Source: Spirochaetia bacterium (GTDB lineage: Bacteria; Spirochaetota; Spirochaetia; WTKD01; G963693115). Taken from it: 64,000 nt of DNA. The notes beneath the pieces are model-generated. The model searched no databases, was not told where the DNA came from, and saw only the letters and a list, made by a program, of their open reading frames with translations. A program made the position numbers and the translations under genes. The DNA is taken from contig CBDCGX010000052.1 of the NCBI GenBank assembly GCA_965216965.1, forward strand, positions 35,195 through 99,194, in the 5' to 3' direction. Of the stretch, positions 1 through 64,000 are shown piece by piece (within the stretch, counting starts at the first letter, position 1; every line of letters starts with the position of its first letter).

Positions 1-439
1 AAATAGGCTTCCCATTTGTATATACCAAAGTAGCACCTCGTAAAAAAGTCATCGCAACTAATGTTGTTATAAACGCTTGTAATTTTCCATAGCTAATAAA
101 CACTCCGTTTATACTACCCAAAACACCCCCCACAATCATTGCTACAGTAAAAACAATATAACCATTTATCCCTTTTGCTAGCATGTTAGCAGCAATTACC
201 CCACAAAAAGCCAATATGGATCCTACCGATAAATCTATTCCACTTGTTAAAATTACAAAAGTCATGCCCGCTGCAATTATTGCATTGATAGATGTTTGTC
301 TTAATATATTTAATACATTAGTTATAGATAAAAACCGAGGGTTTAAAATAAAGACAATTAATGCAAACCCAATCAATCCTATTAAAGGCTTATTTCTTAA
401 TAGGATGTTTTCTTTTTTTTCTATTATATCTTTTTTCAT
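1..439 (-). CDS. rbsC: Ribose ABC transporter permease (5' part; runs off window start)
   Basis: Not in the ORF track. My translation from ATG 439 (alternative ATG 442) reads MKKDIIEKKENILLRNKPLIGLIGFALIVFILNPRFLSITNVLNILRQTSINAIIAAGMTFVILTSGIDLSVGS, with the typical GIDLSVGS motif. Lies directly after rbsA. Confidence 0.92.
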   Translation of the reverse strand, partial: MKKDIIEKKENILLRNKPLIGLIGFALIVFILNPRFLSITNVLNILRQTSINAIIAAGMTFVILTSGIDLSVGSILAFCGVIAANMLAKGINGYIVFTVAMIVGGVLGSINGVFISYGKLQAFITTLVAMTFLRGATLVYTNGKPI

Positions 440-445
440 CATCTC

Positions 446-1939
446 CTAATTTTTCTGTTTCAACCCCATAGCATATTTTATTATTTTTTCTTGTGTAGCT
501 TCTGTCCTACTAAAAACACCTGTTATAGTTTTATTATATATAACCATAATCCTATCGCTCAATCCCATAACCTCCGGCATTTCTGAAGAAATTATAATTA
601 TACTTATCCCATCCCTTTTGAGATCATTAATCAAATCATAAATTTCCTTCTTAGCTCCTACATCTACCCCTCTAGTAGGTTCATCTAAAATTAAAATTTT
701 TGGATGTGTCATGAGAGCCTTTGCTATAGAAACTTTTTGTTGATTCCCTCCGCTTAGGTTTCTAACAAGCTTATTAATTGTTGGAGTTTTAATATTAAAT
801 GTAGAAACAAAATTCTCGACTTCTAGTTGTTCCTTATCTTTTCTTATTTTTTTATATATAGTTTCAAATCTTTTCAAAGCAGAAATACTCATATTTTCCT
901 TAACCGAAAGCCCCAAATGAAGCCCATTGCCTTTTCTATCTTCTGACACATATGCTATTTTATTTTTCAGAGCATCCATTGGAGAATTTATATTAGCTCT
1001 TTTTCCATATACATATATTTCCCCCATGTCTTTTTTTAATGCTCCATATATGGTTTTAGCCAATTTAGTCCTGCCAGCCCCCATAAGTCCCGCTATTCCT
1101 AAAACTTCTCCACTCCTAAGAGAGAAGGTAATATTCTTTGTAAACGCACTATTTAAGTTCTTAACTTCCAAAGAATTTTCTCCTAAATCCACTTTTATTC
1201 TTGGAAATTGATCTTTCAATTTTCTTCCAACCATTTTTTCAATAATTTCATCCTCAATAACTTCCGAAACAGTAACTTCATCGATAAATTTCCCATCTCT
1301 CATAATTGTTGCATAGTCGCACACCTCAAAAACTTCTTTTAGCTTGTGAGTAATATAGATAACACTTTTCCCTTCGGCTATCAATTCTGCTATAACTTTA
1401 AATAAACTTTCTATTTCCGTTGTTGTTAATGCATCAGTAGGCTCATCCATAATAATCATACGTGCATTTTGAGAAAGTGCCTTTGCAATTTCTACCATTT
1501 GCTTTCCTCCTACACTAAGATCTCCAACCAATACTCTAGAAGAATATTCTATATTTAACTTTTTCAACAGCTTATCTGCTTCGTAATACATCTTATTCCA
1601 ATAGATCCTAAATCCTTTTGTTATTTCTCTCCCCAAAAATATGTTTTCGGCTATAGAAAGACAATCTATTAAGTTCAACTCCTGATGAATAATAGCAATC
1701 CCCGCTTCTTGTGATTCTCTTACCCCATTAAATTCCACCTTCTTTCCATAATATTTTATAATCCCAGCATCCTTTTTATAAATGCCAGTAATTATTTTCA
1801 TCATAGTTGATTTTCCAGCACCGTTTTCTCCGAGATATGCCATCACTTTTCCCTCATATACATTTAAACAAGCCTCATCTAATGCCTTTACTCCTGGAAA
1901 ATTCTTAACTATTCCAGATACTTCTAATATTGTATTCAT
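446..1939 (-). CDS. rbsA: Ribose ABC transporter ATP-binding protein (two NBDs)
   Basis: GENGAGKST Walker A, LSVGGKQ and LSGGNQQK signatures, DEPT motifs; operon context. Confidence 0.95.
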   Translation of the reverse strand: MNTILEVSGIVKNFPGVKALDEACLNVYEGKVMAYLGENGAGKSTMMKIITGIYKKDAGIIKYYGKKVEFNGVRESQEAGIAIIHQELNLIDCLSIAENIFLGREITKGFRIYWNKMYYEADKLLKKLNIEYSSRVLVGDLSVGGKQMVEIAKALSQNARMIIMDEPTDALTTTEIESLFKVIAELIAEGKSVIYITHKLKEVFEVCDYATIMRDGKFIDEVTVSEVIEDEIIEKMVGRKLKDQFPRIKVDLGENSLEVKNLNSAFTKNITFSLRSGEVLGIAGLMGAGRTKLAKTIYGALKKDMGEIYVYGKRANINSPMDALKNKIAYVSEDRKGNGLHLGLSVKENMSISALKRFETIYKKIRKDKEQLEVENFVSTFNIKTPTINKLVRNLSGGNQQKVSIAKALMTHPKILILDEPTRGVDVGAKKEIYDLINDLKRDGISIIIISSEMPEVMGLSDRIMVIYNKTITGVFSRTEATQEKIIKYAMGLKQKN

Positions 1940-2355
1940 CCTTTTTCTGTAAAGACCACTCCCGATTTTAAAATAATATTAGCATAAAAAGTGCATTCTC
2001 CTGTTCTAATTATTCCTTTACTCTCTTTTATAATTTCTTTAAATTCCTTATGGGGAACTTTAGTCAATATAGCTTTTTTGCATTTTTCCTTGAGTAATTT
2101 TATTAATGTACCATACATTGTATTACTTATTTTTTCTAACTCCTTAGCAATAATTACCTCCTCTATTTCCATTTCTTCTAAAAGAACTTCTAGAACTCCT
2201 AAAAATGAAGGCATACCCTTTTCTACTGCTATGTCTATTCTTTTTGTTGAATTTGGAATAGGCAACCCTGCATCTCCAATTGTTATCATGTCTGTATGAC
2301 CCATTTTAGAAATAACACACAATATCTCACTATTTAATAGTCTTCCTTTTTTTAT
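1936..2355 (-). CDS. rbsD: D-ribose pyranase; probable non-canonical ATA start
   Basis: GHTD..TIGDAGLPIP and RTGECTFYANIIL motifs. The frame extends upstream of the TTG at 2322 to (ATA)KKGRLLNSEI, behind GGAGG at 2370-2366. Confidence 0.9.
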   Translation of the reverse strand: MKKGRLLNSEILCVISKMGHTDMITIGDAGLPIPNSTKRIDIAVEKGMPSFLGVLEVLLEEMEIEEVIIAKELEKISNTMYGTLIKLLKEKCKKAILTKVPHKEFKEIIKESKGIIRTGECTFYANIILKSGVVFTEKG

Positions 2356-2377
2356 AACAATTTATCCTCCTTTAAAT

Positions 2378-3286
2378 TTAAAATGTATAATGCATAACTT
2401 CTTCGTAAGTTGGCAACGAAGACTGAGCTCCCTTTTTAGTTACGGTGATAGCTCCAACCTTTGCTCCAAACTGCATAGCTTCCTCTATTCCTTTTCCTTC
2501 AACTAACATTCTTACAACTCCTCCTATAAAGGAGTCTCCTGCCGCCGTTGAATCCACTGCATTGACTTTCTGAATCTCAATAGTAAAGTTTCTCTCCTTG
2601 CTTATGTACATTGACCCATTTTCTCCCATTGTAACAATTATGTTTTTTGCTCCCTTCTCTATTAAAGTTCTTCCTGCATGCAAAACTTCTTCCTTATTAC
2701 TTGTGGGCATCCCACTCAATAACTCCAGCTCTATTTCATTTGGAATCAAAAAGTCTATATTTTTAAGTACTTGTTCTGTCAACTCTTGCGCAGGAGCTGG
2801 ATTTAAGATAGTAATACTCCCGTATGCTTTAGCCTTTACTAAAACATGCTTAACCACAGCAAATGGAATTTCTAATTGCAATAACACTATATCAGCATCC
2901 TGTATCAACGAAATGGTATTGTCTATGTCTTTTTCTGTAATTGCAAAATTTGCTCCTGGCACCACAATAATAGTGTTATGAGCATTATCATCTACAACTA
3001 TTGTCGCTATCCCCGTACTCGCCTCTACCTTTCTAATATAGCTAACATCTATATTGTTTCCCCTTAAATTTTCTATGAGCTTTGCACCATAAGAATCTCT
3101 TCCAACAGTTCCCAACATGGTAACATCCACTCCTAATTTTCCACTAGCAACCGCTTGATTGCCACCCTTTCCTCCTGATATTTCAAAAAATCTTTTGCCT
3201 ATAATTGTCTCGCCTAATTTTGGATGCTTAGATGTCATAGTTACTAAGTCCATATTTAAACTTCCAATTACTAAGATTTTTTTCAT
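2378..3286 (-). CDS. rbsK: Ribokinase (PfkB family)
   Basis: GSLNMDL, GGKGGNQAVA, DSTAAGDSF motifs. Confidence 0.95.
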   Translation of the reverse strand: MKKILVIGSLNMDLVTMTSKHPKLGETIIGKRFFEISGGKGGNQAVASGKLGVDVTMLGTVGRDSYGAKLIENLRGNNIDVSYIRKVEASTGIATIVVDDNAHNTIIVVPGANFAITEKDIDNTISLIQDADIVLLQLEIPFAVVKHVLVKAKAYGSITILNPAPAQELTEQVLKNIDFLIPNEIELELLSGMPTSNKEEVLHAGRTLIEKGAKNIIVTMGENGSMYISKERNFTIEIQKVNAVDSTAAGDSFIGGVVRMLVEGKGIEEAMQFGAKVGAITVTKKGAQSSLPTYEEVMHYTF

Positions 3287-3330
3287 GCTTTTATAACTAA
3301 CTTTTATTCCTTTTCTTGCAATATAAAATA

Positions 3331-3359
3331 ATTATAAGCTATTTCTCGCTAAATATCAA
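3331..3359 (-). promoter_or_regulatory. Sigma70-type promoter of rbs operon
   Basis: TTGATA (3359-3354) - N17 - TATAAT (3336-3331), 45 nt upstream of the rbsK ATG. Confidence 0.65.
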
Positions 3360-3389
3360 TGCAGCTTCTAGAATTATGTGCTAATAGAT

Positions 3390-3998
3390 TTAATCTGTTG
3401 TTTTATTTTTTTGCTGTAAAAACACATTCACATCAGTTACAGTCATGCCAGCTTGTTTTGCAGCTTGAATACCTATTGGGCTATCTTCAAACACATGACA
3501 ATATTGTGGTTCAATTTCCATATTTTCTGAACATTTCAAGAATAAGTCAGGAGCGGGTTTAGGATGAGGTACATCTTCCGAAGTAATGATTGTTACAAAG
3601 TATTTTTTAAGATTAAGTTTCTGTAATAAAGCATGTGTCACTTCTTTTGCTTCATTGGTACCCAACGCTATAGGAAGTTTCCCTTGATAATATTGTATGA
3701 TATCTATTGTTTGAGAGTAAAGTTCTACTGTATGTATAAGGTCTTTATAATACGCATCTTTTTTTAGTTGTGTTTCTTGTGGATGCAATATAACATCATA
3801 CATTCCCCCTAATTTTACTGCACACTTCTCGGTAGTTAACCCATTAATTTTTTCATAATCATCTTCGGTGAAATCTCTTTTGTTATCTTGCATAACTTTC
3901 CTCCACGCCTTAATATGTGCAGGTTTTGAGCAAAGAACAGTGCCATCCATATCAAAAATAAGTGCTTTCACATGTTGTGGTATTAAAAACTGTTTCAC
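3390..3998 (-). CDS. HAD-family phosphatase (YqaB/beta-PGM-like)
   Basis: FDMDGT motif I, KPAPDLF, VFEDSPIGIQAA. Start moved to GTG 3998 (AGGAAG upstream), which removes the overlap with the MATE gene. Confidence 0.85.
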   Translation of the reverse strand: MKQFLIPQHVKALIFDMDGTVLCSKPAHIKAWRKVMQDNKRDFTEDDYEKINGLTTEKCAVKLGGMYDVILHPQETQLKKDAYYKDLIHTVELYSQTIDIIQYYQGKLPIALGTNEAKEVTHALLQKLNLKKYFVTIITSEDVPHPKPAPDLFLKCSENMEIEPQYCHVFEDSPIGIQAAKQAGMTVTDVNVFLQQKNKTTD

Positions 3999-4011
3999 TG
4001 ACTTACACTTC

Positions 4012-5391
4012 CTATTTATATTGTATTGTTTTATTCTTAATTGCAGTAAGTACAAATAAAAGCAATATAATTGCAGTTATCCATGCACACACTAACACCG
4101 ATAAAAACACGCCATATATTCCTAAATGCAAGCTATACGCAAAAAGAGATATAAATATAAGGGGCAAAACTGTTTGCCTCACAACCAAGAATATCATCGG
4201 TACGAGGGGCTTTTTCATACCTTGTAATGTAGAAGATGAAAACGACATCATCTCATACGCAAAAAATGTGCCAAAAGCAAACCAAAGATACTGCCCCGTT
4301 GTAACAATAACTGTAGTATCTTGGGAAAAGATGCCAGCAACATATTTTCCAAGAACTACTATAGGAAACATTACAGTAAATTGAATAACAACAGCAAAAA
4401 GCAACGAAACACCAAGCGTCTTTTTAATTCTATTATATTTTTTAGCTCCATTATTTTGCCCTACCATAGCAGAAAGCGCCATTCCAATACCTATAGATGG
4501 GATAAGCGCAAGTTGTTCTATACGGAGACCAATACCATATGCAGCAACAACACTACTATCTCCAAGTCTTGTTAGAAAAAAATTCACAAGGGAGAGTCCA
4601 AAAGATGCCATCATTATTTGTAAAAAAATAGGAGCACCATACCATAAAATGGTGCTTGCTTCTTTAACAGTTATCATAAAGTTTTTAATTTTATCTAATT
4701 GAAGGCCACCATCTTTTACAACTTTATGAAATATTAAAACAAATCCAAGAAATTGTACCAATACTGTAGAAAATGCAATGCCTGTAATCCCCATAGCAGG
4801 AATAAATGTGAAAGATTTAAATTGCACCCCATACATGAAAACAGGATCAAGCCATACATTAATTATTGCATTCATTATAAAAATATTTCTCAAAAATTTT
4901 GTATTGCCAATACTCACAAGTCTCGCATTAAGAGTCATTGAAGATATAAAAAAGGGCATCCCATACGCCAAGGTGTCAATATACTCTGTACTATATATAA
5001 ACACTTTTCCATTAGCTCCCAATACTTTCAATATTTGAGGTCCTAATATCCTCACCAGAAACATGATAAGTACTCCAACTATAATAGAAAGAGTAAATGC
5101 TTTTTCTAAATATAATTTAGCTTTTCCTTCTAACTTCTCACCTAAAGCGTTTGAAATCAGCACTGTAGTTCCACTAGAAACAAGGTACGAAACCGCAATA
5201 GATAATAAAAATATCGGGAATGTAAGAGAAAATGCAGTAAGTGCCTCTATACCTATTTTCCCACCCCAAAATGAATCTGTCCAATTATATAGTGAATTAA
5301 ATAAGTGGCCAAACATTGCAGGTGTTGTAATAAACAACATATGTCTCCATATGCTTCCTTTTGTAAGATCATGTTGTTTCTGTAATTGCAT
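4012..5391 (-). CDS. MATE family efflux transporter
   Basis: DLTKGSIW N-terminus, many hydrophobic segments, AAYGIGLR and MVGQNNGAKKY motifs. Confidence 0.9.
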   Translation of the reverse strand: MQLQKQHDLTKGSIWRHMLFITTPAMFGHLFNSLYNWTDSFWGGKIGIEALTAFSLTFPIFLLSIAVSYLVSSGTTVLISNALGEKLEGKAKLYLEKAFTLSIIVGVLIMFLVRILGPQILKVLGANGKVFIYSTEYIDTLAYGMPFFISSMTLNARLVSIGNTKFLRNIFIMNAIINVWLDPVFMYGVQFKSFTFIPAMGITGIAFSTVLVQFLGFVLIFHKVVKDGGLQLDKIKNFMITVKEASTILWYGAPIFLQIMMASFGLSLVNFFLTRLGDSSVVAAYGIGLRIEQLALIPSIGIGMALSAMVGQNNGAKKYNRIKKTLGVSLLFAVVIQFTVMFPIVVLGKYVAGIFSQDTTVIVTTGQYLWFAFGTFFAYEMMSFSSSTLQGMKKPLVPMIFLVVRQTVLPLIFISLFAYSLHLGIYGVFLSVLVCAWITAIILLLFVLTAIKNKTIQYK

Positions 5392-5509
5392 ATATTCCCT
5401 TATAAATATGTATATTTATCACAAATCGCAATGAGATTTTCATCTCAATATGAAAAAGAAATAAAACTTTGCTTATAGATAATTTAAATTTCTAGTACTA
5501 GTAGCTCAA

Positions 5510-6586
5510 TTATAATAAAAAAGTCTTATCCATGCAAACACTATCCATACCGCACAAAACCATAATAAGCCTATCTATTCCTAGAGCAACACCACTACAA
5601 GGTGGAAGAGAAGGTTCTTCTAAAAATGATACTGGATATGGAATCTTTATACGTCGACTTCCTTTATTAATAAATTCATCTTGTGTATATTGTGAATGAA
5701 AAAAATCTTTTATTTTTTGAATATCTGTTTGTTCAGAATAACAATTTGCAATTTCCACTCCACCTATATATAATTCCCATCTCTGTGTCCATATAGAATT
5801 GTGTTCTATTGCAAGTGTAGGTATACTATTTGGATATTTTGTTATAAAAACAAATGCATCTTTTGGTAGTCGCGGTTCTATATAGTGGGTAAAAAGCATT
5901 AGAAATACATCTTCCATATCATAATGGCTTATATTTTTATCTGCAATGTTTGCAATGCTTAATGCTTCTTGAACAGAAGAAGAAGTGAGCACATCTACTA
6001 TCGGGATGTCTGTATAACGTTTAAATGCCTCTTCCACACTTATTACAATTACTTGTTCTGGAATTTCTTTTATTGATTCTATTATCTTGAAATTCTTATG
6101 GAAATTGCAAAGCCACAAAGGTAATTGTATGGTTTCAGATAATACAACATCTGTAACATGATATAAAAGATTTACACAATCTAAAATACTTTGATCAAAA
6201 GAACTTAAAACACGATACCATTCCAATAGTAAAAATTCATCTTTGTGTAAATTATCGCTTATTTCTTCTCTTCGAAAACTATGAGCAAACTCATATATAC
6301 CACAACATTTCTCTTCTTTTTCTTGTGCAATGCTCGCAAGTAAAGGCTTCAGGTTAACTTCAGGCGAAGGAATAAGATATTGTACATCACCTTCATTTAA
6401 GTATTCTTGAGATTTATTACTGTTGTGTCTCTTAGTATGTACGACAAACACATCTATATGTCTTTCGGGAATAAGTGCTGGCACCATCAAAGGGGTATGT
6501 ACTTCTATAAAGTTTTGCTTGTCCAAAAAACGCCGCATTGCAGAAAGAATACGAAATTGAATTTTCACATATGCATATATATTCAC
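5510..6586 (-). CDS. epmA: EF-P lysine ligase (EpmA/GenX, LysRS catalytic-domain paralog)
   Basis: FIEVHTP, PSPE, FRREE...H..EF..LEWYR, RWELYIGGVEIAN, SGVALGIDRL; no anticodon-binding domain. Confidence 0.85.
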   Translation of the reverse strand: MNIYAYVKIQFRILSAMRRFLDKQNFIEVHTPLMVPALIPERHIDVFVVHTKRHNSNKSQEYLNEGDVQYLIPSPEVNLKPLLASIAQEKEEKCCGIYEFAHSFRREEISDNLHKDEFLLLEWYRVLSSFDQSILDCVNLLYHVTDVVLSETIQLPLWLCNFHKNFKIIESIKEIPEQVIVISVEEAFKRYTDIPIVDVLTSSSVQEALSIANIADKNISHYDMEDVFLMLFTHYIEPRLPKDAFVFITKYPNSIPTLAIEHNSIWTQRWELYIGGVEIANCYSEQTDIQKIKDFFHSQYTQDEFINKGSRRIKIPYPVSFLEEPSLPPCSGVALGIDRLIMVLCGMDSVCMDKTFLL

Positions 6587-8343
6587 ATAGATTCCACAGT
6601 TCTACAATTGTTTTTTATACATATAATCTCATAAGGAGATAAAGAGAACATTCCTTCATCTTCATTTTTCCCCTTGGGAGCATACATTATATCTCCTGTA
6701 ATAAGATCAACACATCCTTCTTTCCATATAAAAGAAGAAATCGATATTTTCTGAACACACTCTTTATTGCTTACATTTACAAGACATAACACCTCGTCTG
6801 GATTATCATTATATGGCCCCCTTACTATTGCAAAAACATTCGTGCCTGTGTCAATTACCTTCATAGGAGAAAATGGATGAAATGCTTTACTCTTTTGTCG
6901 CATTTCTAAAAGTGCCAGATATCCGCGTAGAACTCTACTACGAAGACTTTGAGGAGCTTCAAGTTGATCTCGTACATGGTTTATGTTTAATTTTTCTCTG
7001 TTAATACTTCTATTTACTCCGCTTTGTACTACACCTTCTTCCCAATTTTCACTCCCTAAAATACTATGAATATATATACCGGGGACTCCCGGCATTGCAA
7101 GGAGCACAAATTGTGTCGCTAAGAACATCGTAGCTCTTTCCTCCACAGAAAGTTTTGCATCTGCAACCGCCGAAAGATAATTTATATTTATCTCATATGG
7201 TATTTCTCCTTTATCTGTTGCTTTATACGAAATACGTGCCCCTCTTTTTTTTACTGTATTAATGAGAAAATCTAACTCTGCAGGAGGAAGAAGTCCATAT
7301 GTAGGTGTCACTCCGATGCCATCATGTGAAGCACAAAAATTAAAATACGTACGATTCTCTTGTGGATCATCAAGTGTCTTTGCCCATGAGCTCAAATACT
7401 GTGCATCCCCTCTAACAAATGCATGGAGTAATAACGGAGGTAATGAGAACTGATATATCATCTGAGCCTCATCGTTATTGCCAAAATAGCTTATATTTTC
7501 CTTATGCGGAACATTTGTTTCTGTTATAATCACAGTACCAAACGCATACATATCAAGCAGCTTTCTCATAAGTTTTACAACGAGATGTGTTTTGGGATGA
7601 TGTACGCAAGAAGTTCCGTATTCTTTCCAAAGATATGCAATAGCATCAAGGCGGATAAACCTTGATGAATGCACAATTGCATATTCTAAAATAGTATCTA
7701 ACATCTCAAAAAGCACCTGTGGGTTTTCAAAATTCAAATCAACTTGATCCCTACTAAAAGTTGTCCATACATGTTTTTGTCCTAATTTCGTATCATATGT
7801 ACTTAAAATAAAATGTGGCCTCGGTCGAGTAACCATGCTATAATTCTTCTGGGGGTCTGCTAGAATGAAAAATTCAGTATATGGCTTTTCTTCCTGTAAA
7901 AACTTTTTAAACCACTCATGTTCTGATGAACAATGATTTAAAACAAGATCTGTCATAAAACAAAATGAAGAACTTATCTTATGTATATCATCCCATGATC
8001 CAAGATCAGACCTTACCTGTCGATAATGAGAAATAGAGAATCCATCATCAGAAGTATAGGGGAAAAAGGGCAATATATGTAATCCTGTAACTTTGCCTTT
8101 TCCATAATCACACAGAAAATTATACAATGTAGAAAGCGGAGCTTGACCATCCTGTAATAAACTATCTCCATAACTTATTACTATTGCTAACTTCTCATCA
8201 AACACAGATCCTTTATTATTTAGAGTATGACCAGTTGCCATTTCCTCCCATTTCTCTCTGTAAGCATCATAGAACTTATGCCACTTCCCCGCATATTTAG
8301 TATTATCATAAATAATACTAAGTAACTTTTGTATTGCATCCAT
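6583..8343 (-). CDS. GH13_18 phosphorylase, probably glucosylglycerate phosphorylase (YcjM-like)
   Basis: HILPFFPYTSDDGF, DLVLNH, WTTFSRDQVDLN, RLDAIAY, ITETN, FCASHDGIG, PYEIN motifs. Confidence 0.85.
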   Translation of the reverse strand: MDAIQKLLSIIYDNTKYAGKWHKFYDAYREKWEEMATGHTLNNKGSVFDEKLAIVISYGDSLLQDGQAPLSTLYNFLCDYGKGKVTGLHILPFFPYTSDDGFSISHYRQVRSDLGSWDDIHKISSSFCFMTDLVLNHCSSEHEWFKKFLQEEKPYTEFFILADPQKNYSMVTRPRPHFILSTYDTKLGQKHVWTTFSRDQVDLNFENPQVLFEMLDTILEYAIVHSSRFIRLDAIAYLWKEYGTSCVHHPKTHLVVKLMRKLLDMYAFGTVIITETNVPHKENISYFGNNDEAQMIYQFSLPPLLLHAFVRGDAQYLSSWAKTLDDPQENRTYFNFCASHDGIGVTPTYGLLPPAELDFLINTVKKRGARISYKATDKGEIPYEININYLSAVADAKLSVEERATMFLATQFVLLAMPGVPGIYIHSILGSENWEEGVVQSGVNRSINREKLNINHVRDQLEAPQSLRSRVLRGYLALLEMRQKSKAFHPFSPMKVIDTGTNVFAIVRGPYNDNPDEVLCLVNVSNKECVQKISISSFIWKEGCVDLITGDIMYAPKGKNEDEGMFSLSPYEIICIKNNCRTVESM

Positions 8344-8411
8344 TATATTCTATTATAGTAGATGCTTAAATAGTTTAAGATGTAGTAGCAATAATATCCT
8401 ACTACATAAAT

Positions 8412-8441
8412 AAAAAAGGCTACTTTAAAAGCAGCCTTTTT
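8412..8441 (-). terminator. Intrinsic terminator after WD40 gene
   Basis: Minus strand reads AAAAAGGCTGCTTTTAAAGTAGCCTTTTTT: a hairpin followed by a U tract, just after the stop at 8458. Confidence 0.7.
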
Positions 8442-8457
8442 ATTACGTTCTTCTCTT

Positions 8458-9486
8458 TTATTTGGTTATATCATATACCCTTACAGAATGGTCGTATCCA
8501 CTAATTGCAATCTTACTCGCATCTCTATTAAAAACAACATTATATACTCGAGTGCTTCCAGTATCATAGTTTACTATACTAGATCCTGTTTCGCTATCTA
8601 TAATATTTACATATCCGTCTCTTGCACCACTTACAATATACGCTCCAGAAGGAGAATATTGTACTTGTTCTACCGAATCGGTATGCCCTTCAAATACAAA
8701 AACACTAGATCCATCTGCCACATCCCAAACATGAACAGTGTTGTCCCATGCACCAGATACAATTTTTGTTCCATCTGGACTAAATGCAACAGTATTAACC
8801 TTTGCTGTATGTCCTACTAGCACCTGTACTTGTTCTTGTTTTTCCAAGTCCCATATACGTATGACTTTATCATTTCCCGTAGAAGCAAGAAGTGTTCCAT
8901 CGGGGCTAAACGATACATTAGTTGCATATGAATCATGCCAAAATTGAGCGATCCTTTCCCCTGTTTCATAATTAAGGACAATTATTTCACCCGTGAGCAC
9001 TGCTGCTGCAATATATGTATTTTCAGCACCAGTGTAAACATCAACTCCAATTACATTATGCTTAAATCCACCAAACTTCTTAATAAGTTCGCCTGTATCT
9101 CCATCCCATACTCGTATGGTTTTATCTAATCCAGCAGAAACTATTTTAGACCCATTTGTATCATAATCAAGAGAAATAACATCGCTCTCATGTGCATCTA
9201 AAATTTGTGTCAGTTGTGTTCCACCTTCAGGATCCCAAACAAATATATGATTATCCCATCCCCCTGATGCCAGTCTTGTAGAATCAGAGTTAAAAGAAAG
9301 CCCTTGAACGCCCCTTGTGTGGCCATTAAAAACAAATCTTTCAGTGAGAACTAAAACGTTAGACCCTGCTTCTACTACTTTTGTAGGATTCCCCTCAGTT
9401 TGAACTTTTGAAGCACAAGAGACAACTAATATACTTGTTGCAACAAAAAGTAAAAACAATGTAATACTACCTCTAATAACTTTCAT
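8458..9486 (-). CDS. WD40-repeat (beta-propeller) lipoprotein
   Basis: About 7 repeats of GH...V..vaFSPDG..laSG..D..v.vWD. Start MKVIRG at 9486 behind GAGGTG; hydrophobic signal ending in LVVSC. Confidence 0.85.
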   Translation of the reverse strand: MKVIRGSITLFLLFVATSILVVSCASKVQTEGNPTKVVEAGSNVLVLTERFVFNGHTRGVQGLSFNSDSTRLASGGWDNHIFVWDPEGGTQLTQILDAHESDVISLDYDTNGSKIVSAGLDKTIRVWDGDTGELIKKFGGFKHNVIGVDVYTGAENTYIAAAVLTGEIIVLNYETGERIAQFWHDSYATNVSFSPDGTLLASTGNDKVIRIWDLEKQEQVQVLVGHTAKVNTVAFSPDGTKIVSGAWDNTVHVWDVADGSSVFVFEGHTDSVEQVQYSPSGAYIVSGARDGYVNIIDSETGSSIVNYDTGSTRVYNVVFNRDASKIAISGYDHSVRVYDITK

Positions 9487-9674
9487 GATAAACACCTCGC
9501 TATACATTTATTTATTATTTATTTCATATTAATTTATATTAATATTTTAATATTTTAATTATGTTTTTAATACTATAAATAGTTTTTTAAAAACTTTTCT
9601 CCTAAATAGTATAATAATATTCGTAAGATATATCAACAAACTTTAGTAGTTTATAGCCATATATTGCATTTTTT

Positions 9675-11301
9675 ATGATTAATATGCTATCACACATTTA
9701 TATTATTCACTATCACTTCAAAAAAGGTGGTGTAACTGATGTTGTTTTTAGAGCTTTGTCTGCATTTGATAATGCCATCACAACATTTCCTCAGTTAAAA
9801 AAAATAACTTTTGTCTGTGGTTCACCTGAAAATATAGATATATTCCGCCATATGTCCCTACATCGTATCTCAATAAATTTTATCATTGATTCCTCCATTG
9901 GATACTCTGATATAACACATAAAAAACAACAATCTCATATACACGCCATTCTTAAAAAGATTACTCAAAAAAACTCTTTATGGTGGATCCATAATCATAA
10001 TTTAGGGAAAAATGCTCTTTTTACCAAAACACTTATGAAATATCTCCAATCAGAAAAACAATTTTGTTTTCTACACTTACATGATTTTCCCGAAAGTGCC
10101 CGCTATACTAATTTAGAAAAACTCAGAAACATTATGCTTCACTACGAAACCTACATGGGAGGAACCCATGCTCTTTTAGCAGTTATCAATAAAGAAGATA
10201 CTTTTATGCTAAAAAAAGCACACTACACGCCTGCATATATTCCAAATATCATTTCTTTTAATATACAAGCAAACAAAAACGGTAATTTTTCTAATACTGT
10301 AAAAAGAACCCTTTCAAAACAAGGGGAATATCGTTTACTTAAAAACAATTACACTCTTTTTACCTATCCTGTACGCTGCATTCGACGAAAAAAACATATT
10401 AGAAGCCGCTTTAATTAGTAAGATGTATTCTCATCATACCAATACTCCATGCATGCTGGCCATTACACTCCCTGGAACTTCTAACCAAGAACGTGCTTAT
10501 TCACAAATGGTTCAACAATTATTCGAAAAAAAGATTATTTCAGGTTTTTTTAATACGGCAGCACAAAGCACTTCTTTATCATTTGAGGATATATGTAAAG
10601 CAAGCGATATTATTATAAGCAGTTCTACTCAGGAAGGATTTGGTTTTACGTATATAGGAGCCGCATCGTGGAAAACACCTCTTCTCGCTCGTAACATTCC
10701 TGTAAAGAAAGACAACTTACAAGTATTAAAAGGATGGCCAATGCACTGGTATGAAAATATATACATACCCCTTTCTCTCTTTGAAAAACAAATGGTATAT
10801 ACAATAAAACAGTCTTATAAGGAGAAAATTAATGCACAGTCTCATTTATTGAGCTCTCAAATTATACATCATCTTTTAAACTCTGTAGACACTTTATTTA
10901 ATGGGGATGCTATTGATTTTTCATTTCTTTCTATTAATATGCAAATAATGATTATTGAAATGTGTAAACACTCTCCTACTACCCATGCCAATTCTGATGC
11001 ACTTTCTCGTATTACCCACGCCAATAAGAATCTTATGAACAAAATAGATATCTTGTTGCATCATCCAGACACACCAACAACCATACAAGACATACACAAC
11101 AATGTTGAAACATATCATAGCGAAAAAAGTTTTATACAATATTTTAAGAAAGCTCTAAACCGTCTTTATAAGAATAATATTCCTCTATCAAAACCCATAG
11201 CAAAAAAGTGTGCTAATTATGCCATCGCACGCTTTGCCCAACTTCCATATTTACGATTGTTATATGATCCATATATTGATGTTGGGCCTAAAAATAACTA
11301 A
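9675..11301 (+). pseudogene. GT-B (GT4-like) glycosyltransferase split into two ORFs by a +1 frameshift
   Basis: ORF 9675-10418 (HYHFKKGGVT, HNHNLGKN, HDFPE, YPVRCIRRK) joins ORF 10423-11301 (SSTQEGFGFTYI) when one A is removed from A7 at 10388-10394. Confidence 0.8.
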
Positions 11302-11318
11302 TTGTTTTTATTGCAAGT

Positions 11319-12491
11319 TTACTTGTATACTGTTATTGAATAATCTGCAGATGCTTTTCCTGCATAGAGTAAAATGATTTTATATTCTTCATCTTCTTGT
11401 GCATAAATTGGGATATCAACTGAATTTCCCTTTGTGAGCTTTTCTACATATAAAGAACTTCTGTTAGAATTAGCAAATATTACGTTTATATCTTCAGAAA
11501 AAGTTTCTGCAACAATAGTCCGCACCTCGCCCTTTGTAAGGGGAAGTGAATATTCTTTCATATATGTATCAAAAATCTTTGTATCTTGATTTGTAATTTT
11601 GTCGGTATAAGAAAATACCTTTTCATTATTACTTACTTGCACATCAAGGAAGAATTGCCCTGTCTTAGCCCCATTAAAAGAAGATGCCAAAATATAATAT
11701 GTATCATCACGTGGAATAAGTCCCGTTATCAAAGAGCTAGAACTTTCTCTAGAGTTTGTCCAATCATCAGACACAATTGATTTTCCATACCAATTAGAAA
11801 ATTCTAAGAACGTATCAAAATCACTTGAATTCATATATACATATATGCGTGTATCTGCTGTAAGTTTTATTGCATATTCTTTCATCACCCGTTCCATAAT
11901 TATTGAATCCATATTTAATTCTTCTTCAAGCAGGGAGGGGAGAGTCTCTATAGTTTGTGGTGGTGGTATTGTATATACTTCTAACGTATATGAATTGCTT
12001 CCATTCTTTTTCATTGAATTATTATGTGCGAGCGCAGTAATAATTGCTGTTGGTGCATCTCCTACGCGAGAAGTATTTTGTATGTGTTGGTTTTTCTGAT
12101 TTATATTATTTGCTCTTTGGGGAATACTAAACAACACTCCCGCATTTTCTCCAAGATAAAGATCTTTAAATACAAAACTATCTCCTACATCTATCCTTAT
12201 GATAGGATCAATTATATTCGATTTCATGAGTACACCATATCGCATACCGTAGGCTAAAGGGACCCTAAGTGTTATTCCCTTTTTTAGTTTTTTATCTCGT
12301 TCATAATAATCTTGTGTAATAATATCTTCTATATTAAACAACAACACTTGTTCTTTTATTGTAGATTCTGCTTGTTGTATCAAAGGTGTGCTTTTTTCTG
12401 TTTGCTGAGAAAATACTATAGGAATACTAATGCACGTATAGATAAAGATCACATATATTTTTTGTATAGTTCTTTTCATCGTTTTACTCAT
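11319..12491 (-). CDS. Exported hypothetical protein with PPC-like beta-sandwich repeats
   Basis: N-terminal signal-like segment; SSDFDTFLEF...SDD...SSLITGLIPRDDTYYILASSF...TGQFFLDV resembles the pre-peptidase C-terminal domain. Confidence 0.55.
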   Translation of the reverse strand: MSKTMKRTIQKIYVIFIYTCISIPIVFSQQTEKSTPLIQQAESTIKEQVLLFNIEDIITQDYYERDKKLKKGITLRVPLAYGMRYGVLMKSNIIDPIIRIDVGDSFVFKDLYLGENAGVLFSIPQRANNINQKNQHIQNTSRVGDAPTAIITALAHNNSMKKNGSNSYTLEVYTIPPPQTIETLPSLLEEELNMDSIIMERVMKEYAIKLTADTRIYVYMNSSDFDTFLEFSNWYGKSIVSDDWTNSRESSSSLITGLIPRDDTYYILASSFNGAKTGQFFLDVQVSNNEKVFSYTDKITNQDTKIFDTYMKEYSLPLTKGEVRTIVAETFSEDINVIFANSNRSSLYVEKLTKGNSVDIPIYAQEDEEYKIILLYAGKASADYSITVYK

Positions 12492-12518
12492 AATTACTCT
12501 ATCTATTATAGCTTATTG

Positions 12519-13607
12519 CTACTTACCTCCAAGCCCTATTAATACTTTTTTTATTGATTCAATCGGAACAGTTCTTAGAAAAGTAGTTTCTATATCTTTC
12601 TGAATAACAAATTCCACCTCTTTTTCTTTCCTTTTTTTATCATTTTGCATATAACAGCATAATCTATCAACAGAGATTCCATTATAATGAGATGGGCATT
12701 CTAAACTATCAAGAATGCTTATTATTCTTTCTGCATAGTTTATATTTGTATAGCCTAATTCTACTCCCAATAATAATGCTGTGCGTATACCAAGTGCTAC
12801 CGCTTCGCCATGGGTCCAGTATTTTTCATTTTTCTTGCTATGGTTTTTATATAAATAATTATTTGTTGCCTCAAGAGCATGGGCAAAAGTATGTCCTAAA
12901 TTTAGAATAGCTCGTTCCCCAGATTCCATAAAATCAGCGTGTACAATATCTACTTTTACAGCGATTGCATCTTGTATAATCTTTTCCCATACATTACTAT
13001 TATTTTCTGCATACGGGTTTTTAATATCAGAAATAGCCTGCTCAATAAACGCAACAAGATGTTTGTTCTTTAACATTCCCGCTTTAAGTGCCTCTATAAG
13101 CCCACACCGTAACTCATGCCACGAAAGCGTAGTTAAAAACTCTTCACAAATTATAATGGAGTTAGCAAGATAAAATGTCCCTACCATATTTTTAAGCCCA
13201 TTATAATTAGTGGCTGTTTTCCCCCCTATTGACGCATCTACCATAGATAACAATGTGGTGGGAATTAGCACGCATTGTATTCCTCTTAAATAGACCGATG
13301 CTACAAAGCTCACTACATCACAAAGGGCACCTCCTCCTATAGCGACAATACTACTGTCTCGAGCAAGAGTTTTTCTAAAACAAGCCTTAAGTATACTGTC
13401 AAATATAAATGAAGTTTTATTGACTTCTCCGCCCGGAACAATAAGATAATCATATCCTTTAAGATCTATTATTCCATTGTTAAAAACTGCCGCATCTACA
13501 ACTATAAAAGCAGATAAATCAATACATTCCATACATTCTTGTACACTCTGTCTCTGTGTTATAACACACGATTGTATACCTACCGTGAGAGTATGAAGTG
13601 TCTTCAT
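12519..13607 (-). CDS. aroB: 3-dehydroquinate synthase
   Basis: IGGGALCD, PTTLLSMVDASIGGKT, KNMVGTF, LNLGHTFAHALE, HGEAVA. Confidence 0.93.
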   Translation of the reverse strand: MKTLHTLTVGIQSCVITQRQSVQECMECIDLSAFIVVDAAVFNNGIIDLKGYDYLIVPGGEVNKTSFIFDSILKACFRKTLARDSSIVAIGGGALCDVVSFVASVYLRGIQCVLIPTTLLSMVDASIGGKTATNYNGLKNMVGTFYLANSIIICEEFLTTLSWHELRCGLIEALKAGMLKNKHLVAFIEQAISDIKNPYAENNSNVWEKIIQDAIAVKVDIVHADFMESGERAILNLGHTFAHALEATNNYLYKNHSKKNEKYWTHGEAVALGIRTALLLGVELGYTNINYAERIISILDSLECPSHYNGISVDRLCCYMQNDKKRKEKEVEFVIQKDIETTFLRTVPIESIKKVLIGLGGK

Positions 13608-13611
13608 TAAA

Positions 13612-15246
13612 TTACACCTGTTGTTGAGATACTGTAAACAGTTTTGTATCTCCTATACCTTTAATATTGGCATTACCTATAACAGAAATATTAAATATAC
13701 CTTGTACTACTTGAGCAATCTTCTCACTCACCACAATTGGCGGTCGTGGTGGACGTGCAATGTCACATAATCGCGATGCTATATTTACTGCAGAACCTAT
13801 GACAGTATATTCCAATCTCTCTTTGCTTCCTATATATCCTGCAACCACATTTCCATAATGAACTCCTATCCCATTATTTATTTCTTGGTATTTCCCTTCC
13901 TTTCCTATTTGTTCGTTCAGCATAGCTAATACTGCTCTCATTCCTAAAGCCGCCCTTACCGATTGTATACAAGAGTCTTTATCCCCAACCAAACCAAATA
14001 CCGCCATAATAGCGTCTCCAATAAATTTATCCACAAGTCCTCCTTCTTCTTGGATAACCATAACCATTTCAGAAAAATATCTATTGAGCATTGAAGTGAT
14101 TTCTTGTGGAGTCATAGTGGAAGATAGTCTTGTAAACCCTCTAATATCACACATGAGTATTGCAATGTTTCTTTCTTCTCCTTCCATGAGATCAGATTTT
14201 GTATTCATCTTATTAAATTCTCGTGTCATGCTTTTATCTGCAAAACGCCCATATGAGAGGCAAGAATATTGTCTGCCTTCTTCAGAACCTGTTGAACCCG
14301 CAACAACCCCAAACGAAAGACAACTATAACATTCTTCATTAATGTATTGTGCTATTTCTGGTGGATTTCCTAATTTCTGAAATACTTCTTGCATTTGTTT
14401 TTTCATCTTGTTAAGTTCTTGTATTACAGCATGAACACATGATGATATTTTCCCAAGCTCATCTAATCGCGTACTATCTATTTCTACATCAAGTTTTCCC
14501 TCTTTAAGAGCAGCAAGTGCTTTTATTATTATTCTCGCATTTTTGACAAAAGACAATCCAAACAATAATGTAATACTTAATCCTACAATTAAGAACACCA
14601 CTCCCATATACATTAATTCTTTGATAACAATGGTAGAAACCACTCCGTTATTAAGTGAAGCATGATAAACAACTAGCAGCATTGTTAATACTGAAATAGA
14701 AATAAATATTATCGTGCTTTCTAAAAACCGTCTTGTAAGACTTCCTAAAAACACTTTCCCATCTCTACTTTTAACAGGTAGTACTTCAAGCTTATGTTCA
14801 TATACTCCATATTCAAGCTGAGCTATAAGTCCGCCACCTATAATCCAATATTCTAATAGAGTTGAAAATATGTTATAAACAGAGAAATCATTTCTATACA
14901 AAGCATATTGTATTCCTATAGCAATTCCTCCTCCTAATATCCATGAAAATACAGATAATACATATGCTCTTCGTGCACTTGTTTTTTCTCCTTTACCAAG
15001 TAAAGGTAATAAAAAGAATAATTCTCTTATAAAGACTACTCCAATAATTGAAAATACCATATTGCGTAATTCTTCACTAAACGCAACATTCCCAATCCCT
15101 ATGATTTGACTATAAATAGTTAAGAACAACGCTGTAAGCACATTAATTGCATAAATAATAATTCTTGTGTTTCCACCTACTACTGTGCGAAAAAGCTTCT
15201 TATCGCTCCACATTATTTTATCTGACACAACTACATTTTGACCCAT
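13612..15246 (-). CDS. Membrane-bound class III adenylate cyclase (multi-TM, HAMP, catalytic domain)
   Basis: CDIRGFT, KFIGDAIMA (Lys specifies ATP), EYTVIGSAVNIASRL; HAMP-like DSTRLDELG. Confidence 0.9.
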   Translation of the reverse strand: MGQNVVVSDKIMWSDKKLFRTVVGGNTRIIIYAINVLTALFLTIYSQIIGIGNVAFSEELRNMVFSIIGVVFIRELFFLLPLLGKGEKTSARRAYVLSVFSWILGGGIAIGIQYALYRNDFSVYNIFSTLLEYWIIGGGLIAQLEYGVYEHKLEVLPVKSRDGKVFLGSLTRRFLESTIIFISISVLTMLLVVYHASLNNGVVSTIVIKELMYMGVVFLIVGLSITLLFGLSFVKNARIIIKALAALKEGKLDVEIDSTRLDELGKISSCVHAVIQELNKMKKQMQEVFQKLGNPPEIAQYINEECYSCLSFGVVAGSTGSEEGRQYSCLSYGRFADKSMTREFNKMNTKSDLMEGEERNIAILMCDIRGFTRLSSTMTPQEITSMLNRYFSEMVMVIQEEGGLVDKFIGDAIMAVFGLVGDKDSCIQSVRAALGMRAVLAMLNEQIGKEGKYQEINNGIGVHYGNVVAGYIGSKERLEYTVIGSAVNIASRLCDIARPPRPPIVVSEKIAQVVQGIFNISVIGNANIKGIGDTKLFTVSQQQV

Positions 15247-15247
15247 A

Positions 15248-16144
15248 TTATCCCCTCCCCTTCTCTAGTCTTTGAAATGCTGCTTGTATTTGTTGTTTAA
15301 TCCCATTAAATTTTTGTGCTACTTCGCCAATACATGCAGATATTTCTCCAAATTCATCTAATCGCGTGCTGTCTACTCTTACATCAAGATCACCTTCTTT
15401 AAGAGCAGTAAGCCCTTTTATTATTTTTTTCACATCTTTTATAAAAGAAAATCCAAATAATAATGAAATACCTAAACCTACAACTAAAAACGCTATCCCC
15501 ATATATACTAATTCTTTAATAACCGCTATAGGAATTACTCCATTGTTAAATAAATCATAGTGAATAACAACAAGCATCACCGTTGCTATGGGTATAAGAA
15601 TAAACAGCAGCGTACTTTCTAGGAATCGTCTTGCAAAGCTTTCCAAAAACATTCTTTCACTCGTGTCTTTAATGTGTAGCATATTAAGCTTGCGCTCATA
15701 GACCCCATATTCAAGCCGAGCTACAAAGCCACCACCTACAATACAATACCCTAAAAAAACTTTAAATACATTGTATGTAAGAAAATCATTTCCATAAAAA
15801 TAGTAATGCACTCCCACTGAAACTCCCCCTCCTAGAACCCATGAAAATATAGATATTATATATGCTCTTCGTGCACTTGTTTTACCCTTCTTACCAGAAG
15901 AGAAAAATAAAAACAATATTTCCCTTATAAGAATCATTCCAATAATTGAAAATATCATATTTCGTAATTCTTCATTAAATACAAAACCTTCAAATCCTGT
16001 TGTTCGACTATAAATGGTTAAAAATAATGCCGCCAATATATTAATTGCGTAAATGATAATTCTTGCTTTTCCACCCACTACTGTACAGAATTTTTTTTTG
16101 TTATTCCACATAGTTTTACCTGATAAAACTGTATTTTGATCCAT
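15248..16144 (-). CDS. Paralog of the cyclase TM+HAMP region lacking the catalytic domain
   Basis: Aligns end to end with the cyclase N-terminal half (TVVGG, TSARRAY, LEYGVYE, RRFLEST, STRLDE). Own SD (GGAG); stops 1 nt before the cyclase ATG. Confidence 0.85.
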   Translation of the reverse strand: MDQNTVLSGKTMWNNKKKFCTVVGGKARIIIYAINILAALFLTIYSRTTGFEGFVFNEELRNMIFSIIGMILIREILFLFFSSGKKGKTSARRAYIISIFSWVLGGGVSVGVHYYFYGNDFLTYNVFKVFLGYCIVGGGFVARLEYGVYERKLNMLHIKDTSERMFLESFARRFLESTLLFILIPIATVMLVVIHYDLFNNGVIPIAVIKELVYMGIAFLVVGLGISLLFGFSFIKDVKKIIKGLTALKEGDLDVRVDSTRLDEFGEISACIGEVAQKFNGIKQQIQAAFQRLEKGRG

Positions 16145-16233
16145 GTTGTCTCCTTAGTTCTTAGTTCTTATTAAAGCTAATACAATATAATAGTTTAAGT
16201 ATATCAAAATACTCTTTAAAAGATATTCTAATA

Positions 16234-17514
16234 TTACGGCGTAATTCTCATCCTATCTCGTGGAAACATTGACGCTAGCTTTACATTATCGCACCCAAGT
16301 ATTTTTTGAGTAAGTCGTTCAAGACCTATTGCCCATCCTCCATGAGGAGGACATCCATACTTAAATATAGAAAAATAGTCTTGCATCTTTTTAGAATCTA
16401 ATAGAAATCTTTTTGCATTCTCACACAACATTTTATAATCATGTATGCGCAAACCTCCTGTAGATATTTCCACACCACCAAAAATCAAGTCAAAGCCCTT
16501 GGTTTTTTGTCCATTAGGCATGGTATAAAATGGTCGCTTCCTACGTGGAAATTCTAATACAAAAACAGCTGGTACATTATAATTTTCTTCTGCCCACACA
16601 CACAGTTCTCTTTCTGCGTTAGGATCTATATCAAGTACTCGCACCTTACTTCTTTCTGATACTATTTTTTTTGCTTCATCATAAGATACGCGTGGTATTT
16701 TCTCTAGGGCATTGGGAAATGGTATCTGTGCTTTCCACAAAGCAATTTGTTCCTGACAATTACTATTAAGATGTTCGCTTGTTTCCTGTAAAAACTCTTG
16801 TTGGATATCCATAAGATCATGTTCATTTTCTATAAATGCCATTTCAATATCCAAAGAAACATATTCATTTATATGGCGATTTGTTTCGTGCTTTTCGGCT
16901 CTATATACATGGCCAACTTCAAACACCCTTTCTAGTCCCGACGCTATTCCTGCCTGTTTATAGAATTGAGGAGATTGTGCCAAATACACCTTAGTGTTAA
17001 AGTATGACACCTCAAAAAGCCCTGTTCCACCCTCTGTACCACTTCCTATAAGCTTACTTGTTTTTATTTCTGTAAAATCTCTCGCTCTAAGATAAGAGGA
17101 AAAACATCGTAATATTTCTGATTGTACCTCAAAAAGCGCTCTCATTTTTGGAATTCGTAATGAAAGCAATCGTTGTTCTAAAAGCGTTTCTATGCCAATA
17201 CTATTCATAGGTGCGTTTATAGAAAGCGGAAGGTCTTCTTGTGGTTCAGAAATGGTTTTTATAGTTTCTTTTTGGAGTTCTGCCCCGTAAGGAGCTTTCT
17301 CGCTTTTTACCACCATGCCAGATACTTCTATTATGCTTTCACCTTTAATTGCAATTTTTCCATTAGGAAATACTATTTGAGCAATGCCAGATCTATCTCT
17401 AAGTAAAACAAAAGAAACCCCGCCCAATTCCCTTATACGATGCACCCATCCACAAAGAGTAATAGATTGCCCCATATATTCTAAAATATTCTTAGCTAAA
17501 ATTCTTTTCTTCAT
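16234..17514 (-). CDS. aspS: Aspartyl-tRNA synthetase, short archaeal/non-discriminating type
   Basis: GWVHRIRELGG, GTEGG, YLAQSPQFYKQ, YRAEKH, GCPPHGG, FPRDRMRITP; 426 aa. Confidence 0.88.
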   Translation of the reverse strand: MKKRILAKNILEYMGQSITLCGWVHRIRELGGVSFVLLRDRSGIAQIVFPNGKIAIKGESIIEVSGMVVKSEKAPYGAELQKETIKTISEPQEDLPLSINAPMNSIGIETLLEQRLLSLRIPKMRALFEVQSEILRCFSSYLRARDFTEIKTSKLIGSGTEGGTGLFEVSYFNTKVYLAQSPQFYKQAGIASGLERVFEVGHVYRAEKHETNRHINEYVSLDIEMAFIENEHDLMDIQQEFLQETSEHLNSNCQEQIALWKAQIPFPNALEKIPRVSYDEAKKIVSERSKVRVLDIDPNAERELCVWAEENYNVPAVFVLEFPRRKRPFYTMPNGQKTKGFDLIFGGVEISTGGLRIHDYKMLCENAKRFLLDSKKMQDYFSIFKYGCPPHGGWAIGLERLTQKILGCDNVKLASMFPRDRMRITP

Positions 17515-17560
17515 ATCTGATTTATATTGTATAATATATGGTATATTTTCAATACAACAT

Positions 17561-19087
17561 ATGATATGTCTTTGTCTTACGAGTTCTTCTCTCTCAAAAA
17601 ATTATAAAACCATCTTACAATATAAAAAACATATAGACTGTGTAGAACTTCGCATTGATTTACTTTCTGCTTCTGAACAAAAGATCGACACTATTTGCAA
17701 ATGGGTTTCATCTCACATTACAATTCCTATTATTGCAACTATAAGAAAACCATACGATGGAGGAGCATGGTCTCAAAGCGAAGCAATCCGACAAAAACTC
17801 CTTAGTGATATTATTACAAGCTCCTTGTTTTCTTATGTAGATGTTGAAGGAAATCTTCCCTCGTTAATAAAAAAATTATACTCTCTCTCAACAAAGGGAA
17901 GCTCTCCCCCAAAAACAAAGATCATAATATCCCGCCATTGGTTCACTCCCATAAAAAACACCACATGGCTACAAACTGTACATAAGTATGCAAAACTATA
18001 CCCACATGCCATTATTAAAATTGCCTTAATGTGCAAAAGTACAACTCATATGTGTAATGCTTTAGAAGCATGTAATTCTTTATTAAAAGAAAAAAAAATC
18101 CATCCACACATAAAAACTCGTTTTGTCTTTGTGGCAATGGGAGAATATGGTAGACCACTTCGAATACTCGCAAAAAGAACTGGAACATTATGGACATATG
18201 CGTCAGATGAGCAAAGCCCTTTACTCGCCTTGGGTCATTTTGATCCTAAAACACTACATATTCTTTACAGATATAAAGAAATAACACAGAAAACACTTAT
18301 CTTTGCTATTGTAGGAAACCCCGTATCTCATTCTCAATCTCCACTATTTCACAATAAAGAGTTTATTAAAAAAAAGCAGAATGCTATATATATTCCCTTG
18401 CCTATTGATAAGTGTTCTGAACTACTACGAGCAATACGCCTACTCTCATTGCGTGGAATATCAGTCACCATCCCACACAAAAAATCTGTTATTCCATTTC
18501 TTCATTGGAAAGATAAAAATGTGCTTACATGTGCATCATGTAACACCATTATACACTACCGTAAAAAACTCTATGGATATAATACTGATATAAAAGGATT
18601 TCTAACTCCTCTTAAAAAACGAATACAAAAAAATAGGCTAAAAGGAATAAAATGTACTATTATTGGATGTGGTGGTACTGCACAAGCGATTTCTCATGCT
18701 CTATTACAAGAAGGAATACACTTACTCATTACAAATAGGACTCTTGCTAAAGCAGAAAAATTAGTAGCTACCTTAAAACTTCTTTATAAAGACAGAAAAA
18801 TTTCTTCTGCTTCATTATATGATTACAGTGCTATACAAAAATATGATACTATTCTCATACAAACAAGTAGCGTAGGCATGAACAATGCCACCTCTTCTCC
18901 CCTTCCCTCTTATCCATTTTGTGGGAAAGAGCTTGTATATGATGTTATATATACTCCACCTATTACAAGATTTCTAAGCGATGCACAAAACGCGGGGTGC
19001 ACAATAATATCTGGAAAAGAAATGTTTAAAGAGCAAGCAAAATATCAATCCCAACTATTTTTCCAAAGCATTCACAAAACCAATTAG
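17561..19087 (+). CDS. aroDE: Bifunctional type I 3-dehydroquinate dehydratase / shikimate dehydrogenase
   Basis: ELRIDLL, IIATIR, IKIA, AMGEYG followed by GNPVSHSQSP, SVTIPHK, GYNTD, DVIYTP. Start moved to ATG 17561 to avoid overlap with aspS. Confidence 0.85.
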   Translation: MICLCLTSSSLSKNYKTILQYKKHIDCVELRIDLLSASEQKIDTICKWVSSHITIPIIATIRKPYDGGAWSQSEAIRQKLLSDIITSSLFSYVDVEGNLPSLIKKLYSLSTKGSSPPKTKIIISRHWFTPIKNTTWLQTVHKYAKLYPHAIIKIALMCKSTTHMCNALEACNSLLKEKKIHPHIKTRFVFVAMGEYGRPLRILAKRTGTLWTYASDEQSPLLALGHFDPKTLHILYRYKEITQKTLIFAIVGNPVSHSQSPLFHNKEFIKKKQNAIYIPLPIDKCSELLRAIRLLSLRGISVTIPHKKSVIPFLHWKDKNVLTCASCNTIIHYRKKLYGYNTDIKGFLTPLKKRIQKNRLKGIKCTIIGCGGTAQAISHALLQEGIHLLITNRTLAKAEKLVATLKLLYKDRKISSASLYDYSAIQKYDTILIQTSSVGMNNATSSPLPSYPFCGKELVYDVIYTPPITRFLSDAQNAGCTIISGKEMFKEQAKYQSQLFFQSIHKTN

Positions 19088-19094
19088 CAATATA

Positions 19095-20192
19095 TTAACT
19101 TTTCTCTTTAAGTATAGAAAGTATCTCGTCTCCCATAGCTTCTGTTCCAATTTCTGTACATCCGCGTGACATAATATCTTTTGTCCGAAATCCTTTCTTA
19201 AGCACCATATCTACCGATGTAAAAATATCTTTATATGCTTCAGGAAGATTAAAACTATACTTTAACATCATGGCAACAGAAAGTATTTGTGCTATGGGAT
19301 TTGCTATTCCTTTTCCCGCTATATCTGGTGCAGATCCTCCCGCAGGTTCATACAAACCAAAACGAGGGCTATTGTCTGTAGTATGTTCTGCTTCTCCAAT
19401 ACTTGCACTGGGTAACATTCCGAGTGATCCTGTAATAATAGACGCCTCATCCGAAAGTATATCCCCAAACATATTAGGGCACAACAATACATCAAACAGA
19501 CTTGGATTAGCAACAAGTTGCATGGCAGCGTTATCCACATACATTTGAGAGAATTCTATGTCAGGGTATTCTTTTGCAATATTTCCTACTATTCTCCTCC
19601 AAAACACCATTGAATTAAGAACATTTGCCTTATCTACAGACAATACTTTCTTTGTCCGACTCCGCGCTATAGTAAAAGCAAATCTTGCGATCCGCTCTAC
19701 CTCATGCGTATGATATATTAGCGTGTCAAGTGCTTTGTTTTCTTCTAAGAGTTTTGGTTGTCCAAAATATATTCCTCCAGTAAGCTCACGAACAATAAGT
19801 ATGTCAAAAGAGCTAGGAATCAAGTCTCGTTTTAAAGGAGACGCATCTTTTAACGAATCAAAAATAATAGCAGGGCGTAAATTAGCAAAAAGATTGAAAT
19901 GCTTCCGCAAAGGTAAAAGTGCAGCCCGTTCAGGTTGTTTCTCAGCAGGAAGACTATCCCATTTAGGACCTCCCACAGAACCAAAAAGGAGTGCATCGGC
20001 ATTTTGACAGGCATGCAATGTTTTTTGAGGAAGTGCATCTCCTACTGCGTCTAGTGCAGCACCTCCCACCAGATAAGTCTCTGTTTCTATTGAGAGATTA
20101 TATCTTTTTGTAACATAATCAAGCACACGGATTGCCTCTTTCATGACCTCAGGTCCTATCCCATCTCCGGGCAATATTACTATATTATACAT
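19095..20192 (-). CDS. leuB: 3-isopropylmalate dehydrogenase
   Basis: [55 protein letters not shown]. Confidence 0.96.
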
Positions 20193-20317
20193 ACCATAAT
20201 GATATATTTATACAGAAAAAAAGTATACACCAAAATAGTAATGTTATATATCTATAGTTCTTACTAATTAAGATAATAAATATAACTATCTTAAAAAATA
20301 AAAAGGAGAACCTCAGT

Positions 20318-21113
20318 ATGGACGCCGCAAAATCACACAATAAAAAACTAACCATAACAATAGTACTTACGGATAATGTTTACTTTATTGTTTTTATTAT
20401 TAGCTACTTGTAATGCCATTTCTACTATCAAAAATATTGAAAACAACGGGGATGGCGATCCTCCTATTGGATCTATTGGAGTTGCAACAGCAATGATCTG
20501 TTCAATAAATAAAATGTTAACCGCACGCCTTCTGGTTACAGAAAAGGCATGTTTTTATATCAAACGCACAAAATACATAAAACCCGTATCTTTTTGTAGG
20601 CACAATACTTTACAAAAGTTATGATATAATATATCATACTATGGTAGCTCCAATCTTATGCAACAAATTGGTTTTTATTTTAAAGTCTTAGAAAAATATG
20701 ATGTCATTGATATTATCCCCTGTCTAGGTTGGGAAGGCAATCCCGATAACACACAAGGCTTAATGGCATTAGAACAATTAATAGAATGTATCCAGATTAT
20801 TTATACACGTACTGGAGTCTATCCTATGTTATACGGAAGTTATTGGATGTTGTGTCAACTAGGGAACGAACAAGGAACATCCGAACTAGCAAAATGTCCA
20901 TTATGGCAAGCATTTTATTCTAATGTATTTGGTTATTTGGATGGAATTTGTAAGCAATGGAGTATATTACAATACACTGATGGTGCTTTAGGTCCAGAAC
21001 CACATAGTTTTACAGGTATTGGCAAAGAAGTGGATCGTAATATTTTCAATGGCACCGAAAGTAATGTTATATCTTTTGGGAAAAATAATAATATAAAAAA
21101 GAGTGGAAAATGA
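20318..21113 (+). pseudogene. Decayed GH25 muramidase, probably once a lipoprotein
   Basis: The 3' ORF has GH25 C-terminal features (TGVYPMLYG, PLWQAFY, QYTDG..GP.PH...GIG..DRNIFNG). The 5' part, from ATG 20318 behind AGGAG, is broken across frames and includes FLLLATC. Confidence 0.6.
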
Positions 21114-22096
21114 ATACTACACATTGGGATTTTTTACAAGATGGCGATACAATAGACATTATAGCACCTTCTTCACCACCAGGAGACCCCCTAAAAACAA
21201 TTAAAGCTGTTCAAGATTATTTTTCAGAAAATACAAAGTTAAAATTACATATTCCTTCAGACATGATAGAACCAACTATTCCTCTTAATGAGGCTAATAC
21301 TATTAAAAAACGGGTGGAATTTATCAAACAAGCTTTAGAATCAGACTCAAAAGCTATTTGGGCAATTCTTGGTGGTGGATGGGGCTGTGAACTTTTAGGC
21401 AGCTTAAAAAAAACATTAGATATTTCTAAAGCCAAGTTCAAACCTATTATAGGGTATAGTGATGTCACTGCCTTGCATGTTTTTTTTAATAATTATTGGA
21501 AACGTCCCACATTACACGGCGTGGTATTAGGTGCTAACGGTGATATCAATAGTGATACTTCTTTTAATAAAACTCATATTGAAAACATGTTGAATGTACT
21601 TTATGGAAAAGAATCCGAATTAAACTATACTTTTGAAGTCTTAAATTATAATAAAGTGCAATTTGATACAATCAATACAAGTATTGTAGGCGGTAACTCC
21701 TTAGTAATAAACAGCTTAAATGGTGCAAGGAGCTTTAATTTTGAGACAAAAGGAAAAACTTTGTTTATAGAATCCATAGCAATTAACCCTGGAATGTTAT
21801 CTAGAATACTAAATGGCTTGTTATATAGTGACGCAGTACAAAACGCAAATGCAATTATTATAGGAAACTTTGTTGAACATGGTGGAAAACCCAACCCTGC
21901 TTTGATAGAAGAACGCTATGAGTACTTGAGGGTTTTCTTTGCAAATAGAATAAATGTACCTGTATTATTCTCTAAAAACTTTGGACACGGACCAGTTAAT
22001 TTTGCCTTTCCTTTACACACTCTTGCTACAATAAAAAACAGTGGGAATGAACAAGCATCTCTAACTATTAGTGCAAATCAGAATTGTACTAACTAA
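21110..22096 (+). CDS. LD-carboxypeptidase (peptidase S66, LdcA/MccF family)
   Basis: IIAPSS, IIGYSDVTALH (Ser), LFIE (Glu), FGHG (His). Confidence 0.88.
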   Translation: MNTTHWDFLQDGDTIDIIAPSSPPGDPLKTIKAVQDYFSENTKLKLHIPSDMIEPTIPLNEANTIKKRVEFIKQALESDSKAIWAILGGGWGCELLGSLKKTLDISKAKFKPIIGYSDVTALHVFFNNYWKRPTLHGVVLGANGDINSDTSFNKTHIENMLNVLYGKESELNYTFEVLNYNKVQFDTINTSIVGGNSLVINSLNGARSFNFETKGKTLFIESIAINPGMLSRILNGLLYSDAVQNANAIIIGNFVEHGGKPNPALIEERYEYLRVFFANRINVPVLFSKNFGHGPVNFAFPLHTLATIKNSGNEQASLTISANQNCTN

Positions 22097-22176
22097 TGTA
22101 CTTAGTGGAACTGCTCCTTAAATATATATAAAGACTCATAATATGAGTACGCCTTTCTGATTACAGACAGAGAAAA

Positions 22177-22227
22177 GGTATTTTTTACGTAAACATGCAC
22201 AATGTGCATGTTTACGTAAAAAATACC
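22177..22227. repeat. Perfect 51-bp palindrome (25-bp arms, 1-nt centre)
   Basis: GGTATTTTTTACGTAAACATGCACA-A-TGTGCATGTTTACGTAAAAAATACC. Confidence 0.95.
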
Positions 22228-22287
22228 CTACACAATTAATGTGTATTAGTATATAATAATACCATATTATACACTAATACGTGGGAC

Positions 22288-22569
22288 ATGAAAATGGAAA
22301 ATTATTATTACAAATGGAACCACTCTCAAAATAATAAAAAACAATACAAGGTGGAAACCACAAACCATGCGGTATCTGGTCATGTTATCAGTACAGGGAA
22401 AACGAAAGACTGGCATGTAACAACACTCTTTTTATTCTTCATGTTCCCCTTACTGCTTGTTCTGTTATGGATATCAAACCGCAACAACAGCACCGCTAGC
22501 GAAAATATGGGTATAACCGCTATAGCAAAGACTTGTGCAACTAATCTGATAGAGGGTATATGTCAATAA
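22288..22569 (+). CDS. Small hypothetical single-pass membrane protein
   Basis: 93 aa with one hydrophobic stretch (TLFLFFMFPLLLVLLWIS); overlaps the pckA start by 10 nt; no recognisable family. Confidence 0.35.
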   Translation: MKMENYYYKWNHSQNNKKQYKVETTNHAVSGHVISTGKTKDWHVTTLFLFFMFPLLLVLLWISNRNNSTASENMGITAIAKTCATNLIEGICQ

Positions 22570-24173
22570 ATAATTATCACGAACATGTAGTTCCTTATAA
22601 TTTGTCATCGCTGGGAATTACTAGCCCACTAATTTTAAGGAATCTTGCTGTGCCCATATTGTATGAAGAAGCTATACGCTACGAGAAAGGATCAATACTT
22701 TCAGACACTGGATCACTCGCCGTAACATCCCATAAATATACAGGAAGACTTCCAAAAGAAAAAAGAATTGTAAAAGACAAAAATACAAAAAACACCATCG
22801 CATGGGGGGACATTAATATTCCAATAGATGACCATGCATATCTCATTAGTAGATCGCGTGCTCTTGACTATTTAAACTCCCGTAATCGTATTTATGTTGT
22901 AGATAGCTTTGCAGGATGGGATAAAAACCATAGGATAAAAGTACGTACTATTTGTTCTCGTGCATATCATGCAATATTTATGACAAACATGCTTATTGTT
23001 CCCACTACCAAAGAACTAGAATCATATGGCAATCCTGATTATACCATTATAAATGCAGGAGTATTTCCTGCCAACAAACATTCCCTTGGCATTACATCTG
23101 ATGCCTCAGTTATTATTCATTTTACTCGAAAAGAAATGACCATTCTTGGTACCGAATATGCAGGTGAAATGAAGAAAGGATTGTTTTGTATAATAAATTA
23201 TCTCATGCCGTTTAAAAAAATACTACCCATGCACTGTGCAGCTAATGTTGATAGTAAAGAAAACACTACTTTGCTTTTTGGACTTTCTGGAACAGGAAAG
23301 ACAACTCTTTCTAGCGACCAAAGTAGACACCTTGTTGGAGATGATGAACACTGCTGGTCTGATGACGGCATCTTTAATATAGAAGGTGGCTGTTATGCAA
23401 AATGCACCAAACCACCTAGTAACATAAAAAAATGCATTACCTTCGGTGCCTTGTTAGAAAACCTTACATACGACTTAAATACACGTGAGATGAATTATTC
23501 AGATGAATCCATTACTTCTAATACACGATCAGCATATCCTCTTTCACACGTAAAAAATGTTAAAACGCCAGCAGTTTCTTCTCACCCCAATAATATAATA
23601 TTTCTCACATGCGATGTGTTTGGAGTACTACCTCCTATTGCAAAACTAAACGAAAAACAAGCATTATACCATTTTATTAGCGGATATACATCAAAAACCC
23701 CCAATACAGAAGTAGGTATTACAGAACCCACCGCTACATTTTCTGCTTGTTTTGGAGAAGTGTTTTTTCCCCTTACCCCAATTCAATATGCAATGTTATT
23801 TCGTCAAAAAATAAAACAACACAAAGCAACAGTATGGCTCATAAATACGGGATGGGTGGATGGAAATTTCCATACAGGGAGTAGAATCTCCCTTAAAACA
23901 ACCAAAAACATTGTTGCTGCTATTCATGACAATAGAATGACACAAGCCACCTTTAGGAAAGATCCTGTGTTTGGATTTGATATTTGCATTCAATGCAAAA
24001 GAATCTCTGAAATTTTAGATCCTAGAGAAGCATGGAGAGACAAACAAGCATATGACAAACAAGCTCTCATGCTTGCAACAATGTTTAATAAAAACATAGA
24101 AAGATTTGATAATAATTCTATTATTATTGAAGGTGGTCCAATACTACGAAAAAACAAAAAGAAATCATCCTAA
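22560..24173 (+). CDS. pckA: Phosphoenolpyruvate carboxykinase (ATP)
   Basis: GTEYAGEMKKG, PMHCAAN, FGLSGTGKTTLS, LVGDDEHCW, NIEGGCYAK. Confidence 0.96.
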   Translation: MSINNYHEHVVPYNLSSLGITSPLILRNLAVPILYEEAIRYEKGSILSDTGSLAVTSHKYTGRLPKEKRIVKDKNTKNTIAWGDINIPIDDHAYLISRSRALDYLNSRNRIYVVDSFAGWDKNHRIKVRTICSRAYHAIFMTNMLIVPTTKELESYGNPDYTIINAGVFPANKHSLGITSDASVIIHFTRKEMTILGTEYAGEMKKGLFCIINYLMPFKKILPMHCAANVDSKENTTLLFGLSGTGKTTLSSDQSRHLVGDDEHCWSDDGIFNIEGGCYAKCTKPPSNIKKCITFGALLENLTYDLNTREMNYSDESITSNTRSAYPLSHVKNVKTPAVSSHPNNIIFLTCDVFGVLPPIAKLNEKQALYHFISGYTSKTPNTEVGITEPTATFSACFGEVFFPLTPIQYAMLFRQKIKQHKATVWLINTGWVDGNFHTGSRISLKTTKNIVAAIHDNRMTQATFRKDPVFGFDICIQCKRISEILDPREAWRDKQAYDKQALMLATMFNKNIERFDNNSIIIEGGPILRKNKKKSS

Positions 24174-24235
24174 TCCATAGTAAGATACTTAGATTTCTTT
24201 ACACACGCTCATAACCTACTAGAATCACTGCCTTT

Positions 24236-24949
24236 TTAATAATAAACACTATTTATATAAAGCCAAGTTGCAAAGCTACTTTGTGCTTGTTCCTCCGTAT
24301 TAGGCAAAGGCTCAATCTTAAGACAAGAAACACTACAATTAGATATTTTCACAATAGGCACCCATGCATTTACATGCTCTCCTTGCATTCCAAAAGAGGT
24401 TTTAAAGATCCATTGCATAAAACCTCCATGTGATACTACACCAATATGTTTATTCCCCTGCTGTGCTAGCTCATATAATATATGCCACATTTTCTGTGCT
24501 CGATTGAGCAATTCAGTAATTGTTTCTGCGTGAGGAATAGCTTCCCAACTACGATGTTTAAACGCTCTAAAAAGCTCCGGAGTTTCTTTTTCGATATCCA
24601 CAATTTTTTTCTTTTCTAAAACACCCCCATGGATTTCCATAAGATATTTACATTCAATAAGGGATAATGCACTATTGTTATAAGCACTATGAATAATCTT
24701 TGCTGTATGTTTTGATCGCCCTATAGGAGAATATATAATAGTACTTAGCGGAATTGATCGTGCAAAATGTGCTCCTGTAACCTCTGCTTGCACTACTCCC
24801 TCATTTGTAAGTGGAGTTTCAGTTCTCCCTGCTATAACATGTGCTTTATTATATTCTGACTGCGCATGTCTTACAAAATAAATATTTATTTCTTGAGAAA
24901 GCTGAGAAAATAAAGATAATATAGTATTCATAATATTATTAGTATACAT
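24236..24949 (-). CDS. Histidine phosphatase family protein
   Basis: FVRHAQS, SPIGRS, VVSHGG motifs. Confidence 0.85.
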   Translation of the reverse strand: MYTNNIMNTILSLFSQLSQEINIYFVRHAQSEYNKAHVIAGRTETPLTNEGVVQAEVTGAHFARSIPLSTIIYSPIGRSKHTAKIIHSAYNNSALSLIECKYLMEIHGGVLEKKKIVDIEKETPELFRAFKHRSWEAIPHAETITELLNRAQKMWHILYELAQQGNKHIGVVSHGGFMQWIFKTSFGMQGEHVNAWVPIVKISNCSVSCLKIEPLPNTEEQAQSSFATWLYINSVYY

Positions 24950-25019
24950 AATAATATTATTTATTATGTATGTGTAATAATATAATTATATAAATGTAAG
25001 AAAAATTCAGATCTAAATT

Positions 25020-26750
25020 ATGACAAATAGTATTATTATCATTATATATTTCATTGTGCTTATCACACTTGGTTTTTATTTTAGAAAAAGAAATAAAACA
25101 AGTAATGATTTTTTTTACGGAAGTGGAAAAATCCCATGGACATGGGTTGGTATTTCTGCATTTGTAAGCCAATTCTCTGCATCAAGCTTTACCATTATTG
25201 CAGGACAAGCATATACTGATGGATTTAGTGTGCTTATAATATATTGGGCAAGTGCTCTTTCATTTATAATTGCAGCTCTCTATTTTGCTCCCAAACTACG
25301 CCAACTCAATATAGCAAATCCTGTAGAGGCAGTACGAATGCGCTTTGGAAAAACAAACGAAAAAATACTTGCATTATTAAGCATTCCTAATTATCTTATA
25401 TTTCCAGCGTTATGGGTAAATGCTCTTGCAGTATTTATAAGTGGAGCATTTAATATAAACACAACTCTTATAATTATTATTATAGGAACAATTACTATTG
25501 TAATGAGCTCTATGGGAGGAAGCTGGACTATTGTATCATCAGATTTTATTCAATTTATTATTATTGCAAGCCTTGGCATAAGTACTGCTGTTGTATCATT
25601 TGGAAAAATAGGAGGCATATCTGGATTATTAAAACATATTCCTACATCAAGCATCGTTCCCAATAACATGCAACTCATTATATTTGCTATTTGGGCAGTC
25701 TATATGGCATCACAAAAATTTTTAAATACAAATTGCATTCTTAATACCATACGGTTTAATGCTGTAGAAAACTCTACTGCTGCAAGAAAAGCGGCATGGC
25801 TTGCAGCAATTATTTATGTACTAGGTTCATTTATATGGTTTGTCCCCGCATGGGCATCTTCTATACTTATTCCTAATATACAAGAGGTATATCCAAACCT
25901 TACACGACCTACAATGGCCGCTTATCTTGCCTTTGTGCAATCGTTCATGCCAGCAGGCATGGTAGGACTTTCTGTAGCAGCATTATTTGCAGCAACTATG
26001 TCTTCTGTAGACTCAAGCCTCAATTGGTGTGCTGGATTTATAACCCGTAGTTTTTATAAAACACACAAAGATTTATCTACAAAAAAAGACATATCAATAG
26101 CACGAATTTATACTGCTATATTTGGCATAATAACTATCATTATTGCTTTATACTACGAAACATTAAAAACAACTTCACTCTTTGACCTTACTTTTCAGCT
26201 TATTACCTATGTATATATTCCAACAGTCATACCTATGTTTCTTGTTTTTTGGATAAAAAAAACTCCCGACTGGAGCTTTCCTATTACTATCATTTTTGGG
26301 TTTATAATATCAATGTTTCTAACATATAAAAGCTCACTTATAAATAATACTATTACGCACATTGCTTCTATTCTTAATATGGAAAAATTAAGTTCTCAAG
26401 ATATTAGAACAGTCTCTACTTTTGTGGGTTTGTTGTTCCAAATCTTCTTTACAGGAGGGTTTTTTATTGCAAGCAGAATGTTTTTTAAAGGATACTCAAC
26501 TCAACGAAACCCCGCTGTACATGATTTCTATACACGTCTTGCCACACCAATTACAAAAACATCTTCTCCCTCTTGGATAAAAGAAAGCAAATCATTTATT
26601 AACACACTTGCTATACTTATAGTAATAGTTATGCTTGAGGTCTTCTTTTTATTGCATATATCTTTAATATTATTTTTAATTGTTGTATTATTTTCTATAG
26701 TAGTTGTGTTTATTTATAGTTACTATAAAAAACAAAAGAGCTTTTTATAG
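25020..26750 (+). CDS. Sodium:solute symporter (SSS family)
   Basis: DFFYGSGKIPW, SASSFT..AG.AY, GMVGLSVAALFAATMSSVDS; many hydrophobic segments. Confidence 0.88.
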   Translation: MTNSIIIIIYFIVLITLGFYFRKRNKTSNDFFYGSGKIPWTWVGISAFVSQFSASSFTIIAGQAYTDGFSVLIIYWASALSFIIAALYFAPKLRQLNIANPVEAVRMRFGKTNEKILALLSIPNYLIFPALWVNALAVFISGAFNINTTLIIIIIGTITIVMSSMGGSWTIVSSDFIQFIIIASLGISTAVVSFGKIGGISGLLKHIPTSSIVPNNMQLIIFAIWAVYMASQKFLNTNCILNTIRFNAVENSTAARKAAWLAAIIYVLGSFIWFVPAWASSILIPNIQEVYPNLTRPTMAAYLAFVQSFMPAGMVGLSVAALFAATMSSVDSSLNWCAGFITRSFYKTHKDLSTKKDISIARIYTAIFGIITIIIALYYETLKTTSLFDLTFQLITYVYIPTVIPMFLVFWIKKTPDWSFPITIIFGFIISMFLTYKSSLINNTITHIASILNMEKLSSQDIRTVSTFVGLLFQIFFTGGFFIASRMFFKGYSTQRNPAVHDFYTRLATPITKTSSPSWIKESKSFINTLAILIVIVMLEVFFLLHISLILFLIVVLFSIVVVFIYSYYKKQKSFL

Positions 26751-26777
26751 CAAGCCCTATGCCATAATTATAAACAA

Positions 26778-28145
26778 CTATATTTGTAAGTGATCAATTT
26801 TTTTAAGAGATTCTTCTATTTCAGCATCACTTACTGTGTGCTGTACAAGATGCCCTTCAAAATAATCTTGATATGCTTTCATATCAAAAAAACCATGCCC
26901 ACTAAGGTTAAATAGCAACACTTCCGATAAGTTTTCTTCTTTACATCGTTGTGCCTCTTTTATCACCGCAGCTATTGCATACGATGATTCTGGAGCAGGA
27001 ATAATTCCTTCGCTTTTTGCAAAAGTAATAGCTGCATTAAAACATGATAATTGATCATATGCTATTGCTTCTATTAAACCATCCTTAAGAAGTTGACTCA
27101 CAATAACACCAGCTCCATGATATCGCAACCCTCCCGCATGTATTGGTGCTGGTATAAAATCATGCCCAAGTGAAAACATTGGTAAAAGAGGCGTTAGCCC
27201 AACTACATCTCCAAAATCATATTTAAATTTTCCTCGAGTAAGCTTTGGACACGATGTTGGTTCTACTGCCACACATCGTATTTTCTGATTTTCTGTAAAG
27301 TTTTTCTCCAAAAATGGGAAGCTAATTCCCGCAAAATTAGAACCACCACCAAAGGGAGCAATTATTACATTGGGAAGATCTTCTCCTATTTTCTCTAATT
27401 GTAAAAGTACTTCTTGTCCAATAACAGTCTGATGCATAAGCACATGATTAAGCACACTTCCAAGAGAGTACTTTGTATTTTCGTCTTTTGTAGCCTTTTC
27501 TATAGCTTCAGATATAGCTATTCCTAAACTTCCAGGCGAAGATGGATCTTGTTCTAAGATCTTCTTTCCTGATTCTGTAAAATTTGTTGGAGAAGAATGT
27601 ACAGTAGCACCCCATGTATTCATCATTATTTTTCTATAAGGTTTTGATTCATAGCTTACCTTGACCATATATACTTCGCACTCAATATCAAACATACTAC
27701 ATGCAAAACTCAACGCACTTCCCCATTGCCCTGCTCCAGTTTCAGTTGTGATTTTTTTTACTCCTTCTTGCTTATTGTAATATGCCTGTGCTACAGCAGT
27801 ATTAGGTTTATGCGATCCCGCAGGACTTCCCCCCTCATACTTAAAATATATTCGTGCTGGTGTATCAAGTGCTTTCTCAAATTCATAAGCTCGCACCAAC
27901 GGAGTCCCCCTCCAGAGCTTATATATATCTCTTACTTGTTCTGGGATATCTATCCATTTATCAGAACTTACTTCTTGTTTTATAAGTTCCATAGGAAAAA
28001 GTGGTGTAAGTGCTTCGGGACCTATAGGTTTTTTTGTTGCTGGATGTAAAGGTGGAAGAGGTTTATTAGGCATATCTGATGTTATGTTGTACCATTGCCG
28101 TGGTAATTCTGACTCATTTAAAAATATTTTCTTCACTTTATTCAT
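26778..28145 (-). CDS. trpB2: Stand-alone TrpB2 (TrpB-like PLP enzyme)
   Basis: [56 protein letters not shown]. Start moved to ATG 28145. Confidence 0.92.
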
Positions 28146-28426
28146 GCAAATAATTATACCATAAAATGATTTATTCTTTAACTCTAAGCTCTCATTATAT
28201 ATATCTAAAAAACACATGGAATTCGTAGACCTCAAAAAATAAACTCCGTACAAACTTATGCTCTTCTTTTAAAAAAACTAAAACATTAAAACACCTTTTT
28301 AGACAACTATAAAAAACATGTATAAACTAAATAAACAGAAAAAATTATACGATTTTAAATTAATTGAACATTGACAAATGAAATATTTAGATTATTGGTT
28401 CAGAAAACTTATATACAAAACTGAAG

Positions 28427-28455
28427 TTGACAGAATATAATAAAACCATTATTAT
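28427..28455 (+). promoter_or_regulatory. Sigma70 promoter of tRNA-Ala
   Basis: TTGACA-N17-TATTAT ending 10 nt before the tRNA. Confidence 0.7.
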
Positions 28456-28464
28456 TGAAATGTA

Positions 28465-28538
28465 GGGGGTATAGCTCAGCTGGCTAGAGCACTAGATTTG
28501 CATTCTAGGGGTCATCGGTTCAAGTCCGATTACCTCCA
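28465..28538 (+). tRNA. tRNA-Ala(UGC)
   Basis: GGGGGTA/TACCTCC acceptor stem with G3:U70; anticodon arm CTAGA-TTTGCAT-TCTAG; GGTTCAAGTCC T arm. CCA is not encoded (CTA follows). Confidence 0.97.
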
Positions 28539-28637
28539 CTATATTTTTATAAACCTCCACTTAATCACATATTGCTCTATGTTTTATAGTAATATTAAAA
28601 AGGTGGATTTACAATTATTTTTTTCTAACTACACTTT

Positions 28638-29558
28638 TTAGATTTTAAGATAGTGCTTTATATCTTCACATGTACAGCTGTTTTGAATACAAAACTCATA
28701 TATTGCATCATAGCACTGCAAAGAAAGTTGCGGGTTAGAAAAAGTTGCCGACCCTACTTGTATTGCTCTCGCTCCCGCAAGTAGAAATTGTATAGCATTT
28801 TCTGGTGTTGTAATTCCTCCCACTGCCACTATGGGAATTTGTACAGCATGAGAAAGCCTATTTACAAGCGAAAGTGCTATTGGGAAAATTCCCGCTCCGG
28901 CTAATCCTGCAACACCACGAGCAAAATAAGATTTTTTTTCTTGAATATCTATCCACATTCCAGAAATTGTATTTATACTTGTAAGTGCATCTGCCCCTCC
29001 ATTTTCTGCCGCTCTGCCAAGAGTTTCTATATTTTGTATCGATGGAGGTAATTTTAAAAATAAAGGCTTCTTTGTTATTTTTTTTACCTTTTGAGAAAGC
29101 ATATCAATTCTTTTAGGATCATATCCTATTATACTGCCACCTGCAATATTAGGACAACTAAGATTTAGTTCCCACCCCCATACTTGATTGTGAACATCAT
29201 TATCTTGAATATACGATATAATTTCACAATATTCATCTTCATCTTTTCCAGCAACATTTACAACAACAGCACAAGGATAATTAATAAAACGAGGCAATGT
29301 TTTATTAACAAATGATTTCATCCCTTCATTTGCCAATCCTATGCTATTGAGACTTCCATATGTTAATTCTTTAAGTCGTGGGGCATCATTTCCAATTCGT
29401 GCACGTTTAGTCACACTTTTACATACTATTGCTCCAAGTTTTGTATAATCAATAATATTTTTATATTCTTCTCCATATCCAAACGTTCCCGATGCAGTTA
29501 GTATGGGAGAAAACATAGTTTTCCCTGCAATATGAATTGTCATTATTTTGTTACGCAT
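28638..29558 (-). CDS. pyrD: Dihydroorotate dehydrogenase B, catalytic subunit
   Basis: TASGTFGYG, LNSIGLAN, ELNLSCPN, SINTI, GLAG..IFPIAL; ATG 29558 preferred. Confidence 0.93.
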   Translation of the reverse strand: MRNKIMTIHIAGKTMFSPILTASGTFGYGEEYKNIIDYTKLGAIVCKSVTKRARIGNDAPRLKELTYGSLNSIGLANEGMKSFVNKTLPRFINYPCAVVVNVAGKDEDEYCEIISYIQDNDVHNQVWGWELNLSCPNIAGGSIIGYDPKRIDMLSQKVKKITKKPLFLKLPPSIQNIETLGRAAENGGADALTSINTISGMWIDIQEKKSYFARGVAGLAGAGIFPIALSLVNRLSHAVQIPIVAVGGITTPENAIQFLLAGARAIQVGSATFSNPQLSLQCYDAIYEFCIQNSCTCEDIKHYLKI

Positions 29559-29560
29559 AT

Positions 29561-30358
29561 TTACATCTTCTTCCACATCACATCTTTTGCATTAAAGACT
29601 GTTCCATCAATACATACTCGCTTCCAATCAAAAACGTCTTTATCAGAAATATTGCATTCATTCCGTCTTATGGGTGCAACACATCCCATACATGCCCCCA
29701 CAGAACATGCCATTATAGTCTCAAGTGACACAAATGCTTTTGCTCCTACAGAATGTGCATAACTAGACCCTATACGCATCATAACATCTGGTCCACAAAA
29801 ATAATATACAGTAGCATTAATTCTACCCTTATCTTGCATAAGAATATCAATTACTGTTCCTTTGATTCCTTCACTTCCATCTTCTGTACAAATAATCATA
29901 TCTACTTTACAGTCCTTTATTATCCTATAAGGAATACTGTCTTTATTCCGAAAGCCCAAATAAAAAAACACAGTATATCCCAATGAATAAAGAGTATGTG
30001 CAAAATATATCATAGGACCAATCCCTGTCCCTCCCCCTACCAGTACTACTACATCTTTTGCAAGGGGTGTGGGAAAAGTATTCCCATGGAAACACATAAC
30101 ATCAATAGTATTACCTGGTATACATTGTGAAAGATATTTTGTCCCTTCTCCTTTTACTTCATATAAAAATGAACACACATTGCCAGAAAAAGCACTTATT
30201 GCAAAAGGTTTTCGAAAAGAAAAACATGGTATCATTATTGATAAAAATTGACCAGGAAGTGGAACGGTATCACTTTTATAAGGAAGTTCAAAACTTAAAT
30301 TATACCACATAGAAGCTACTTCATCATTTGTAATGATGGGTAATTTAGAATATAACAC
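29561..30358 (-). CDS. pyrK: Dihydroorotate dehydrogenase electron transfer subunit
   Basis: PGQF, RKPFAI, VGGGTGIGP, CGPDVMM, MACSVGACMGC...RVCIDGTVF. Start moved to GTG 30358. Confidence 0.9.
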   Translation of the reverse strand: MLYSKLPIITNDEVASMWYNLSFELPYKSDTVPLPGQFLSIMIPCFSFRKPFAISAFSGNVCSFLYEVKGEGTKYLSQCIPGNTIDVMCFHGNTFPTPLAKDVVVLVGGGTGIGPMIYFAHTLYSLGYTVFFYLGFRNKDSIPYRIIKDCKVDMIICTEDGSEGIKGTVIDILMQDKGRINATVYYFCGPDVMMRIGSSYAHSVGAKAFVSLETIMACSVGACMGCVAPIRRNECNISDKDVFDWKRVCIDGTVFNAKDVMWKKM

Positions 30359-30395
30359 TACTATAATAGTGTACAATACAAAAGGAGGTATATCA

Positions 30396-30743
30396 ATGGA
30401 AAATATTACAATCTTTGATAAGATTCTTGCAAAAAAAATTTCCGCAGACATAGTCTATGAAGATGACTACGTGCTTTCTTTTAAGGATGTAAATCCCCAA
30501 GCACCCATACATGTGCTTGTTATCCCAAAAAAGAAGATCTCAAGCATCTCTTATGCCGATTCACTTTCTGCAGAATATATGGGGCATTTTATGCATGGCA
30601 TTGCAAAAACAGCACGAATACTCAAACTAGAAGAAAATGGATATAGAGTTATCATGAACAATGGGAAAGATGCTCTTCAAACTGTAGAATACTTACATGC
30701 TCACATAGTAGGTGGAAAAAAAATGAGCTGGTCACCTGCATAA
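30396..30743 (+). CDS. HIT family nucleotide-binding protein (HinT-like)
   Basis: TIFDKI, FKDVNPQAPIHVLVIPK, YLHAHIVGG; ATG 30396 behind GGAGG. Confidence 0.92.
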   Translation: MENITIFDKILAKKISADIVYEDDYVLSFKDVNPQAPIHVLVIPKKKISSISYADSLSAEYMGHFMHGIAKTARILKLEENGYRVIMNNGKDALQTVEYLHAHIVGGKKMSWSPA

Positions 30744-30862
30744 GTATTCATAATTAATAGGACAATAAACCTGCTACCACAACACCTTCTCTTGGGAACA
30801 CAGGATATATATAAAAAAAAATGAAAGTACTATTACACAATAAGAGTTATGTATAAATAAAC

Positions 30863-31717
30863 ATGAATAGAATACTTTTTACTCAAGAAGAAATACAATC
30901 TTTTTTTATTCCAAGCAATACTACTGCCATTTTAAAAACAAAATCGTTTTGCTCTAATACTCCAATATCTCTTAGAATACCCCATTATGATTTTAGAATA
31001 CAACACATCAAAAACATATTACAAATATATCCAACAAAGGAAAACAATCACAATAAAAACATAGCACCCCTTCACGCAGGAATTATAGATGCAAGCATGG
31101 GAACACTTTTTATACTCAAAAAAGAATATGAATACATATACGCAAAATATGTCCCCCACCATTGCACAGTCATATCAAATAAAAAACACATAACAATGAT
31201 TATTGCCCATCCACGACCCCCTGTGTTTACAAGAATGATACGAGATCTTAGCACCTTAGGTGTACATCATATAATCATTTACTGTGCAGTGTTATCAGAG
31301 AAAAGCTATATGAACTCTTCTGCATGGAATGTACTTCTAAAAACACTGATAAGCGGAGCAATGCAAGCACAAACATTGAATGTAATTCCAAAAATATCAA
31401 AGCATACTACATTATATGACGCATTAGAAAAACTAAAAACCATTTATACAACTGCCCATGCTTCCCATCTCTTAAAAGCTGTGTTTTCACAAAATGCAAC
31501 AACCTGGTTTACAAGTACTATACAGCCCCTTTGTGTAGACAAACACAATCAACACTCTTCCCTTGTAGCATGCATTGGTCCCGAAAGAGGGTTTACTTCT
31601 AACGAAGAAATGCTTCTTCAACACAATAAATTTGTTCCATATAAGCTCTGTAACTCTATACTTCGTTGCGAAAATGCAGCCCTGCTTGCTGCAGGTACAT
31701 ACTTAAGTAATAAATAA
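30863..31717 (+). CDS. rsmE: 16S rRNA m3U1498 methyltransferase (SPOUT)
   Basis: IGPERGFT..E and L..SILRCENAAL C-terminal motifs. Confidence 0.8.
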   Translation: MNRILFTQEEIQSFFIPSNTTAILKTKSFCSNTPISLRIPHYDFRIQHIKNILQIYPTKENNHNKNIAPLHAGIIDASMGTLFILKKEYEYIYAKYVPHHCTVISNKKHITMIIAHPRPPVFTRMIRDLSTLGVHHIIIYCAVLSEKSYMNSSAWNVLLKTLISGAMQAQTLNVIPKISKHTTLYDALEKLKTIYTTAHASHLLKAVFSQNATTWFTSTIQPLCVDKHNQHSSLVACIGPERGFTSNEEMLLQHNKFVPYKLCNSILRCENAALLAAGTYLSNK

Positions 31718-31731
31718 AATTCTTATAATTT

Positions 31732-32658
31732 TTAATATAATGGCGATGGATAGACTTTGTCTTTAACAAGGCTAGCTATACGGTCTTTAACCATTGGTGT
31801 ATCTTCTTTGTAAGTAATACCAAACCATTCAGAATGAGTAGGAAGAAGTCTTGCTTGTGCCTCACCGTTTGCAATAAGTTGACCAAGATATACTGGCACA
31901 AAAAACTCTGATTTTAATGCAGTTTTATTTTCTTGTAAAAAATCAATAAAACCACTTTGAAGTTGTTTTAAAAACATAGGGGTAAAAGCAAACAAATTCA
32001 TAGAAACTGGTTCTTTCCCCGTAAAGATAATATCTTTTTGAGTTCCTTTATCATCTACTATAACTTCTTTACTTACAATAGTATTGTTTTCTTCTCGTAT
32101 AATCTTTATGTGTTCTTCCAAACACACAAGGAATTCCTCTTCATTAATTTTACAAACCCCTCTTGAAACAGATCCGTGTGGAGAAAGCGTTTTCTCAAGT
32201 TCATATCCTACTACTGCATATTCTGGCATTGTTTCATCAGTATTACAAAGAAAATCAGCAGCAACCTTCAATGCCTCAAAAGAATAATAATCATCTCCAT
32301 TTATCATTACAAAAGGAGTACTCACTACATCCTTACATACAAGCAGTGCATGTCCCGTGCCCCAAGGTTTTTCTCGATTTTCTGGCACAGAAATTCCCTC
32401 TGGAAGCATATGTAACTCCTGATTTACATATACAACTTCAATATGAGTTGGTATTTTCCCTTTAAAAAAATCTCTAACCTGATCTTCTATACTTTTTCGG
32501 ATAACAAGAACTATTTTTGTAAAACCCGCACGAATGGCATTATATATTGAATAATCTATGAGAGATTCTCCATGCAACCCTATTCTCTCAAGCTGTTTGA
32601 TTCCTCCATATCTACTTCCCATACCCGCAGCAAGAACAATAAGTGTTAGTGGTTTCAT
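31732..32658 (-). CDS. Sugar-phosphate nucleotidyltransferase family protein
   Basis: LAAGMGSRYGGIKQ, KPWGTGHA, INGDDYY, WFGITYKED. Confidence 0.85.
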   Translation of the reverse strand: MKPLTLIVLAAGMGSRYGGIKQLERIGLHGESLIDYSIYNAIRAGFTKIVLVIRKSIEDQVRDFFKGKIPTHIEVVYVNQELHMLPEGISVPENREKPWGTGHALLVCKDVVSTPFVMINGDDYYSFEALKVAADFLCNTDETMPEYAVVGYELEKTLSPHGSVSRGVCKINEEEFLVCLEEHIKIIREENNTIVSKEVIVDDKGTQKDIIFTGKEPVSMNLFAFTPMFLKQLQSGFIDFLQENKTALKSEFFVPVYLGQLIANGEAQARLLPTHSEWFGITYKEDTPMVKDRIASLVKDKVYPSPLY

Positions 32659-32719
32659 ACCATGATTATAGTATATCTACGAAAAAAATGAATTATAAAA
32701 ATACAGCCTAGCTATACTA

Positions 32720-33421
32720 CTATCGCCATTTTACTGTCTCTACCATGTAGTGAATGTTTGTATCACCATTCTTTTTTGCTTGCTCTCTTCTTTCTACAAT
32801 AAAAACAAGTGAAGTATTATTACTATCTGCGTATATAGATCGTATAATATATTTTTTTACGCCCTTTCTATAATAGCTAGGATCTCCAACAATTCCAGAG
32901 AACCCCGTTTCTCCATTTGGTAACACCGAAAGATAAATACTAGAAGCACTTTCAAAAGCATTACTTATAATCCTGTTTTTTTGAGACAATTTCATATTGT
33001 ATGTAATATTGCTATCATAATCTATAAATGATAGATCATTTGTAGCATGTTCATTCTCCAAAAGCACATATATAAGTTTTCCCTTATTTAAAGGATTAAT
33101 ATTATATTGTGAAAACACATTGCTATTTTTAAGCATATTACTTAACAATGCACCTTTACCATCTTGATCAACACCTGGGATCACATCATATATCAATGAA
33201 AGTACACCATCAGAAACATAGCTGTTTTGGGAAACATTTATAACAAATATTTTTGAGAAAAGCCTATTATCCTCATTTATGCCATATTCTCCAAAGGCAA
33301 GATAATCAGTATCTTTAGACATACCTAAAAGCTGATAATAAGAATATTCTCCAGAAAATACAGAAAAATGATTTAAGAAAAATAATACTATTATAAAATA
33401 TATAAATTGCCTACGCACCAT
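32720..33421 (-). CDS. Secreted protein, DUF2259-like
   Basis: Signal peptide; LGMSKDTDYLAFGEYG resembles the GFS.DG..FAF..YG pattern. Confidence 0.6.
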   Translation of the reverse strand: MVRRQFIYFIIVLFFLNHFSVFSGEYSYYQLLGMSKDTDYLAFGEYGINEDNRLFSKIFVINVSQNSYVSDGVLSLIYDVIPGVDQDGKGALLSNMLKNSNVFSQYNINPLNKGKLIYVLLENEHATNDLSFIDYDSNITYNMKLSQKNRIISNAFESASSIYLSVLPNGETGFSGIVGDPSYYRKGVKKYIIRSIYADSNNTSLVFIVERREQAKKNGDTNIHYMVETVKWR

Positions 33422-33486
33422 AAACCATCCTTTTTATAATTGTCGGATTAAAAAGTAAACTATTTATAGTATAATCAATATAAATA

Positions 33487-34248
33487 ATGAATGTCATTTT
33501 CTTTCGGAGAATATTTTTTATATTACAAACTATAATTGTGCTTGTAATTGCGTTTTTTAGCACATATCAAACTATTTATATGCATAAAAACCCCATCTCT
33601 TCCAATATTATATATATATACTCAACATATGCTTTTACATCACTTTTTTTATATGTATGCGCATGGATTATCTTTATATCTTATGAATCTCTCACTACAC
33701 ACCAATTCTTCTTTGGATCAGGACTTTTAGCTGCATCACTTGTAACTATACTACTTTCAAATACACGATATTTTTCCCCTTCACTTCTAGAAGACCAACT
33801 CGCTCTCCACACAAGAATATATAGTAGTACATATATAATAATGTTATTTTTCTTCTTATTCTCTGCCTTATTTGTTAATTCGAAAAAACACCCCAATGAT
33901 ATCTTACTTTTCTTAACAACAATAAGTATTTCCATCCTCGCAGGGAAAATCGGACCTTTTATATATAAGAAAAATGATTCCGAATTATACATTGGCGGAG
34001 GACAGCTTTTCTTTTACATTAGTATAATAATGTTTATTATAATAACCAGCATCTATCTTTTTGGATTTTCCCATTCAACAATGATAAACAATTTTGCACT
34101 TCATCAGTTTTTACTTTTATTTTTATTTTTTATATCCTTACAAGTTCAATTGTTTTTTACACCACCTATTGTAATAACCATTACTACTATCATTCTCATA
34201 ACAAGTTTTGTAGGTTACCTGCAAGGGCATTTCCTTAAAATGTTATAA
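33487..34248 (+). CDS. Hypothetical polytopic membrane protein
   Basis: 253 aa, about 7 hydrophobic segments; no motif recognised. Confidence 0.6.
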   Translation: MNVIFFRRIFFILQTIIVLVIAFFSTYQTIYMHKNPISSNIIYIYSTYAFTSLFLYVCAWIIFISYESLTTHQFFFGSGLLAASLVTILLSNTRYFSPSLLEDQLALHTRIYSSTYIIMLFFFLFSALFVNSKKHPNDILLFLTTISISILAGKIGPFIYKKNDSELYIGGGQLFFYISIIMFIIITSIYLFGFSHSTMINNFALHQFLLLFLFFISLQVQLFFTPPIVITITTIILITSFVGYLQGHFLKML

Positions 34249-34334
34249 TTACATTTTCATAATAGTAGTGATCTGTATGCTTTTAGAATTCTTACTAAAT
34301 GACAATTTATTTAAAGAACATATAAAATAATAAT

Positions 34335-35852
34335 ATGGGACGTGTATTTCAAAACAATATTCATTGTATAGGCATAAAAGGAAGCGGAATGGCTGCACTT
34401 GCAGTTCTTCTTTCAAAAATGGGATATTCTATTTCTGGAACCGATCACGCTGACCATTTCCACACTGACACTTTACTCTTACAAAACAATATACAATTTT
34501 CCGAAGGGTTTTCTCCATCAAACATTCCTCCCCAAACTCAAACAATAATATATTCTGCTGCATATTCAAAAAAAGATTGTAATGAATTAGCCCATGCCAT
34601 GAAACACTTTCCGTGTTTCTCTTATCCAGAAGCTCTTGGTATGCTTTCAAAAGCATATGCCTTTTGGACAGTCATAGGAACACACGGGAAAACCTCTACA
34701 GCAGCCCTTATAGCACTTATGTGCAAGACACTATCCTTGCCTACCTCTGTACTTGTTGGAGGTGTAGTACAAGATTTAAATGATAACGCTATATGGCACA
34801 ACGGAGAAAAAGCATTCTTTACAGAAGTATGCGAATATAAAAACCATCTTTCTAAGATTTCCCCTTCTGCAACAATATTTACAAGTGCAGAGTGGGACCA
34901 TCCCGACTATTTTAGAAATGAGGCTGCCGTATACAAAGCATTTGCAAATTTCTTGCACCAGCTCCCTTCTTCTTCTCCACTCATAGCATGTTTAGATAAC
35001 AATGGGGTTAAAAATACTTTACACCTTCTCTCATCAAAGAAAAAACTCCCCCCCCATCTTAAAATATATGGATATGGAAGAACCCCTCATCAAAATATAT
35101 CCCACATAAATACACATAAATATGTTCATATCCACAATACAACTTCTTCAACAAAGCATAATAAAAAACACATGCTGTCTTTTTCCATAAGTGGACTTTC
35201 ACAAAAAGCTGACTCATTACAATGGCATATTTCTAAACCACCAGAAGTTTTGATAGATAACTCCGTAGCAGCCCTTTTAACCATGTATGCTTATGCCGAA
35301 CAAAACAAAGAACATACAAATATAAACTATCCCATACTACAAAAAATGCTTTTATCTTTTAAAGGGGTAAGACGTCGCTGTGAAATAGTCTATAAGAACG
35401 CTTCATATCTCATATTAGACGACTATGGGCATCATCCCACTGCTATTGCACACACCTTACAAAGTATTAAAGAGTTTTATTCTCCTCGCCGTTTAATTGT
35501 AGACTTTATGTCACATACCTATACACGAACAATAGCATTCTGGGATGAGTTTATATTTTGTTTTGATAATGCAGACATTCTTATAATAAATGATATATAT
35601 TCTTCGGAACGAGAAAAAACACTTTTACAAAATAGCACAGATATTACTGCATATGATGCACAACATTTATGTAATGCTATATCAAAAAGGAATATTTCTC
35701 ATACACAATACATTCATTGTCTTACAAAGACAGCAGAACATGTGTGTAACATAATTCAAGAAGGCGATGTTTTCGTCACAATGGGTGCTGGCGATACCTT
35801 TAGAGTTGCAGCACAAGTAAAGAAATTTCTTTTAAAATTGGAAAACAAGTGA
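34335..35852 (+). CDS. murC: UDP-N-acetylmuramate--L-alanine ligase
   Basis: GIKGSGMAALA, GTHGKTST, GVRRR, DDYGHHPTAI, TMGAGD. Confidence 0.9.
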   Translation: MGRVFQNNIHCIGIKGSGMAALAVLLSKMGYSISGTDHADHFHTDTLLLQNNIQFSEGFSPSNIPPQTQTIIYSAAYSKKDCNELAHAMKHFPCFSYPEALGMLSKAYAFWTVIGTHGKTSTAALIALMCKTLSLPTSVLVGGVVQDLNDNAIWHNGEKAFFTEVCEYKNHLSKISPSATIFTSAEWDHPDYFRNEAAVYKAFANFLHQLPSSSPLIACLDNNGVKNTLHLLSSKKKLPPHLKIYGYGRTPHQNISHINTHKYVHIHNTTSSTKHNKKHMLSFSISGLSQKADSLQWHISKPPEVLIDNSVAALLTMYAYAEQNKEHTNINYPILQKMLLSFKGVRRRCEIVYKNASYLILDDYGHHPTAIAHTLQSIKEFYSPRRLIVDFMSHTYTRTIAFWDEFIFCFDNADILIINDIYSSEREKTLLQNSTDITAYDAQHLCNAISKRNISHTQYIHCLTKTAEHVCNIIQEGDVFVTMGAGDTFRVAAQVKKFLLKLENK

Positions 35853-36406
35853 GAAAAATGGAAATAGTACCCCCCTCATTATGCATTGCAATATCTGGAA
35901 AAAGTGGTTGCGGAAACACCTCCATTAGCACTTTACTATCAAATAAACTTGCAATACAGTCCATCAATTATACCTTTCGTTCTTTAGCAAAAGAAAAAAA
36001 GAAATCCTTAGAAGAAATCTGTAAGCTAGCAGAAAACAATCCCTCTTTTGATAAACTCGTTGACAAAAAACAGCAACAACTTTCAAAAAAGACTTCTTGC
36101 ATAGTAGCTTCTCGCCTTGCAATATGGCTTATACATCACGCCAACATAAAAATTTATCTTTATGCAGATTTACAAACACGTAGCACTCGTATCCACAAAA
36201 GAGAACGCGGAAACCTTACCATAAGGTTGCAAGAAACAAAGCAAAGAGATTTAAAAGACGCCAAACGATATAAAAGTTTATATAACATTGATATAAATAA
36301 ATATAGTAAAGCTGCAGACATAATTATTGATACAAGAAATAAAAACAAGAAAACTATCATACAAGAAATTGTACAAGCACTTAAAAAACACAACCTTATT
36401 AAATAG
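35849..36406 (+). CDS. cmk: Cytidylate kinase, archaeal type
   Basis: ISGKSGCGNTS, INYTFR, SRLAIW, RYK.LYNID; GTG start overlaps the murC stop. Confidence 0.8.
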   Translation: MRKMEIVPPSLCIAISGKSGCGNTSISTLLSNKLAIQSINYTFRSLAKEKKKSLEEICKLAENNPSFDKLVDKKQQQLSKKTSCIVASRLAIWLIHHANIKIYLYADLQTRSTRIHKRERGNLTIRLQETKQRDLKDAKRYKSLYNIDINKYSKAADIIIDTRNKNKKTIIQEIVQALKKHNLIK

Positions 36407-36436
36407 CGACTATATGATATACTATATCAAAATAAC

Positions 36437-37375
36437 ATGTCTTTAAGTTCTTTAGCAAACGCACATTTACGCGATGGCATCAAAAACACAAAAAAATCTT
36501 CTCTTGCTATTTGTATTTTAGCAAGAGATTGTGAACGATATCTCAAAAAAACACTCAAAAAGATAGCACTCCTTCACAAATATTTTAAACATTGCGAATT
36601 TTTCATAGCAGAAAACAACAGTAAAGACTCTACCCCCCATATAATTTCACAATGGTGCAAAAAAGATATTCATCATAGACATATTATAGATGTATATACT
36701 TATTTTTCTCGTCATCATTCTTCAACACTTTCTTTTGTAAACATATTTGATAGCACAATCAACTCAAGTACAAAACACAACCACATAAGAACGCGTATAG
36801 AAAGAATGGCAATACTAAGAGATAGTGTTTTAGATGCTGCAAAAAAATCTTCTAAAAAGTTTGAGTATGTACTTATGTTGGATGCCGATATCTTCTGGTT
36901 TTCTATTAAAGGAATATTGCAATGTTTCTCTAGCTTTCTTCCCTCTTGGCATGCTCTTACCGCAAATGGAAGAGTGTTCTGTTGGAAATGCATACCCCCA
37001 TTTCAAAATATATACTATGACAGCTTTGCTGTAAAACCCATGTACGAAGCTATTTCTCCATTATCATGGCAAACACATTTACAAAAAACTCTCTCCCCCC
37101 TCAATAAACATGCTATGCTTTTCCCAGTAGAAAGTGCATTTGGAGCTATGGCATTATACCAATATAATGCCATACAAGATATTAAATATACTGATGCTAC
37201 TGAAGAAGATGGGTTTTCATTTTGCGAACATGTTTCGTTTCATAAACAAATGCGAAAATCAGGACATACAAACATTTTTATTAACCCATATATGATGCTC
37301 TATTATAATAATCCCATACCTTTTTCTTTTTATAGTATTATAAAAGCTGTTAAAAAAAGAAAAAAACATTTATAG
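36437..37375 (+). CDS. GT-A fold glycosyltransferase (paralog 1)
   Basis: LARDCE, ENNSKDST, RIERMAILRD, LDAD, YYDSFA, VESAFGAMALY, CEHVSFH. Confidence 0.75.
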   Translation: MSLSSLANAHLRDGIKNTKKSSLAICILARDCERYLKKTLKKIALLHKYFKHCEFFIAENNSKDSTPHIISQWCKKDIHHRHIIDVYTYFSRHHSSTLSFVNIFDSTINSSTKHNHIRTRIERMAILRDSVLDAAKKSSKKFEYVLMLDADIFWFSIKGILQCFSSFLPSWHALTANGRVFCWKCIPPFQNIYYDSFAVKPMYEAISPLSWQTHLQKTLSPLNKHAMLFPVESAFGAMALYQYNAIQDIKYTDATEEDGFSFCEHVSFHKQMRKSGHTNIFINPYMMLYYNNPIPFSFYSIIKAVKKRKKHL

Positions 37376-37411
37376 TGTTACAATTCACAGCTTTTAAAGA
37401 CAATAGCAATT

Positions 37412-38455
37412 ATGATATTTCAAAATATAATTACACTTCAAAATATTTTCTCTTATAAAAAAGATGTAAAAATTGGTATTAAACAAGCAAAAAATGTGCA
37501 AGTTGCAATATGCTGTCTTGCACGAAATTGTGAAAAAAAAATCAAACACAATATGGCTTCTATTCTTTTGTTAAAAAAATATTTTTCTGCTATGCAGATT
37601 TATATCCTAGAAAACGATAGTACAGACCACACAAAAGAAACCTTACAAAAATATTCAAGCATGCACTCCTACATACACCTTTATGATTTTTCACTCTGTA
37701 AAGAGGCATTTAGAAACACCATTGATCTTCAAAAACTTAAAAGCATTATACATGATGAAGAAAAACTACTCACAAAAATAAGAATGATGAGAATGTCAAT
37801 TCTACGCGATAGTATTTTATATGCAATAAAAAAAACTGCATTTTTCCCAGACATCGTCATACAAATAGATATAGATGTACATTCATTTAGCGTTAAAGGA
37901 ATCTTACACTCTCTTGCCCATTACAATACATGGGATACTATATGTGCAAACGGAAGAAGTATTACCTTTTGTCAAAATCAAAAAAGTTATAATTTATTCT
38001 TTGATACATTTTCCTTTCTTCCTCATAATACAAAAGAAAATAAAGAGTATTTTGAACCAAGAGTAGATAATCAATGGATATATTCCTCCATCAAAAAAGG
38101 ACAGCCCCTATACCCTACACGTTCAGGGTTTGGAGGAATAAGTATATATAAATACGCTCTTATTCGCAATATTTCATATTATGATAGTGTCCAGCTAGAT
38201 AACTTTACGCAATGTGAACATGTTTCTTTTTATAAAAGTTTACGACAACAAGGATATAAAAAAATATATTTAAACCCTTCACTTTTAGTTTATTATAATA
38301 CTTTTATAGGAGCTCTTATATACGCAATAGGAGCACGGAATATAACATATAAAGGTCCATTTATAAAATTATTTATCCGCACATTACATTTTATATTGCT
38401 TCCAATAATATTATTATTACGACTATTTCTAAAAAAGAAAACTAATCGTTCATAA
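37412..38455 (+). CDS. GT-A fold glycosyltransferase (paralog 2)
   Basis: LARNCE, ENDSTDHT, RMMRMSILRD, IDID, FFDTFS, RSGFGGISIY, CEHVSFY. Confidence 0.75.
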   Translation: MIFQNIITLQNIFSYKKDVKIGIKQAKNVQVAICCLARNCEKKIKHNMASILLLKKYFSAMQIYILENDSTDHTKETLQKYSSMHSYIHLYDFSLCKEAFRNTIDLQKLKSIIHDEEKLLTKIRMMRMSILRDSILYAIKKTAFFPDIVIQIDIDVHSFSVKGILHSLAHYNTWDTICANGRSITFCQNQKSYNLFFDTFSFLPHNTKENKEYFEPRVDNQWIYSSIKKGQPLYPTRSGFGGISIYKYALIRNISYYDSVQLDNFTQCEHVSFYKSLRQQGYKKIYLNPSLLVYYNTFIGALIYAIGARNITYKGPFIKLFIRTLHFILLPIILLLRLFLKKKTNRS

Positions 38456-38472
38456 CCCATTATTTTGTGTTA

Positions 38473-38494
38473 GCCTTGACTAAAAAGTCAAGGC
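38473..38494. terminator. Hairpin between convergent GT and nrdB
   Basis: GCCTTGACT-AAAA-AGTCAAGGC. Confidence 0.55.
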
Positions 38495-38495
38495 A

Positions 38496-39488
38496 TTACC
38501 ACTCTAGCTTTCCACCTACCTGATATTCAGTTACTCTTGTTTCAAAGAAGTTTTTTTCTTTTGAAAGATCTGTAGATTGACTCATCCATGGGAAAGGATT
38601 TTCTTTTTTATATTGAATAGGTAAATTAATCCTATCAAGTCGTCTATCAGCAATATATTCAACATAGTCACAAAATTGCTCTGCATTTATTCCCAAAATA
38701 CCATCAGGACATGCATCAAGTGCATATTTCTTTTCAAGATCTACTGCTTGTTTTACAAGATGTATTATTCCTTCCTTAAAACTATCTGTCCATATTGTAG
38801 GATTTTCTTTTACTATGGTATTAGTGAGATCTGCACCAAAAGCAAGGTGTAAACTTTCATCTCTCATTATGTATTCAAACTGCTCTCCTATACCAACCAT
38901 TTTGTTTTTTCGCTTAAGTGCAAGCATCATGGCAAATCCGGCATAAAAATAAATACCTTCCATTATTATGTAATACCCTATAAGATCATGTACAAATTTT
39001 TGAATGTTTTCATCTCCTTCTGTAGTAAAACTAGGATTAAAAACATTCTTCGTAAGATTAATAACGAAATCATCCTTATCTTTAATTGATGGAACCGTTT
39101 CGTACATTGAAAATATACTATCGGGATCAAGACCAAGAGAATCACAACAATAAATAAAACAATCAGTATGGATTGCTTCCTCAAATGCTTGTCTTAACAA
39201 ATACTGTCTGCACTCAGGATTTGTTACATGATTATATACTGCAAGTACAATATTATTTGCAGTAAGTGATTCTGCCGTCGAGAAAAAGCCAACATTCCAC
39301 ACAATCAGTCGTCGCTCTGTTTCTGTCAAAACATCCTTAGACTTCCATTGTTCAATGTCCTGTTGCATTGGAATTTCTTCTGGCGTCCAATTATTTGCAA
39401 CCCCATCTTTATAATGAGCCCTCGCCCATGTATATGTCATAGGAAGGATTTTATTGGGATCCGTTTTATTATTATTAATAATACTCAT
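38496..39488 (-). CDS. nrdB: Ribonucleotide reductase beta subunit, class Ic (R2c) signature
   Basis: WTPEEIPM, FFSTAESL (Glu ligand), EEAIHTDCF (Phe at the radical-Tyr position), MEGIYFY, RDESLH, NFFETRVTEY. Confidence 0.93.
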   Translation of the reverse strand: MSIINNNKTDPNKILPMTYTWARAHYKDGVANNWTPEEIPMQQDIEQWKSKDVLTETERRLIVWNVGFFSTAESLTANNIVLAVYNHVTNPECRQYLLRQAFEEAIHTDCFIYCCDSLGLDPDSIFSMYETVPSIKDKDDFVINLTKNVFNPSFTTEGDENIQKFVHDLIGYYIIMEGIYFYAGFAMMLALKRKNKMVGIGEQFEYIMRDESLHLAFGADLTNTIVKENPTIWTDSFKEGIIHLVKQAVDLEKKYALDACPDGILGINAEQFCDYVEYIADRRLDRINLPIQYKKENPFPWMSQSTDLSKEKNFFETRVTEYQVGGKLEW

Positions 39489-39514
39489 TGTTTCTCCTTA
39501 AATTTATTATATTA

Positions 39515-42328
39515 TTACTGACACGCTTCACAATCTGGATCTAAAATATTACATGCAGAATTAACCTGTGTTGCAGGTTCTGTTATATTTGACTCCTTTT
39601 CATGACGAATATCTGTAGCTTTATTAGTTGTTTTATATTCTCTTTTTTGTGTATATCCATATTCTTTTGCATCAAGTGTGGATTTTTCAATTTGACTCGC
39701 TCCAAGGCTCCTAAGATAATACGTTGTCTTTACTCCCATTCTCCATGCAGCAACATATATATCATGCAATTTTTTTCCAGAAACCCCCTTTACAAATACA
39801 TTATGAGATTGGCTCTGATCTATCCATTTTGACCGCAGTGCTGTAAGTCTCATAAGCACTATTGGGTTTATCTCAAATGTTTCCTTATATAATTGTTTAA
39901 GCGAATCGTCTATTTCTTCTATGTAATCTATATTCCCATCATAGTATTTTATTTTTTCTAGCATCTTTTCTGACCACTGCCCTCGTACTTTAAGATCATT
40001 TACAAGGTATTTATTAATTATGGTAAACTCTCCACTCATGTTTGCTTTTACATAAATATTCTTATAAATGGGTTCAATACAAGGAAAACATCCCGCTATA
40101 TTAGAAATAGTTGCCGTTGGTGCAATTGCCATCGTGTTACTATTTCTCATACCATATTTTTTTATGTGAGCTCGAACATTACTCCAATCCATACGAATAG
40201 TTCTATCTACATCAATTTCTCTTCCTCGCTCTTTCTCTAGGAGATCAAGAGTGTCTATAGGAAGCAATCCTTTATCCCATTTTGATCCCGAAAAACTTTT
40301 ATACACACCCCGTTCTTTTGCAAGCTCAGATGATCCTAAAATTGCATGATAAGATATAAATTCCATTGTGGAATCAACAAATTCAGCCGTCTTGTTATCT
40401 GAAAAAGAAAAATTAAGAGTAAATAAAACATCCTGAAGTCCCATTATTCCAAGTCCCACCGGTCTATGTTTGAGGTTGCTTCTCTTTGCTTCTTCTGTTG
40501 GATAAAAATTAATATCAATAACATTATCAAGCATTCGCATTGCTGTTCTTATTGTTTTCTCAATTTGATATTGATTAAGCCCATCTTGTTCTACATGACG
40601 AGCAAGGTTTATAGATCCCAAATTACATACGGCCGTTTCTTCCTTTGAAGAATTAAGTGTAATTTCTGTACAAAGATTACTACTTCTCACAACTCCCATA
40701 TGATCCTGCGGACTTCTTATATTACAAGGGTCTTTAAAAGTAATCCATGGATGACCTGTCTCAAAAAGCCTTGTAAGCATCTTTCTCCACAATTTCATCG
40801 CGCTCACTTTCTTAAAAGATTTTAACTCTCCTTTATCTGCCATCATTTCATATTCTTTATAACGTTTTTCAAACTTTGATCCATATAGTTCATGTAAATC
40901 AGAAGTTTCATTTGGAGAAAAAAGAGTCCACTCTACATCTTCTTCAACCCGCTTCATAAATAAATCAGGTATCCAATTTGCCGTATTCATATCATGGGTG
41001 CGCCTTCTTTCATCACCTGTATTTCGCCTAAGATCAAGAAAATCTTCTACATCAAGATGCCACGTTTCAAGATAGGCACATGTTGCCCCTCTTCTTTTTC
41101 CACTCCTATTTATTGCAAGCGTTGTATCGTTTGCTATTTTTAAGAAAGGTATTATTCCTTGGCTTTCTACATTAGTACTTCTTATACGTGCATTTGTAGC
41201 TCTCACTGATGTCCAATCGTTCCCTATTCCTCCGGACCACTTTGCCATTTGCGCATTATCTCCAATACACTTAAAAATATTCCCCAAATCATCGCTTATA
41301 GTACTAATATAACATGAGCTTAACTGTGGATGTGTAAGCCCAGCATGAAAAAGCGTCGGTGTAGAAGGTATATATAAAAGTTGAGACATAAGATCATAAA
41401 ATTCTTTTGCTCTCTTGTTTTTATCATCCTCATTTATAGCAAGGCCCATTGCTACGCGCATCCAAAATGCTTGTGGTATTTCTATTCTGCGGGTTTCATA
41501 ACGAACAAAATATCTATCATACAATGTTCTTATACCAATATATGAAAGAAACTCATCTCGTTTTGGTCGCAATGCTTGCTTAAGATATTCAAAATCAAAA
41601 GTCAGTAGCTCCTTGGAAAAGAAACTCTTTTCAACCCCATATGCAATATTTTTCACAAAGACATTTTGATATTTCTCATACAAGTCCTCTCCCGAATCAA
41701 CATTGTCATCTATTGTTTCTTTATAAAGTTTTTGTAACAAAAGCCGCGAAGCAATTTCATCATATCTTGTATCTCTTTCTAAAAACGAAATTGTAGAAAG
41801 AATCACAGCCTCTTCTATTTCTGTAGTAGAAATTCCATCAAAAATATTTTTTTCAAGTTCTACAACAATAGGATCAAGTGGAACTTCATTTGTATCTATA
41901 TCTCGACTTACCCTGCGAAGTGTTGAAAGTACTTTGCTGAAATTAAATCGTGTCTCTCTTCCATTCCGTTTTGTAATATTTAATGCATGAAGTTTTTCTT
42001 GTTTACTTACTGTTTTTTCAAGACGGCATTCAGCATGCTTTTGTCGATATATGATATATCCTTTTGCTACCGTTGTATGTTTACTATGCATCAAGACATC
42101 TTCAACAGTATCTTGAATTCTCTCTATGTGTACCATGTCCTTATGTTTTTGGTGAAGATCTTTCTCAATGGTCCTTACAAGATTATCAATGTCATCATCC
42201 CCTATATATTGACCACACGCTTTAAATGCTTTTTGAATAGCAATACATATGAAGGATGCATCATATACAACTTGCTCTCCATCCCTTTTTACTGCTGTTG
42301 TAAAACCTACTGTAGATCCTGTAATCAT
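39515..42328 (-). CDS. nrdA: Ribonucleotide reductase alpha subunit with two N-terminal ATP cones
   Basis: VKRDG and TKRNG cone starts; PSTPTL, LSSCY, SNLCTEI, CNLGSINL, APTATI, KTTYYLR, C-terminal CEACQ. Confidence 0.96.
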   Translation of the reverse strand: MITGSTVGFTTAVKRDGEQVVYDASFICIAIQKAFKACGQYIGDDDIDNLVRTIEKDLHQKHKDMVHIERIQDTVEDVLMHSKHTTVAKGYIIYRQKHAECRLEKTVSKQEKLHALNITKRNGRETRFNFSKVLSTLRRVSRDIDTNEVPLDPIVVELEKNIFDGISTTEIEEAVILSTISFLERDTRYDEIASRLLLQKLYKETIDDNVDSGEDLYEKYQNVFVKNIAYGVEKSFFSKELLTFDFEYLKQALRPKRDEFLSYIGIRTLYDRYFVRYETRRIEIPQAFWMRVAMGLAINEDDKNKRAKEFYDLMSQLLYIPSTPTLFHAGLTHPQLSSCYISTISDDLGNIFKCIGDNAQMAKWSGGIGNDWTSVRATNARIRSTNVESQGIIPFLKIANDTTLAINRSGKRRGATCAYLETWHLDVEDFLDLRRNTGDERRRTHDMNTANWIPDLFMKRVEEDVEWTLFSPNETSDLHELYGSKFEKRYKEYEMMADKGELKSFKKVSAMKLWRKMLTRLFETGHPWITFKDPCNIRSPQDHMGVVRSSNLCTEITLNSSKEETAVCNLGSINLARHVEQDGLNQYQIEKTIRTAMRMLDNVIDINFYPTEEAKRSNLKHRPVGLGIMGLQDVLFTLNFSFSDNKTAEFVDSTMEFISYHAILGSSELAKERGVYKSFSGSKWDKGLLPIDTLDLLEKERGREIDVDRTIRMDWSNVRAHIKKYGMRNSNTMAIAPTATISNIAGCFPCIEPIYKNIYVKANMSGEFTIINKYLVNDLKVRGQWSEKMLEKIKYYDGNIDYIEEIDDSLKQLYKETFEINPIVLMRLTALRSKWIDQSQSHNVFVKGVSGKKLHDIYVAAWRMGVKTTYYLRSLGASQIEKSTLDAKEYGYTQKREYKTTNKATDIRHEKESNITEPATQVNSACNILDPDCEACQ

Positions 42329-42404
42329 TTCTTATTTTCCCCTCTAAAAATATAATTTTATATAAATTACTACTAATTTCTATTAGTATGTTATAAAACA
42401 CTTA

Positions 42405-42461
42405 CATACATATTTAGTGTCTTTTTCAAAAAAAAAGCATAAACCACACTACATATAGTGT
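42405..42461. promoter_or_regulatory. Tandem NrdR boxes
   Basis: ACACTACATATAGTGT (42446-42461) and ACACTAAATATGTATG (minus strand, 42420-42405), 41 bp apart, upstream of nrdA. Consensus is acaCwAtATaTwGtgt. Confidence 0.8.
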
Positions 42462-42536
42462 GGTAGTATATTCTCTATTACACTAAAATAACAAATAATA
42501 GTCAATGTTTTTCATAGATTTTTTTCATGTTTTTTT

Positions 42537-43676
42537 TTACATATCTAAAAGATGATGATAAAACTTCCTATATTTTCCTGCAATAATCTCTGAAGAAAGA
42601 TATTTTTGCAAATGCATTCGCTCCTTTTGAGCACATGTAATATAATATTTGTAGTTTTTTAAAAAAACATGTGCCTTTTCTGCAAATAAAAGTGGTTTTT
42701 TACAATCTATAGTCCAACAAGAATGCAAGAAAATCTCTCTCATAACTGGAATATCATTTGTAATAACAGGTATTCCTTGTAGCAAAGCTTCACATGGAAC
42801 TAATCCAAATCCTTCATTGTCAGAAGGGAACAATACAACATGGGCTTCTCTCATACATTCCTTTACATTGTGAATATGTCCGAGTAATTTTACATGTGGA
42901 AGATGATTATCTTGTATATATTGTTGTATAATTTTCTTTAACGGTCCCTCTCCTGCAAATAGAAGACTTGCGTTTGCATTCTTTTTCAAAAAGTAAGAAA
43001 ACATTCTTAACACATTTATATGTCCCTTCCCTTTATAAAGCCGCGATACAACAAGAAAAACAGGCTGTTGTATACTACAATTCATTATTTTTTGTTTTTT
43101 TGCATACCTTTGCTCTTTTTCTTCTGGAACCATATGTGCATGAGTAAGTGGATTATAAATCACCTCACTATACACTGCAGAATGCTTTCTCTTTTTTTTA
43201 AGTAATTTAGCATATGTTTGCAAACAAGACTGTGAGACTGCTGTAACAGCATTAAATTTGTACAAGAGAAATTTTAAAACATATTTAGTAAACACACTAA
43301 AATAATCAAGATTATTATGAAATGTAGCACACAGCACATACTTATTTTTTGTTCTTGATCTATACGAAACCCCTGCAATACAATAAGCCCTTCCCAAATG
43401 AGCATGAACAACATCTGGATTACACTTCATTAAAAACGCTTTATATTGTAACAGTCCCTTAATAACTTCTCTTCTTTTACAATGCAAGCTATATATAGGA
43501 ATATGTAATTCTTGTAACGCCCTATATGCCTGTGTACTATTATCTACCTTTTCATGAGACAACACTATAATATCAAACGATTTTTGTAAATATAACGCTA
43601 TGTCTAAAAAGACTGTTGATACTGCACTGTCATCAAAGCAAGTAGTAAACCATATTATTTTTTTCTTTACGCTCAT
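42537..43676 (-). CDS. Glycosyltransferase family 4
   Basis: VVHAH, VSRLYKGKG, FPSDNEGFGLVPCEAL, PVITND. Confidence 0.88.
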   Translation of the reverse strand: MSVKKKIIWFTTCFDDSAVSTVFLDIALYLQKSFDIIVLSHEKVDNSTQAYRALQELHIPIYSLHCKRREVIKGLLQYKAFLMKCNPDVVHAHLGRAYCIAGVSYRSRTKNKYVLCATFHNNLDYFSVFTKYVLKFLLYKFNAVTAVSQSCLQTYAKLLKKKRKHSAVYSEVIYNPLTHAHMVPEEKEQRYAKKQKIMNCSIQQPVFLVVSRLYKGKGHINVLRMFSYFLKKNANASLLFAGEGPLKKIIQQYIQDNHLPHVKLLGHIHNVKECMREAHVVLFPSDNEGFGLVPCEALLQGIPVITNDIPVMREIFLHSCWTIDCKKPLLFAEKAHVFLKNYKYYITCAQKERMHLQKYLSSEIIAGKYRKFYHHLLDM

Positions 43677-43687
43677 AAATTTTAATA

Positions 43688-44488
43688 TTAATTATATTTG
43701 TATTTCAGATTTCTAATAGCGCGTTGCAATAATCGCGGCAAGAACTTACGCAAATATTTTTTGCTATACTCAACCGCTATATACACAGTCATTATACAAT
43801 ATTTTTTCATACTGGGATAAAACATTTTTTGTATCCTACGCCGCTCTTTCATCATTGTAGGAAAATGTGCAGTAGAATAGCCATCACTCGCTACTACGGA
43901 TATAATTGTATTGATATATAAAGCAAAATGGTTTGATTGTATGAAAGAAGCTACCTGACATGCATCTGCACATACTTTAAACGTTGTATCAAAAGGATGC
44001 TGTTTGAGCACCGTTGTTTTAAAAAACATAGCCTGATGCGATGTTGGCATGTTTTCTGGCATGCATAGAAGAGATTTAGTACTCTTTATTACTTCTTGCT
44101 CATTCCATAATTCTTTGTAGCGCCCTACAATAAGTTCATACGGTTTTTTTATTTTCACAAGAATATCTAAAAGTGTCGCAAGCGTGTTTTCTGATGCAAA
44201 GATATCTCCCGTATTTAAAAACAAACTCCATATACCTCTTGCATGCATTATCCCCTTATTCATAGCATCATATATGCCATCATCTGGCTCAGAAATATAT
44301 TGTATTATGTGATTACAAGAATGCTTTTGTACAATGTTTTTAATACCCTCAGAGCTTCCTCCATGGATTATAACACTCTCATACAAGTCTTTTTGTATAC
44401 TTTGTACACAAAAAGAATGAAGCGTTTTAAAAAGCCCTTCTTCATCGTCTTTTACAACAGTTATAATACTAAATAATAATTTATCCAT
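43688..44488 (-). CDS. Glycosyltransferase family 2 (WcaE-like)
   Basis: FSIITVV, ISEPDDGIYDAMNKG, FLNTGD, SHQAMF. Confidence 0.88.
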   Translation of the reverse strand: MDKLLFSIITVVKDDEEGLFKTLHSFCVQSIQKDLYESVIIHGGSSEGIKNIVQKHSCNHIIQYISEPDDGIYDAMNKGIMHARGIWSLFLNTGDIFASENTLATLLDILVKIKKPYELIVGRYKELWNEQEVIKSTKSLLCMPENMPTSHQAMFFKTTVLKQHPFDTTFKVCADACQVASFIQSNHFALYINTIISVVASDGYSTAHFPTMMKERRRIQKMFYPSMKKYCIMTVYIAVEYSKKYLRKFLPRLLQRAIRNLKYKYN

Positions 44489-44620
44489 GTCTTACCTTTA
44501 TTTCTGTATATACTGGTAAAAAACAAAAATACTTATCATAGTACATAATGAACAAAACATATTTTATCTTGATGTAGAAAAAAGCCTGCTCAGTTCCTTT
44601 CTAATAAACACCACGATAGT

Positions 44621-46597
44621 CTATTCTCCCTTTTTTATATACTTACATATTTCTTTATATGAGCCAGAAAAAACAATCTTACCTGACTCTATTCTATAAA
44701 TCACATCACACAAAGAAAGTGTATTAAGTCGATGTGCAACCATAATAATCGTTTTATTCTTGGGCAATTCATCAATAGTTTTTTGAACTTTTTCTTCGGT
44801 TTGCATATCCAAGTTTGAAGTTGCCTCATCAAAAAACAGTACTTGAGGATCTCTATATAATGCCCGTGCTATTCCTAATCGTTGTCTTTGTCCACCACTC
44901 AATCGTTTCCCCGAATCTCCTATATTTGTTTCCATTCCCTTAGGCATTTTCTTAATGACACTCCAAAGCTGTGAAATTTTTAGTACTTTTTCTACTTTTT
45001 TCAAAGAGATATCCTCAGGTGGTAAACCGAATGCTATATTATTAATCACAGTATCCGACATTAGCAAAGTATCCTGCGGAACATATCCTATGATTTTTTG
45101 CCAAGCTCTAGTATCTTCATAAATATTTAACTTTTCATCTATCAAGATTTCTCCTGAAAGAGGTTTTAGAAAACCCATAAGTACATGTAAAAATGTTGTT
45201 TTTCCTCCGCCTGACGTACCAATAACTCCTATTTTGGACCCCTTTGTAATATTCATTGAGATGTGCCTAAGTGCTAAAGGAGCATTATCAAAACTCATGT
45301 TTCTTCCCTTGCTATCAAAAACAGGATATCCAAAACTTATGTCTTTGATTTGAATAGTCTCTTTAAAAATAATAGGTAATATATCATCAGCTTCCTCTTC
45401 TTTGTATTGAATAGCGTTTATATATTCTTCATAAAACTCATTTACAGAAACTTGATTTCCTGCAAAAGCACCTAAATATCCCACAAGTCTAAGTGATGCT
45501 GGCATAATCTTAAAAACTGCGGCCGCAAGCACTGCCGCAGTAGTAATAAGTTCATCTGTCTTATCTGGAAACCTAATAACAATAAATACCGCATAAAATA
45601 CAAATGCAGCCACAATAAAAATTTCTAATACAATTCTAGGAATACCCGCAATTATACCTCTATATGCCCCTAGAGGCACAGTTCTATCATAAAAAGAATG
45701 GAACATCCTTAGAAAAAAAGATTCTGCCCCAAAAAGTCTACTAAATGTAAAATTATGAATTCCATGATACATGGAAATACTTTGCTTCTTAGAAAGAAGA
45801 AGTTCTATCTCTCCTAATCTTCTCAGTTCTCTATTTGTAAAATAATATGAAACAAACGCAACAATAAATATTCCCACTGCTACATATACAATCCCCGGTG
45901 TTAAAAATGTAATCCCCACACCCAACATAAACATAATAAGAAGATCATTTATTACCCCTAAAGTTCCTTGTATTATTGCAAATGTCCGCCCTGATAATGA
46001 CATTGAAAACATTGTTTGAGCTATAGTACGCCCCAGATAATATGAATATGACATGTATAACACTGCCATATAAATTTTTGTAACAAGTACTTTTACAGCA
46101 TGTGCTGTATAAAAATGAGAAATATATCCAATAACAATTTCGAAAACTATACGAAGGAGAAAAACCCCCAAAAATGCAATTCCGAAAAATATTATAAGCT
46201 GACCAGAGTTTGTAAATTCAAACATGTCATATAAATATCTTGAAATCTCAATAACAATTTGTTTTATACGTCCAGCTGAGCTTATATCATAAGAAGGGTC
46301 TATAAAACTTGCATTTTGTAAAAACAAAATAAAAGGGATAACAAGGCTTATACTCATAAGCCCCAGTAAAGACCCTACAACCATAAATATAAACAATATA
46401 GGCAGTTTTTTTCGTGCTCCTGCAATGAGAAACCATAATTGGCGTAAAGTTGTAAATGCACTTATTTTTTTTACTGTTTCTGTTAATTTTTCCTGCTCCT
46501 TAATAAATTGTTGTTCTTCTGTATCTGTTATATGCTTATCATATTTCTTTATATTTTTAAGAATTTTTTTTGTTTTTTTAAATTCATTATCTACCAT
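44621..46597 (-). CDS. ABC transporter permease/ATPase (PglK/MsbA-like glycan exporter)
   Basis: TM domain plus GTSGGGKTT, LSGGQRQRLGIARALY, FDEATS. Start moved to ATG 46597, overlapping the fcl 3' end. Confidence 0.88.
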   Translation of the reverse strand: MVDNEFKKTKKILKNIKKYDKHITDTEEQQFIKEQEKLTETVKKISAFTTLRQLWFLIAGARKKLPILFIFMVVGSLLGLMSISLVIPFILFLQNASFIDPSYDISSAGRIKQIVIEISRYLYDMFEFTNSGQLIIFFGIAFLGVFLLRIVFEIVIGYISHFYTAHAVKVLVTKIYMAVLYMSYSYYLGRTIAQTMFSMSLSGRTFAIIQGTLGVINDLLIMFMLGVGITFLTPGIVYVAVGIFIVAFVSYYFTNRELRRLGEIELLLSKKQSISMYHGIHNFTFSRLFGAESFFLRMFHSFYDRTVPLGAYRGIIAGIPRIVLEIFIVAAFVFYAVFIVIRFPDKTDELITTAAVLAAAVFKIMPASLRLVGYLGAFAGNQVSVNEFYEEYINAIQYKEEEADDILPIIFKETIQIKDISFGYPVFDSKGRNMSFDNAPLALRHISMNITKGSKIGVIGTSGGGKTTFLHVLMGFLKPLSGEILIDEKLNIYEDTRAWQKIIGYVPQDTLLMSDTVINNIAFGLPPEDISLKKVEKVLKISQLWSVIKKMPKGMETNIGDSGKRLSGGQRQRLGIARALYRDPQVLFFDEATSNLDMQTEEKVQKTIDELPKNKTIIMVAHRLNTLSLCDVIYRIESGKIVFSGSYKEICKYIKKGE

Positions 46598-47534
46598 CTT
46601 TATTTTGTTCCTCAAACCATTTATACGTTTTTTCGATTCCTTCTTCCAAAGACGTCTTAGGTATCCAACCAAGATGTTGTAATTGTGACGTATCCATACA
46701 TTTTCTTGGTGTTCCATTTGGTTTTGTAGTGTCCCATATTACTTCTCCAGAAAAACCAAGTTTTTCTTTCACAATATATGCAAGTTCTTTTATAGAAATA
46801 TCCTTCCCAATACCTACGTTTATATGTTCTTTTATCACATCCGAAGAGATATTCTTCATCAAAAAACATAGTGCATCTGCAAGATCAATAGAATATAAGA
46901 ATTCTCTTCTAGGACTTCCGTCTCCCCATAAAGTCACGGTGTCTTTTCCTTCCATTTTAGCAGTATGGATTTTTTTTATCATAGCAGAAAGAACATGGGA
47001 AGTTAAAAGGTTGAAATTATCTTTTGGTCCATACAAATTACATGGCATTGCACTTATAAAACGTGTTCCATACTGTTCATTATAATATCGGCACAATTTA
47101 ATTGCCGTAATTTTTGCGATTGCATAGGGCTCATTAGTAGGTTCTAAAGAGCCTGTTAAAAGACTATCTTCTTTAATTGGATTCGGTGCAAACTTAGGGT
47201 AAATACAACTTGATCCTAAATTGAGTAATTTTGTAACCCCTGTAAGATATGATGAATGTATAATATTTGCCGAAATAAACATATTATGATATATAAAATC
47301 TGCCCTATACGTGCTATTTGCCATAATACCACCCACCTTTGCAGCACATAGAAATACATATTTTGGTTTTTCATGTAAGAAAAAATCTTCAACCTCTTTT
47401 TGTCTTACAAGATCAAGTTCTTTGTGCGTCTTAACAATTATGTTAGCATATCCTTTCGCACGTAAATACTCAAGCAGGGCAGAACCTACTAGACCACGAT
47501 GTCCTGCAATATATATCTTATCAGTCTTTTCCAT
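46587..47534 (-). CDS. fcl: GDP-L-fucose synthase
   Basis: [43 protein letters not shown]. Confidence 0.95.
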
Positions 47535-48588
47535 TGACATATACATCCTTGTGATCTTTCAAATCAGCTTCAATCATTATATCTATAAGACGGGAAAACC
47601 CAACTTTTGCCTTCCAACCAAGCTTTTCTTTTGCTTTCGTTGCATCACCTAGAAGAAGATTAACCTCTGTCGGTCGATAATATCGCAGATCTATTTTTAT
47701 TATTGTTTTTCCCGATAACGTATTTATAGCATATTCATCAGTGCCTGTACCATGCCACTCTAATGGAATATTAAGTCTCTTAAATACTTCGTCTACAAAT
47801 TCGCGAACAGTATGCATCTCGCCCGTAGCTATTACAAAGTCATCGGGCTCATTTTGTTGCAACATAAGCCACATTGCCTCTACATAATCTTTTGCATATC
47901 CCCAATCTCTCTTTGCATCAAGATTGCCTAAATATAAACAATCTTGTAATCCACACGATATTTTTACTGCAGCCTGAGTTATTTTTCTTGTTACAAATGT
48001 TTCTCCTCGTAAGGGGCTTTCATGATTAAATAATATTCCATTACACGCAAACATAGAATAACTCTCTCTATAATTTATAGTTATCCAATATCCATATAAT
48101 TTTGCAACCCCATAAGGACTTCTAGGATAAAATGGTGTTTTCTCATTTTGTGGAATATCTTGCACAAGACCATATAATTCACTTGTAGACGCTTGATAAA
48201 ACTTTACCGTTTCTATAAGATTCAATATACGCAAGGCTTCTAAAATCCTCAAGACTCCTATAGCATCTGAATTTGCCGTATACTCAGGTGTTTCAAAGCT
48301 TACTTGTACATGGCTTTGAGCACCCAGATTATATATTTCGCTAGGTTGTACCTCTTGTATAAGGCGAATAAGGTTAGTACTATCTGTTAAATCTCCATAA
48401 TGTAAATAAAACGCATTTTTTTTATGGTATAAATCAGAATATAAGTGATCTATTCGTTCCGTATTAAAAGAGCTTGAACGTCGTTTTATTCCATGAACTT
48501 CATATCCTTTCTCAAGTAAAAATTCAGAAAGATATGCTCCATCTTGTCCTGTAACGCCAGTGATAAGTGCCTTCTTTTTATGTATCAT
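47521..48588 (-). CDS. gmd: GDP-mannose 4,6-dehydratase
   Basis: [40 protein letters not shown]. Confidence 0.97.
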
Positions 48589-48595
48589 TTTTATA

Positions 48596-49564
48596 CTACC
48601 TTATATTATTATATCTGTTTCTTATCCATTCTATGGTTTTTTTAATACCTTCTTTCAACTGAACCCGTGGAGTCCATTGTAATAAAGATATTGCTTTTCT
48701 AATATCTGGTTTACGTTGTTGCGGATCATTTTCGGGGAGTGGTTTATAGACAATATTTATTTCTGGAATATGTTTAGATATCTGTTTCGTAAGAGTATTA
48801 ATTGTTATTTCATATGGATTGCCAAGATTAATTGGTCCATGAACAGTATGATCTATGGTATTTGTATTTGCTATAGGAATGTATAAATATTTTACAATGC
48901 CCTCAACAAGGTCATCTATATAACAAAAACTTCTTGTCTGTTCTCCTTCCCCATATATAGTAAGTGGTTTCCCTTCAAGAGCTTGCGTTATAAAATTACT
49001 CATTACTCGCCCGTCATCACATGCCATATAAGGTCCATATGTATTAAAGATTCGAATAAGTTTTAGTTTTATACTTCGCAATCGAATAAAGTCAAAACAA
49101 AATGTTTCTGCCATCCTTTTTCCTTCGTCATAACAAGCCCTAGGTCCCATAAAATTTACATTGCCCCAATATTGCTCTGTTTGAGGATGTTCAAGTGGAT
49201 CTCCATACGTTTCACTTGTAGAAGCCTGAAGTAAAATAGCATTATGTTTATATGCAAGTTCTAATACATTAAGTATTCCTAGTACGTTTACTTTTCCTGT
49301 ATATATAGGGTCTTTAAGATATTGTTTAGGACTCGCAGGACATGCAAAATTGCATATAGCATCTATTTTCTCATTAATATCTAAAGGTTTTATAATATCA
49401 TGCTCAACAAATGAGAAATTCTTATTCTTATGCAATTCTTCCATGTTTTGAGGAGAACTACAGTAAAAATTATCAATGCCAATAATTGTATGCCCATCAC
49501 AAAGAAGTTTTTTACAAAGATTTACGCCTATAAATCCTGCCGATCCTGTTATAATAATTTTCAT
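48596..49564 (-). CDS. UDP-glucuronic acid decarboxylase (UDP-xylose synthase family)
   Basis: [46 protein letters not shown]. Confidence 0.9.
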
Positions 49565-49611
49565 ACTACTTTATTATAATACTAAAAGAGTAGAACTTTA
49601 AGGTTATTCAT

Positions 49612-51138
49612 TTGAAAGATTATAAAACTATTACATTCCTTTTTATTTGCACACTTCTTTTTCCAATACTTACCTTTGGACAAGAAACAAAAAAACTCCC
49701 ACAAGCCATAACTCCTTCTAATAAGGCCATAGACAATGATGTATATATCATTACAGATGTTAAATATGTAATAAAAGGTCTCGTGCTTAAAAGTGCTTTA
49801 GAGGAAAAATTACGATTTGCAACAGGCACAAAAAAATTCTATTCTCGAGAAACATTTATAAATTACTTAGAAGATAAAACTGCAAAATTAAAAAACATCA
49901 ATCAAATTGAAAACATATCAACCATAACATACGACTATACGTGGAATAAAGAAAAACACCAATTTGAAATAATACTTACTATATTTGTATTTGCAAAGAA
50001 TACATTCTTAATTATTCCATATCCTAAATATTCTGACAATACTGGGTTTGAGCTAAGCCTAAAGGGGAAAGATGAAAATTTTATAGGGTCACTTGAACTT
50101 TTACATTTCAACCTCAATTACACCCTAGATAGTTCAAATAGAAATGGAATGAACACCGGCGTTGGCTTTAGATACCCCTTGCAATATAAAGAAAACCACA
50201 TATTTAAACCTGGAATAGAAGAATCGCTCTCTTATCGTGAAGATAACTCACTACAAAACATTTCTGGACTCCTTTTTACCTATTCATATCTTATAAACCA
50301 TATAGCAGTAAATCTTAATACAAATCAAAAATTCATTACTACTACAGACACGGGGCAATCTAGCAAGCCAAAATATACACGCTCAAGAACAGAACTAAGC
50401 CTAGCCCCTTCTTTTACTCTTAATAAAAATATTATTCCTATAATAAGCTCTTTTATATATAATACCTCTTTATATACAAATATAGAAACAGCGATAACTC
50501 CCAATGACCCCAAACCACAAGATAGATACAAATTAGATACAGGGTTTACTCATTCCCTTGATTTTGGTCGCATAGACTGGATAGAAAATTTCCGTATGGG
50601 TGTTTTTATCTCAATAGGAAACAAAAACAATTATTCATTTAAAGACCGCGGATGGATAAATTCTATTTATTTAGAAACAAAATTTCATGTTGCAATTAAA
50701 GGCTTCATGGGTATTAATACCCGCTTTTATGTTATTCACAATTTTATTACTTATGCAGAACCAAAAAAAGGAAACGACAAGGGAACTTCTATTGGAAATA
50801 GAATTCGTGGTGTACTCGACAATAATTTTACTAATGCTAACACAGGATTGGCTATAAATACAGAAGTTATGTTCAAATTATTCAGAATTCCTTATATAGC
50901 TCAATTTCAAGGCGGTCTCTTTTTTGATGTAGGTGTACGAAAAAGAGTAAATACTGATTTTAATGTTTATAATGATGTGAAATATACTGCTGGCATTCAA
51001 GGTATTGCGTTTCAAATCTTTAATACAAGCATAAATATGCGTCTTACCTACGGTATTGATATCGGACGTGCCATAAAAGAGCACCGACTTTCCTTTTCTA
51101 ATAGAGAAATAGTATTTGCAACGTCATTGTTTTATTAA
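49612..51138 (+). CDS. Putative outer-membrane beta-barrel protein with POTRA-like N-terminus
   Basis: Signal peptide, IIPYPKYSDNTG...ENFIGS, alternating aromatic strands, C-terminal FATSLFY; TTG start. Confidence 0.55.
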   Translation: MKDYKTITFLFICTLLFPILTFGQETKKLPQAITPSNKAIDNDVYIITDVKYVIKGLVLKSALEEKLRFATGTKKFYSRETFINYLEDKTAKLKNINQIENISTITYDYTWNKEKHQFEIILTIFVFAKNTFLIIPYPKYSDNTGFELSLKGKDENFIGSLELLHFNLNYTLDSSNRNGMNTGVGFRYPLQYKENHIFKPGIEESLSYREDNSLQNISGLLFTYSYLINHIAVNLNTNQKFITTTDTGQSSKPKYTRSRTELSLAPSFTLNKNIIPIISSFIYNTSLYTNIETAITPNDPKPQDRYKLDTGFTHSLDFGRIDWIENFRMGVFISIGNKNNYSFKDRGWINSIYLETKFHVAIKGFMGINTRFYVIHNFITYAEPKKGNDKGTSIGNRIRGVLDNNFTNANTGLAINTEVMFKLFRIPYIAQFQGGLFFDVGVRKRVNTDFNVYNDVKYTAGIQGIAFQIFNTSINMRLTYGIDIGRAIKEHRLSFSNREIVFATSLFY

Positions 51139-51146
51139 TATCATTA

Positions 51147-51175
51147 TTGACATTTAATAGCATGATGTTTATTAT
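51147..51175 (+). promoter_or_regulatory. Sigma70 promoter of groES
   Basis: TTGACA-N17-TATTAT. Confidence 0.6.
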
Positions 51176-51272
51176 AATAAGAGAGTAATAAAATCTTAAT
51201 AAGACTATCAAGTCTTAATTACATTTTTTTAACATAGAAATTATTTATTTATATTTAGGAGGCTAATATACT

Positions 51273-51536
51273 ATGAAAGTTACCCCATTGGGCGATCGTG
51301 TATTACTAAAAGTTGCTCCCGAAGAGAGCAAAACAAAAAGCGGTATTATTATTCCTGACACCGCTCAGGAAAAAACACAAACTGGCACTGTTATTGCAGT
51401 GGGAACAGATTCAGAAATTTCTGTCAAAAAAGGTCAGAAAATTCTGTACGATAAATATGCAGGATCTCAAATAGAAATAGACAAAATTGAGCACCTTGTA
51501 ATTCCATTTAAAGACATACTTGCTGTTGTAGAATAA
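51273..51536 (+). CDS. groES: Co-chaperonin GroES (no adjacent groEL)
   Basis: MKVTPLGDRV, SGIIIPDTAQEK, KYAGS, DILAVVE; GGAGG SD. Confidence 0.96.
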   Translation: MKVTPLGDRVLLKVAPEESKTKSGIIIPDTAQEKTQTGTVIAVGTDSEISVKKGQKILYDKYAGSQIEIDKIEHLVIPFKDILAVVE

Positions 51537-51553
51537 CTTTAGCAGGTATTTCT

Positions 51554-51585
51554 ATACAAAAGGCTACGTTTGTAGCCTTTTGTAT
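51554..51585. terminator. Bidirectional intrinsic terminator (groES/aroA)
   Basis: ATACAAAAGGCTAC-GTTT-GTAGCCTTTTGTAT. Confidence 0.8.
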
Positions 51586-51591
51586 GCTTTA

Positions 51592-52953
51592 TCATATTTT
51601 CTTTTCCTTAATATTAACATTAAATGTGTTTTTTAATATTGAGTAGAAGCATGGAAATGTAATTTCTACGACTTCTGCATTCTTAATACTAATAGGACTC
51701 TCTGCGCACAACCCCGCTATAGAAAAGGTCATAGCAATTCTATGGTCAAAATATGAATCAACAATGCCACCTCGCATTTTTACAGCACCAATAGCTGGAA
51801 ATATACTAAGTCCATCTTCGTGCTCTTTTACATCTACTCCAAGACGAGTAAGATTATGTACCATCACAGCAACTCTATCTGTTTCTTTTTTACGTGCGTG
51901 AGCAACACTATGTAATTGAGTTGGACTATCTGCAAATGCCGCAGCTACTGCTAATATAGGAAGAGAATCGGGTATTTCTGAAAGATTAAAATTACCTCCT
52001 TGAAGTGTTTTTTCCCGTATTATATACACACTTTCTAGCCCTTTTTCATCTGTTTCCCATGTGTACTCACAACCCATAGCAGAAAGTATAGAAAGAACCT
52101 TTGCGTCAGCTTGGCTATCCTTAGAAACAAGTCCATAAACATGTAATGGCTTTTTCGTAATTGCAGCTGCTACAAAGAAAAATGCCGCAGAAGAATAATC
52201 TCCTGGAATATGAATTGTATCTATATTTTTAAGCGGAAGTGAAAAAGGACGCACTATGTCTATAGAAGTGTAATTATTATTATTTACTTTTGCTTTATAT
52301 TTATTTAACCACTGTAGCGTCATATTAACATAAGAATGTTCTCCCACTAATGATGGGCATATTGTGCTTTTCCCCTGTACAAAAGAAAGCACATATAAAA
52401 GTGCCGATGCGTATTGGCTCGTTGAACATTGTATTTCAACAATTCCATTGTGTAAAGGACCTTGCACAGTATAAGGAACACATCCCTCATTATTATGCGA
52501 ATTGCATATTTCTATAGTTGCCCCTAATGTTTGAAGAGCTGTAAGCAACGGAATTGCAGTTCTTTTTCTTATAGATTCATCTCCATCAAAAGTCAGAGGT
52601 CTCTCTGAAAGTGCTGCAAGTGCAGTTGCAAAATACAATGTTGTTCCGCTATTACCTACATTTATATAATCTTTTTCCGTTGTAAGTGACGATGGAGTTG
52701 TGTACCCAATACCTTGCACATGAATTCTTTTGTTTGTTTTTGTATCTACAATCCTACACTGTGCACCCCAATTCTTTATAACATTTATACAACTGTAGGT
52801 ATCTCCAGAGAGAAGTGCATTATAGATAATTGTTTCTCCTTGTGCAAAAGCCGAAAGAAACAGAGCTCGTATAGTATGACTTTTTGACCCCGGAATAATA
52901 ACACAAGCGACTTCTGTATGTTGTACACTGAGAGGGAATACTCTACATATCAT
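51592..52953 (-). CDS. aroA: EPSP synthase
   Basis: PGSKSHTIRAL, GNSGTT, TSQY, PGDYSSA, ARKKETDR, DHRIAM. Confidence 0.93.
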   Translation of the reverse strand: MICRVFPLSVQHTEVACVIIPGSKSHTIRALFLSAFAQGETIIYNALLSGDTYSCINVIKNWGAQCRIVDTKTNKRIHVQGIGYTTPSSLTTEKDYINVGNSGTTLYFATALAALSERPLTFDGDESIRKRTAIPLLTALQTLGATIEICNSHNNEGCVPYTVQGPLHNGIVEIQCSTSQYASALLYVLSFVQGKSTICPSLVGEHSYVNMTLQWLNKYKAKVNNNNYTSIDIVRPFSLPLKNIDTIHIPGDYSSAAFFFVAAAITKKPLHVYGLVSKDSQADAKVLSILSAMGCEYTWETDEKGLESVYIIREKTLQGGNFNLSEIPDSLPILAVAAAFADSPTQLHSVAHARKKETDRVAVMVHNLTRLGVDVKEHEDGLSIFPAIGAVKMRGGIVDSYFDHRIAMTFSIAGLCAESPISIKNAEVVEITFPCFYSILKNTFNVNIKEKKI

Positions 52954-52965
52954 TTTATAATTCCT

Positions 52966-53613
52966 TTATAAGAGTATAGTAAAGAACGCTCCCATAAATG
53001 CCCCAAGAACTCCTCCAAGGACTTCTATAGCAATAAGCGTTTCACCAGCAGTTTTCTTTACAAGGCGTTCAAACGTTACAATATCCATTGCATACATTTT
53101 ATCTGTAATTATCGTTTGGAAATCTATTTTTGAAATTGCCTTGCAAATTATAGATTTTTTAAGACCCTTAGGGGTTATACGAGTAAACACATGTGTAAGA
53201 GATTGTGTAACTGTATTTTTTTCTGGAAAAAGCTCATTAAGTGTTACTTTTTTATCTATGTGATGAGCGAGAGTATCAACATCTAAAAATTCTTCTGTTA
53301 TACCACGACTTATGTTTTCTACAAGCCTTTTTTTATTAGCAGGAATAAGACCAAATCTAAAGTGTTTCCACCCAATGGGTGTATGTGGTCTAAAAAGCAA
53401 CCAAATTGCCCCCATGTTTGTAACAAGTCCTGCTAAACCAGCAATACTAGCATTCTTAACAAGATTTAAAGGCATTTCTTCTACCCACATAAACCCTGCA
53501 AATTGTGTAAAAACACTAAGCATCTTATATAGAAAAACAAAACTCAAAACCCCCACAAAAACAACAAGCAAAACAATCTTAATGCTATTCCAATAATATA
53601 TCCCTTTCTGCAT
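52966..53613 (-). CDS. DUF445-like membrane protein
   Basis: GLVTNMGAIWLLFRP...GLIP and C-terminal IEVLGGVLG. Confidence 0.7.
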   Translation of the reverse strand: MQKGIYYWNSIKIVLLVVFVGVLSFVFLYKMLSVFTQFAGFMWVEEMPLNLVKNASIAGLAGLVTNMGAIWLLFRPHTPIGWKHFRFGLIPANKKRLVENISRGITEEFLDVDTLAHHIDKKVTLNELFPEKNTVTQSLTHVFTRITPKGLKKSIICKAISKIDFQTIITDKMYAMDIVTFERLVKKTAGETLIAIEVLGGVLGAFMGAFFTILL

Positions 53614-53682
53614 ATACCTTAGTACCCATGTTCCTTATTAGCATTCTGCCATGCATGTTTTATAAAAACTTTGAGCAAATGA

Positions 53683-55080
53683 TTATACCATTTTTCTAGG
53701 ATCTAGAAAGGAGTGTAACTCTTTTGCAGTAAGTATCTTTTCCTCTTCTAAAACTTCACGAATAGTTTTCTTTTTATGAAATGCCTTATGCGCAAGTGCC
53801 GCCGCCTTATCATACCCTATTTTTTTAGCAAGTGGAGTAACTAAAGCAAGCGAATATTCTATCCAATATGCCGCACGTTCTGTATCGGCTTTTAAGCCTT
53901 TGATACATTTTTCCACAAAAACATCACAACTATGTGCCGCAAGCTCTATTGCCGTAAGACACTCATGTGAAATAAGTGGATACATCATAATAAGTTGTAA
54001 CGGTGCATTTTGGGCAGCAATTTTAATTGATTCACATTTTCCCATAAGATGAGATACTGCTTGTATGAGCATTTCTGGAATCACAGGATTTATTTTTCCA
54101 GGCATAATAGAAGATCCTGGTTGTAAAGATGGTAATATTATTTCCCCTAAAGCCCCGCGAGGACCACTTGAAAGAAGTCGAAGATCGTTTGCAATTTTCA
54201 TAAGAGCAACAGAAAGCACATTGATAGCTCCCGCAAGAGCAACAAAAGGTTCTGCCCCTGCCATACGAGCAAATGTATTTGTTGCCACTTTAAAAGGGAT
54301 CTGTGTATCCTTAGCCAAGCTGTGCACAAATGCCGTCTTAAATCCTGCTACACTATTTAACCCAGTTCCTACCGCTGTTCCACCTTGTGGAAGATATTCT
54401 AAATCTGGTAAGACTCGTTTTAGTTGAGTATGTGCATATTTTATTTGTTCCGCAAATGCAGAAAATTCTTGCCCTAAAGTCATTGGCACAGCATCCTGAA
54501 GATGCGTCCGTCCTAACTTTATAACACTCTTAAACTTTTTCTGACACGTTTTAAACGCTGTTGTAAGATTTGATACTTTCTCTAAAAGCATAACTAATTC
54601 CATTCTACATGCAATATATATAGCTGTTGGTATACTATCATTTGATGATTGACCTTTATTTACATGATCATTCGGATGCACGGGAGCTTTTGTTCCTTTC
54701 TGAGATCCTAATAACTCGTTTGCATAATTAGATATTACTTCATTCATGTTCATATTCCACGAAGTACCACTTCCAGTTTGAAATACATCTATAGGAAAAT
54801 TATCTATAAGCTGTTTCTTTTTTATTATAGTATGCGCAGCGTTTATAATTGCATTTGCTCTTTTTTTATCTAAAATCCCTTTTTTATTGTTTACAATTGC
54901 AGCATGTTTTTTTACTAGTGCAAGAGACTGTATAAGCCTAGGATGTATTCTTAGCGAAGATATAGAAAAGTTTTCAACTGCACGCTGTGTCTGAGCACCC
55001 CAATATACGTTTATAGGAACATTTACCTTTCCCATAGAGTCTGTTTCTACTCTAAACTTACCCATTGATTTCTTTTTCAT
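53683..55080 (-). CDS. fumC: Class II fumarate hydratase
   Basis: YWGAQTQRA, QTGSGTS, HPNDHVN, GRTHLQDA, GSSIMPGKINP. Confidence 0.93.
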   Translation of the reverse strand: MKKKSMGKFRVETDSMGKVNVPINVYWGAQTQRAVENFSISSLRIHPRLIQSLALVKKHAAIVNNKKGILDKKRANAIINAAHTIIKKKQLIDNFPIDVFQTGSGTSWNMNMNEVISNYANELLGSQKGTKAPVHPNDHVNKGQSSNDSIPTAIYIACRMELVMLLEKVSNLTTAFKTCQKKFKSVIKLGRTHLQDAVPMTLGQEFSAFAEQIKYAHTQLKRVLPDLEYLPQGGTAVGTGLNSVAGFKTAFVHSLAKDTQIPFKVATNTFARMAGAEPFVALAGAINVLSVALMKIANDLRLLSSGPRGALGEIILPSLQPGSSIMPGKINPVIPEMLIQAVSHLMGKCESIKIAAQNAPLQLIMMYPLISHECLTAIELAAHSCDVFVEKCIKGLKADTERAAYWIEYSLALVTPLAKKIGYDKAAALAHKAFHKKKTIREVLEEEKILTAKELHSFLDPRKMV

Positions 55081-55304
55081 GATAATTTCCTCCTAATGAT
55101 AATTACATAAATGATTTCAAATTGCACCATTTCATAACAAAATATAAAATAAGATGTAATTGTTAATATATCACTCTTTAATTCCAGTAACTTTATTTAC
55201 TGTATATAATGATTATATATAAACTTACATTTCATAACAATATCACACTTACTAGAAGTAAATGACAACAAATAACATCCTTTTAATAAAGGTTTAATTA
55301 TTTG

Positions 55305-56873
55305 CTATTTCATAAGTTCTTTTTCTAAAAGTGCAACAAGCCGTATCATGACCTGCGTATCATATTTACAATATAGTGCAATATCTTTAATACTTATTTC
55401 ATCCTTAAGACTACATTTAAGTACTTTTTCATAAAGTATTTTTATATAAGGGTGTGTATGTGTCCATTTAAATGTTTTATTGGTATCATCTATCATTTTT
55501 ATATAAAAATAATTTGCTGCCATTCCTTCTTTCACTTTACAAGAACTATAGTCATCTTCTAGAAAAACAGAAGTGAGTGTTTTTAATGATATTTTACCCT
55601 TCTGCAAAGGGTGATATATATGAAGATTTAAAAATATTTCCTGCAAATCAACAATGCGCATAAGCACAGATGATGCTTTATGTAATTCTCCAGAAAGCTC
55701 CGAAAGTTGTTTAATAGCATCACCCTCAAAACAACTATCATATACAATAATTGACCCGGCTTTTTTAAGAGCTGCATACAATTCTTGCCACATAAGAATT
55801 CTTTTATCAATACTTGGTGGCATCGCCCACAATTGAGTGTGAATAGGAGTATTGGGCCCTTCTTGCCATTGTAATGAAAATAAAAATGGGATAAGCTCCC
55901 ACGGTTGAGAATAAGGAAAAAATGGCACTGCACTTGTAAATGCTTCAAAATCAAGATAGTAGCGAGGATATGAAAGTTTTTTTATAAAATCTTTTACATC
56001 ATCAGAAGAAAAAAACAACTCATTGTTTAGTACAGCATCAATTTGTCTCTGCACTGTTTCTGTTACATCTATATCCTGTGGTATTTGGCTTATTTTTGTA
56101 ATTCCCTGACTAAGAAGATCTTCTATAAGCACTTTTGATTTCCGAAGAGTTGTAATACTATCTATGTCTTCTTTGTTATCAATAGAACATGCATCGCAAT
56201 ATCGTCTTGTACATTTTTCCCAGCTATTTATATCTAAGATGGTTTCTTTTTTAATATGAGTTAAAAACCCCACAATTTGCGGAGTTATACCTTCTAGATA
56301 TTTCTCTATTTTTAGAGTAATATCCGACTCTTTCCAAGATATATTCTCATAAAACACATCTACTTTTATTGACTCCCAAAAAAAACCATCCACAAACTGT
56401 AAAAAGATCTTTGCTACGGGTATGTTATACTTTTTACAAGCATAAAGAACAAACGATGCATATACTTTATGATCACGACGCATTCCTACTGCAGAAACAG
56501 GAAAATGAAGTATCCACCCACCCAACGACGCATGCCAAGTACAAAATGGGATATATACTGCAAGGATATCATCTATTGTTAATACAGCTCCCATTATGCT
56601 TCGTATATTATGCGTATCTGATGTTTTCTCCAAAGATTTAGCATTAGGATTGTTTTGCAAGATGTCTAAACTTTGTCTTACCGCATCGTCAATTGTGTCT
56701 GTTTCTATATGCTTTGCTTGTCGTTGAGATTTACCCTGAGAAAAAGCCGTTAATACCCGTAGCTGCTCTCTAATAGCAGATGCCATAATTATTGATTTAC
56801 ATCCATTAAAATGCAAATAATATGCTCTTCGCGGACATGAAAAATATTCAACTGCTTCGTGGATAAAAAACAC
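55305..56873 (-). CDS. DUF2779-like protein (putative nuclease)
   Basis: YYLDFEAF..AVPFF....PWELIPFLFSLQ, VDL..IF...YHP...GKISLK, YCKYDT..M. Confidence 0.7.
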   Translation of the reverse strand: MFFIHEAVEYFSCPRRAYYLHFNGCKSIIMASAIREQLRVLTAFSQGKSQRQAKHIETDTIDDAVRQSLDILQNNPNAKSLEKTSDTHNIRSIMGAVLTIDDILAVYIPFCTWHASLGGWILHFPVSAVGMRRDHKVYASFVLYACKKYNIPVAKIFLQFVDGFFWESIKVDVFYENISWKESDITLKIEKYLEGITPQIVGFLTHIKKETILDINSWEKCTRRYCDACSIDNKEDIDSITTLRKSKVLIEDLLSQGITKISQIPQDIDVTETVQRQIDAVLNNELFFSSDDVKDFIKKLSYPRYYLDFEAFTSAVPFFPYSQPWELIPFLFSLQWQEGPNTPIHTQLWAMPPSIDKRILMWQELYAALKKAGSIIVYDSCFEGDAIKQLSELSGELHKASSVLMRIVDLQEIFLNLHIYHPLQKGKISLKTLTSVFLEDDYSSCKVKEGMAANYFYIKMIDDTNKTFKWTHTHPYIKILYEKVLKCSLKDEISIKDIALYCKYDTQVMIRLVALLEKELMK

Positions 56874-56874
56874 T

Positions 56875-58086
56875 TTATTTCCGATTTATGAGAGAATACG
56901 AATCACGTGCAATCTGTAATTCTTCTTTTGTTTCTATAACTGCAATTTTCACGTTAGAATAATCAGCAGAAATAATTCCTTCTCCTCTGTTTACATCTTC
57001 GTTTTTTATTGAATCAAGCTGCATCCCAATATTGGGAAGTGGCTCACAAATTCTTTTTCTCATCGCTGGATCATTCTGACCAACCCCAGCGGTAAATACA
57101 AGCATGTCTACAGTCTGCAAAAGCGCAGCATATGCACCTATAAACTTTTGAACAGAATGTGCAAACATTTCAAGTGCAAGCTCAGCTCGCTTATTGCCAT
57201 TTATTGCCGCTTTCTCAATATCTCGCATATCATTAGACACTCCTGATATACCAAGCAACCCACTTTTTTTATTCATTATAGCATCTATCTCTTTTCCATC
57301 CATGTTCTGCTCCTGCAAAAACACAAGTATTGCAGGATCTATACTCCCACAACGAGTTCCCATCATAAGACCCTCAAGTGGAGTAAACCCCATAGTCGTA
57401 TCTATTGACCTTCCTTTTTCTATTGCAGTAATTGAACATCCATTTCCTAAGTGGCATGTTATAAGATTAATATCTTCCGGTTTTTTTCCAAGACATCGTG
57501 CCCCCTCCCTACTCACATAATAATGAGATGTACCATGAAATCCATATCGCCGAATTCCATATTTTTTATATATCTCATACGGCAATGGATACGTAAAAGC
57601 AGCCGCAGGCATAGTTTGATGAAATGCAGTATCAAAAACAGCAATGTGTTTACAATGCGGAAATAGTTTTTTTGCAGCTTGTATTCCACTAAGATTCGCA
57701 GGATTATGCAATGGAGCAAAGGGAAGCAATTCTTCTATAGCACCCATAACATGATCATTTATCATAACTGAGCTAGAGTATATTTCGCCACCATGCACAA
57801 CTCTATGCCCTATTGCATGCACTTGGTTTGTATCAGCAATAACACCTATTTCGGAATCAGTAAGCAAATTCATAACAACATTAAAAGCGTTTGTATGATC
57901 TGTTATCTTTTGTATATGATGGCTTCTTTTTGTTTGACTTTGATACAATACAATTGCATCTTCTTTCCCTATTTTTTCTACTACCCCCTTACAAAGGCTG
58001 TGTTCTTGAGGGAACGAGAATATTTCATATTTAAGCGACGAACTTCCGCAATTAATTACAAGGATGATAAAAGGCATGTTCTCCAT
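56875..58086 (-). CDS. ackA: Acetate kinase
   Basis: INCGSSSLKY, GHRVVHGG, FDTAFH, CHLGNG, PLEGLMMGTRCG, TKEEL. Confidence 0.96.
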   Translation of the reverse strand: MENMPFIILVINCGSSSLKYEIFSFPQEHSLCKGVVEKIGKEDAIVLYQSQTKRSHHIQKITDHTNAFNVVMNLLTDSEIGVIADTNQVHAIGHRVVHGGEIYSSSVMINDHVMGAIEELLPFAPLHNPANLSGIQAAKKLFPHCKHIAVFDTAFHQTMPAAAFTYPLPYEIYKKYGIRRYGFHGTSHYYVSREGARCLGKKPEDINLITCHLGNGCSITAIEKGRSIDTTMGFTPLEGLMMGTRCGSIDPAILVFLQEQNMDGKEIDAIMNKKSGLLGISGVSNDMRDIEKAAINGNKRAELALEMFAHSVQKFIGAYAALLQTVDMLVFTAGVGQNDPAMRKRICEPLPNIGMQLDSIKNEDVNRGEGIISADYSNVKIAVIETKEELQIARDSYSLINRK

Positions 58087-58145
58087 AACAATATGTATTT
58101 TTATTATATCAGACTCTATACTGTATATACAGTAATTATAAAAAT

Positions 58146-59459
58146 TTACATTAAAACTTCATGTATAAGTGGGATGTTTTCTTCTTTCTTTGCATCATTA
58201 CAAAGCACATACGCATTTTGCACAATGTCTTTTACTGTGTCTAAAACATCTAAAGTTATAAAATCTTCATAATATAAAGTTGCAAGCACCTCTCCCTTTG
58301 TTACGAAGTCATTCTTTTTTTTATTTAAAATAACTCCTGCCGTGTAACAAATATCATCTTCCTTTGTTGCCCGTCCAGCCCCAAGAAGCATTGTCGCATG
58401 GCCTATAGAAAGTGCATCTATATGTTTTATGTGTGCTGTTTCATTCGCACATACCTCTAATGTTTTAGGAGAACCAAGATATGTATTATTGTGCAAAGCA
58501 TTCATATCTACTCCACAAAGAGTAATAAATTTTTCAAACATTTCCATTGCCTTTCCATTAGAAATAACTTTCTGCATCATTACAAATCCATTACTATAAT
58601 CAACACGATTATCTCTTTGTGCAAAAGCAATACCAACAAGAGTAGAAAGCAAGTCTTTTACATCTTGAGGCCCTTTTCCCTGCAGTACATCAATTGCTTC
58701 TTTTAACTCCAAAGCATTACCCACTGCTTTTCCTAGTGGCTGGTCCATATCCGAAAGAACACAACATACTTTTCGATTGCATTGCGTACCGATACTCTTC
58801 ATTGTATGAGCAAGTTCTCTTGCTTCAGATATGGTTTTCATAAATGCCCCAGAACCAACCTTTACATCTAAAATGATTCCATCAGACTTTACAGCAAGTT
58901 TTTTACTCATAATAGAAGCTGCTATAAGAGGAACGCTCTGTACGGTACCCGTAACATCTCTAAGAGCGTATAATTTTTTATCGAGCGGTGCCAATTCATC
59001 AGAATACCCTAAAAGCGCAGAATTACATTCTTTAATCATGGTATCTACCGAAATATTATTGGGATTAAAATGGAACCCCTCTAAAGATTCTAGCTTATCC
59101 ATAGTTCCACCAGTATGTCCTAATCCTCGACCCGTAAGTTTTACAACAGTAAAATCAAGTGCCGCTAAAATTGGAATAAGTGCTAGCGTTATTTTATCTC
59201 CCACCCCTCCAGTAGAATGCTTATCTATAACAAAATTATCACTTAAAACTGAAATTTGCTTTCCAGAGTGGAGCATTGCATTTACAAGAGAAAAAAGCTC
59301 CTCTTCATTTAAGCCATTAAAATATACAGCCATCAAGAATGCACTCATCTGATAATCAGGAACACTTCCTTGTTGATACGCTTCACACAAACAAGTAATA
59401 TCATTTGAACTAAGCGTTTTACCATCACGTTTTGCTATAATACAATCTATTGCTCTCAT
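58146..59459 (-). CDS. pdp: Pyrimidine-nucleoside phosphorylase
   Basis: DKHSTGGVGDK, GRGLGHTGGT.DKLES, SIMSKK, DVKVGSGAFMK. Confidence 0.94.
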   Translation of the reverse strand: MRAIDCIIAKRDGKTLSSNDITCLCEAYQQGSVPDYQMSAFLMAVYFNGLNEEELFSLVNAMLHSGKQISVLSDNFVIDKHSTGGVGDKITLALIPILAALDFTVVKLTGRGLGHTGGTMDKLESLEGFHFNPNNISVDTMIKECNSALLGYSDELAPLDKKLYALRDVTGTVQSVPLIAASIMSKKLAVKSDGIILDVKVGSGAFMKTISEARELAHTMKSIGTQCNRKVCCVLSDMDQPLGKAVGNALELKEAIDVLQGKGPQDVKDLLSTLVGIAFAQRDNRVDYSNGFVMMQKVISNGKAMEMFEKFITLCGVDMNALHNNTYLGSPKTLEVCANETAHIKHIDALSIGHATMLLGAGRATKEDDICYTAGVILNKKKNDFVTKGEVLATLYYEDFITLDVLDTVKDIVQNAYVLCNDAKKEENIPLIHEVLM

Positions 59460-59492
59460 CTCCTTAACCTCCTTTATTATGTATTGTTTTAC

Positions 59493-59915
59493 TTATAAAT
59501 TTTCCTTATTAAAAAAATCAGGAAGCACCTCTTGTGCAGACCATATTTTATATGAGTTAATACTTTCCTTTATACTGCTACAAATAAGAATAGAATCTTT
59601 ATTCATAAATTCAACTGCAACCTGCCTACATGCACCACACATACTCACAGGTCCATCAGTATCAGCTACAACGGCAAGTGCTACAATGTATTTTGCCCCG
59701 TTACATATACCATTATATATTGCAACTCGTTCAGCACAACAAGAAAGTCCATATGATGCATTTTCAACATTTGCTCCCCCATATATTTTCTCATTATCCG
59801 CAAGCATCACTGCACCTACTTTAAACAAAGAATACGGAGTATATGCTCTCGCTCTCCAGTCAATTGCCATTGGAATAAGCCTTTTGGCATATGATATAGC
59901 AGTGCTACTACTCAT
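59493..59915 (-). CDS. cdd: Cytidine deaminase
   Basis: PYSLFKVGA, NVENASYG...CAE, SMCGACRQ. Confidence 0.94.
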   Translation of the reverse strand: MSSSTAISYAKRLIPMAIDWRARAYTPYSLFKVGAVMLADNEKIYGGANVENASYGLSCCAERVAIYNGICNGAKYIVALAVVADTDGPVSMCGACRQVAVEFMNKDSILICSSIKESINSYKIWSAQEVLPDFFNKENL

Positions 59916-60607
59916 TAATATGATCCTTTTTCTACACTCACACCCTTTACTATTTCAACACCAGCACTTGTACCAATACGACATGCACCAGCATCTATCA
60001 TAATCATGGCTGTTTCATAATTTCGAATACCCCCGGCAGCTTTTACCTTCATCCCGTCACCTATAGAACGTGCCATGAGTGCAACATGTTCTTTTGTTGC
60101 ACCAGCAGTTCCAAACCCTGTTGATGTTTTTACAAATTCCACTCCCACATGAGTACAGATTTCACATAGCTTTATAATGTCTTCATCTTTTAAATAGCAT
60201 GTCTCTAAAATAACTTTTACCAGAACATCTCTTTTGTGTTTTTTCCCCGCCTCATGCACTGCAGTATATACCCGCCCGATATCATTTGCAACATAATCAT
60301 AATCTTTTGAAAAATACGCACCCAAAGCTACTACCATATCTATTTCTGATGCTCCCTTATCTACTAGCACACTTGCCTCAAATGATTTTGTTTGCATATC
60401 TTGTGCACCTAATGGGAATCCAACTACGGTGCAAACTAATGAAATAGAATCTTGTAATTTATGGGCACACAAACTCACCCATTGTCCCGATACACAAACA
60501 CTTGCAAAGCCATATTGCTTTGCAATATCACATAATACACATATATCTTGCTCTGTAGCTGTAGATGCAAGTAAAGTTGCATCTATATACGATGAAATAT
60601 CTCTCAT
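59915..60607 (-). CDS. deoC: Deoxyribose-phosphate aldolase
   Basis: IDATLL, VVGFPLG, EIDMV, KVILET, FVKTSTGF, VKAAGGIR. Confidence 0.95.
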   Translation of the reverse strand: MRDISSYIDATLLASTATEQDICVLCDIAKQYGFASVCVSGQWVSLCAHKLQDSISLVCTVVGFPLGAQDMQTKSFEASVLVDKGASEIDMVVALGAYFSKDYDYVANDIGRVYTAVHEAGKKHKRDVLVKVILETCYLKDEDIIKLCEICTHVGVEFVKTSTGFGTAGATKEHVALMARSIGDGMKVKAAGGIRNYETAMIMIDAGACRIGTSAGVEIVKGVSVEKGSY

Positions 60608-60663
60608 ACATCTAGTATATCATATTGCATCCAATATAACATTGGATTAAGAATGAAAATATA

Positions 60664-62538
60664 CTATAAAGTTTTGCTTGTTTTTTTATTTACATGAAAC
60701 ATAAGTACGGTAAGATCAGATTGTCTTACCCCTGATATTTTAGACGCCTGTTGTAGTGTTGCAGGTTTTATACTTGAAAGTTTTTCTCTCCCTTCAGAAG
60801 AAATTCCCATAACATTCTTATAATTAAAATCTCGTCCCAAAACAATTGTTTCTTTCTTTTTCATTTTCAAAATCTCTTTTTGTTGCCTATTTATGTATCC
60901 TTCATATTTCACTTCAACTTCAACGTGATGAAGATCCTCCTTTTCGTATGAATTATCTATTAAAGACTCGTCAAAGTGTGATATCTCCTGCAATGTAAAC
61001 TTCTGAGTTTTCAAAACCTGTAAGAAATTCTTTCCTGCAAAAGGTGCAAGTTCTGAAAATCTTTTTATGTCATCTTTTTTTATAGAACGTTGTGAAAGTA
61101 TTTTTTTTAATTTCCCTATTGATTCTTTTTTTCTATTCATCTTATCTACTTTATCTTTTGACACCAACCCTATCTTGTATCCAATATCCATAAGTCGTAT
61201 ATCAGACGTGTTGTGTCGTAAATTCATACGATGCTCTGCACGAGATGTAAACATACGATACGGTTCTTTTGTGCCCATAGTAATTAAATCATCTATGAGA
61301 ACGCCTATATATGCTTCGCTTCGACTCAAAATAAGTGGGTCTTTTTTCTCTAAATAACATATAGCATTTATTCCCGCAATAAGCCCCTGAGCTGCTGCTT
61401 CTTCATATCCCGATGTGCCATTTATTTGTCCCGCCAAAAACAAACCCGAAAGCATTTTAGACTCAAGCGATGCATATAGTTGAGAAGGATCACAATAATC
61501 ATATTCAACGGCATAGCCTGGACGCATTATTTCCGCGTGTTCTAATCCACGTATAGAACGAATAAACATCGCTTGAATACTCTCAGGCAACGAGGTAGAA
61601 AGCCCATTAAGGTACATTTCTTGCGTAGAAAGCCCTTCTGGCTCTATAAAAATTTGATGCCGTTCTCGATCTGAAAATTTTTTTACCTTATCTTCAATTG
61701 ACGGACAATATCTTGGACCAACTCCTGCTATTTTCCCCGAATACGCCGAAGAGCGGTGTATATTCTGTAATATTATTGAGTGAGTAGTATCATTTGTATA
61801 TGTAATATAGCATGCAACTTGTTCTCTCTGAAAATTCTCCTGAGAAAAAGAAAAAGGACATATCTCATTATCACCAAAAAGTAAATTCACCTTAGAAAAA
61901 TCTATAGAACGTCTATGTATACGTGCAGGAGTTCCTGTTTTAAGTCTTCCCAGTTGAAGTCCAATTTTTTTAAGAGATTTATCAAGATAATGTACAGCAG
62001 GCTCTGCAAGCCTTCCTGCACTCGTACTATATTCTCCTATAAACACTTTTCCATTAAGAAAAGTCCCCATAGTAAGCACTATTACTTTTGCCTTATACGT
62101 TTTTCCACATTCTGTTATTATTCCCGTCGCTTTTTTTGACATATTTGATGTAGCACCCAAATACATAATTTCAGATACAGTGCCTTGTATAAGATAAATG
62201 TTTTTTTCATTCTCTATTGTTTTTTTTGCTTCTATTTGGTAGGCAAGCTTATCTGCTTGTGCTCTTGGAGCTTGTACAGAGGGCCCCTTGCTTCTATTTA
62301 AAATACGAAATTGTATCATTGTCTTATCAATAAGAGTTCCCATTTCTCCACCAAGAGCATCTATTTCACGAACCATATTTCCTTTAGCAAGACCTCCAAT
62401 AGCAGGATTACATGAAAGCTTGCCTATTGTATCTAAGTTCTGCGTTATAAGTGCTGTTATAAATCCCTTACGTGCTAAGGCAAGCGACGCTTCAATTCCC
62501 GCATGTCCTCCACCAATTACAATTGCATCAAAATCCAT
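60664..62538 (-). CDS. mnmG: tRNA U34 carboxymethylaminomethyl modification enzyme
   Basis: [51 protein letters not shown]. Confidence 0.97.
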
Positions 62539-62648
62539 ACTTTTATACTACCATTTTTATACTTTCTATACATAATAAAAATCAAAATACAATACTCCAA
62601 CATAACATTAAAAATTGTTTATACGACAATTAGTGTTAGTTAAAAACC

Positions 62649-62845
62649 ATGATAATAATCAATATACTGGTGGTTTTTGTAACCCAATGTTTCAATATGC
62701 TTGTGGCTATGCACTCTCTCAAAAAAACAATGATATGTTAAAATTAGATACTACTTTATTATTCCTACACCAGTAATTAAGAATATAAACTCAAAGAATT
62801 TCGTATTGATTTTGTACTATTCCAAAAAATTGGTTTGAAAATTAA
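62649..62845 (+). pseudogene. Collapsed remnant of a GT11 fucosyltransferase
   Basis: Matches the 5' end of 62886-63752 (with a frameshift and substitutions) joined directly to its last codons (TTCCAAAAAATTGGTTTGAAAATTAA). Confidence 0.9.
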
Positions 62846-62885
62846 CAATTAATGTTTATAATTAAATAGGAAGCTACTTGAACTC

Positions 62886-63752
62886 ATGATAATAGTACAT
62901 ATATGCGGTGGTCTTGGTAACCAAATGTTTCAATATGCCTGTGGCTATGCACTCTCTCAAAAAAATAATGATACGTTAAAATTGGATACTACTTACTTTT
63001 GTTATAGTGATCTCCGAAAATATGAACTCAAAGAATTTCGTATTGATGTTCCTTTTGCTTCGGAGGAAGAAATTATAGAATTACAATATGAATATGAAAC
63101 TATTTTTGCTACAATTAAACGAAAAATAACCAGAAAAAAAAGAAAACTCTCACGCTATTACTACCAAGAACCTCATTTTCATTTTGATAAAAACATACAC
63201 ACTCTTTCGGGAAACATTTACTTAAAGGGATATTGGCAGTGTGAGAAATATTTTCTTGTATATAAACACGACCTTTTAACTCATTTTACTTTAAAAAACA
63301 AACTTTCCAAGAAAAGTGAAGAATATAAAAAAATCATACGCAGTACACAATCCATTAGTATTCATATAAGAAGAGGCGATTACGTAACCCTTTCCTCTGT
63401 TTACAAACAATATAATTTAAAATACTATAAAACCTCCATAACGCATATAGAATCAAAAATCAGAAATCCTCACTATTTTATTTTTAGCGATGATTTAGAA
63501 TGGACAAAAAAATACCTCAATTTTATAAAAAACAGTACCTTTATAGAGCTGGATACAACCACTCCTGATAGTGAAGAAATATATTTAATGAGTATATGCA
63601 AGCACAATATCACTGCTAACAGCACATTTAGCTGGTGGGGTGCATGGCTTAATCAGAATCCAAATAAAATAGTTATTGCTCCCCAAAAATGGTTTTGTGA
63701 CACTACTATAAATACAAAAGATATTATTCCAAAAAATTGGTTTAAAAATTAA
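62886..63752 (+). CDS. Alpha-1,2-fucosyltransferase (GT11)
   Basis: GGLGNQMFQYA, GYWQCEKYF, HIRRGDY, IFSDD, NSTFSWWGAWL, IAPQKWF. Confidence 0.93.
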   Translation: MIIVHICGGLGNQMFQYACGYALSQKNNDTLKLDTTYFCYSDLRKYELKEFRIDVPFASEEEIIELQYEYETIFATIKRKITRKKRKLSRYYYQEPHFHFDKNIHTLSGNIYLKGYWQCEKYFLVYKHDLLTHFTLKNKLSKKSEEYKKIIRSTQSISIHIRRGDYVTLSSVYKQYNLKYYKTSITHIESKIRNPHYFIFSDDLEWTKKYLNFIKNSTFIELDTTTPDSEEIYLMSICKHNITANSTFSWWGAWLNQNPNKIVIAPQKWFCDTTINTKDIIPKNWFKN

Positions 63753-63792
63753 TAATTAATGTTTATAATTAGATGAGGAACTACTTGAACTC

Positions 63793-64000
63793 ATGATAAT
63801 AGTACATATATGCGGTGGTCTTGGTAACCAAATGTTTCAATATGCCTGTGGCTATGCACTCTCTCAAAAAAATAATGATACGTTAAAATTAGATACTACT
63901 TACTTTTATTATAGTGATTACCGAAAATATGAACTCAAAGAATTTCGTATTGATGTTCCTTTTGCTTCGGAGGAAGAAATTATAGAATTACAATATGAAT
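63793..64000 (+). CDS. Second GT11 fucosyltransferase copy (partial, runs off window)
   Basis: Near-identical to the previous gene, 907 bp downstream; differs at YFYYSDYRKY versus YFCYSDLRKY. Confidence 0.9.
   Translation, partial: MIIVHICGGLGNQMFQYACGYALSQKNNDTLKLDTTYFYYSDYRKYELKEFRIDVPFASEEEIIELQYE

Follow-up and report, generated by a model that had tools for sequence, protein, structure and literature searches.

A truncated, sensor-only paralogue retained upstream of a class III adenylate cyclase gene in an uncultured spirochaete and its possible pairing with the enzyme

In a 64,000-nt stretch of a spirochaete genome (the window), an adenylate cyclase gene is directly preceded by an intact gene for a shortened paralogue, referred to here as the twin, which carries the sensor half of the enzyme and lacks its catalytic domain. 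On the comparison of the two copies with each other and with relatives, a partial duplication in this spirochaete lineage and the long retention of the copy under purifying selection are both counted as established. The mechanistically most likely reading, to which a probability of about 45% is given, is that the retained twin pairs with the cyclase and damps or retunes its output.

All features described here lie on the minus strand of the window, with the twin at 15248-16144 (298 aa in the open reading frame list, stop codon TAA at 15248-15250) and the cyclase at 13612-15246 (544 aa). The original prediction held that these were tandem genes, that the upstream copy was intact with its own Shine-Dalgarno sequence, that it ended after its post-HAMP helix and that it was coupled to the cyclase, and each of these points was borne out. 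A Shine-Dalgarno sequence, AAGGAG (16150-16155), is read 6 nt upstream of the ATG of the twin. The gene then encodes a MASE10-like sensor module of six membrane helices (15437-16069, residues ~26-236, placed by alignment to the helices of the cyclase model), a putative HAMP domain with its post-HAMP helix (15266-15436, residues ~237-293, placed from Pfam, NCBIfam and the orthologue alignment) and the tail EKGRG (15251-15265, by direct reading), which contains the G-rich Shine-Dalgarno sequence of the cyclase (15251-15262). The frame ends five codons past the post-HAMP helix (...AFQRL-EKGRG-stop), where the conserved pre-catalytic helix motif begins in the cyclase and its orthologues, and only the first four residues of that motif (FQRL) are present in the twin. 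The junction reads ...GAG AAG GGG AGG GGA TAA T ATG, the cyclase start being the next base but one after the twin stop. A programmed frameshift joining the twin to the cyclase was considered and dropped, as the two are in different frames, no slippery motif is present, and the start and N-terminus of the cyclase are its own and conserved. Upstream, 89 nt before the twin, lies an aspS-like gene for a class II aminoacyl-tRNA synthetase (16234-17514; Pfam tRNA-synt_2), and downstream, 4 nt past the cyclase stop, the 3-dehydroquinate synthase gene aroB (12519-13607; Pfam DHQ_synthase). A sequence scan detected no terminator-like site between aspS, twin, cyclase and aroB, and promoter-like matches around the pair were no more than in shuffled sequence, making that scan uninformative. 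The pointers to a possible co-expression are the TAA-T-ATG coupling and the absence of a terminator-like site.

On its domain matches and residues, the longer gene is a class IIIb adenylate cyclase of the homodimer type with all catalytic residues. Pfam PF00211 (Guanylate_cyc) matched the long copy only, with 88.4 bits (cut-off 21.9) over residues 358-539 (13630-14175), and the best PDB matches of this catalytic domain were Cya2 (2w01, 5.8e-27, the top match) and CyaC (1wc0, 1.2e-25). The cyclase has D367, D411, K407, T481, N488 and R492, all of which lie in columns that hardly vary across the family alignments; from what is established for class III cyclases, we take D367 and D411 to be the metal-binding aspartates, K407 and T481 (IIIb) the substrate residues, and N488 and R492 the transition-state residues. 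K407 and T481 correspond to E and G, respectively, of the guanylate cyclase Cya2. The order of six membrane helices, HAMP domain, helical linker and catalytic domain was confirmed in an AF2 monomer model (mean pLDDT 81), and the orthologues have the domain order MASE10, HAMP, Guanylate_cyc. The putative HAMP domain of the cyclase (14371-14541, residues ~236-292) gave no match to Pfam PF00672 and was placed from the model helices 205-248 and 263-291 and by column-for-column alignment with orthologue HAMP domains that pass the cut-off at 27-36 bits; it keeps G250, R260 and the D262-E263-x-G265 motif. A further model helix, 295-315, overlaps the pre-catalytic, cyclase-transducer-like helix motif (14329-14382, residues 289-306, from the orthologue alignment), where FQKLGNPPEIAQYINEEC is aligned with FGRFVNPEIAQEFIEKY of the orthologues, FGRFVNPEIA in orthologues corresponding to FQKLGNPPEIA in this cyclase.

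The twin is no cyclase, and no PF00211 match was found in it even at E values up to 10. Its membrane helices align with helices 26-49, 56-79, 90-116, 123-155, 170-198 and 205 onwards of the cyclase model, and the family-invariant W102, G106, G137 and E211 are retained in its sensor module. MASE10 (PF20970) matched neither protein at E values up to 10, nor did it match in a six-frame genome scan; BLAST nevertheless shows the two proteins to be homologous (E 1e-57 to 1e-140) to orthologues passing MASE10 at 39-48 bits, and both have lost the VCPF loop motif of the family. On these similarities, the two sensor modules are classed as MASE10-like and diverged. The putative HAMP domain of the twin reached 20.4 bits with Pfam PF00672 over residues 235-269 (cut-off 25), its segment was matched by NCBIfam to the TM2-HAMP segments of AtoS, BarA and BaeS, and its conserved G251, R261 and DEFG motif align with the orthologues. 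At two HAMP core positions, the twin has F265 and F279 where 29 of 33 and 33 of 33 orthologues, respectively, have leucine.

As predicted, the membrane and HAMP regions of the two copies can be aligned end to end and are nevertheless well diverged. In BLASTP, the twin aligned to residues 1-292 of the cyclase, from residue 1 through the post-HAMP helix, with 172 of 293 identities (59%), one 1-residue gap and an E value of 2e-115; over this stretch it corresponds to the putative dimerisation modules of the cyclase without the active domain. The starts and N-termini of both copies align from residue 1, dN/dS over residues 1-26 is 0.18, and the last 10 bases upstream of the two ATGs match at seven positions (AGGGGATAAT in the cyclase versus AGGAGACAAC in the twin). 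Gene conversion as the source of the similarity was ruled out, given that there is no long identical tract and that dS is 0.46-1.3 in all segments. As the genome is an 88%-complete metagenome-assembled genome (MAG) in 58 contigs, an assembly or binning artefact was also considered. This is hardly credible, however, as two copies with 72% nucleotide identity and a longest exact match of 24 nt cannot have been confused or doubled by assemblers, both have a G+C content of about 32%, like the genome, and their flanks are single-copy and syntenic with relatives. Furthermore, the nearest relative of the twin in all collections searched is the neighbouring cyclase and not the gene of another organism.

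The origin of the twin is indicated by its relatives. Two genomes of the same genus (G001 and G002) and one of the same family (G004) have one cyclase gene of 493-511 aa in the same gene order, aspS-cyclase-aroB, with aroB as the conserved cyclase neighbour in all three and the aspS-like gene likewise conserved beside the only cyclase copy of G004. As relatives have a single gene at this position, the twin is concluded to be a lineage-specific partial tandem duplication, in which the leader, the six-helix sensor and the HAMP domain were copied and the copy came to lie directly upstream of the cyclase. The EKGRG tail and its stop codon are probably the 5' leader of the original gene, duplicated along with the rest. 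On this view, the twin ends cleanly past the post-HAMP helix because its frame enters that leader and meets a stop codon there, and the ribosome-binding site of the cyclase lies in the last codons of the twin because those codons are leader sequence.

Between the twin and the sensor half of the cyclase, NG86 gave a pairwise dN/dS of 0.36-0.38, with bootstrap values of 0.28-0.57 and a maximum of 0.65, and maximum likelihood gave 0.17. It is unlikely that the twin is a functionless relic of the partial duplication, its frame kept open by chance or for the sake of coupled cyclase translation or polarity. Such a relic would fit a pair that is unique to one assembly and tightly coupled, and a dN/dS of 0.17-0.38, clearly higher than the 0.08 obtained for single-copy orthologues. 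However, one copy evolving neutrally throughout would force a pairwise dN/dS of 0.5 or more, which is incompatible with the values below 0.5 obtained here. If selection acted merely to keep the frame open, the amino acids would not be conserved; of 56 sensor/HAMP positions with a family consensus, however, 31 are retained in the twin and 30 in the active cyclase. Nor has the twin evolved faster than the cyclase sensor: polarised amino-acid changes in the sensor half numbered 21 on the twin branch versus 29 on the cyclase branch, and a twin even twice as fast as the cyclase sensor has a probability of 2e-4. Simulated neutral drift left an open frame in 0.02% of runs with half of the divergence assigned to the twin, and in 0.9% with a quarter of it (P = 0.0002-0.009). 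The cyclase, moreover, has a Shine-Dalgarno sequence of its own. Given a dS of 0.7-1.7 between the copies, the twin has been retained for a long time within the lineage; the outgroups used here have reached saturation at synonymous sites. Taken at the level of sequence evolution, these results support the view that the twin is an intact and ancient gene, on which purifying selection acts as strongly as on the corresponding half of the cyclase. The sensor halves of both copies evolve 2-5 times faster than the single-copy orthologues, which fits mutual adjustment after duplication; the acceleration could instead reflect genome-wide relaxed constraint in a small genome (1.69 Mb, 33% GC).

Class III cyclases are obligate dimers in which an active site arises only where two catalytic domains meet, and the control of their activity by membrane anchors is still debated. 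The premise of the original prediction that these enzymes work as dimers is in line with the literature, in which dimerisation of the catalytic domains is a prerequisite of function and a helical domain joins both of them in the active dimer (PMC5699072). Twin and cyclase would be translated side by side from one mRNA, and the modules through which such cyclases dimerise, the membrane helices and the HAMP four-helix bundle, would be common to both; for these two reasons, co-assembly of the twin with the cyclase is most likely. A heterodimer of the two would have a single catalytic domain and a single pre-catalytic helix, and since an active site needs two catalytic domains, it should make no cAMP. 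The twin could thereby serve as a stoichiometric attenuator or threshold-setter of the cyclase, and, as its sensor is 41% diverged from that of the cyclase, a role as a second-input subunit is conceivable as well. If the twin came from the same mRNA and poisoned the enzyme constitutively, however, no benefit would be obvious without some regulation of partner choice or stability.

The 41% divergence could also have abolished cross-dimerisation, as an escape from paralogue interference. It is possible, though on balance doubtful, that the twin is functional but independent, a homodimeric stand-alone sensor without enzymatic output that remains outside the cyclase dimer and could act as a ligand sink or decoy for the signal of the cyclase or as the partner of another protein. 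The evidence for selection applies equally to such a protein, the bulkier HAMP core (F265 and F279 versus the consensus leucine) could mark a separate packing specificity, and fast divergence of both copies would be expected if they were escaping each other. However, a HAMP domain without an output domain has nothing to signal to, the adjacency and translational coupling of the genes favour co-assembly, and the cluster offers no other candidate partner gene, its neighbours being aspS and aroB. Stand-alone proteins of this kind were furthermore not seen elsewhere, either in 401 genomes of the class or among 1.84 billion representatives.

The original prediction had also called for the same pair in other genomes, and here the result went against it, as none of the public collections searched contained the pair outside this assembly. 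A second pair was not found among 60 relatives, in an all-against-all comparison of open reading frames from 80 related cyclase loci, or on the contigs of the closest Logan orthologue. A search of 5.8 billion clustered proteins with the twin matched nothing but the twin itself, and in the 1.84 billion representatives, likewise without a second pair, short matches were contig-end fragments or a frameshifted cyclase. A MASE10 search of the 401 class genomes yielded no sensor-only twin, the matches being frames of 484-553 aa that include the cyclase, bar one split gene and one fragment below the cut-off. The split gene, a MASE10 cyclase in genome G261 (4655-5647 and 5644-6279 of locus L015), likewise has a MASE10-HAMP polypeptide without a catalytic domain beside cyclase sequence; it is, however, one gene cut in two (330 aa and 211 aa, with a 4-nt overlap), probably by a frameshift, and has no second sensor module, and is therefore not a twin. 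As the pair is a singleton, conservation across species cannot be used to back a functional claim.

Six-helix, membrane-anchored class III cyclases with or without a HAMP domain are represented by the Rv3645/Rv1319c type and Rv1625c/Cya (PDB 5o5k, 7yz9) of M. tuberculosis, and a receptor role has been argued for membrane anchors of this six-helix design (PMC4821796). Within the MASE10-HAMP-cyclase family (PF20970, PF00672 and PF00211), the long gene is an ordinary member, with the anchor, the HAMP domain, the pre-catalytic helix and the full residue set. No cyclase of these types is known to have been described with a sensor-only partner gene, and no description of a bacterial class III cyclase with such a partner was found in the literature. 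The claim of an undescribed design stands for bacterial class III cyclases and falls for the principle, as the poisoning of a dimeric signalling enzyme by a non-catalytic or truncated paralogue is known elsewhere; a case in this enzyme family would be the first to be described. In Pseudomonas aeruginosa, RetS inhibits the homodimeric GacS by replacing one protomer at the dimerisation interface (PMC8498467), the same mechanism as that proposed for the twin. RetS, however, is a full-length hybrid kinase of another enzyme family encoded elsewhere in the genome, in contrast to a truncated tandem copy, and its interaction was shown experimentally, whereas the pairing of the twin is proposed from sequence for a single instance in one uncultured spirochaete MAG, which limits its weight for now. 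Truncated GPCR splice variants are dominant-negative isoforms of dimeric proteins (PMC3477067), and heteromers of paralogues and the resulting interference have been described (PMC9548406, PMC11066126, bioRxiv 10.1101/2025.06.13.659495), as has sequestration giving ultrasensitivity (PMC2694680). In paralogue interference, the duplicate of a homodimer co-assembles by default, and a copy lacking the active part titrates out its active partner and is able to impose a threshold; the examples are mostly eukaryotic or synthetic and none is a bacterial cyclase, and for the twin interference is put forward as a proposal. If it holds, a sensor-only subunit maintained by selection would show bacteria tuning a cyclase by subunit poisoning or mixed-sensor dimers, and would offer a simple natural tool for asking which parts of the anchor and HAMP domain drive dimerisation and signalling. 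The twin also bears on paralogue interference, being a clean example of how part of a homodimeric enzyme can be duplicated and then kept instead of purged.

Apart from its lost VCPF motif, the cyclase differs from the rest of its family in an insert of about 46 aa (14191-14328, residues ~307-352), which is placed precisely where the helical linker gives way to the catalytic domain and is absent from all orthologues in a 12-sequence alignment. The region of residues 305-352 has a pLDDT below 50 in the AF2 model, and the insert is probably flexible. Twin and insert are thus two lineage-specific novelties that coincide in one pair, and twin-cyclase heterodimers might do the sensing while the insert lets the catalytic domains of neighbouring heterodimers pair in trans, so that the output of cAMP would follow the clustering of two-input receptors. 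Such a higher-order receptor is purely inferential and very unlikely, as the spacing between helix and catalytic domain is normally fixed in the family (12-sequence alignment) and the insert may simply loosen regulation. It would be just as improbable for the twin to be an obligatory second-input subunit, with heterodimers as the real receptors reading two different membrane or ligand signals and making cAMP only upon clustering, when the insert would allow the single catalytic domains of two of them to pair in trans. Mammalian membrane cyclases, which are TM1-C1-TM2-C2 pseudo-heterodimers (AC8, 8buz; AC5, 8sl3), likewise have two diverged six-helix modules that arose by duplication, although there both halves carry catalytic domains and are fused in one chain, whereas the twin is a separate protein without one. 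If true, an arrangement of clustered heterodimers would be a bacterial, non-covalent counterpart of these asymmetric 12-helix animal cyclases at an early evolutionary stage. As to the source of the insert, no match was found elsewhere in the genome; it carries an internal repeat, YSCLSFG and YSCLSYG, which is also seen in the DNA as an internal repeat with 15 of 21 nt in common.

The original prediction described an adenylate cyclase paired with an intact twin lacking the catalytic domain, and this description was right in each detail checked. The cyclase ORF occupies positions 13612-15246 (minus strand, 544 aa) and the twin ORF positions 15248-16144 (minus strand, 298 aa). The tandem copies could be aligned end to end over their membrane and HAMP regions yet were well diverged: twin residues 1-293 matched cyclase residues 1-292 at 59% identity with one 1-residue gap (BLASTP, E = 2e-115), and the DNA was 72% identical, with a longest exact match of 24 nt. 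The source genome is a MAG (88% complete), and the reading of so diverged a pair as an artefact is extremely improbable. The upstream copy was confirmed as an intact 298-aa open frame with its own SD-type site (AAGGAG, 6 nt 5' of the ATG), and it ends directly after the post-HAMP helix, homology to the cyclase ceasing at ...AFQRL. When both proteins were searched against Pfam, the class III catalytic domain was found in the long protein only (88.4 bits, residues 358-539), and the HAMP match in the twin was sub-threshold. The long protein was modelled with AlphaFold2 (mean pLDDT 81), and the model contained six membrane helices, two HAMP helices, an extra helix at residues 295-315 and a catalytic domain from residue 357. 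The predicted coupling through TAA-T-ATG, with a G-rich SD in the twin's last codons, was read in the junction sequence GAG AAG GGG AGG GGA TAA T ATG.

A single cyclase gene was found at the same position in two same-genus genomes (gene order cyclase, aroB and then the following genes) and in one same-family genome (aroDE, aspS, cyclase, aroB), the latter thus keeping the order aspS-cyclase-aroB. With the twin as query, no further copy was found in its own genome; the other two cyclases encoded there are too remote for this query to pick up. As the twin is far closer to its neighbour (59% identity) than to any orthologue (35-38%), it is the product of a partial tandem duplication inside this spirochaete lineage. 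The 19 bases between the end of twin homology and the cyclase ATG, GAGAAGGGGAGGGGATAAT, resemble the twin's own leader (7/10 identical for AGGGGATAAT versus AGGAGACAAC), and by our inference the duplication took in everything from about 15-20 nt 5' of the start codon as far as about codon 293. The last five codons and stop of the twin would then be the translated former leader, which would account for the clean end behind the post-HAMP helix as well as for the SD within the last codons. Full duplication followed by deletion would give the same outcome.

Four independent lines (dN/dS, relative rates, consensus residues and the open frame) indicate that the twin is alive and not decaying. Pairwise dN/dS between the copies was 0.17-0.38, below 1 and indicative of purifying selection: NG86 gave 0.36-0.38 (bootstrap 2.5-97.5% range 0.28-0.57, maximum 0.65), to be read against a floor of 0.5 for a twin neutral throughout, and maximum likelihood gave 0.17. 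Values were below 1 in all segments (0.18 for the 26 N-terminal residues), and dS was 0.7-1.7, so the pair is old. The outgroups were too distant for branch-specific codon models. In relative-rate comparisons with seven outgroups, 20-26 polarised changes fell on the twin and 22-33 on the cyclase (21 and 29 with a consensus outgroup), and a twofold faster twin was rejected (P = 2e-4). Among 56 sensor/HAMP columns with conservation of 80% or more across 33 orthologues, the consensus was kept at 31 in the twin and 30 in the cyclase, with W102, G106, G137, the helix-6 glutamate and the HAMP G/R/DExG residues kept in both. In neutral simulations at the 33% G+C of this genome, 293 codons stayed open in 0.02% of cases if half of the divergence lay on the twin and in 0.9% if a quarter did. 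Relative to the single-copy baseline for this module (dN/dS 0.08 between the two same-genus orthologues), replacement sites in both window copies evolved 2-5 times faster, and did so symmetrically, in keeping with mutual re-adjustment of the copies once duplicated; genome-wide relaxation could also be the cause. It is unlikely that the twin is a functionless relic.

The nearest proteins to the cyclase (493-511 aa, 40-41% identical) carry Pfam MASE10, HAMP and Guanylate_cyc domains. In family alignments the near-invariant D367, D411, K407, T481, N488 and R492 were all kept in the long protein. This residue set we take, from established knowledge of class III cyclases, to be that of a homodimeric class IIIb adenylate cyclase, and by it the long gene appears to encode a catalytically complete, homodimer-type enzyme. 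Where guanylate cyclase Cya2 (2w01) carries E and G, the long protein has K407 and T481. The anchor is termed MASE10-like, since neither window protein reached the MASE10 model directly in the Pfam search or genome scan, and since both have lost the VCPF loop motif typical of the family (conservation 88-97% across 33 orthologues). The loss lies in the loop after helix 1, at residues about 49-50 of both proteins (window regions 15095-15100 and 15993-15998). Together with 12 replacements at consensus positions common to both copies, it implies that the sensor was already altered before duplication. The locus pairs a MASE10-like HAMP adenylate cyclase of ordinary type with a sensor-only twin that selection has maintained.

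The cyclase also has an insert of about 46 aa that is specific to this lineage (residues about 307-352; window 14191-14328, minus strand). It is placed precisely where the conserved pre-catalytic helix motif gives way to the first catalytic strand, and is missing from every orthologue in a 12-sequence alignment. Its pLDDT in the model is below 50. It has three Cys and a short sequence repeated within it (YSCLSFG / YSCLSYG, 15/21 nt), and no source for it was found elsewhere in its own genome. As helix-to-catalytic-domain spacing is constant across aligned orthologues, the insert probably alters the coupling of HAMP to the catalytic domain. It also underlies the boldest reading, a higher-order trans-pairing receptor formed by twin and cyclase, which is very unlikely.

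In a search of 5.8 billion clustered proteins the twin matched nothing but itself; against 1.84 billion representatives it gave 54 matches, the only close one being the neighbouring cyclase, and the three short matches whose sequence was read were contig-end fragments or a frameshifted cyclase. MASE10 matches in 401 genomes of the class lay in frames of 484-553 aa with two exceptions, one a fragment of 48 aa that scored below the cut-off and is interrupted by stops. The other, in genome G261 (locus L015, 4655-6279), is a MASE10-HAMP cyclase in two pieces, a sensor ORF of 330 aa and a catalytic ORF of 211 aa that share 4 nt; it was rejected as a second twin, being one cyclase cut in two, probably by a frameshift or sequencing error and possibly as a naturally split enzyme. 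No paralogous ORF lay beside the cyclase at any of 80 related loci or on the contigs that carry a close orthologue from metagenomes. The same pair was therefore found in no other genome, and within these searches it is a singleton in public data.

The original prediction's regulatory interpretation was accordingly borne out in part: an intact, selected, sensor-only paralogue is translationally coupled to a catalytically complete cyclase, but the pair is seen in one assembly only. Cyclase function presupposes dimerisation of the catalytic domains, and a helical domain preceding them joins both into the active dimer (PMC5699072). At birth the twin would have matched the cyclase's dimerising modules exactly, and must then have co-assembled with it; it is still 59% identical, with conservative HAMP-core changes, and would be produced from the adjoining cistron. 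A heterodimer, having one catalytic domain and one pre-catalytic helix, should be inactive, so that the twin would lower the cAMP response and possibly sharpen it, because stoichiometric sequestration can yield thresholds (PMC2694680). Its diverged sensor could contribute a second input. That the twin acts as an independent homodimeric sensor or decoy is a reading we consider doubtful. Co-assembly with the cyclase, attenuating or retuning its output, is tentatively preferred on the sequence evidence (probability about 0.45); RetS-GacS, in which inhibition by protomer displacement was shown experimentally, provides a precedent (PMC8498467).

Two more class III cyclases were located in the same genome, at G000:C9:42044-43417 and, about 1.7 kb past the window end, at G000:C52:100877-101437; of these two, one is a canonical MASE10 type with an open frame of 514 aa and the other lies in a 760-aa frame. 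The pair itself lies in a housekeeping cluster (11319-19087; gaps 4-89 nt) in which aroDE is on the plus strand and the minus strand carries aspS, the twin, the cyclase, aroB and the gene for an unknown 390-aa protein; no terminator-like site was found within it. The longest ORFs of aspS and aroDE overlap head to head by 131 nt (17384-17514), and aroDE probably starts in truth at a Met further on. At 9675-11301 (plus strand), two adjacent ORFs, of 247 and 292 aa, correspond to the two halves of what is one ORF of 535-538 aa in the same-genus relatives, which indicates a split gene.

Follow-up and report, generated by a model that had tools for sequence, protein, structure and literature searches.

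In class Ic ribonucleotide reductases (RNRs), a Mn(IV)/Fe(III) cofactor is used in place of a tyrosyl radical and is linked to a cysteine of NrdA by a Trp/Tyr pathway, and O2, or in the chlamydial enzyme H2O2, is required to assemble a class I cofactor (PMC8463856). The small subunits of this class (R2c, or NrdBzc) are defined by first-sphere ligands in the order E-E-H-E-E-H, a second sphere of E and D, and a Phe, Leu, or Val at the tyrosine site (PMC6370689), and have been described outside Chlamydia, in bacteria and archaea, since 2004 (PMC4118035, PMC3824934, PMC6370689). Among the papers listed in a literature search on class Ic RNR in spirochetes, none combined these subjects, and the RNRdb paper names spirochetes only in the title of a reference. 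Here, an nrdA-nrdB locus of this kind is described from a 64,000-nucleotide stretch of DNA (the window) belonging to a genome of the Spirochaetia of 1.69 Mb in 58 contigs, with 33.5% GC and 88% completeness (Table 1).

Table 1. Features of the nrdA-nrdB locus, in window coordinates.
Feature	Coordinates	Strand	Description	Basis or comparison
nrdB	38496..39488	-	330-aa class Ic (R2c / NrdBzc) RNR beta subunit	ORF; PDB, NCBIfam, and Pfam matches
Glu73 codon GAA	39270..39272	-	first metal ligand, motif FFSTAESL	aligns to C. trachomatis Glu89
Phe111 codon TTT	39156..39158	-	radical-tyrosine position of class Ia/Ib, motif EEAIHTDCF	aligns to C. trachomatis Phe127
nrdA	39515..42328	-	937-aa class I alpha subunit (NrdAz-type), two N-terminal ATP-cones	NCBIfam, Pfam, PDB
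nrdA-nrdB spacer	39489..39514	-	26 bp	Shine-Dalgarno-like AAGGAG 6 nt before nrdB ATG
ACACTATATGTAGTGT palindrome	42446..42461	-	candidate NrdR operator	in 208-bp region upstream of nrdA
promoter-like TTGTTA-18-TATACT	42494-42465	-	upstream of nrdA	ACACTATATGTAGTGT palindrome just downstream
hairpin GCCTTGAC-TTTTTA-GTCAAGGC	38473..38494	-	directly after nrdB stop	RNA fold -15.0 kcal/mol

Translation of the nrdB open reading frame exactly reproduced the codons, motifs, and spacing from which a preliminary description of this DNA had proposed a class Ic enzyme, with Phe111 four residues after His107 and 38 residues after Glu73. The equivalence of these residues to Glu89 and Phe127 of Chlamydia trachomatis (Ct) R2c, also proposed there, was confirmed in the HMMER alignment to 1SYY, and in the alignment to 2ANI, an engineered F127Y form of Ct R2c, the Tyr lay directly opposite Phe111. 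Overall identity to Ct R2c was 59% across 327 aligned columns. When NrdB was compared by phmmer with all PDB chains, the top three matches were Ct R2c chains (1SYY, 4D8F, and 2ANI; E ∼1e-133), and the fourth R2 chain was 6Y2N (E 2e-118), which we believe to be another R2c; the next non-R2c chain followed at E 4e-36, E. coli class Ia chains at ∼1e-18, and class Ib, class Id, and R2lox chains between ∼1e-13 and 1e-7. NrdB scored well above the cut-off of NCBIfam NF005550 (542.6 vs. 309 bits), and the match to Pfam PF00268 (Ribonuc_red_sm) was 7.7e-86.

All six first-sphere ligands are present in NrdB (E73, E104, H107, E177, E211, and H214, corresponding to Ct E89, E120, H123, E193, E227, and H230), as are the second-sphere residues E103 and D210 (Ct E119 and D226), and the redox-inert Phe111 occupies the position of E. 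coli Y122 and Ct F127. W34, Y206, and Y322 occupy the alignment positions of Ct W51, Y222, and Y338, the electron-relay residues of activation and catalysis in C. trachomatis. Y322 lies in the motif FFETRVTEYQ, which aligns to the R1-binding C-terminal tail of Ct R2c, so that the C-terminal Tyr is conserved. Affiliation with class Ic is indicated alike by the top PDB match, the NCBIfam model, and the phylogeny described below, in which Ct falls inside the same clade. In class Ia and Ib subunits, the first ligand is Asp and the radical Tyr stands four positions beyond the first His, where NrdB has Glu73 and Phe111; in class Id (NrdBi), position 7 of the second sphere is Cys or Ser and the Tyr is retained, where NrdB has Glu103 and Phe, and the presumed class Id chains 6CWO and 6SF4 matched at ∼1e-8 only. 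Class Id and class Ia identities were rejected on this residue pattern and these scores.

The likeness to Ct R2c (1SYY, 4D8F, 4M1I; NrdBzc) therefore spans the full length of the protein, and takes in the ligands, the second sphere, the Phe site, the relay Trp and two Tyr residues, and the C-terminal tail. With nrdA adjoining and no second RNR found in the genome, these features make it well supported that NrdB is a genuine Chlamydia-type class Ic (tyrosine-free) RNR small subunit, and the original assignment was borne out by every sequence feature tested (ligands, second sphere, Phe111, affiliation, and tail). The two proteins differ in host, a spirochete rather than a chlamydia, and near the metal site, where NrdB reads HTDCF-IYCC and Ct R2c HTHTF-LYIC. 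The Cys110 beside Phe111 (window 39147-39161, residues 110-114) is rare, occurring in 13 of the best 120 database homologs and five of 93 homologs from genome loci, while Cys114 and Cys115 are near-universal in the R2c clade of the window NrdB, Ct having Ile-Cys there; three cysteines are thus found near the presumed high-valent metal site.

The partner alpha subunit scored 1266 bits against NCBIfam NF005544 (cut-off, 965), and contains two Pfam ATP-cones followed by the all-alpha Ribonuc_red_lgN and barrel Ribonuc_red_lgC domains. Its best PDB match was 5IM3, the P. aeruginosa alpha subunit; the alignment ran end to end (E 4e-287), with the C-terminal CEACQ included. The catalytic cysteines C339, C553, and C568 (in SSC339Y, N551-L-C553-T-E555, and at C568), the radical dyad Y870-Y871, and the C-terminal C933-E-A-C936 were all identified, and a cognate alpha gene with full catalytic motifs thus stands 26 bp upstream of nrdB. 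In its NrdAz-type architecture and two ATP-cones, the protein resembles P. aeruginosa NrdA, the closest solved alpha subunit; however, the P. aeruginosa RNR is a class Ia enzyme with two ATP-cones (PMC9669993), whereas the beta partner in the window is of the Phe type, which shows that the subclass cannot be read from the alpha subunit by itself (PMC6370689). Chlamydial R1 differs in having three ATP-cones (PMC9669993), and the chlamydial-type NCBIfam model NF009029 (1046 positions) matched NrdA only from model position 119, below its cut-off.

The short spacer and the AAGGAG preceding nrdB suggest that nrdA and nrdB are co-transcribed, and their order on one strand was kept in 51 of the 91 loci holding nrdB. 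In same-genus locus L001, however, nrdA and nrdB are 1.7 kb apart and separated by two inserted genes (4365-5297 and 5427-5981), whose products are rich in repeats and hydrophobic at the N-terminus; the gap is 0-26 bp in the window and in other relatives. Upstream of nrdA, the ACACTATATGTAGTGT palindrome resembles an NrdR box, and NrdR is encoded on another contig (G000:C19:12756-13205; 163 bits vs. a cut-off of 125). As a single clear site, the palindrome is tentatively proposed as an NrdR operator, and its reading is ambiguous: to judge from their score, hairpin and T-run together could equally well terminate the glycosyltransferase gene upstream, and the NrdR-box pattern, searched for upstream of nrdA, was recovered in none of the relatives L001-L004 and in just three of 39 loci. 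On visual inspection, similar boxes form an imperfect tandem upstream of nrdA in L001. The hairpin that follows nrdB is likely a two-way terminator between convergent genes, and was missing from the consensus terminator scan because no T-run follows it on the minus strand. The convergent genes (36437-37375 and 37412-38455, plus strand) are tandem diverged paralogs with weak CAP59-mannosyltransferase/GT2 matches, and on the other side, upstream of nrdA, is the gene for a GT4 glycosyltransferase (42537-43676). The operon is embedded in a glycosyltransferase-rich region.

To place NrdB among its relatives, 5.8 billion proteins were searched, and the best 120 of at least 8000 candidates were examined. 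These 120 were 76-86% identical to NrdB, all had the Glu/Phe pair and the six ligands, and they included proteins from Spirochaeta cellobiosiphila, Spirochaetaceae and Spirochaetales MAGs, Dependentiae, and several DPANN archaea; the S. cellobiosiphila sequence, 81% identical to NrdB, is a named protein from a cultured organism. A scan of one genome per species gave 442 encoding stretches, of which the best 80 came from Spirochaetia, Acidobacteriota, Babeliales/Dependentiae, Woesearchaeota, Nanoarchaeota, Micrarchaeota, and others. The complete signature W-E-E-H-F-E-E-H-Y was found in all 93 full-length homologs from the scan loci and the relatives' loci, and a distant paralog (L096, 27% identity), serving as an internal control, had W-D-E-H-Y-E-E-H-Y. 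One Spirochaetia genome (L095, G038:C1:25228-25788) has just a 187-residue R2c-like segment (query 120-306, 72% identity), situated within an open frame of 421 aa from which the N-terminal ligands are missing and which may be a fusion or a remnant.

The maximum-likelihood tree covered close members of the R2c clade together with Ct and a single outgroup. Within this sampling, NrdB fell within a clade of same-genus and same-family Spirochaetia MAGs (99% SH-aLRT), Spirochaetota clustered strongly (two label changes vs. 15.7 in shuffles), and Ct lay inside the wider R2c clade on a long branch. The nearest genomes being Spirochaetia MAGs, a spirochete origin is supported, in agreement with the spirochete-like genome recognized in the preliminary description. 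Its suggestion of a possible new lineage for class Ic was not upheld: public Spirochaetota orthologs are 73-84% identical to NrdB (S. cellobiosiphila among them), and dozens of these sequences share the Glu/Phe signature. Compared with the R2c proteins of Spirochaetia/Spirochaetales MAGs and S. cellobiosiphila, identity was 73-86%, with the same signature and mostly the same nrdA-nrdB arrangement, and 14-16% of positions differ from the closest public protein. Since near-identical copies occur in many public spirochete, archaeal, and other genomes, NrdB is a routine new ortholog in a well-studied enzyme family, and the class Ic operon is inherited vertically at the order level in this lineage.

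Among the R2c proteins from DPANN archaea, Dependentiae, Acidobacteriota, and Spirochaetota (L005-L080), mutual identity is 75-80%. So close a similarity between domains is unusual, and points either to extreme constraint or to horizontal transfer at a high frequency. For this clade (75-86%; Spirochaetota, Dependentiae, Acidobacteriota, and several DPANN phyla), a broader scenario can be put forward as a conjecture, one that we consider unlikely: an oxidant-tolerant, iron-sparing RNR would have spread horizontally and repeatedly into small-genome, partner-dependent lineages, and the spirochete order would have swapped the class II/III RNRs usual in the Spirochaetia for class Ic on moving to a micro-oxic, possibly host-associated niche.

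The RNR inventory of the 88% complete window genome consisted of one PF02867 alpha subunit and one PF00268 beta subunit, and no NrdD was found in that assembly. The order's eight further genomes, 1.4-2.6 Mb in size and in four cases single-contig, each had an R2c ortholog and one alpha subunit, and NrdD was absent from all eight, so that the class Ic pair was the sole RNR in nine of nine genomes of this small-genome order and is its only dNTP source. Elsewhere in the class, NrdD was present in 25 of 32 sampled genomes, and most had an alpha subunit that matched more distantly (E about 1e-106 to 1e-130); these alphas are probably class II-like, because their genomes had no match to the window NrdB. 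Outside the order, a full-length R2c together with a strongly scoring alpha was found in only three of the sampled class genomes. Across an even sample of 400 other Spirochaetota, three had an R2c ortholog at E ≤ 1e-100; class Ic is thus rare in the phylum and fixed in the order.

By homology, NrdB would assemble a heterodinuclear site with Mn in site 1 near Phe111 and Fe in site 2, which O2 or H2O2 would oxidize to Mn(IV)/Fe(III), with Mn(IV) storing the oxidizing equivalent in place of the tyrosyl radical. In the catalytic cycle, Mn(IV) would be reversibly reduced via Trp34 and the C-terminal Tyr322, and the hole would pass to NrdA Tyr870/Tyr871 and on to Cys553, starting ribonucleotide reduction; the NrdA Cys933/Cys936 pair would then re-reduce the active site, and the two ATP-cones, and probably NrdR, would regulate the enzyme. 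The structure of the genes, their residue pattern and homology, the position in the tree, and the RNR inventory are read directly from sequence; the Mn/Fe cofactor of the window NrdB, and likewise the identity of the metals, the chemistry of the radical, the regulation, and the dependence on oxygen in this scheme, are inferred from them. Because a class I cofactor needs O2 or H2O2, a micro-oxic or oxidant-exposed lifestyle is predicted, and with class Ic as the sole RNR of the order, DNA synthesis would depend on access to one of these oxidants. A cytochrome bd oxidase is present in the genome, consistent with a micro-oxic lifestyle able to supply O2, and no heme-copper oxidase was found there. 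A metal ABC operon (G000:C3, ∼63.2-65.1 kb) encodes a 78-aa Cys/His-rich protein, an ABC ATPase, and an ABC-3 permease (PF00950, 8.5e-37); searches of the 88% complete assembly for a TroA/ZnuA-type binding protein (PF01297) and for an Nramp Mn importer (PF01566) found no match to either.

Taken together, nrdA-nrdB is very probably a functional class Ic RNR operon of the C. trachomatis type, Mn/Fe by homology, and the vertically inherited sole RNR of the order. The Glu and Phe codons are each a single base from those of an ordinary class Ia gene (GAA vs. GAT/GAC for Asp, TTT vs. TAT for Tyr) and could in principle be assembly or sequencing errors; however, Glu73 and Phe111 were invariant in 120 of 120 best database homologs and 93 of 93 full-length homologs from genome loci, and thus reflect neither chance nor sequencing error, the class Ia-like L096 has Asp and Tyr in the same alignment columns, and NrdB as a whole lies in the R2c clade and is just 27% identical to L096, making an error exceedingly improbable. 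A Phe at the tyrosine site and an Mn/Fe centre are likewise found in R2-like ligand-binding oxidases (R2lox; PMC3824934), and R2lox models matched NrdB weakly (36-65 bits), as might be expected if it were such a protein, or another ferritin-like oxidase, and no RNR subunit. Every one of these NCBIfam scores was nevertheless well under its cut-off (194-346 bits), PDB R2lox chains matched at ∼1e-11 or weaker, the R1-binding C-terminus with Tyr322 is conserved, and the gene lies 26 bp from nrdA and encodes the sole beta subunit of the genome. An R2lox identity is effectively refuted by the sub-cut-off scores, the Tyr322 tail, and the nrdA neighbor, and an oxidase reading has virtually no chance of being correct. 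A true member of the R2c clade could also hold a homodinuclear site (Fe/Fe or Mn/Mn) in this organism, given that the R2c scaffold can mis-metallate (PMC8463856), that, as of 2014, Mn/Fe had not been demonstrated in vivo for any R2c (PMC4118035), and that no canonical Mn importer (PF01297, PF01566) was detected in the assembly; on the other hand, all first- and second-sphere residues are identical to those of Ct R2c and an ABC-3 metal importer is present, and a homodinuclear site is judged quite unlikely.

The preliminary description had further inferred that the enzyme adapts its bearer to the oxidative or nitrosative defences of a host, and that it may mark a new class Ic lineage; on this reading, it would have been acquired or kept specifically for that purpose. 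Genomes in the order are small (1.4-2.6 Mb, with 33.5% GC here), and many carriers of close orthologs belong to Dependentiae/Babeliales and DPANN archaea, groups generally regarded as host- or partner-dependent. Resistance of Mn(IV)/Fe(III) to NO and H2O2 is, moreover, a published hypothesis for R2c (PMC4118035). However, environmental MAGs of Spirochaetales (sediment and groundwater), Acidobacteriota, and Fibrobacterota commonly carry close orthologs, and DPANN archaea are among the environmental carriers as well. Inheritance of the gene is vertical throughout the order, so that it is no recent acquisition. S. cellobiosiphila, which is free-living, is also a carrier, and the dozens of public Spirochaetota sequences with the same signature speak against a new lineage. 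Host-defence adaptation is not specifically supported here and sits poorly with so many environmental carriers, and we consider it, like the new lineage joined to it, improbable.

For enzymology, the class Ic operon described here carries little weight, because it adds one more ortholog to a family that already has solved structures and detailed spectroscopy; at ∼40% divergence from the chlamydial enzyme, the spirochete R2c is nonetheless a possible comparison protein for studies of Mn/Fe site selectivity. The sole-RNR status of class Ic across the order is one modest new point, and its value is ecological: an entire small-genome order of Spirochaetia appears to rely on a single RNR, of class Ic and activated by O2 or H2O2, whereas sampled genomes of the class mostly carry the anaerobic class III RNR and/or a class II-like large subunit. 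The order is thus predicted to need at least micro-oxic conditions, together with Mn and Fe, to replicate, a prediction that could aid its cultivation.

Follow-up and report, generated by a model that had tools for sequence, protein, structure and literature searches.

The DNA analysed here is a stretch of 64,000 nucleotides from a Spirochaetia bacterium, referred to below as the window. It corresponds to C52:35195-99194 of a contig of 135,970 bp, and the genome, a metagenome bin of low coverage, has 58 contigs (1.69 Mb, 33% GC) and is rated 88% complete. At the end of the window, between mnmG and an Asp/Glu-racemase gene, are found two neighbouring, partly homogenised genes of glycosyltransferase family GT11, arranged head to tail, together with the wreck of a third copy. 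The features are as follows, with positions counted from the first letter of the window.

62649-62813, plus strand: 5' piece of the remnant, matching the GT11 genes from codon 1 to about codon 55; it is frameshifted by a 1-nt deletion close to its start and has scattered changes.
62814-62845, plus strand: 3' piece of the remnant, consisting of about 10 final codons plus the stop from a gene of copy-1 type, fused directly to the 5' piece.
62846-62885, plus strand: spacer 1, 40 nt, with a -10 sequence TATAAT (62857-62862) and a purine-rich ribosome-site candidate AGGAAG.
62886-63752, plus strand: copy 1, an intact GT11 gene of 288 aa (Pfam PF01531).
63363-63383, plus strand: motif I of copy 1, H160-I-R-R-G-D-Y166, the GDP-fucose-binding motif of GT11.
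63384-63437, plus strand: hyper-divergent loop of copy 1, codons 167-184, with pS 0.82 and pN 0.44 against copy 2.
63753-63792, plus strand: spacer 2, 40 nt, with a -10 sequence TATAAT (63764-63769) and a ribosome-site candidate GAGGAA.
63793-64000 in the window, continuing to 64689, plus strand: copy 2, an intact GT11 gene of 298 aa (C52:98987-99883).

The remnant has kept about 200 nt of a gene, approximately 690 bp of the middle having been deleted. Its 5' piece aligns to both intact copies with 83% nucleotide identity, and its longest open reading frames, which lie in two different frames, have only 30 aa and 53 aa; a tblastn match of 74% over residues 7-44 contains one stop. The 3' piece and spacer 1, taken as one, match the 3' end of copy 1 and spacer 2 with 92% identity. 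The two spacers are of equal length and near-identical sequence, and copy 2 starts exactly 907 bp after the start of copy 1. Direct repeats of 300 nt are present at the locus, with identities of 96% and 90% and spacings of 907 and 937 nt, and a tandem repeat of this length and similarity rules out a chance origin. The 907-bp unit is beyond the longest period of Tandem Repeats Finder (500), which is blind to it, and the repeat was demonstrated instead by a repeat search and MAFFT. Within the 208 bp of copy 2 that are visible in the window there are four nucleotide differences from copy 1: codon 33 (TTG/TTA) is a synonymous change, codon 39 (TGT/TAT) changes C to Y, and codon 43 (CTC/TAC), with two altered bases, changes L to Y. 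A7 and A8 runs are found inside both GT11 genes.

These observations agree with a preliminary description of this DNA, which had listed a collapsed remnant, a full gene and a further copy 907 bp on, a near-identical spacer ahead of each intact gene, and the same four differences. It had also spoken of an array, which turns out to be too large a word for two intact genes and one remnant. Beyond the window copy 2 is complete, and it is the last copy: a convergent Asp/Glu-racemase gene begins 40 nt further on, and sensor and transporter genes come after it. When the entire 1.69-Mb genome was searched in all six frames, only the two genes and the remnant were found, and no further GT11 gene.

The assignment to the α-1,2-fucosyltransferase family GT11, already made in the preliminary description, is secure. 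Copy 1 matches the Pfam profile PF01531 with 109.7 bits (2e-31), residues 1-286 aligning to positions 1-295 of the 298 in the profile, and copy 2 matches it with 121.9 bits, against a curated cut-off of 23.9 bits. Motif I (H160, R162, R163, D165) is present in both copies, and H160, R162 and R163 are invariant in an alignment of 69 sequences of the subfamily. The HxRRxD motif has been assigned to GDP-fucose binding in the characterised enzyme of Treponema primitia (PMC8899238), and its arginine and aspartate are critical according to work on WbsJ, as that work is quoted in a passage of the same paper. Both copies also have an intact N-terminal GGLGNQMFQYA block, FSDD block and C-terminal NSTFSWWG.WLN block. 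Neither has lost an invariant column of the 69-member alignment; the exception is a near-invariant H/G/C set in the loop that follows motif I, which is considered below. AlphaFold2 gives confident models for copy 1 (pLDDT 93.5, pTM 0.92) and copy 2 (pLDDT 93.4, pTM 0.91). A Foldseek search with the model of copy 2 returned NodZ, POFUT1, FUT8 and AtFUT1 as best matches (probability 1.0, TM about 0.5), a similarity at superfamily level, and both proteins are thus predicted to have the GT-B fold of the fucosyltransferase superfamily. A search by sequence of our copy of the PDB found no GT11 structure. The putative activity of both copies would be α-1,2 transfer of L-fucose from GDP-fucose, to a galactoside or another acceptor.

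The GT11 genes have 29.5% GC, compared to 33.6% for the contig. The MnmG protein shares 69-70% identity with that of the nearest genomic relatives, and its further matches are spirochaetes; the organism is a deep-branching, uncultured spirochaete. In the five nearest genomes, mnmG is the only gene of this neighbourhood to be conserved, and the surrounding gene order is not.

Each of the two intact genes has its own promoter-like site and its own start codon. The site ahead of copy 1 has a -35 sequence TTGAAA (62835-62840) within the last codons of the remnant, a gap of 16 nt and the -10 sequence in spacer 1, with 11 matches out of 12. That ahead of copy 2 has a -35 sequence TTTAAA (63741-63746) within the last codons of copy 1, a gap of 17 nt and the -10 sequence in spacer 2, with 10 out of 12. 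They are the two best sigma-70-like matches of the region and are placed equivalently in each spacer, as matches to the consensus in a region where the total number of such matches is no more than expected by chance. No terminator-like site was found in the region.

The tandem was compared with the Logan contigs, an independent de Bruijn assembly, of run X1, the sole public run in which the organism occurs (word depth about 4); runs X2-X4 hold less than 10% of its words, or none. A 49.9-kb contig of X1 (depth 4.37) passes through the remnant and spacer 1 and ends 18 nt into the gene, and a 9.8-kb contig (depth 4.1) runs downstream from the distinctive 3' end of copy 2. Where the copies differ, there are paired variant pieces with a depth of 2.6-3.0 each. 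A piece of 148 nt (depth 2.4) covers 63663-63810 with zero mismatch, and so runs from the 3' end of copy 1 across spacer 2 into the start of copy 2. X1 therefore contains two different junctions of gene end, spacer and gene start, which would be impossible from a locus with a single gene, and so the tandem structure exists in the DNA of X1. The first 353 nt of the gene are present in the copy-2 version only, which is what contig building that collapses variants would give. Copy-specific pieces have a depth of 2.4-3.0, against 4.1-4.4 for the single-copy flanks, or about 0.6 of the flank, which is less than cells all carrying the two copies should give. The low depth per copy may come from AT bias, from noise at 4x or from real heterogeneity in copy number. 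All variant arms have the same depth as each other and as the junction, which favours a single fixed structure. The contigs of X1, which at about 4x depth drop rare variants, hold no alternative joints or length variants. The presence of more than two collapsed copies was considered and rejected, because the copy-specific depth is below that of the flank and not above it.

The two proteins are 88% identical to each other, whereas the best match elsewhere, in a search of 5.8 billion proteins, is at most 56%. The best outside matches (50-56%) come from scattered phyla, and the GT11 genes of the five nearest genomes, which are related spirochaetes, have only 30-43% identity to the two copies. It follows that the duplication took place within this lineage, and the gene was probably acquired by horizontal transfer before it was duplicated. 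Divergence between the copies was calculated by the method of Nei and Gojobori, on these two sequences only, and is distributed along the gene in blocks:

Codons 1-166: dS 0.09, dN/dS 0.19.
Codons 167-194 (loop): pS 0.82, pN 0.44; saturated, so that dN/dS is not computable.
Codons 195-279: dS 0.175, dN/dS 0.22.
Codons 280-298 (the 19 codons of the C-terminus): pS 0.68, dN/dS 0.21, with dS near saturation.

The longest identical run between the copies is 165 nt (permutation p < 0.001), and the differences are clustered, with a variance-to-mean ratio of 4.3. The blocks are also seen at synonymous sites, which implies that the mosaic reflects history and not constraint. The most likely explanation of this pattern is that these are old paralogues that have been homogenised by gene conversion except in the loop and the last 19 codons. 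The alternative is that they are young paralogues in which the loop and the 3' end were replaced by foreign DNA, and two sequences cannot separate this from conversion. Outside the loop the ratio is 0.28, which points to purifying selection on the gene; however, conversion resets divergence, and a low dN/dS in the converted tracts therefore says little about the present constraint on each copy. The preliminary description had proposed a birth-and-death or recombining history, and here it was perceptive: a dead, internally deleted copy is present, and the mosaic of identity points to recombination between copies in the form of gene conversion. Its term 'diversifying' is harder to maintain, given the ratio of 0.19 in the first 166 codons and 0.28 outside the loop, and given that the four visible differences are too few to carry it. 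As to the patch of C to Y and L to Y changes that it singled out, the strongly divergent patch is a different one, in codons 167-194, beside the donor motif.

This patch is the most unusual part of the two proteins. The loop between RRGDY and an invariant YY has an identical length in all 67 of the other members of the subfamily. Its consensus is N..TN.vHG.C, in which the H, G and C are kept by 65-66 of the 69 sequences. An insertion of 7 aa, found nowhere else in the subfamily, distinguishes copy 2, where H is also changed to F. Copy 1 has a unique deletion of 3 aa and has replaced the near-invariant H, G and C by Y, K and Y (as Y, K, Q..Y), which makes it the sole member of the 69 that lacks all three of H173, G174 and C176, and the more aberrant of the two copies. 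A frameshift as the origin of the loop of copy 1 was rejected: the other two frames, read by eye, give stops or unrelated residues. The loop is the only stretch of low confidence in both AlphaFold2 models, and residues 168-176 of copy 1 have a pLDDT below 50. It comes directly after the strand that carries the donor-binding arginines, and probably borders the donor/acceptor cleft. A 2025 review of fucosyltransferases (PMC12717137) has no content on the bacterial GT11 loop.

Since the loop lies at the presumed cleft, is fixed in length among relatives and has been remodelled differently in each copy, the two enzymes probably differ in their handling of acceptor or donor, as a case of sub- or neofunctionalisation. 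The position of the loop directly after the arginine-bearing strand makes altered donor or acceptor handling plausible, and a loss of function in copy 1 is plausible too. Indeed, copy 1 may be inactive rather than differently specific, being without three near-invariant loop residues and having a loop with pLDDT below 50.

The genome contains both steps to the donor, and the two genes lie in a small glycan cluster 14 kb upstream of the GT11 genes, which also includes an SDR gene:

42537-43676, minus strand: GT4 glycosyltransferase (NCBIfam match below the equivalog cut-off, family level only).
43688-44488, minus strand: WcaE-like GT2 (NCBIfam match below the equivalog cut-off, family level only).
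44621-46717, minus strand: PglK/MsbA-like ABC flippase (NCBIfam match below the equivalog cut-off, family level only).
46587-47546, minus strand: fcl, GDP-L-fucose synthase, the second step to GDP-L-fucose (NF047922, 443.8 bits, E 3.5e-133; short of the strict cut-off, 500).
47521-48588, minus strand: gmd, GDP-mannose 4,6-dehydratase, the first step to GDP-L-fucose (TIGR01472, 600 bits, cut-off 415).

No match to Fkp/fucose pyrophosphorylase (PF07959), the mark of fucose salvage, was found in the genome, and the donor would thus come from gmd and fcl. No LpxC was found in the genome either, and the organism is probably without LPS. In view of the missing LpxC and salvage enzyme, the target is likely to be a surface glycan other than LPS. 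We infer the link between the GT11 genes and the glycan cluster 14 kb away. Elsewhere in the window, another glycosyltransferase gene seems to be split into the adjacent ORFs 9675-10418 and 10423-11301.

On the basis of these observations, we consider it probable that the locus holds two separately promoted GT11 paralogues that arose by tandem duplication in this lineage, have been homogenised by conversion save for the loop and the C-terminus, and have diverged in function by way of the loop. A GT11 gene would have arrived, probably horizontally, and then been duplicated in tandem. Gene conversion would since have kept most of the length near-identical, while the loop and the last 19 codons escaped it and are anciently divergent. 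Both proteins would take GDP-L-fucose made by gmd and fcl, and the fucose would go onto a surface glycan, lipid-linked or secreted, that is put together by the products of the neighbouring GT4, GT2 and PglK-like flippase genes.

Other explanations have been weighed against this. A bin of such low coverage, in 58 contigs and 88% complete, raises the question of whether the metagenome assembler has strung together two alleles of what is really one gene, in strains that occur together. The depths in X1 have something of this character, with each copy at about 0.5-0.6 of the flank and shared pieces at about flank depth, as expected from two alleles, and the copy-1-specific 5' variants are missing from its contigs. 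Bubble-popping would, however, produce that absence, and X1 holds the two different junctions, one from remnant to spacer 1 in the 49.9-kb contig and the other from the end of copy 1 to spacer 2 in the 148-nt contig. Moreover the genes differ at their 3' ends, where copy 1 leads into a spacer and copy 2 into the racemase flank, and the remnant itself proves that there is a history of tandem copies at this site. An artefact is extremely unlikely, and the earlier view that the copies are not an exact assembly duplicate was correct, in that they are two distinct genes. The same depth of about 0.6 could also mean that some cells carry fewer copies, as in a system in which unequal crossing-over and conversion vary the copy number or produce chimeras from cell to cell, and hence vary a fucosylated surface epitope, for antigenic variation or host mimicry. 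Such a system was the candidate put forward in the preliminary description, and it can draw on the mosaic, which shows that the copies exchange sequence, on the remnant, which shows deletion by recombination, on the A7 and A8 runs in both genes, and on the other, apparently split glycosyltransferase gene of the window. The machinery that would be looked for is nevertheless missing: the whole 1.69-Mb genome has no bank of silent or partial cassettes beside the two complete genes and the one remnant, there is no recombinase among the neighbours (mnmG, the racemase, a sensor protein and transporters), no invertible promoter, no inverted repeat at the locus, flanking or otherwise, that exceeds both 17 nt in length and 82% complementarity, and no repeat tract there longer than A8. 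The arms of the variant pairs are equal in depth in X1 and match the junction from copy 1 to copy 2, which fits a fixed two-copy structure better; X1 contigs have, at about 4x depth, no length variants or alternative joints; and dN/dS, where it is computable, is below 1. All of this comes from the one sample in which the organism occurs. We regard this kind of variation as very unlikely. A bolder version would make the loop a specificity switch, in which selection keeps two incompatible versions apart while conversion homogenises the rest, and unequal crossing-over gives one, two or chimeric genes, so that a host-associated spirochaete without LPS varies its fucosylated epitope by recombination and not by slipped-strand switching; this too is a speculation to which we would give little credence. 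The locus is an ordinary local gene duplication and not a variation system of many copies.

A simpler history of birth and death is also conceivable, in which copy 2 is the one working enzyme and copy 1, its frame still open but its function lost through damage to the loop beside the donor site, is decaying into another remnant. Of the 69 sequences only copy 1 has lost all of H173, G174 and C176, and it carries the unique 3-aa deletion, its loop is the only part of its model with pLDDT below 50, its Pfam score is below that of copy 2, and the remnant upstream shows that copies do die at this locus. Against this, a frame of 288 codons is intact in a gene of 29.5% GC, with its own promoter-like site and ribosome-site candidate, and all of its other motifs are intact. 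Outside the loop dN/dS is 0.2-0.3, although conversion from copy 2 could yield the same values. The loop of copy 2 is also aberrant, with its 7-aa insertion and change of H to F, and a changed loop is therefore no proof of death. We judge the single-enzyme history to be rather unlikely, and favour two paralogues that have diverged in function through the loop.

The characterised bacterial α-1,2-fucosyltransferases of GT11 include Tp2FT of Treponema primitia, Te2FT/Ts2FT of Thermosynechococcus, WbsJ, WbgL, WbnK, WbwK and WbiQ of E. coli, and FutC of Helicobacter pylori (PMC8899238). The proteins described here resemble them in Pfam family and in size (about 290-300 aa), and share with them the GGLGNQ.FQYA and NS.FSWW blocks, the predicted GT-B fold and the presence of GDP-fucose genes in the genome; with Tp2FT even the residue numbers of motif I are identical (H160, R162, R163, D165). 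They differ in that nothing closely related to them is known (56% identity at best to any protein), in the uniquely remodelled loop after motif I, and in their location, outside the glycan cluster and between housekeeping genes, as a recent tandem pair. A second GT11 gene within 6 kb is found at only 1 of the 80 species-representative loci that hold the nearest homologues. Another spirochaete of the same family (G004) has an old, adjacent, same-strand pair of GT11-like genes (4782-6080 and 6181-7428 of locus L110); two such neighbours are found here too. However, the proteins of that pair are of 415-432 aa and have 30-34% identity to those described here, and the genes lie beside nucleotide-sugar and phosphotransferase genes; from the identity, size and neighbours, that pair is a separate event.

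Two general patterns are useful for comparison. In H. pylori, futC is switched by slipped strands at homopolymer tracts, as are other phase-variable glycosyltransferase genes. The present locus is similar in having fucosyltransferase genes that possibly vary a surface epitope, and in its short A7/A8 runs. It differs in lacking long tracts of poly-C or poly-G; the dead remnant is the only frameshifted copy, the available contigs do not vary in length, and any variation here would go via recombination between copies. The other pattern, general among multigene families, is of tandem paralogues homogenised by conversion except for the segments that determine specificity. Long identical tracts here alternate in the same way with short segments saturated at synonymous sites, one of them beside the active site, but there are only two sequences, and the role of the divergent loop in specificity is putative. 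Tandem paralogues are well known among glycosyltransferases; a pair that is young and converting is just less common. What sets this locus apart is a single feature, the remodelled loop next to the donor motif.

With this locus a little-known lineage of spirochaetes contributes two divergent GT11 sequences, and duplication, gene conversion and gene death can be seen together, on a small scale, at one place. GT11 enzymes serve in the making of fucosylated oligosaccharides. If both copies are active, comparing the two would reveal the role of the loop, which would be useful given the lack of a GT11 structure in the PDB copy searched.

The two tandem copies of the α-1,2-fucosyltransferase family (GT11; copy 1 at window 62886–63752, copy 2 at 63793–64689) each show a word depth of 2.4–3.0 in X1, the sequencing run of about 4x depth that contains the organism, compared with 4.1–4.4 in the flanking contigs, a ratio of approximately 0.6 (window 62874–64700). 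The pieces common to both copies have a depth of 4.7. The low depth per copy may reflect AT bias, noise at 4x depth, or heterogeneity in copy number. Both genes contain two homopolymer runs:

62958–62966 and the equivalent place in copy 2: A7 run, CAAAAAAAT, inside both GT11 genes
63124–63136 and the equivalent place in copy 2: A8 run, GAAAAAAAAG, inside both GT11 genes

The A7 run is retained in the collapsed remnant of a third copy (62649–62845), and no length variants of either run were found in the available contigs from X1. Elsewhere in the window, two ORFs on the forward strand (9675–10418 and 10423–11301) are separated by only 4 nt, a pair that may represent phase variation or a homopolymer error.

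A further adjacent pair is found in a related spirochaete genome of the same family, G004:

Locus L110, 4782–6080 and 6181–7428, same strand: tandem GT11-like genes encoding proteins of 432 and 415 aa

It adjoins cytidylyltransferase-like, CDP-alcohol phosphatidyltransferase-like and nucleotidyltransferase genes, and is older than, and independent of, the pair in the window.

The GDP-L-fucose synthesis genes gmd and fcl, 14 kb upstream of the GT11 pair, belong to a compact glycan cluster:

42537–49564, reverse strand: GT4, WcaE-like GT2, PglK/MsbA-like ABC flippase, fcl, gmd and an additional SDR epimerase/dehydratase
49612–51138, divergent from the cluster: ORF of 508 aa without an NCBIfam match

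The longest ORF of the flippase shares 131 nt with that of fcl (46587–46717), and 26 nt (47521–47546) are common to the longest ORFs of fcl and gmd. Either the real starts probably lie farther downstream, or translation of these genes is coupled.

One of the named matches to the MnmG protein (60664–62538), with 61% identity, is listed under the scallop Ylistrum balloti. This presumably derives from a spirochaete within the bivalve assembly, and hints that marine invertebrates are home to relatives of this lineage.

Treponema and Borrelia are without lipid A. A search of the genome assembly (88% complete) gave no match to LpxC (PF03331), and lipid A is probably absent from this organism also, which makes an O-antigen unlikely as the fucosylated product.
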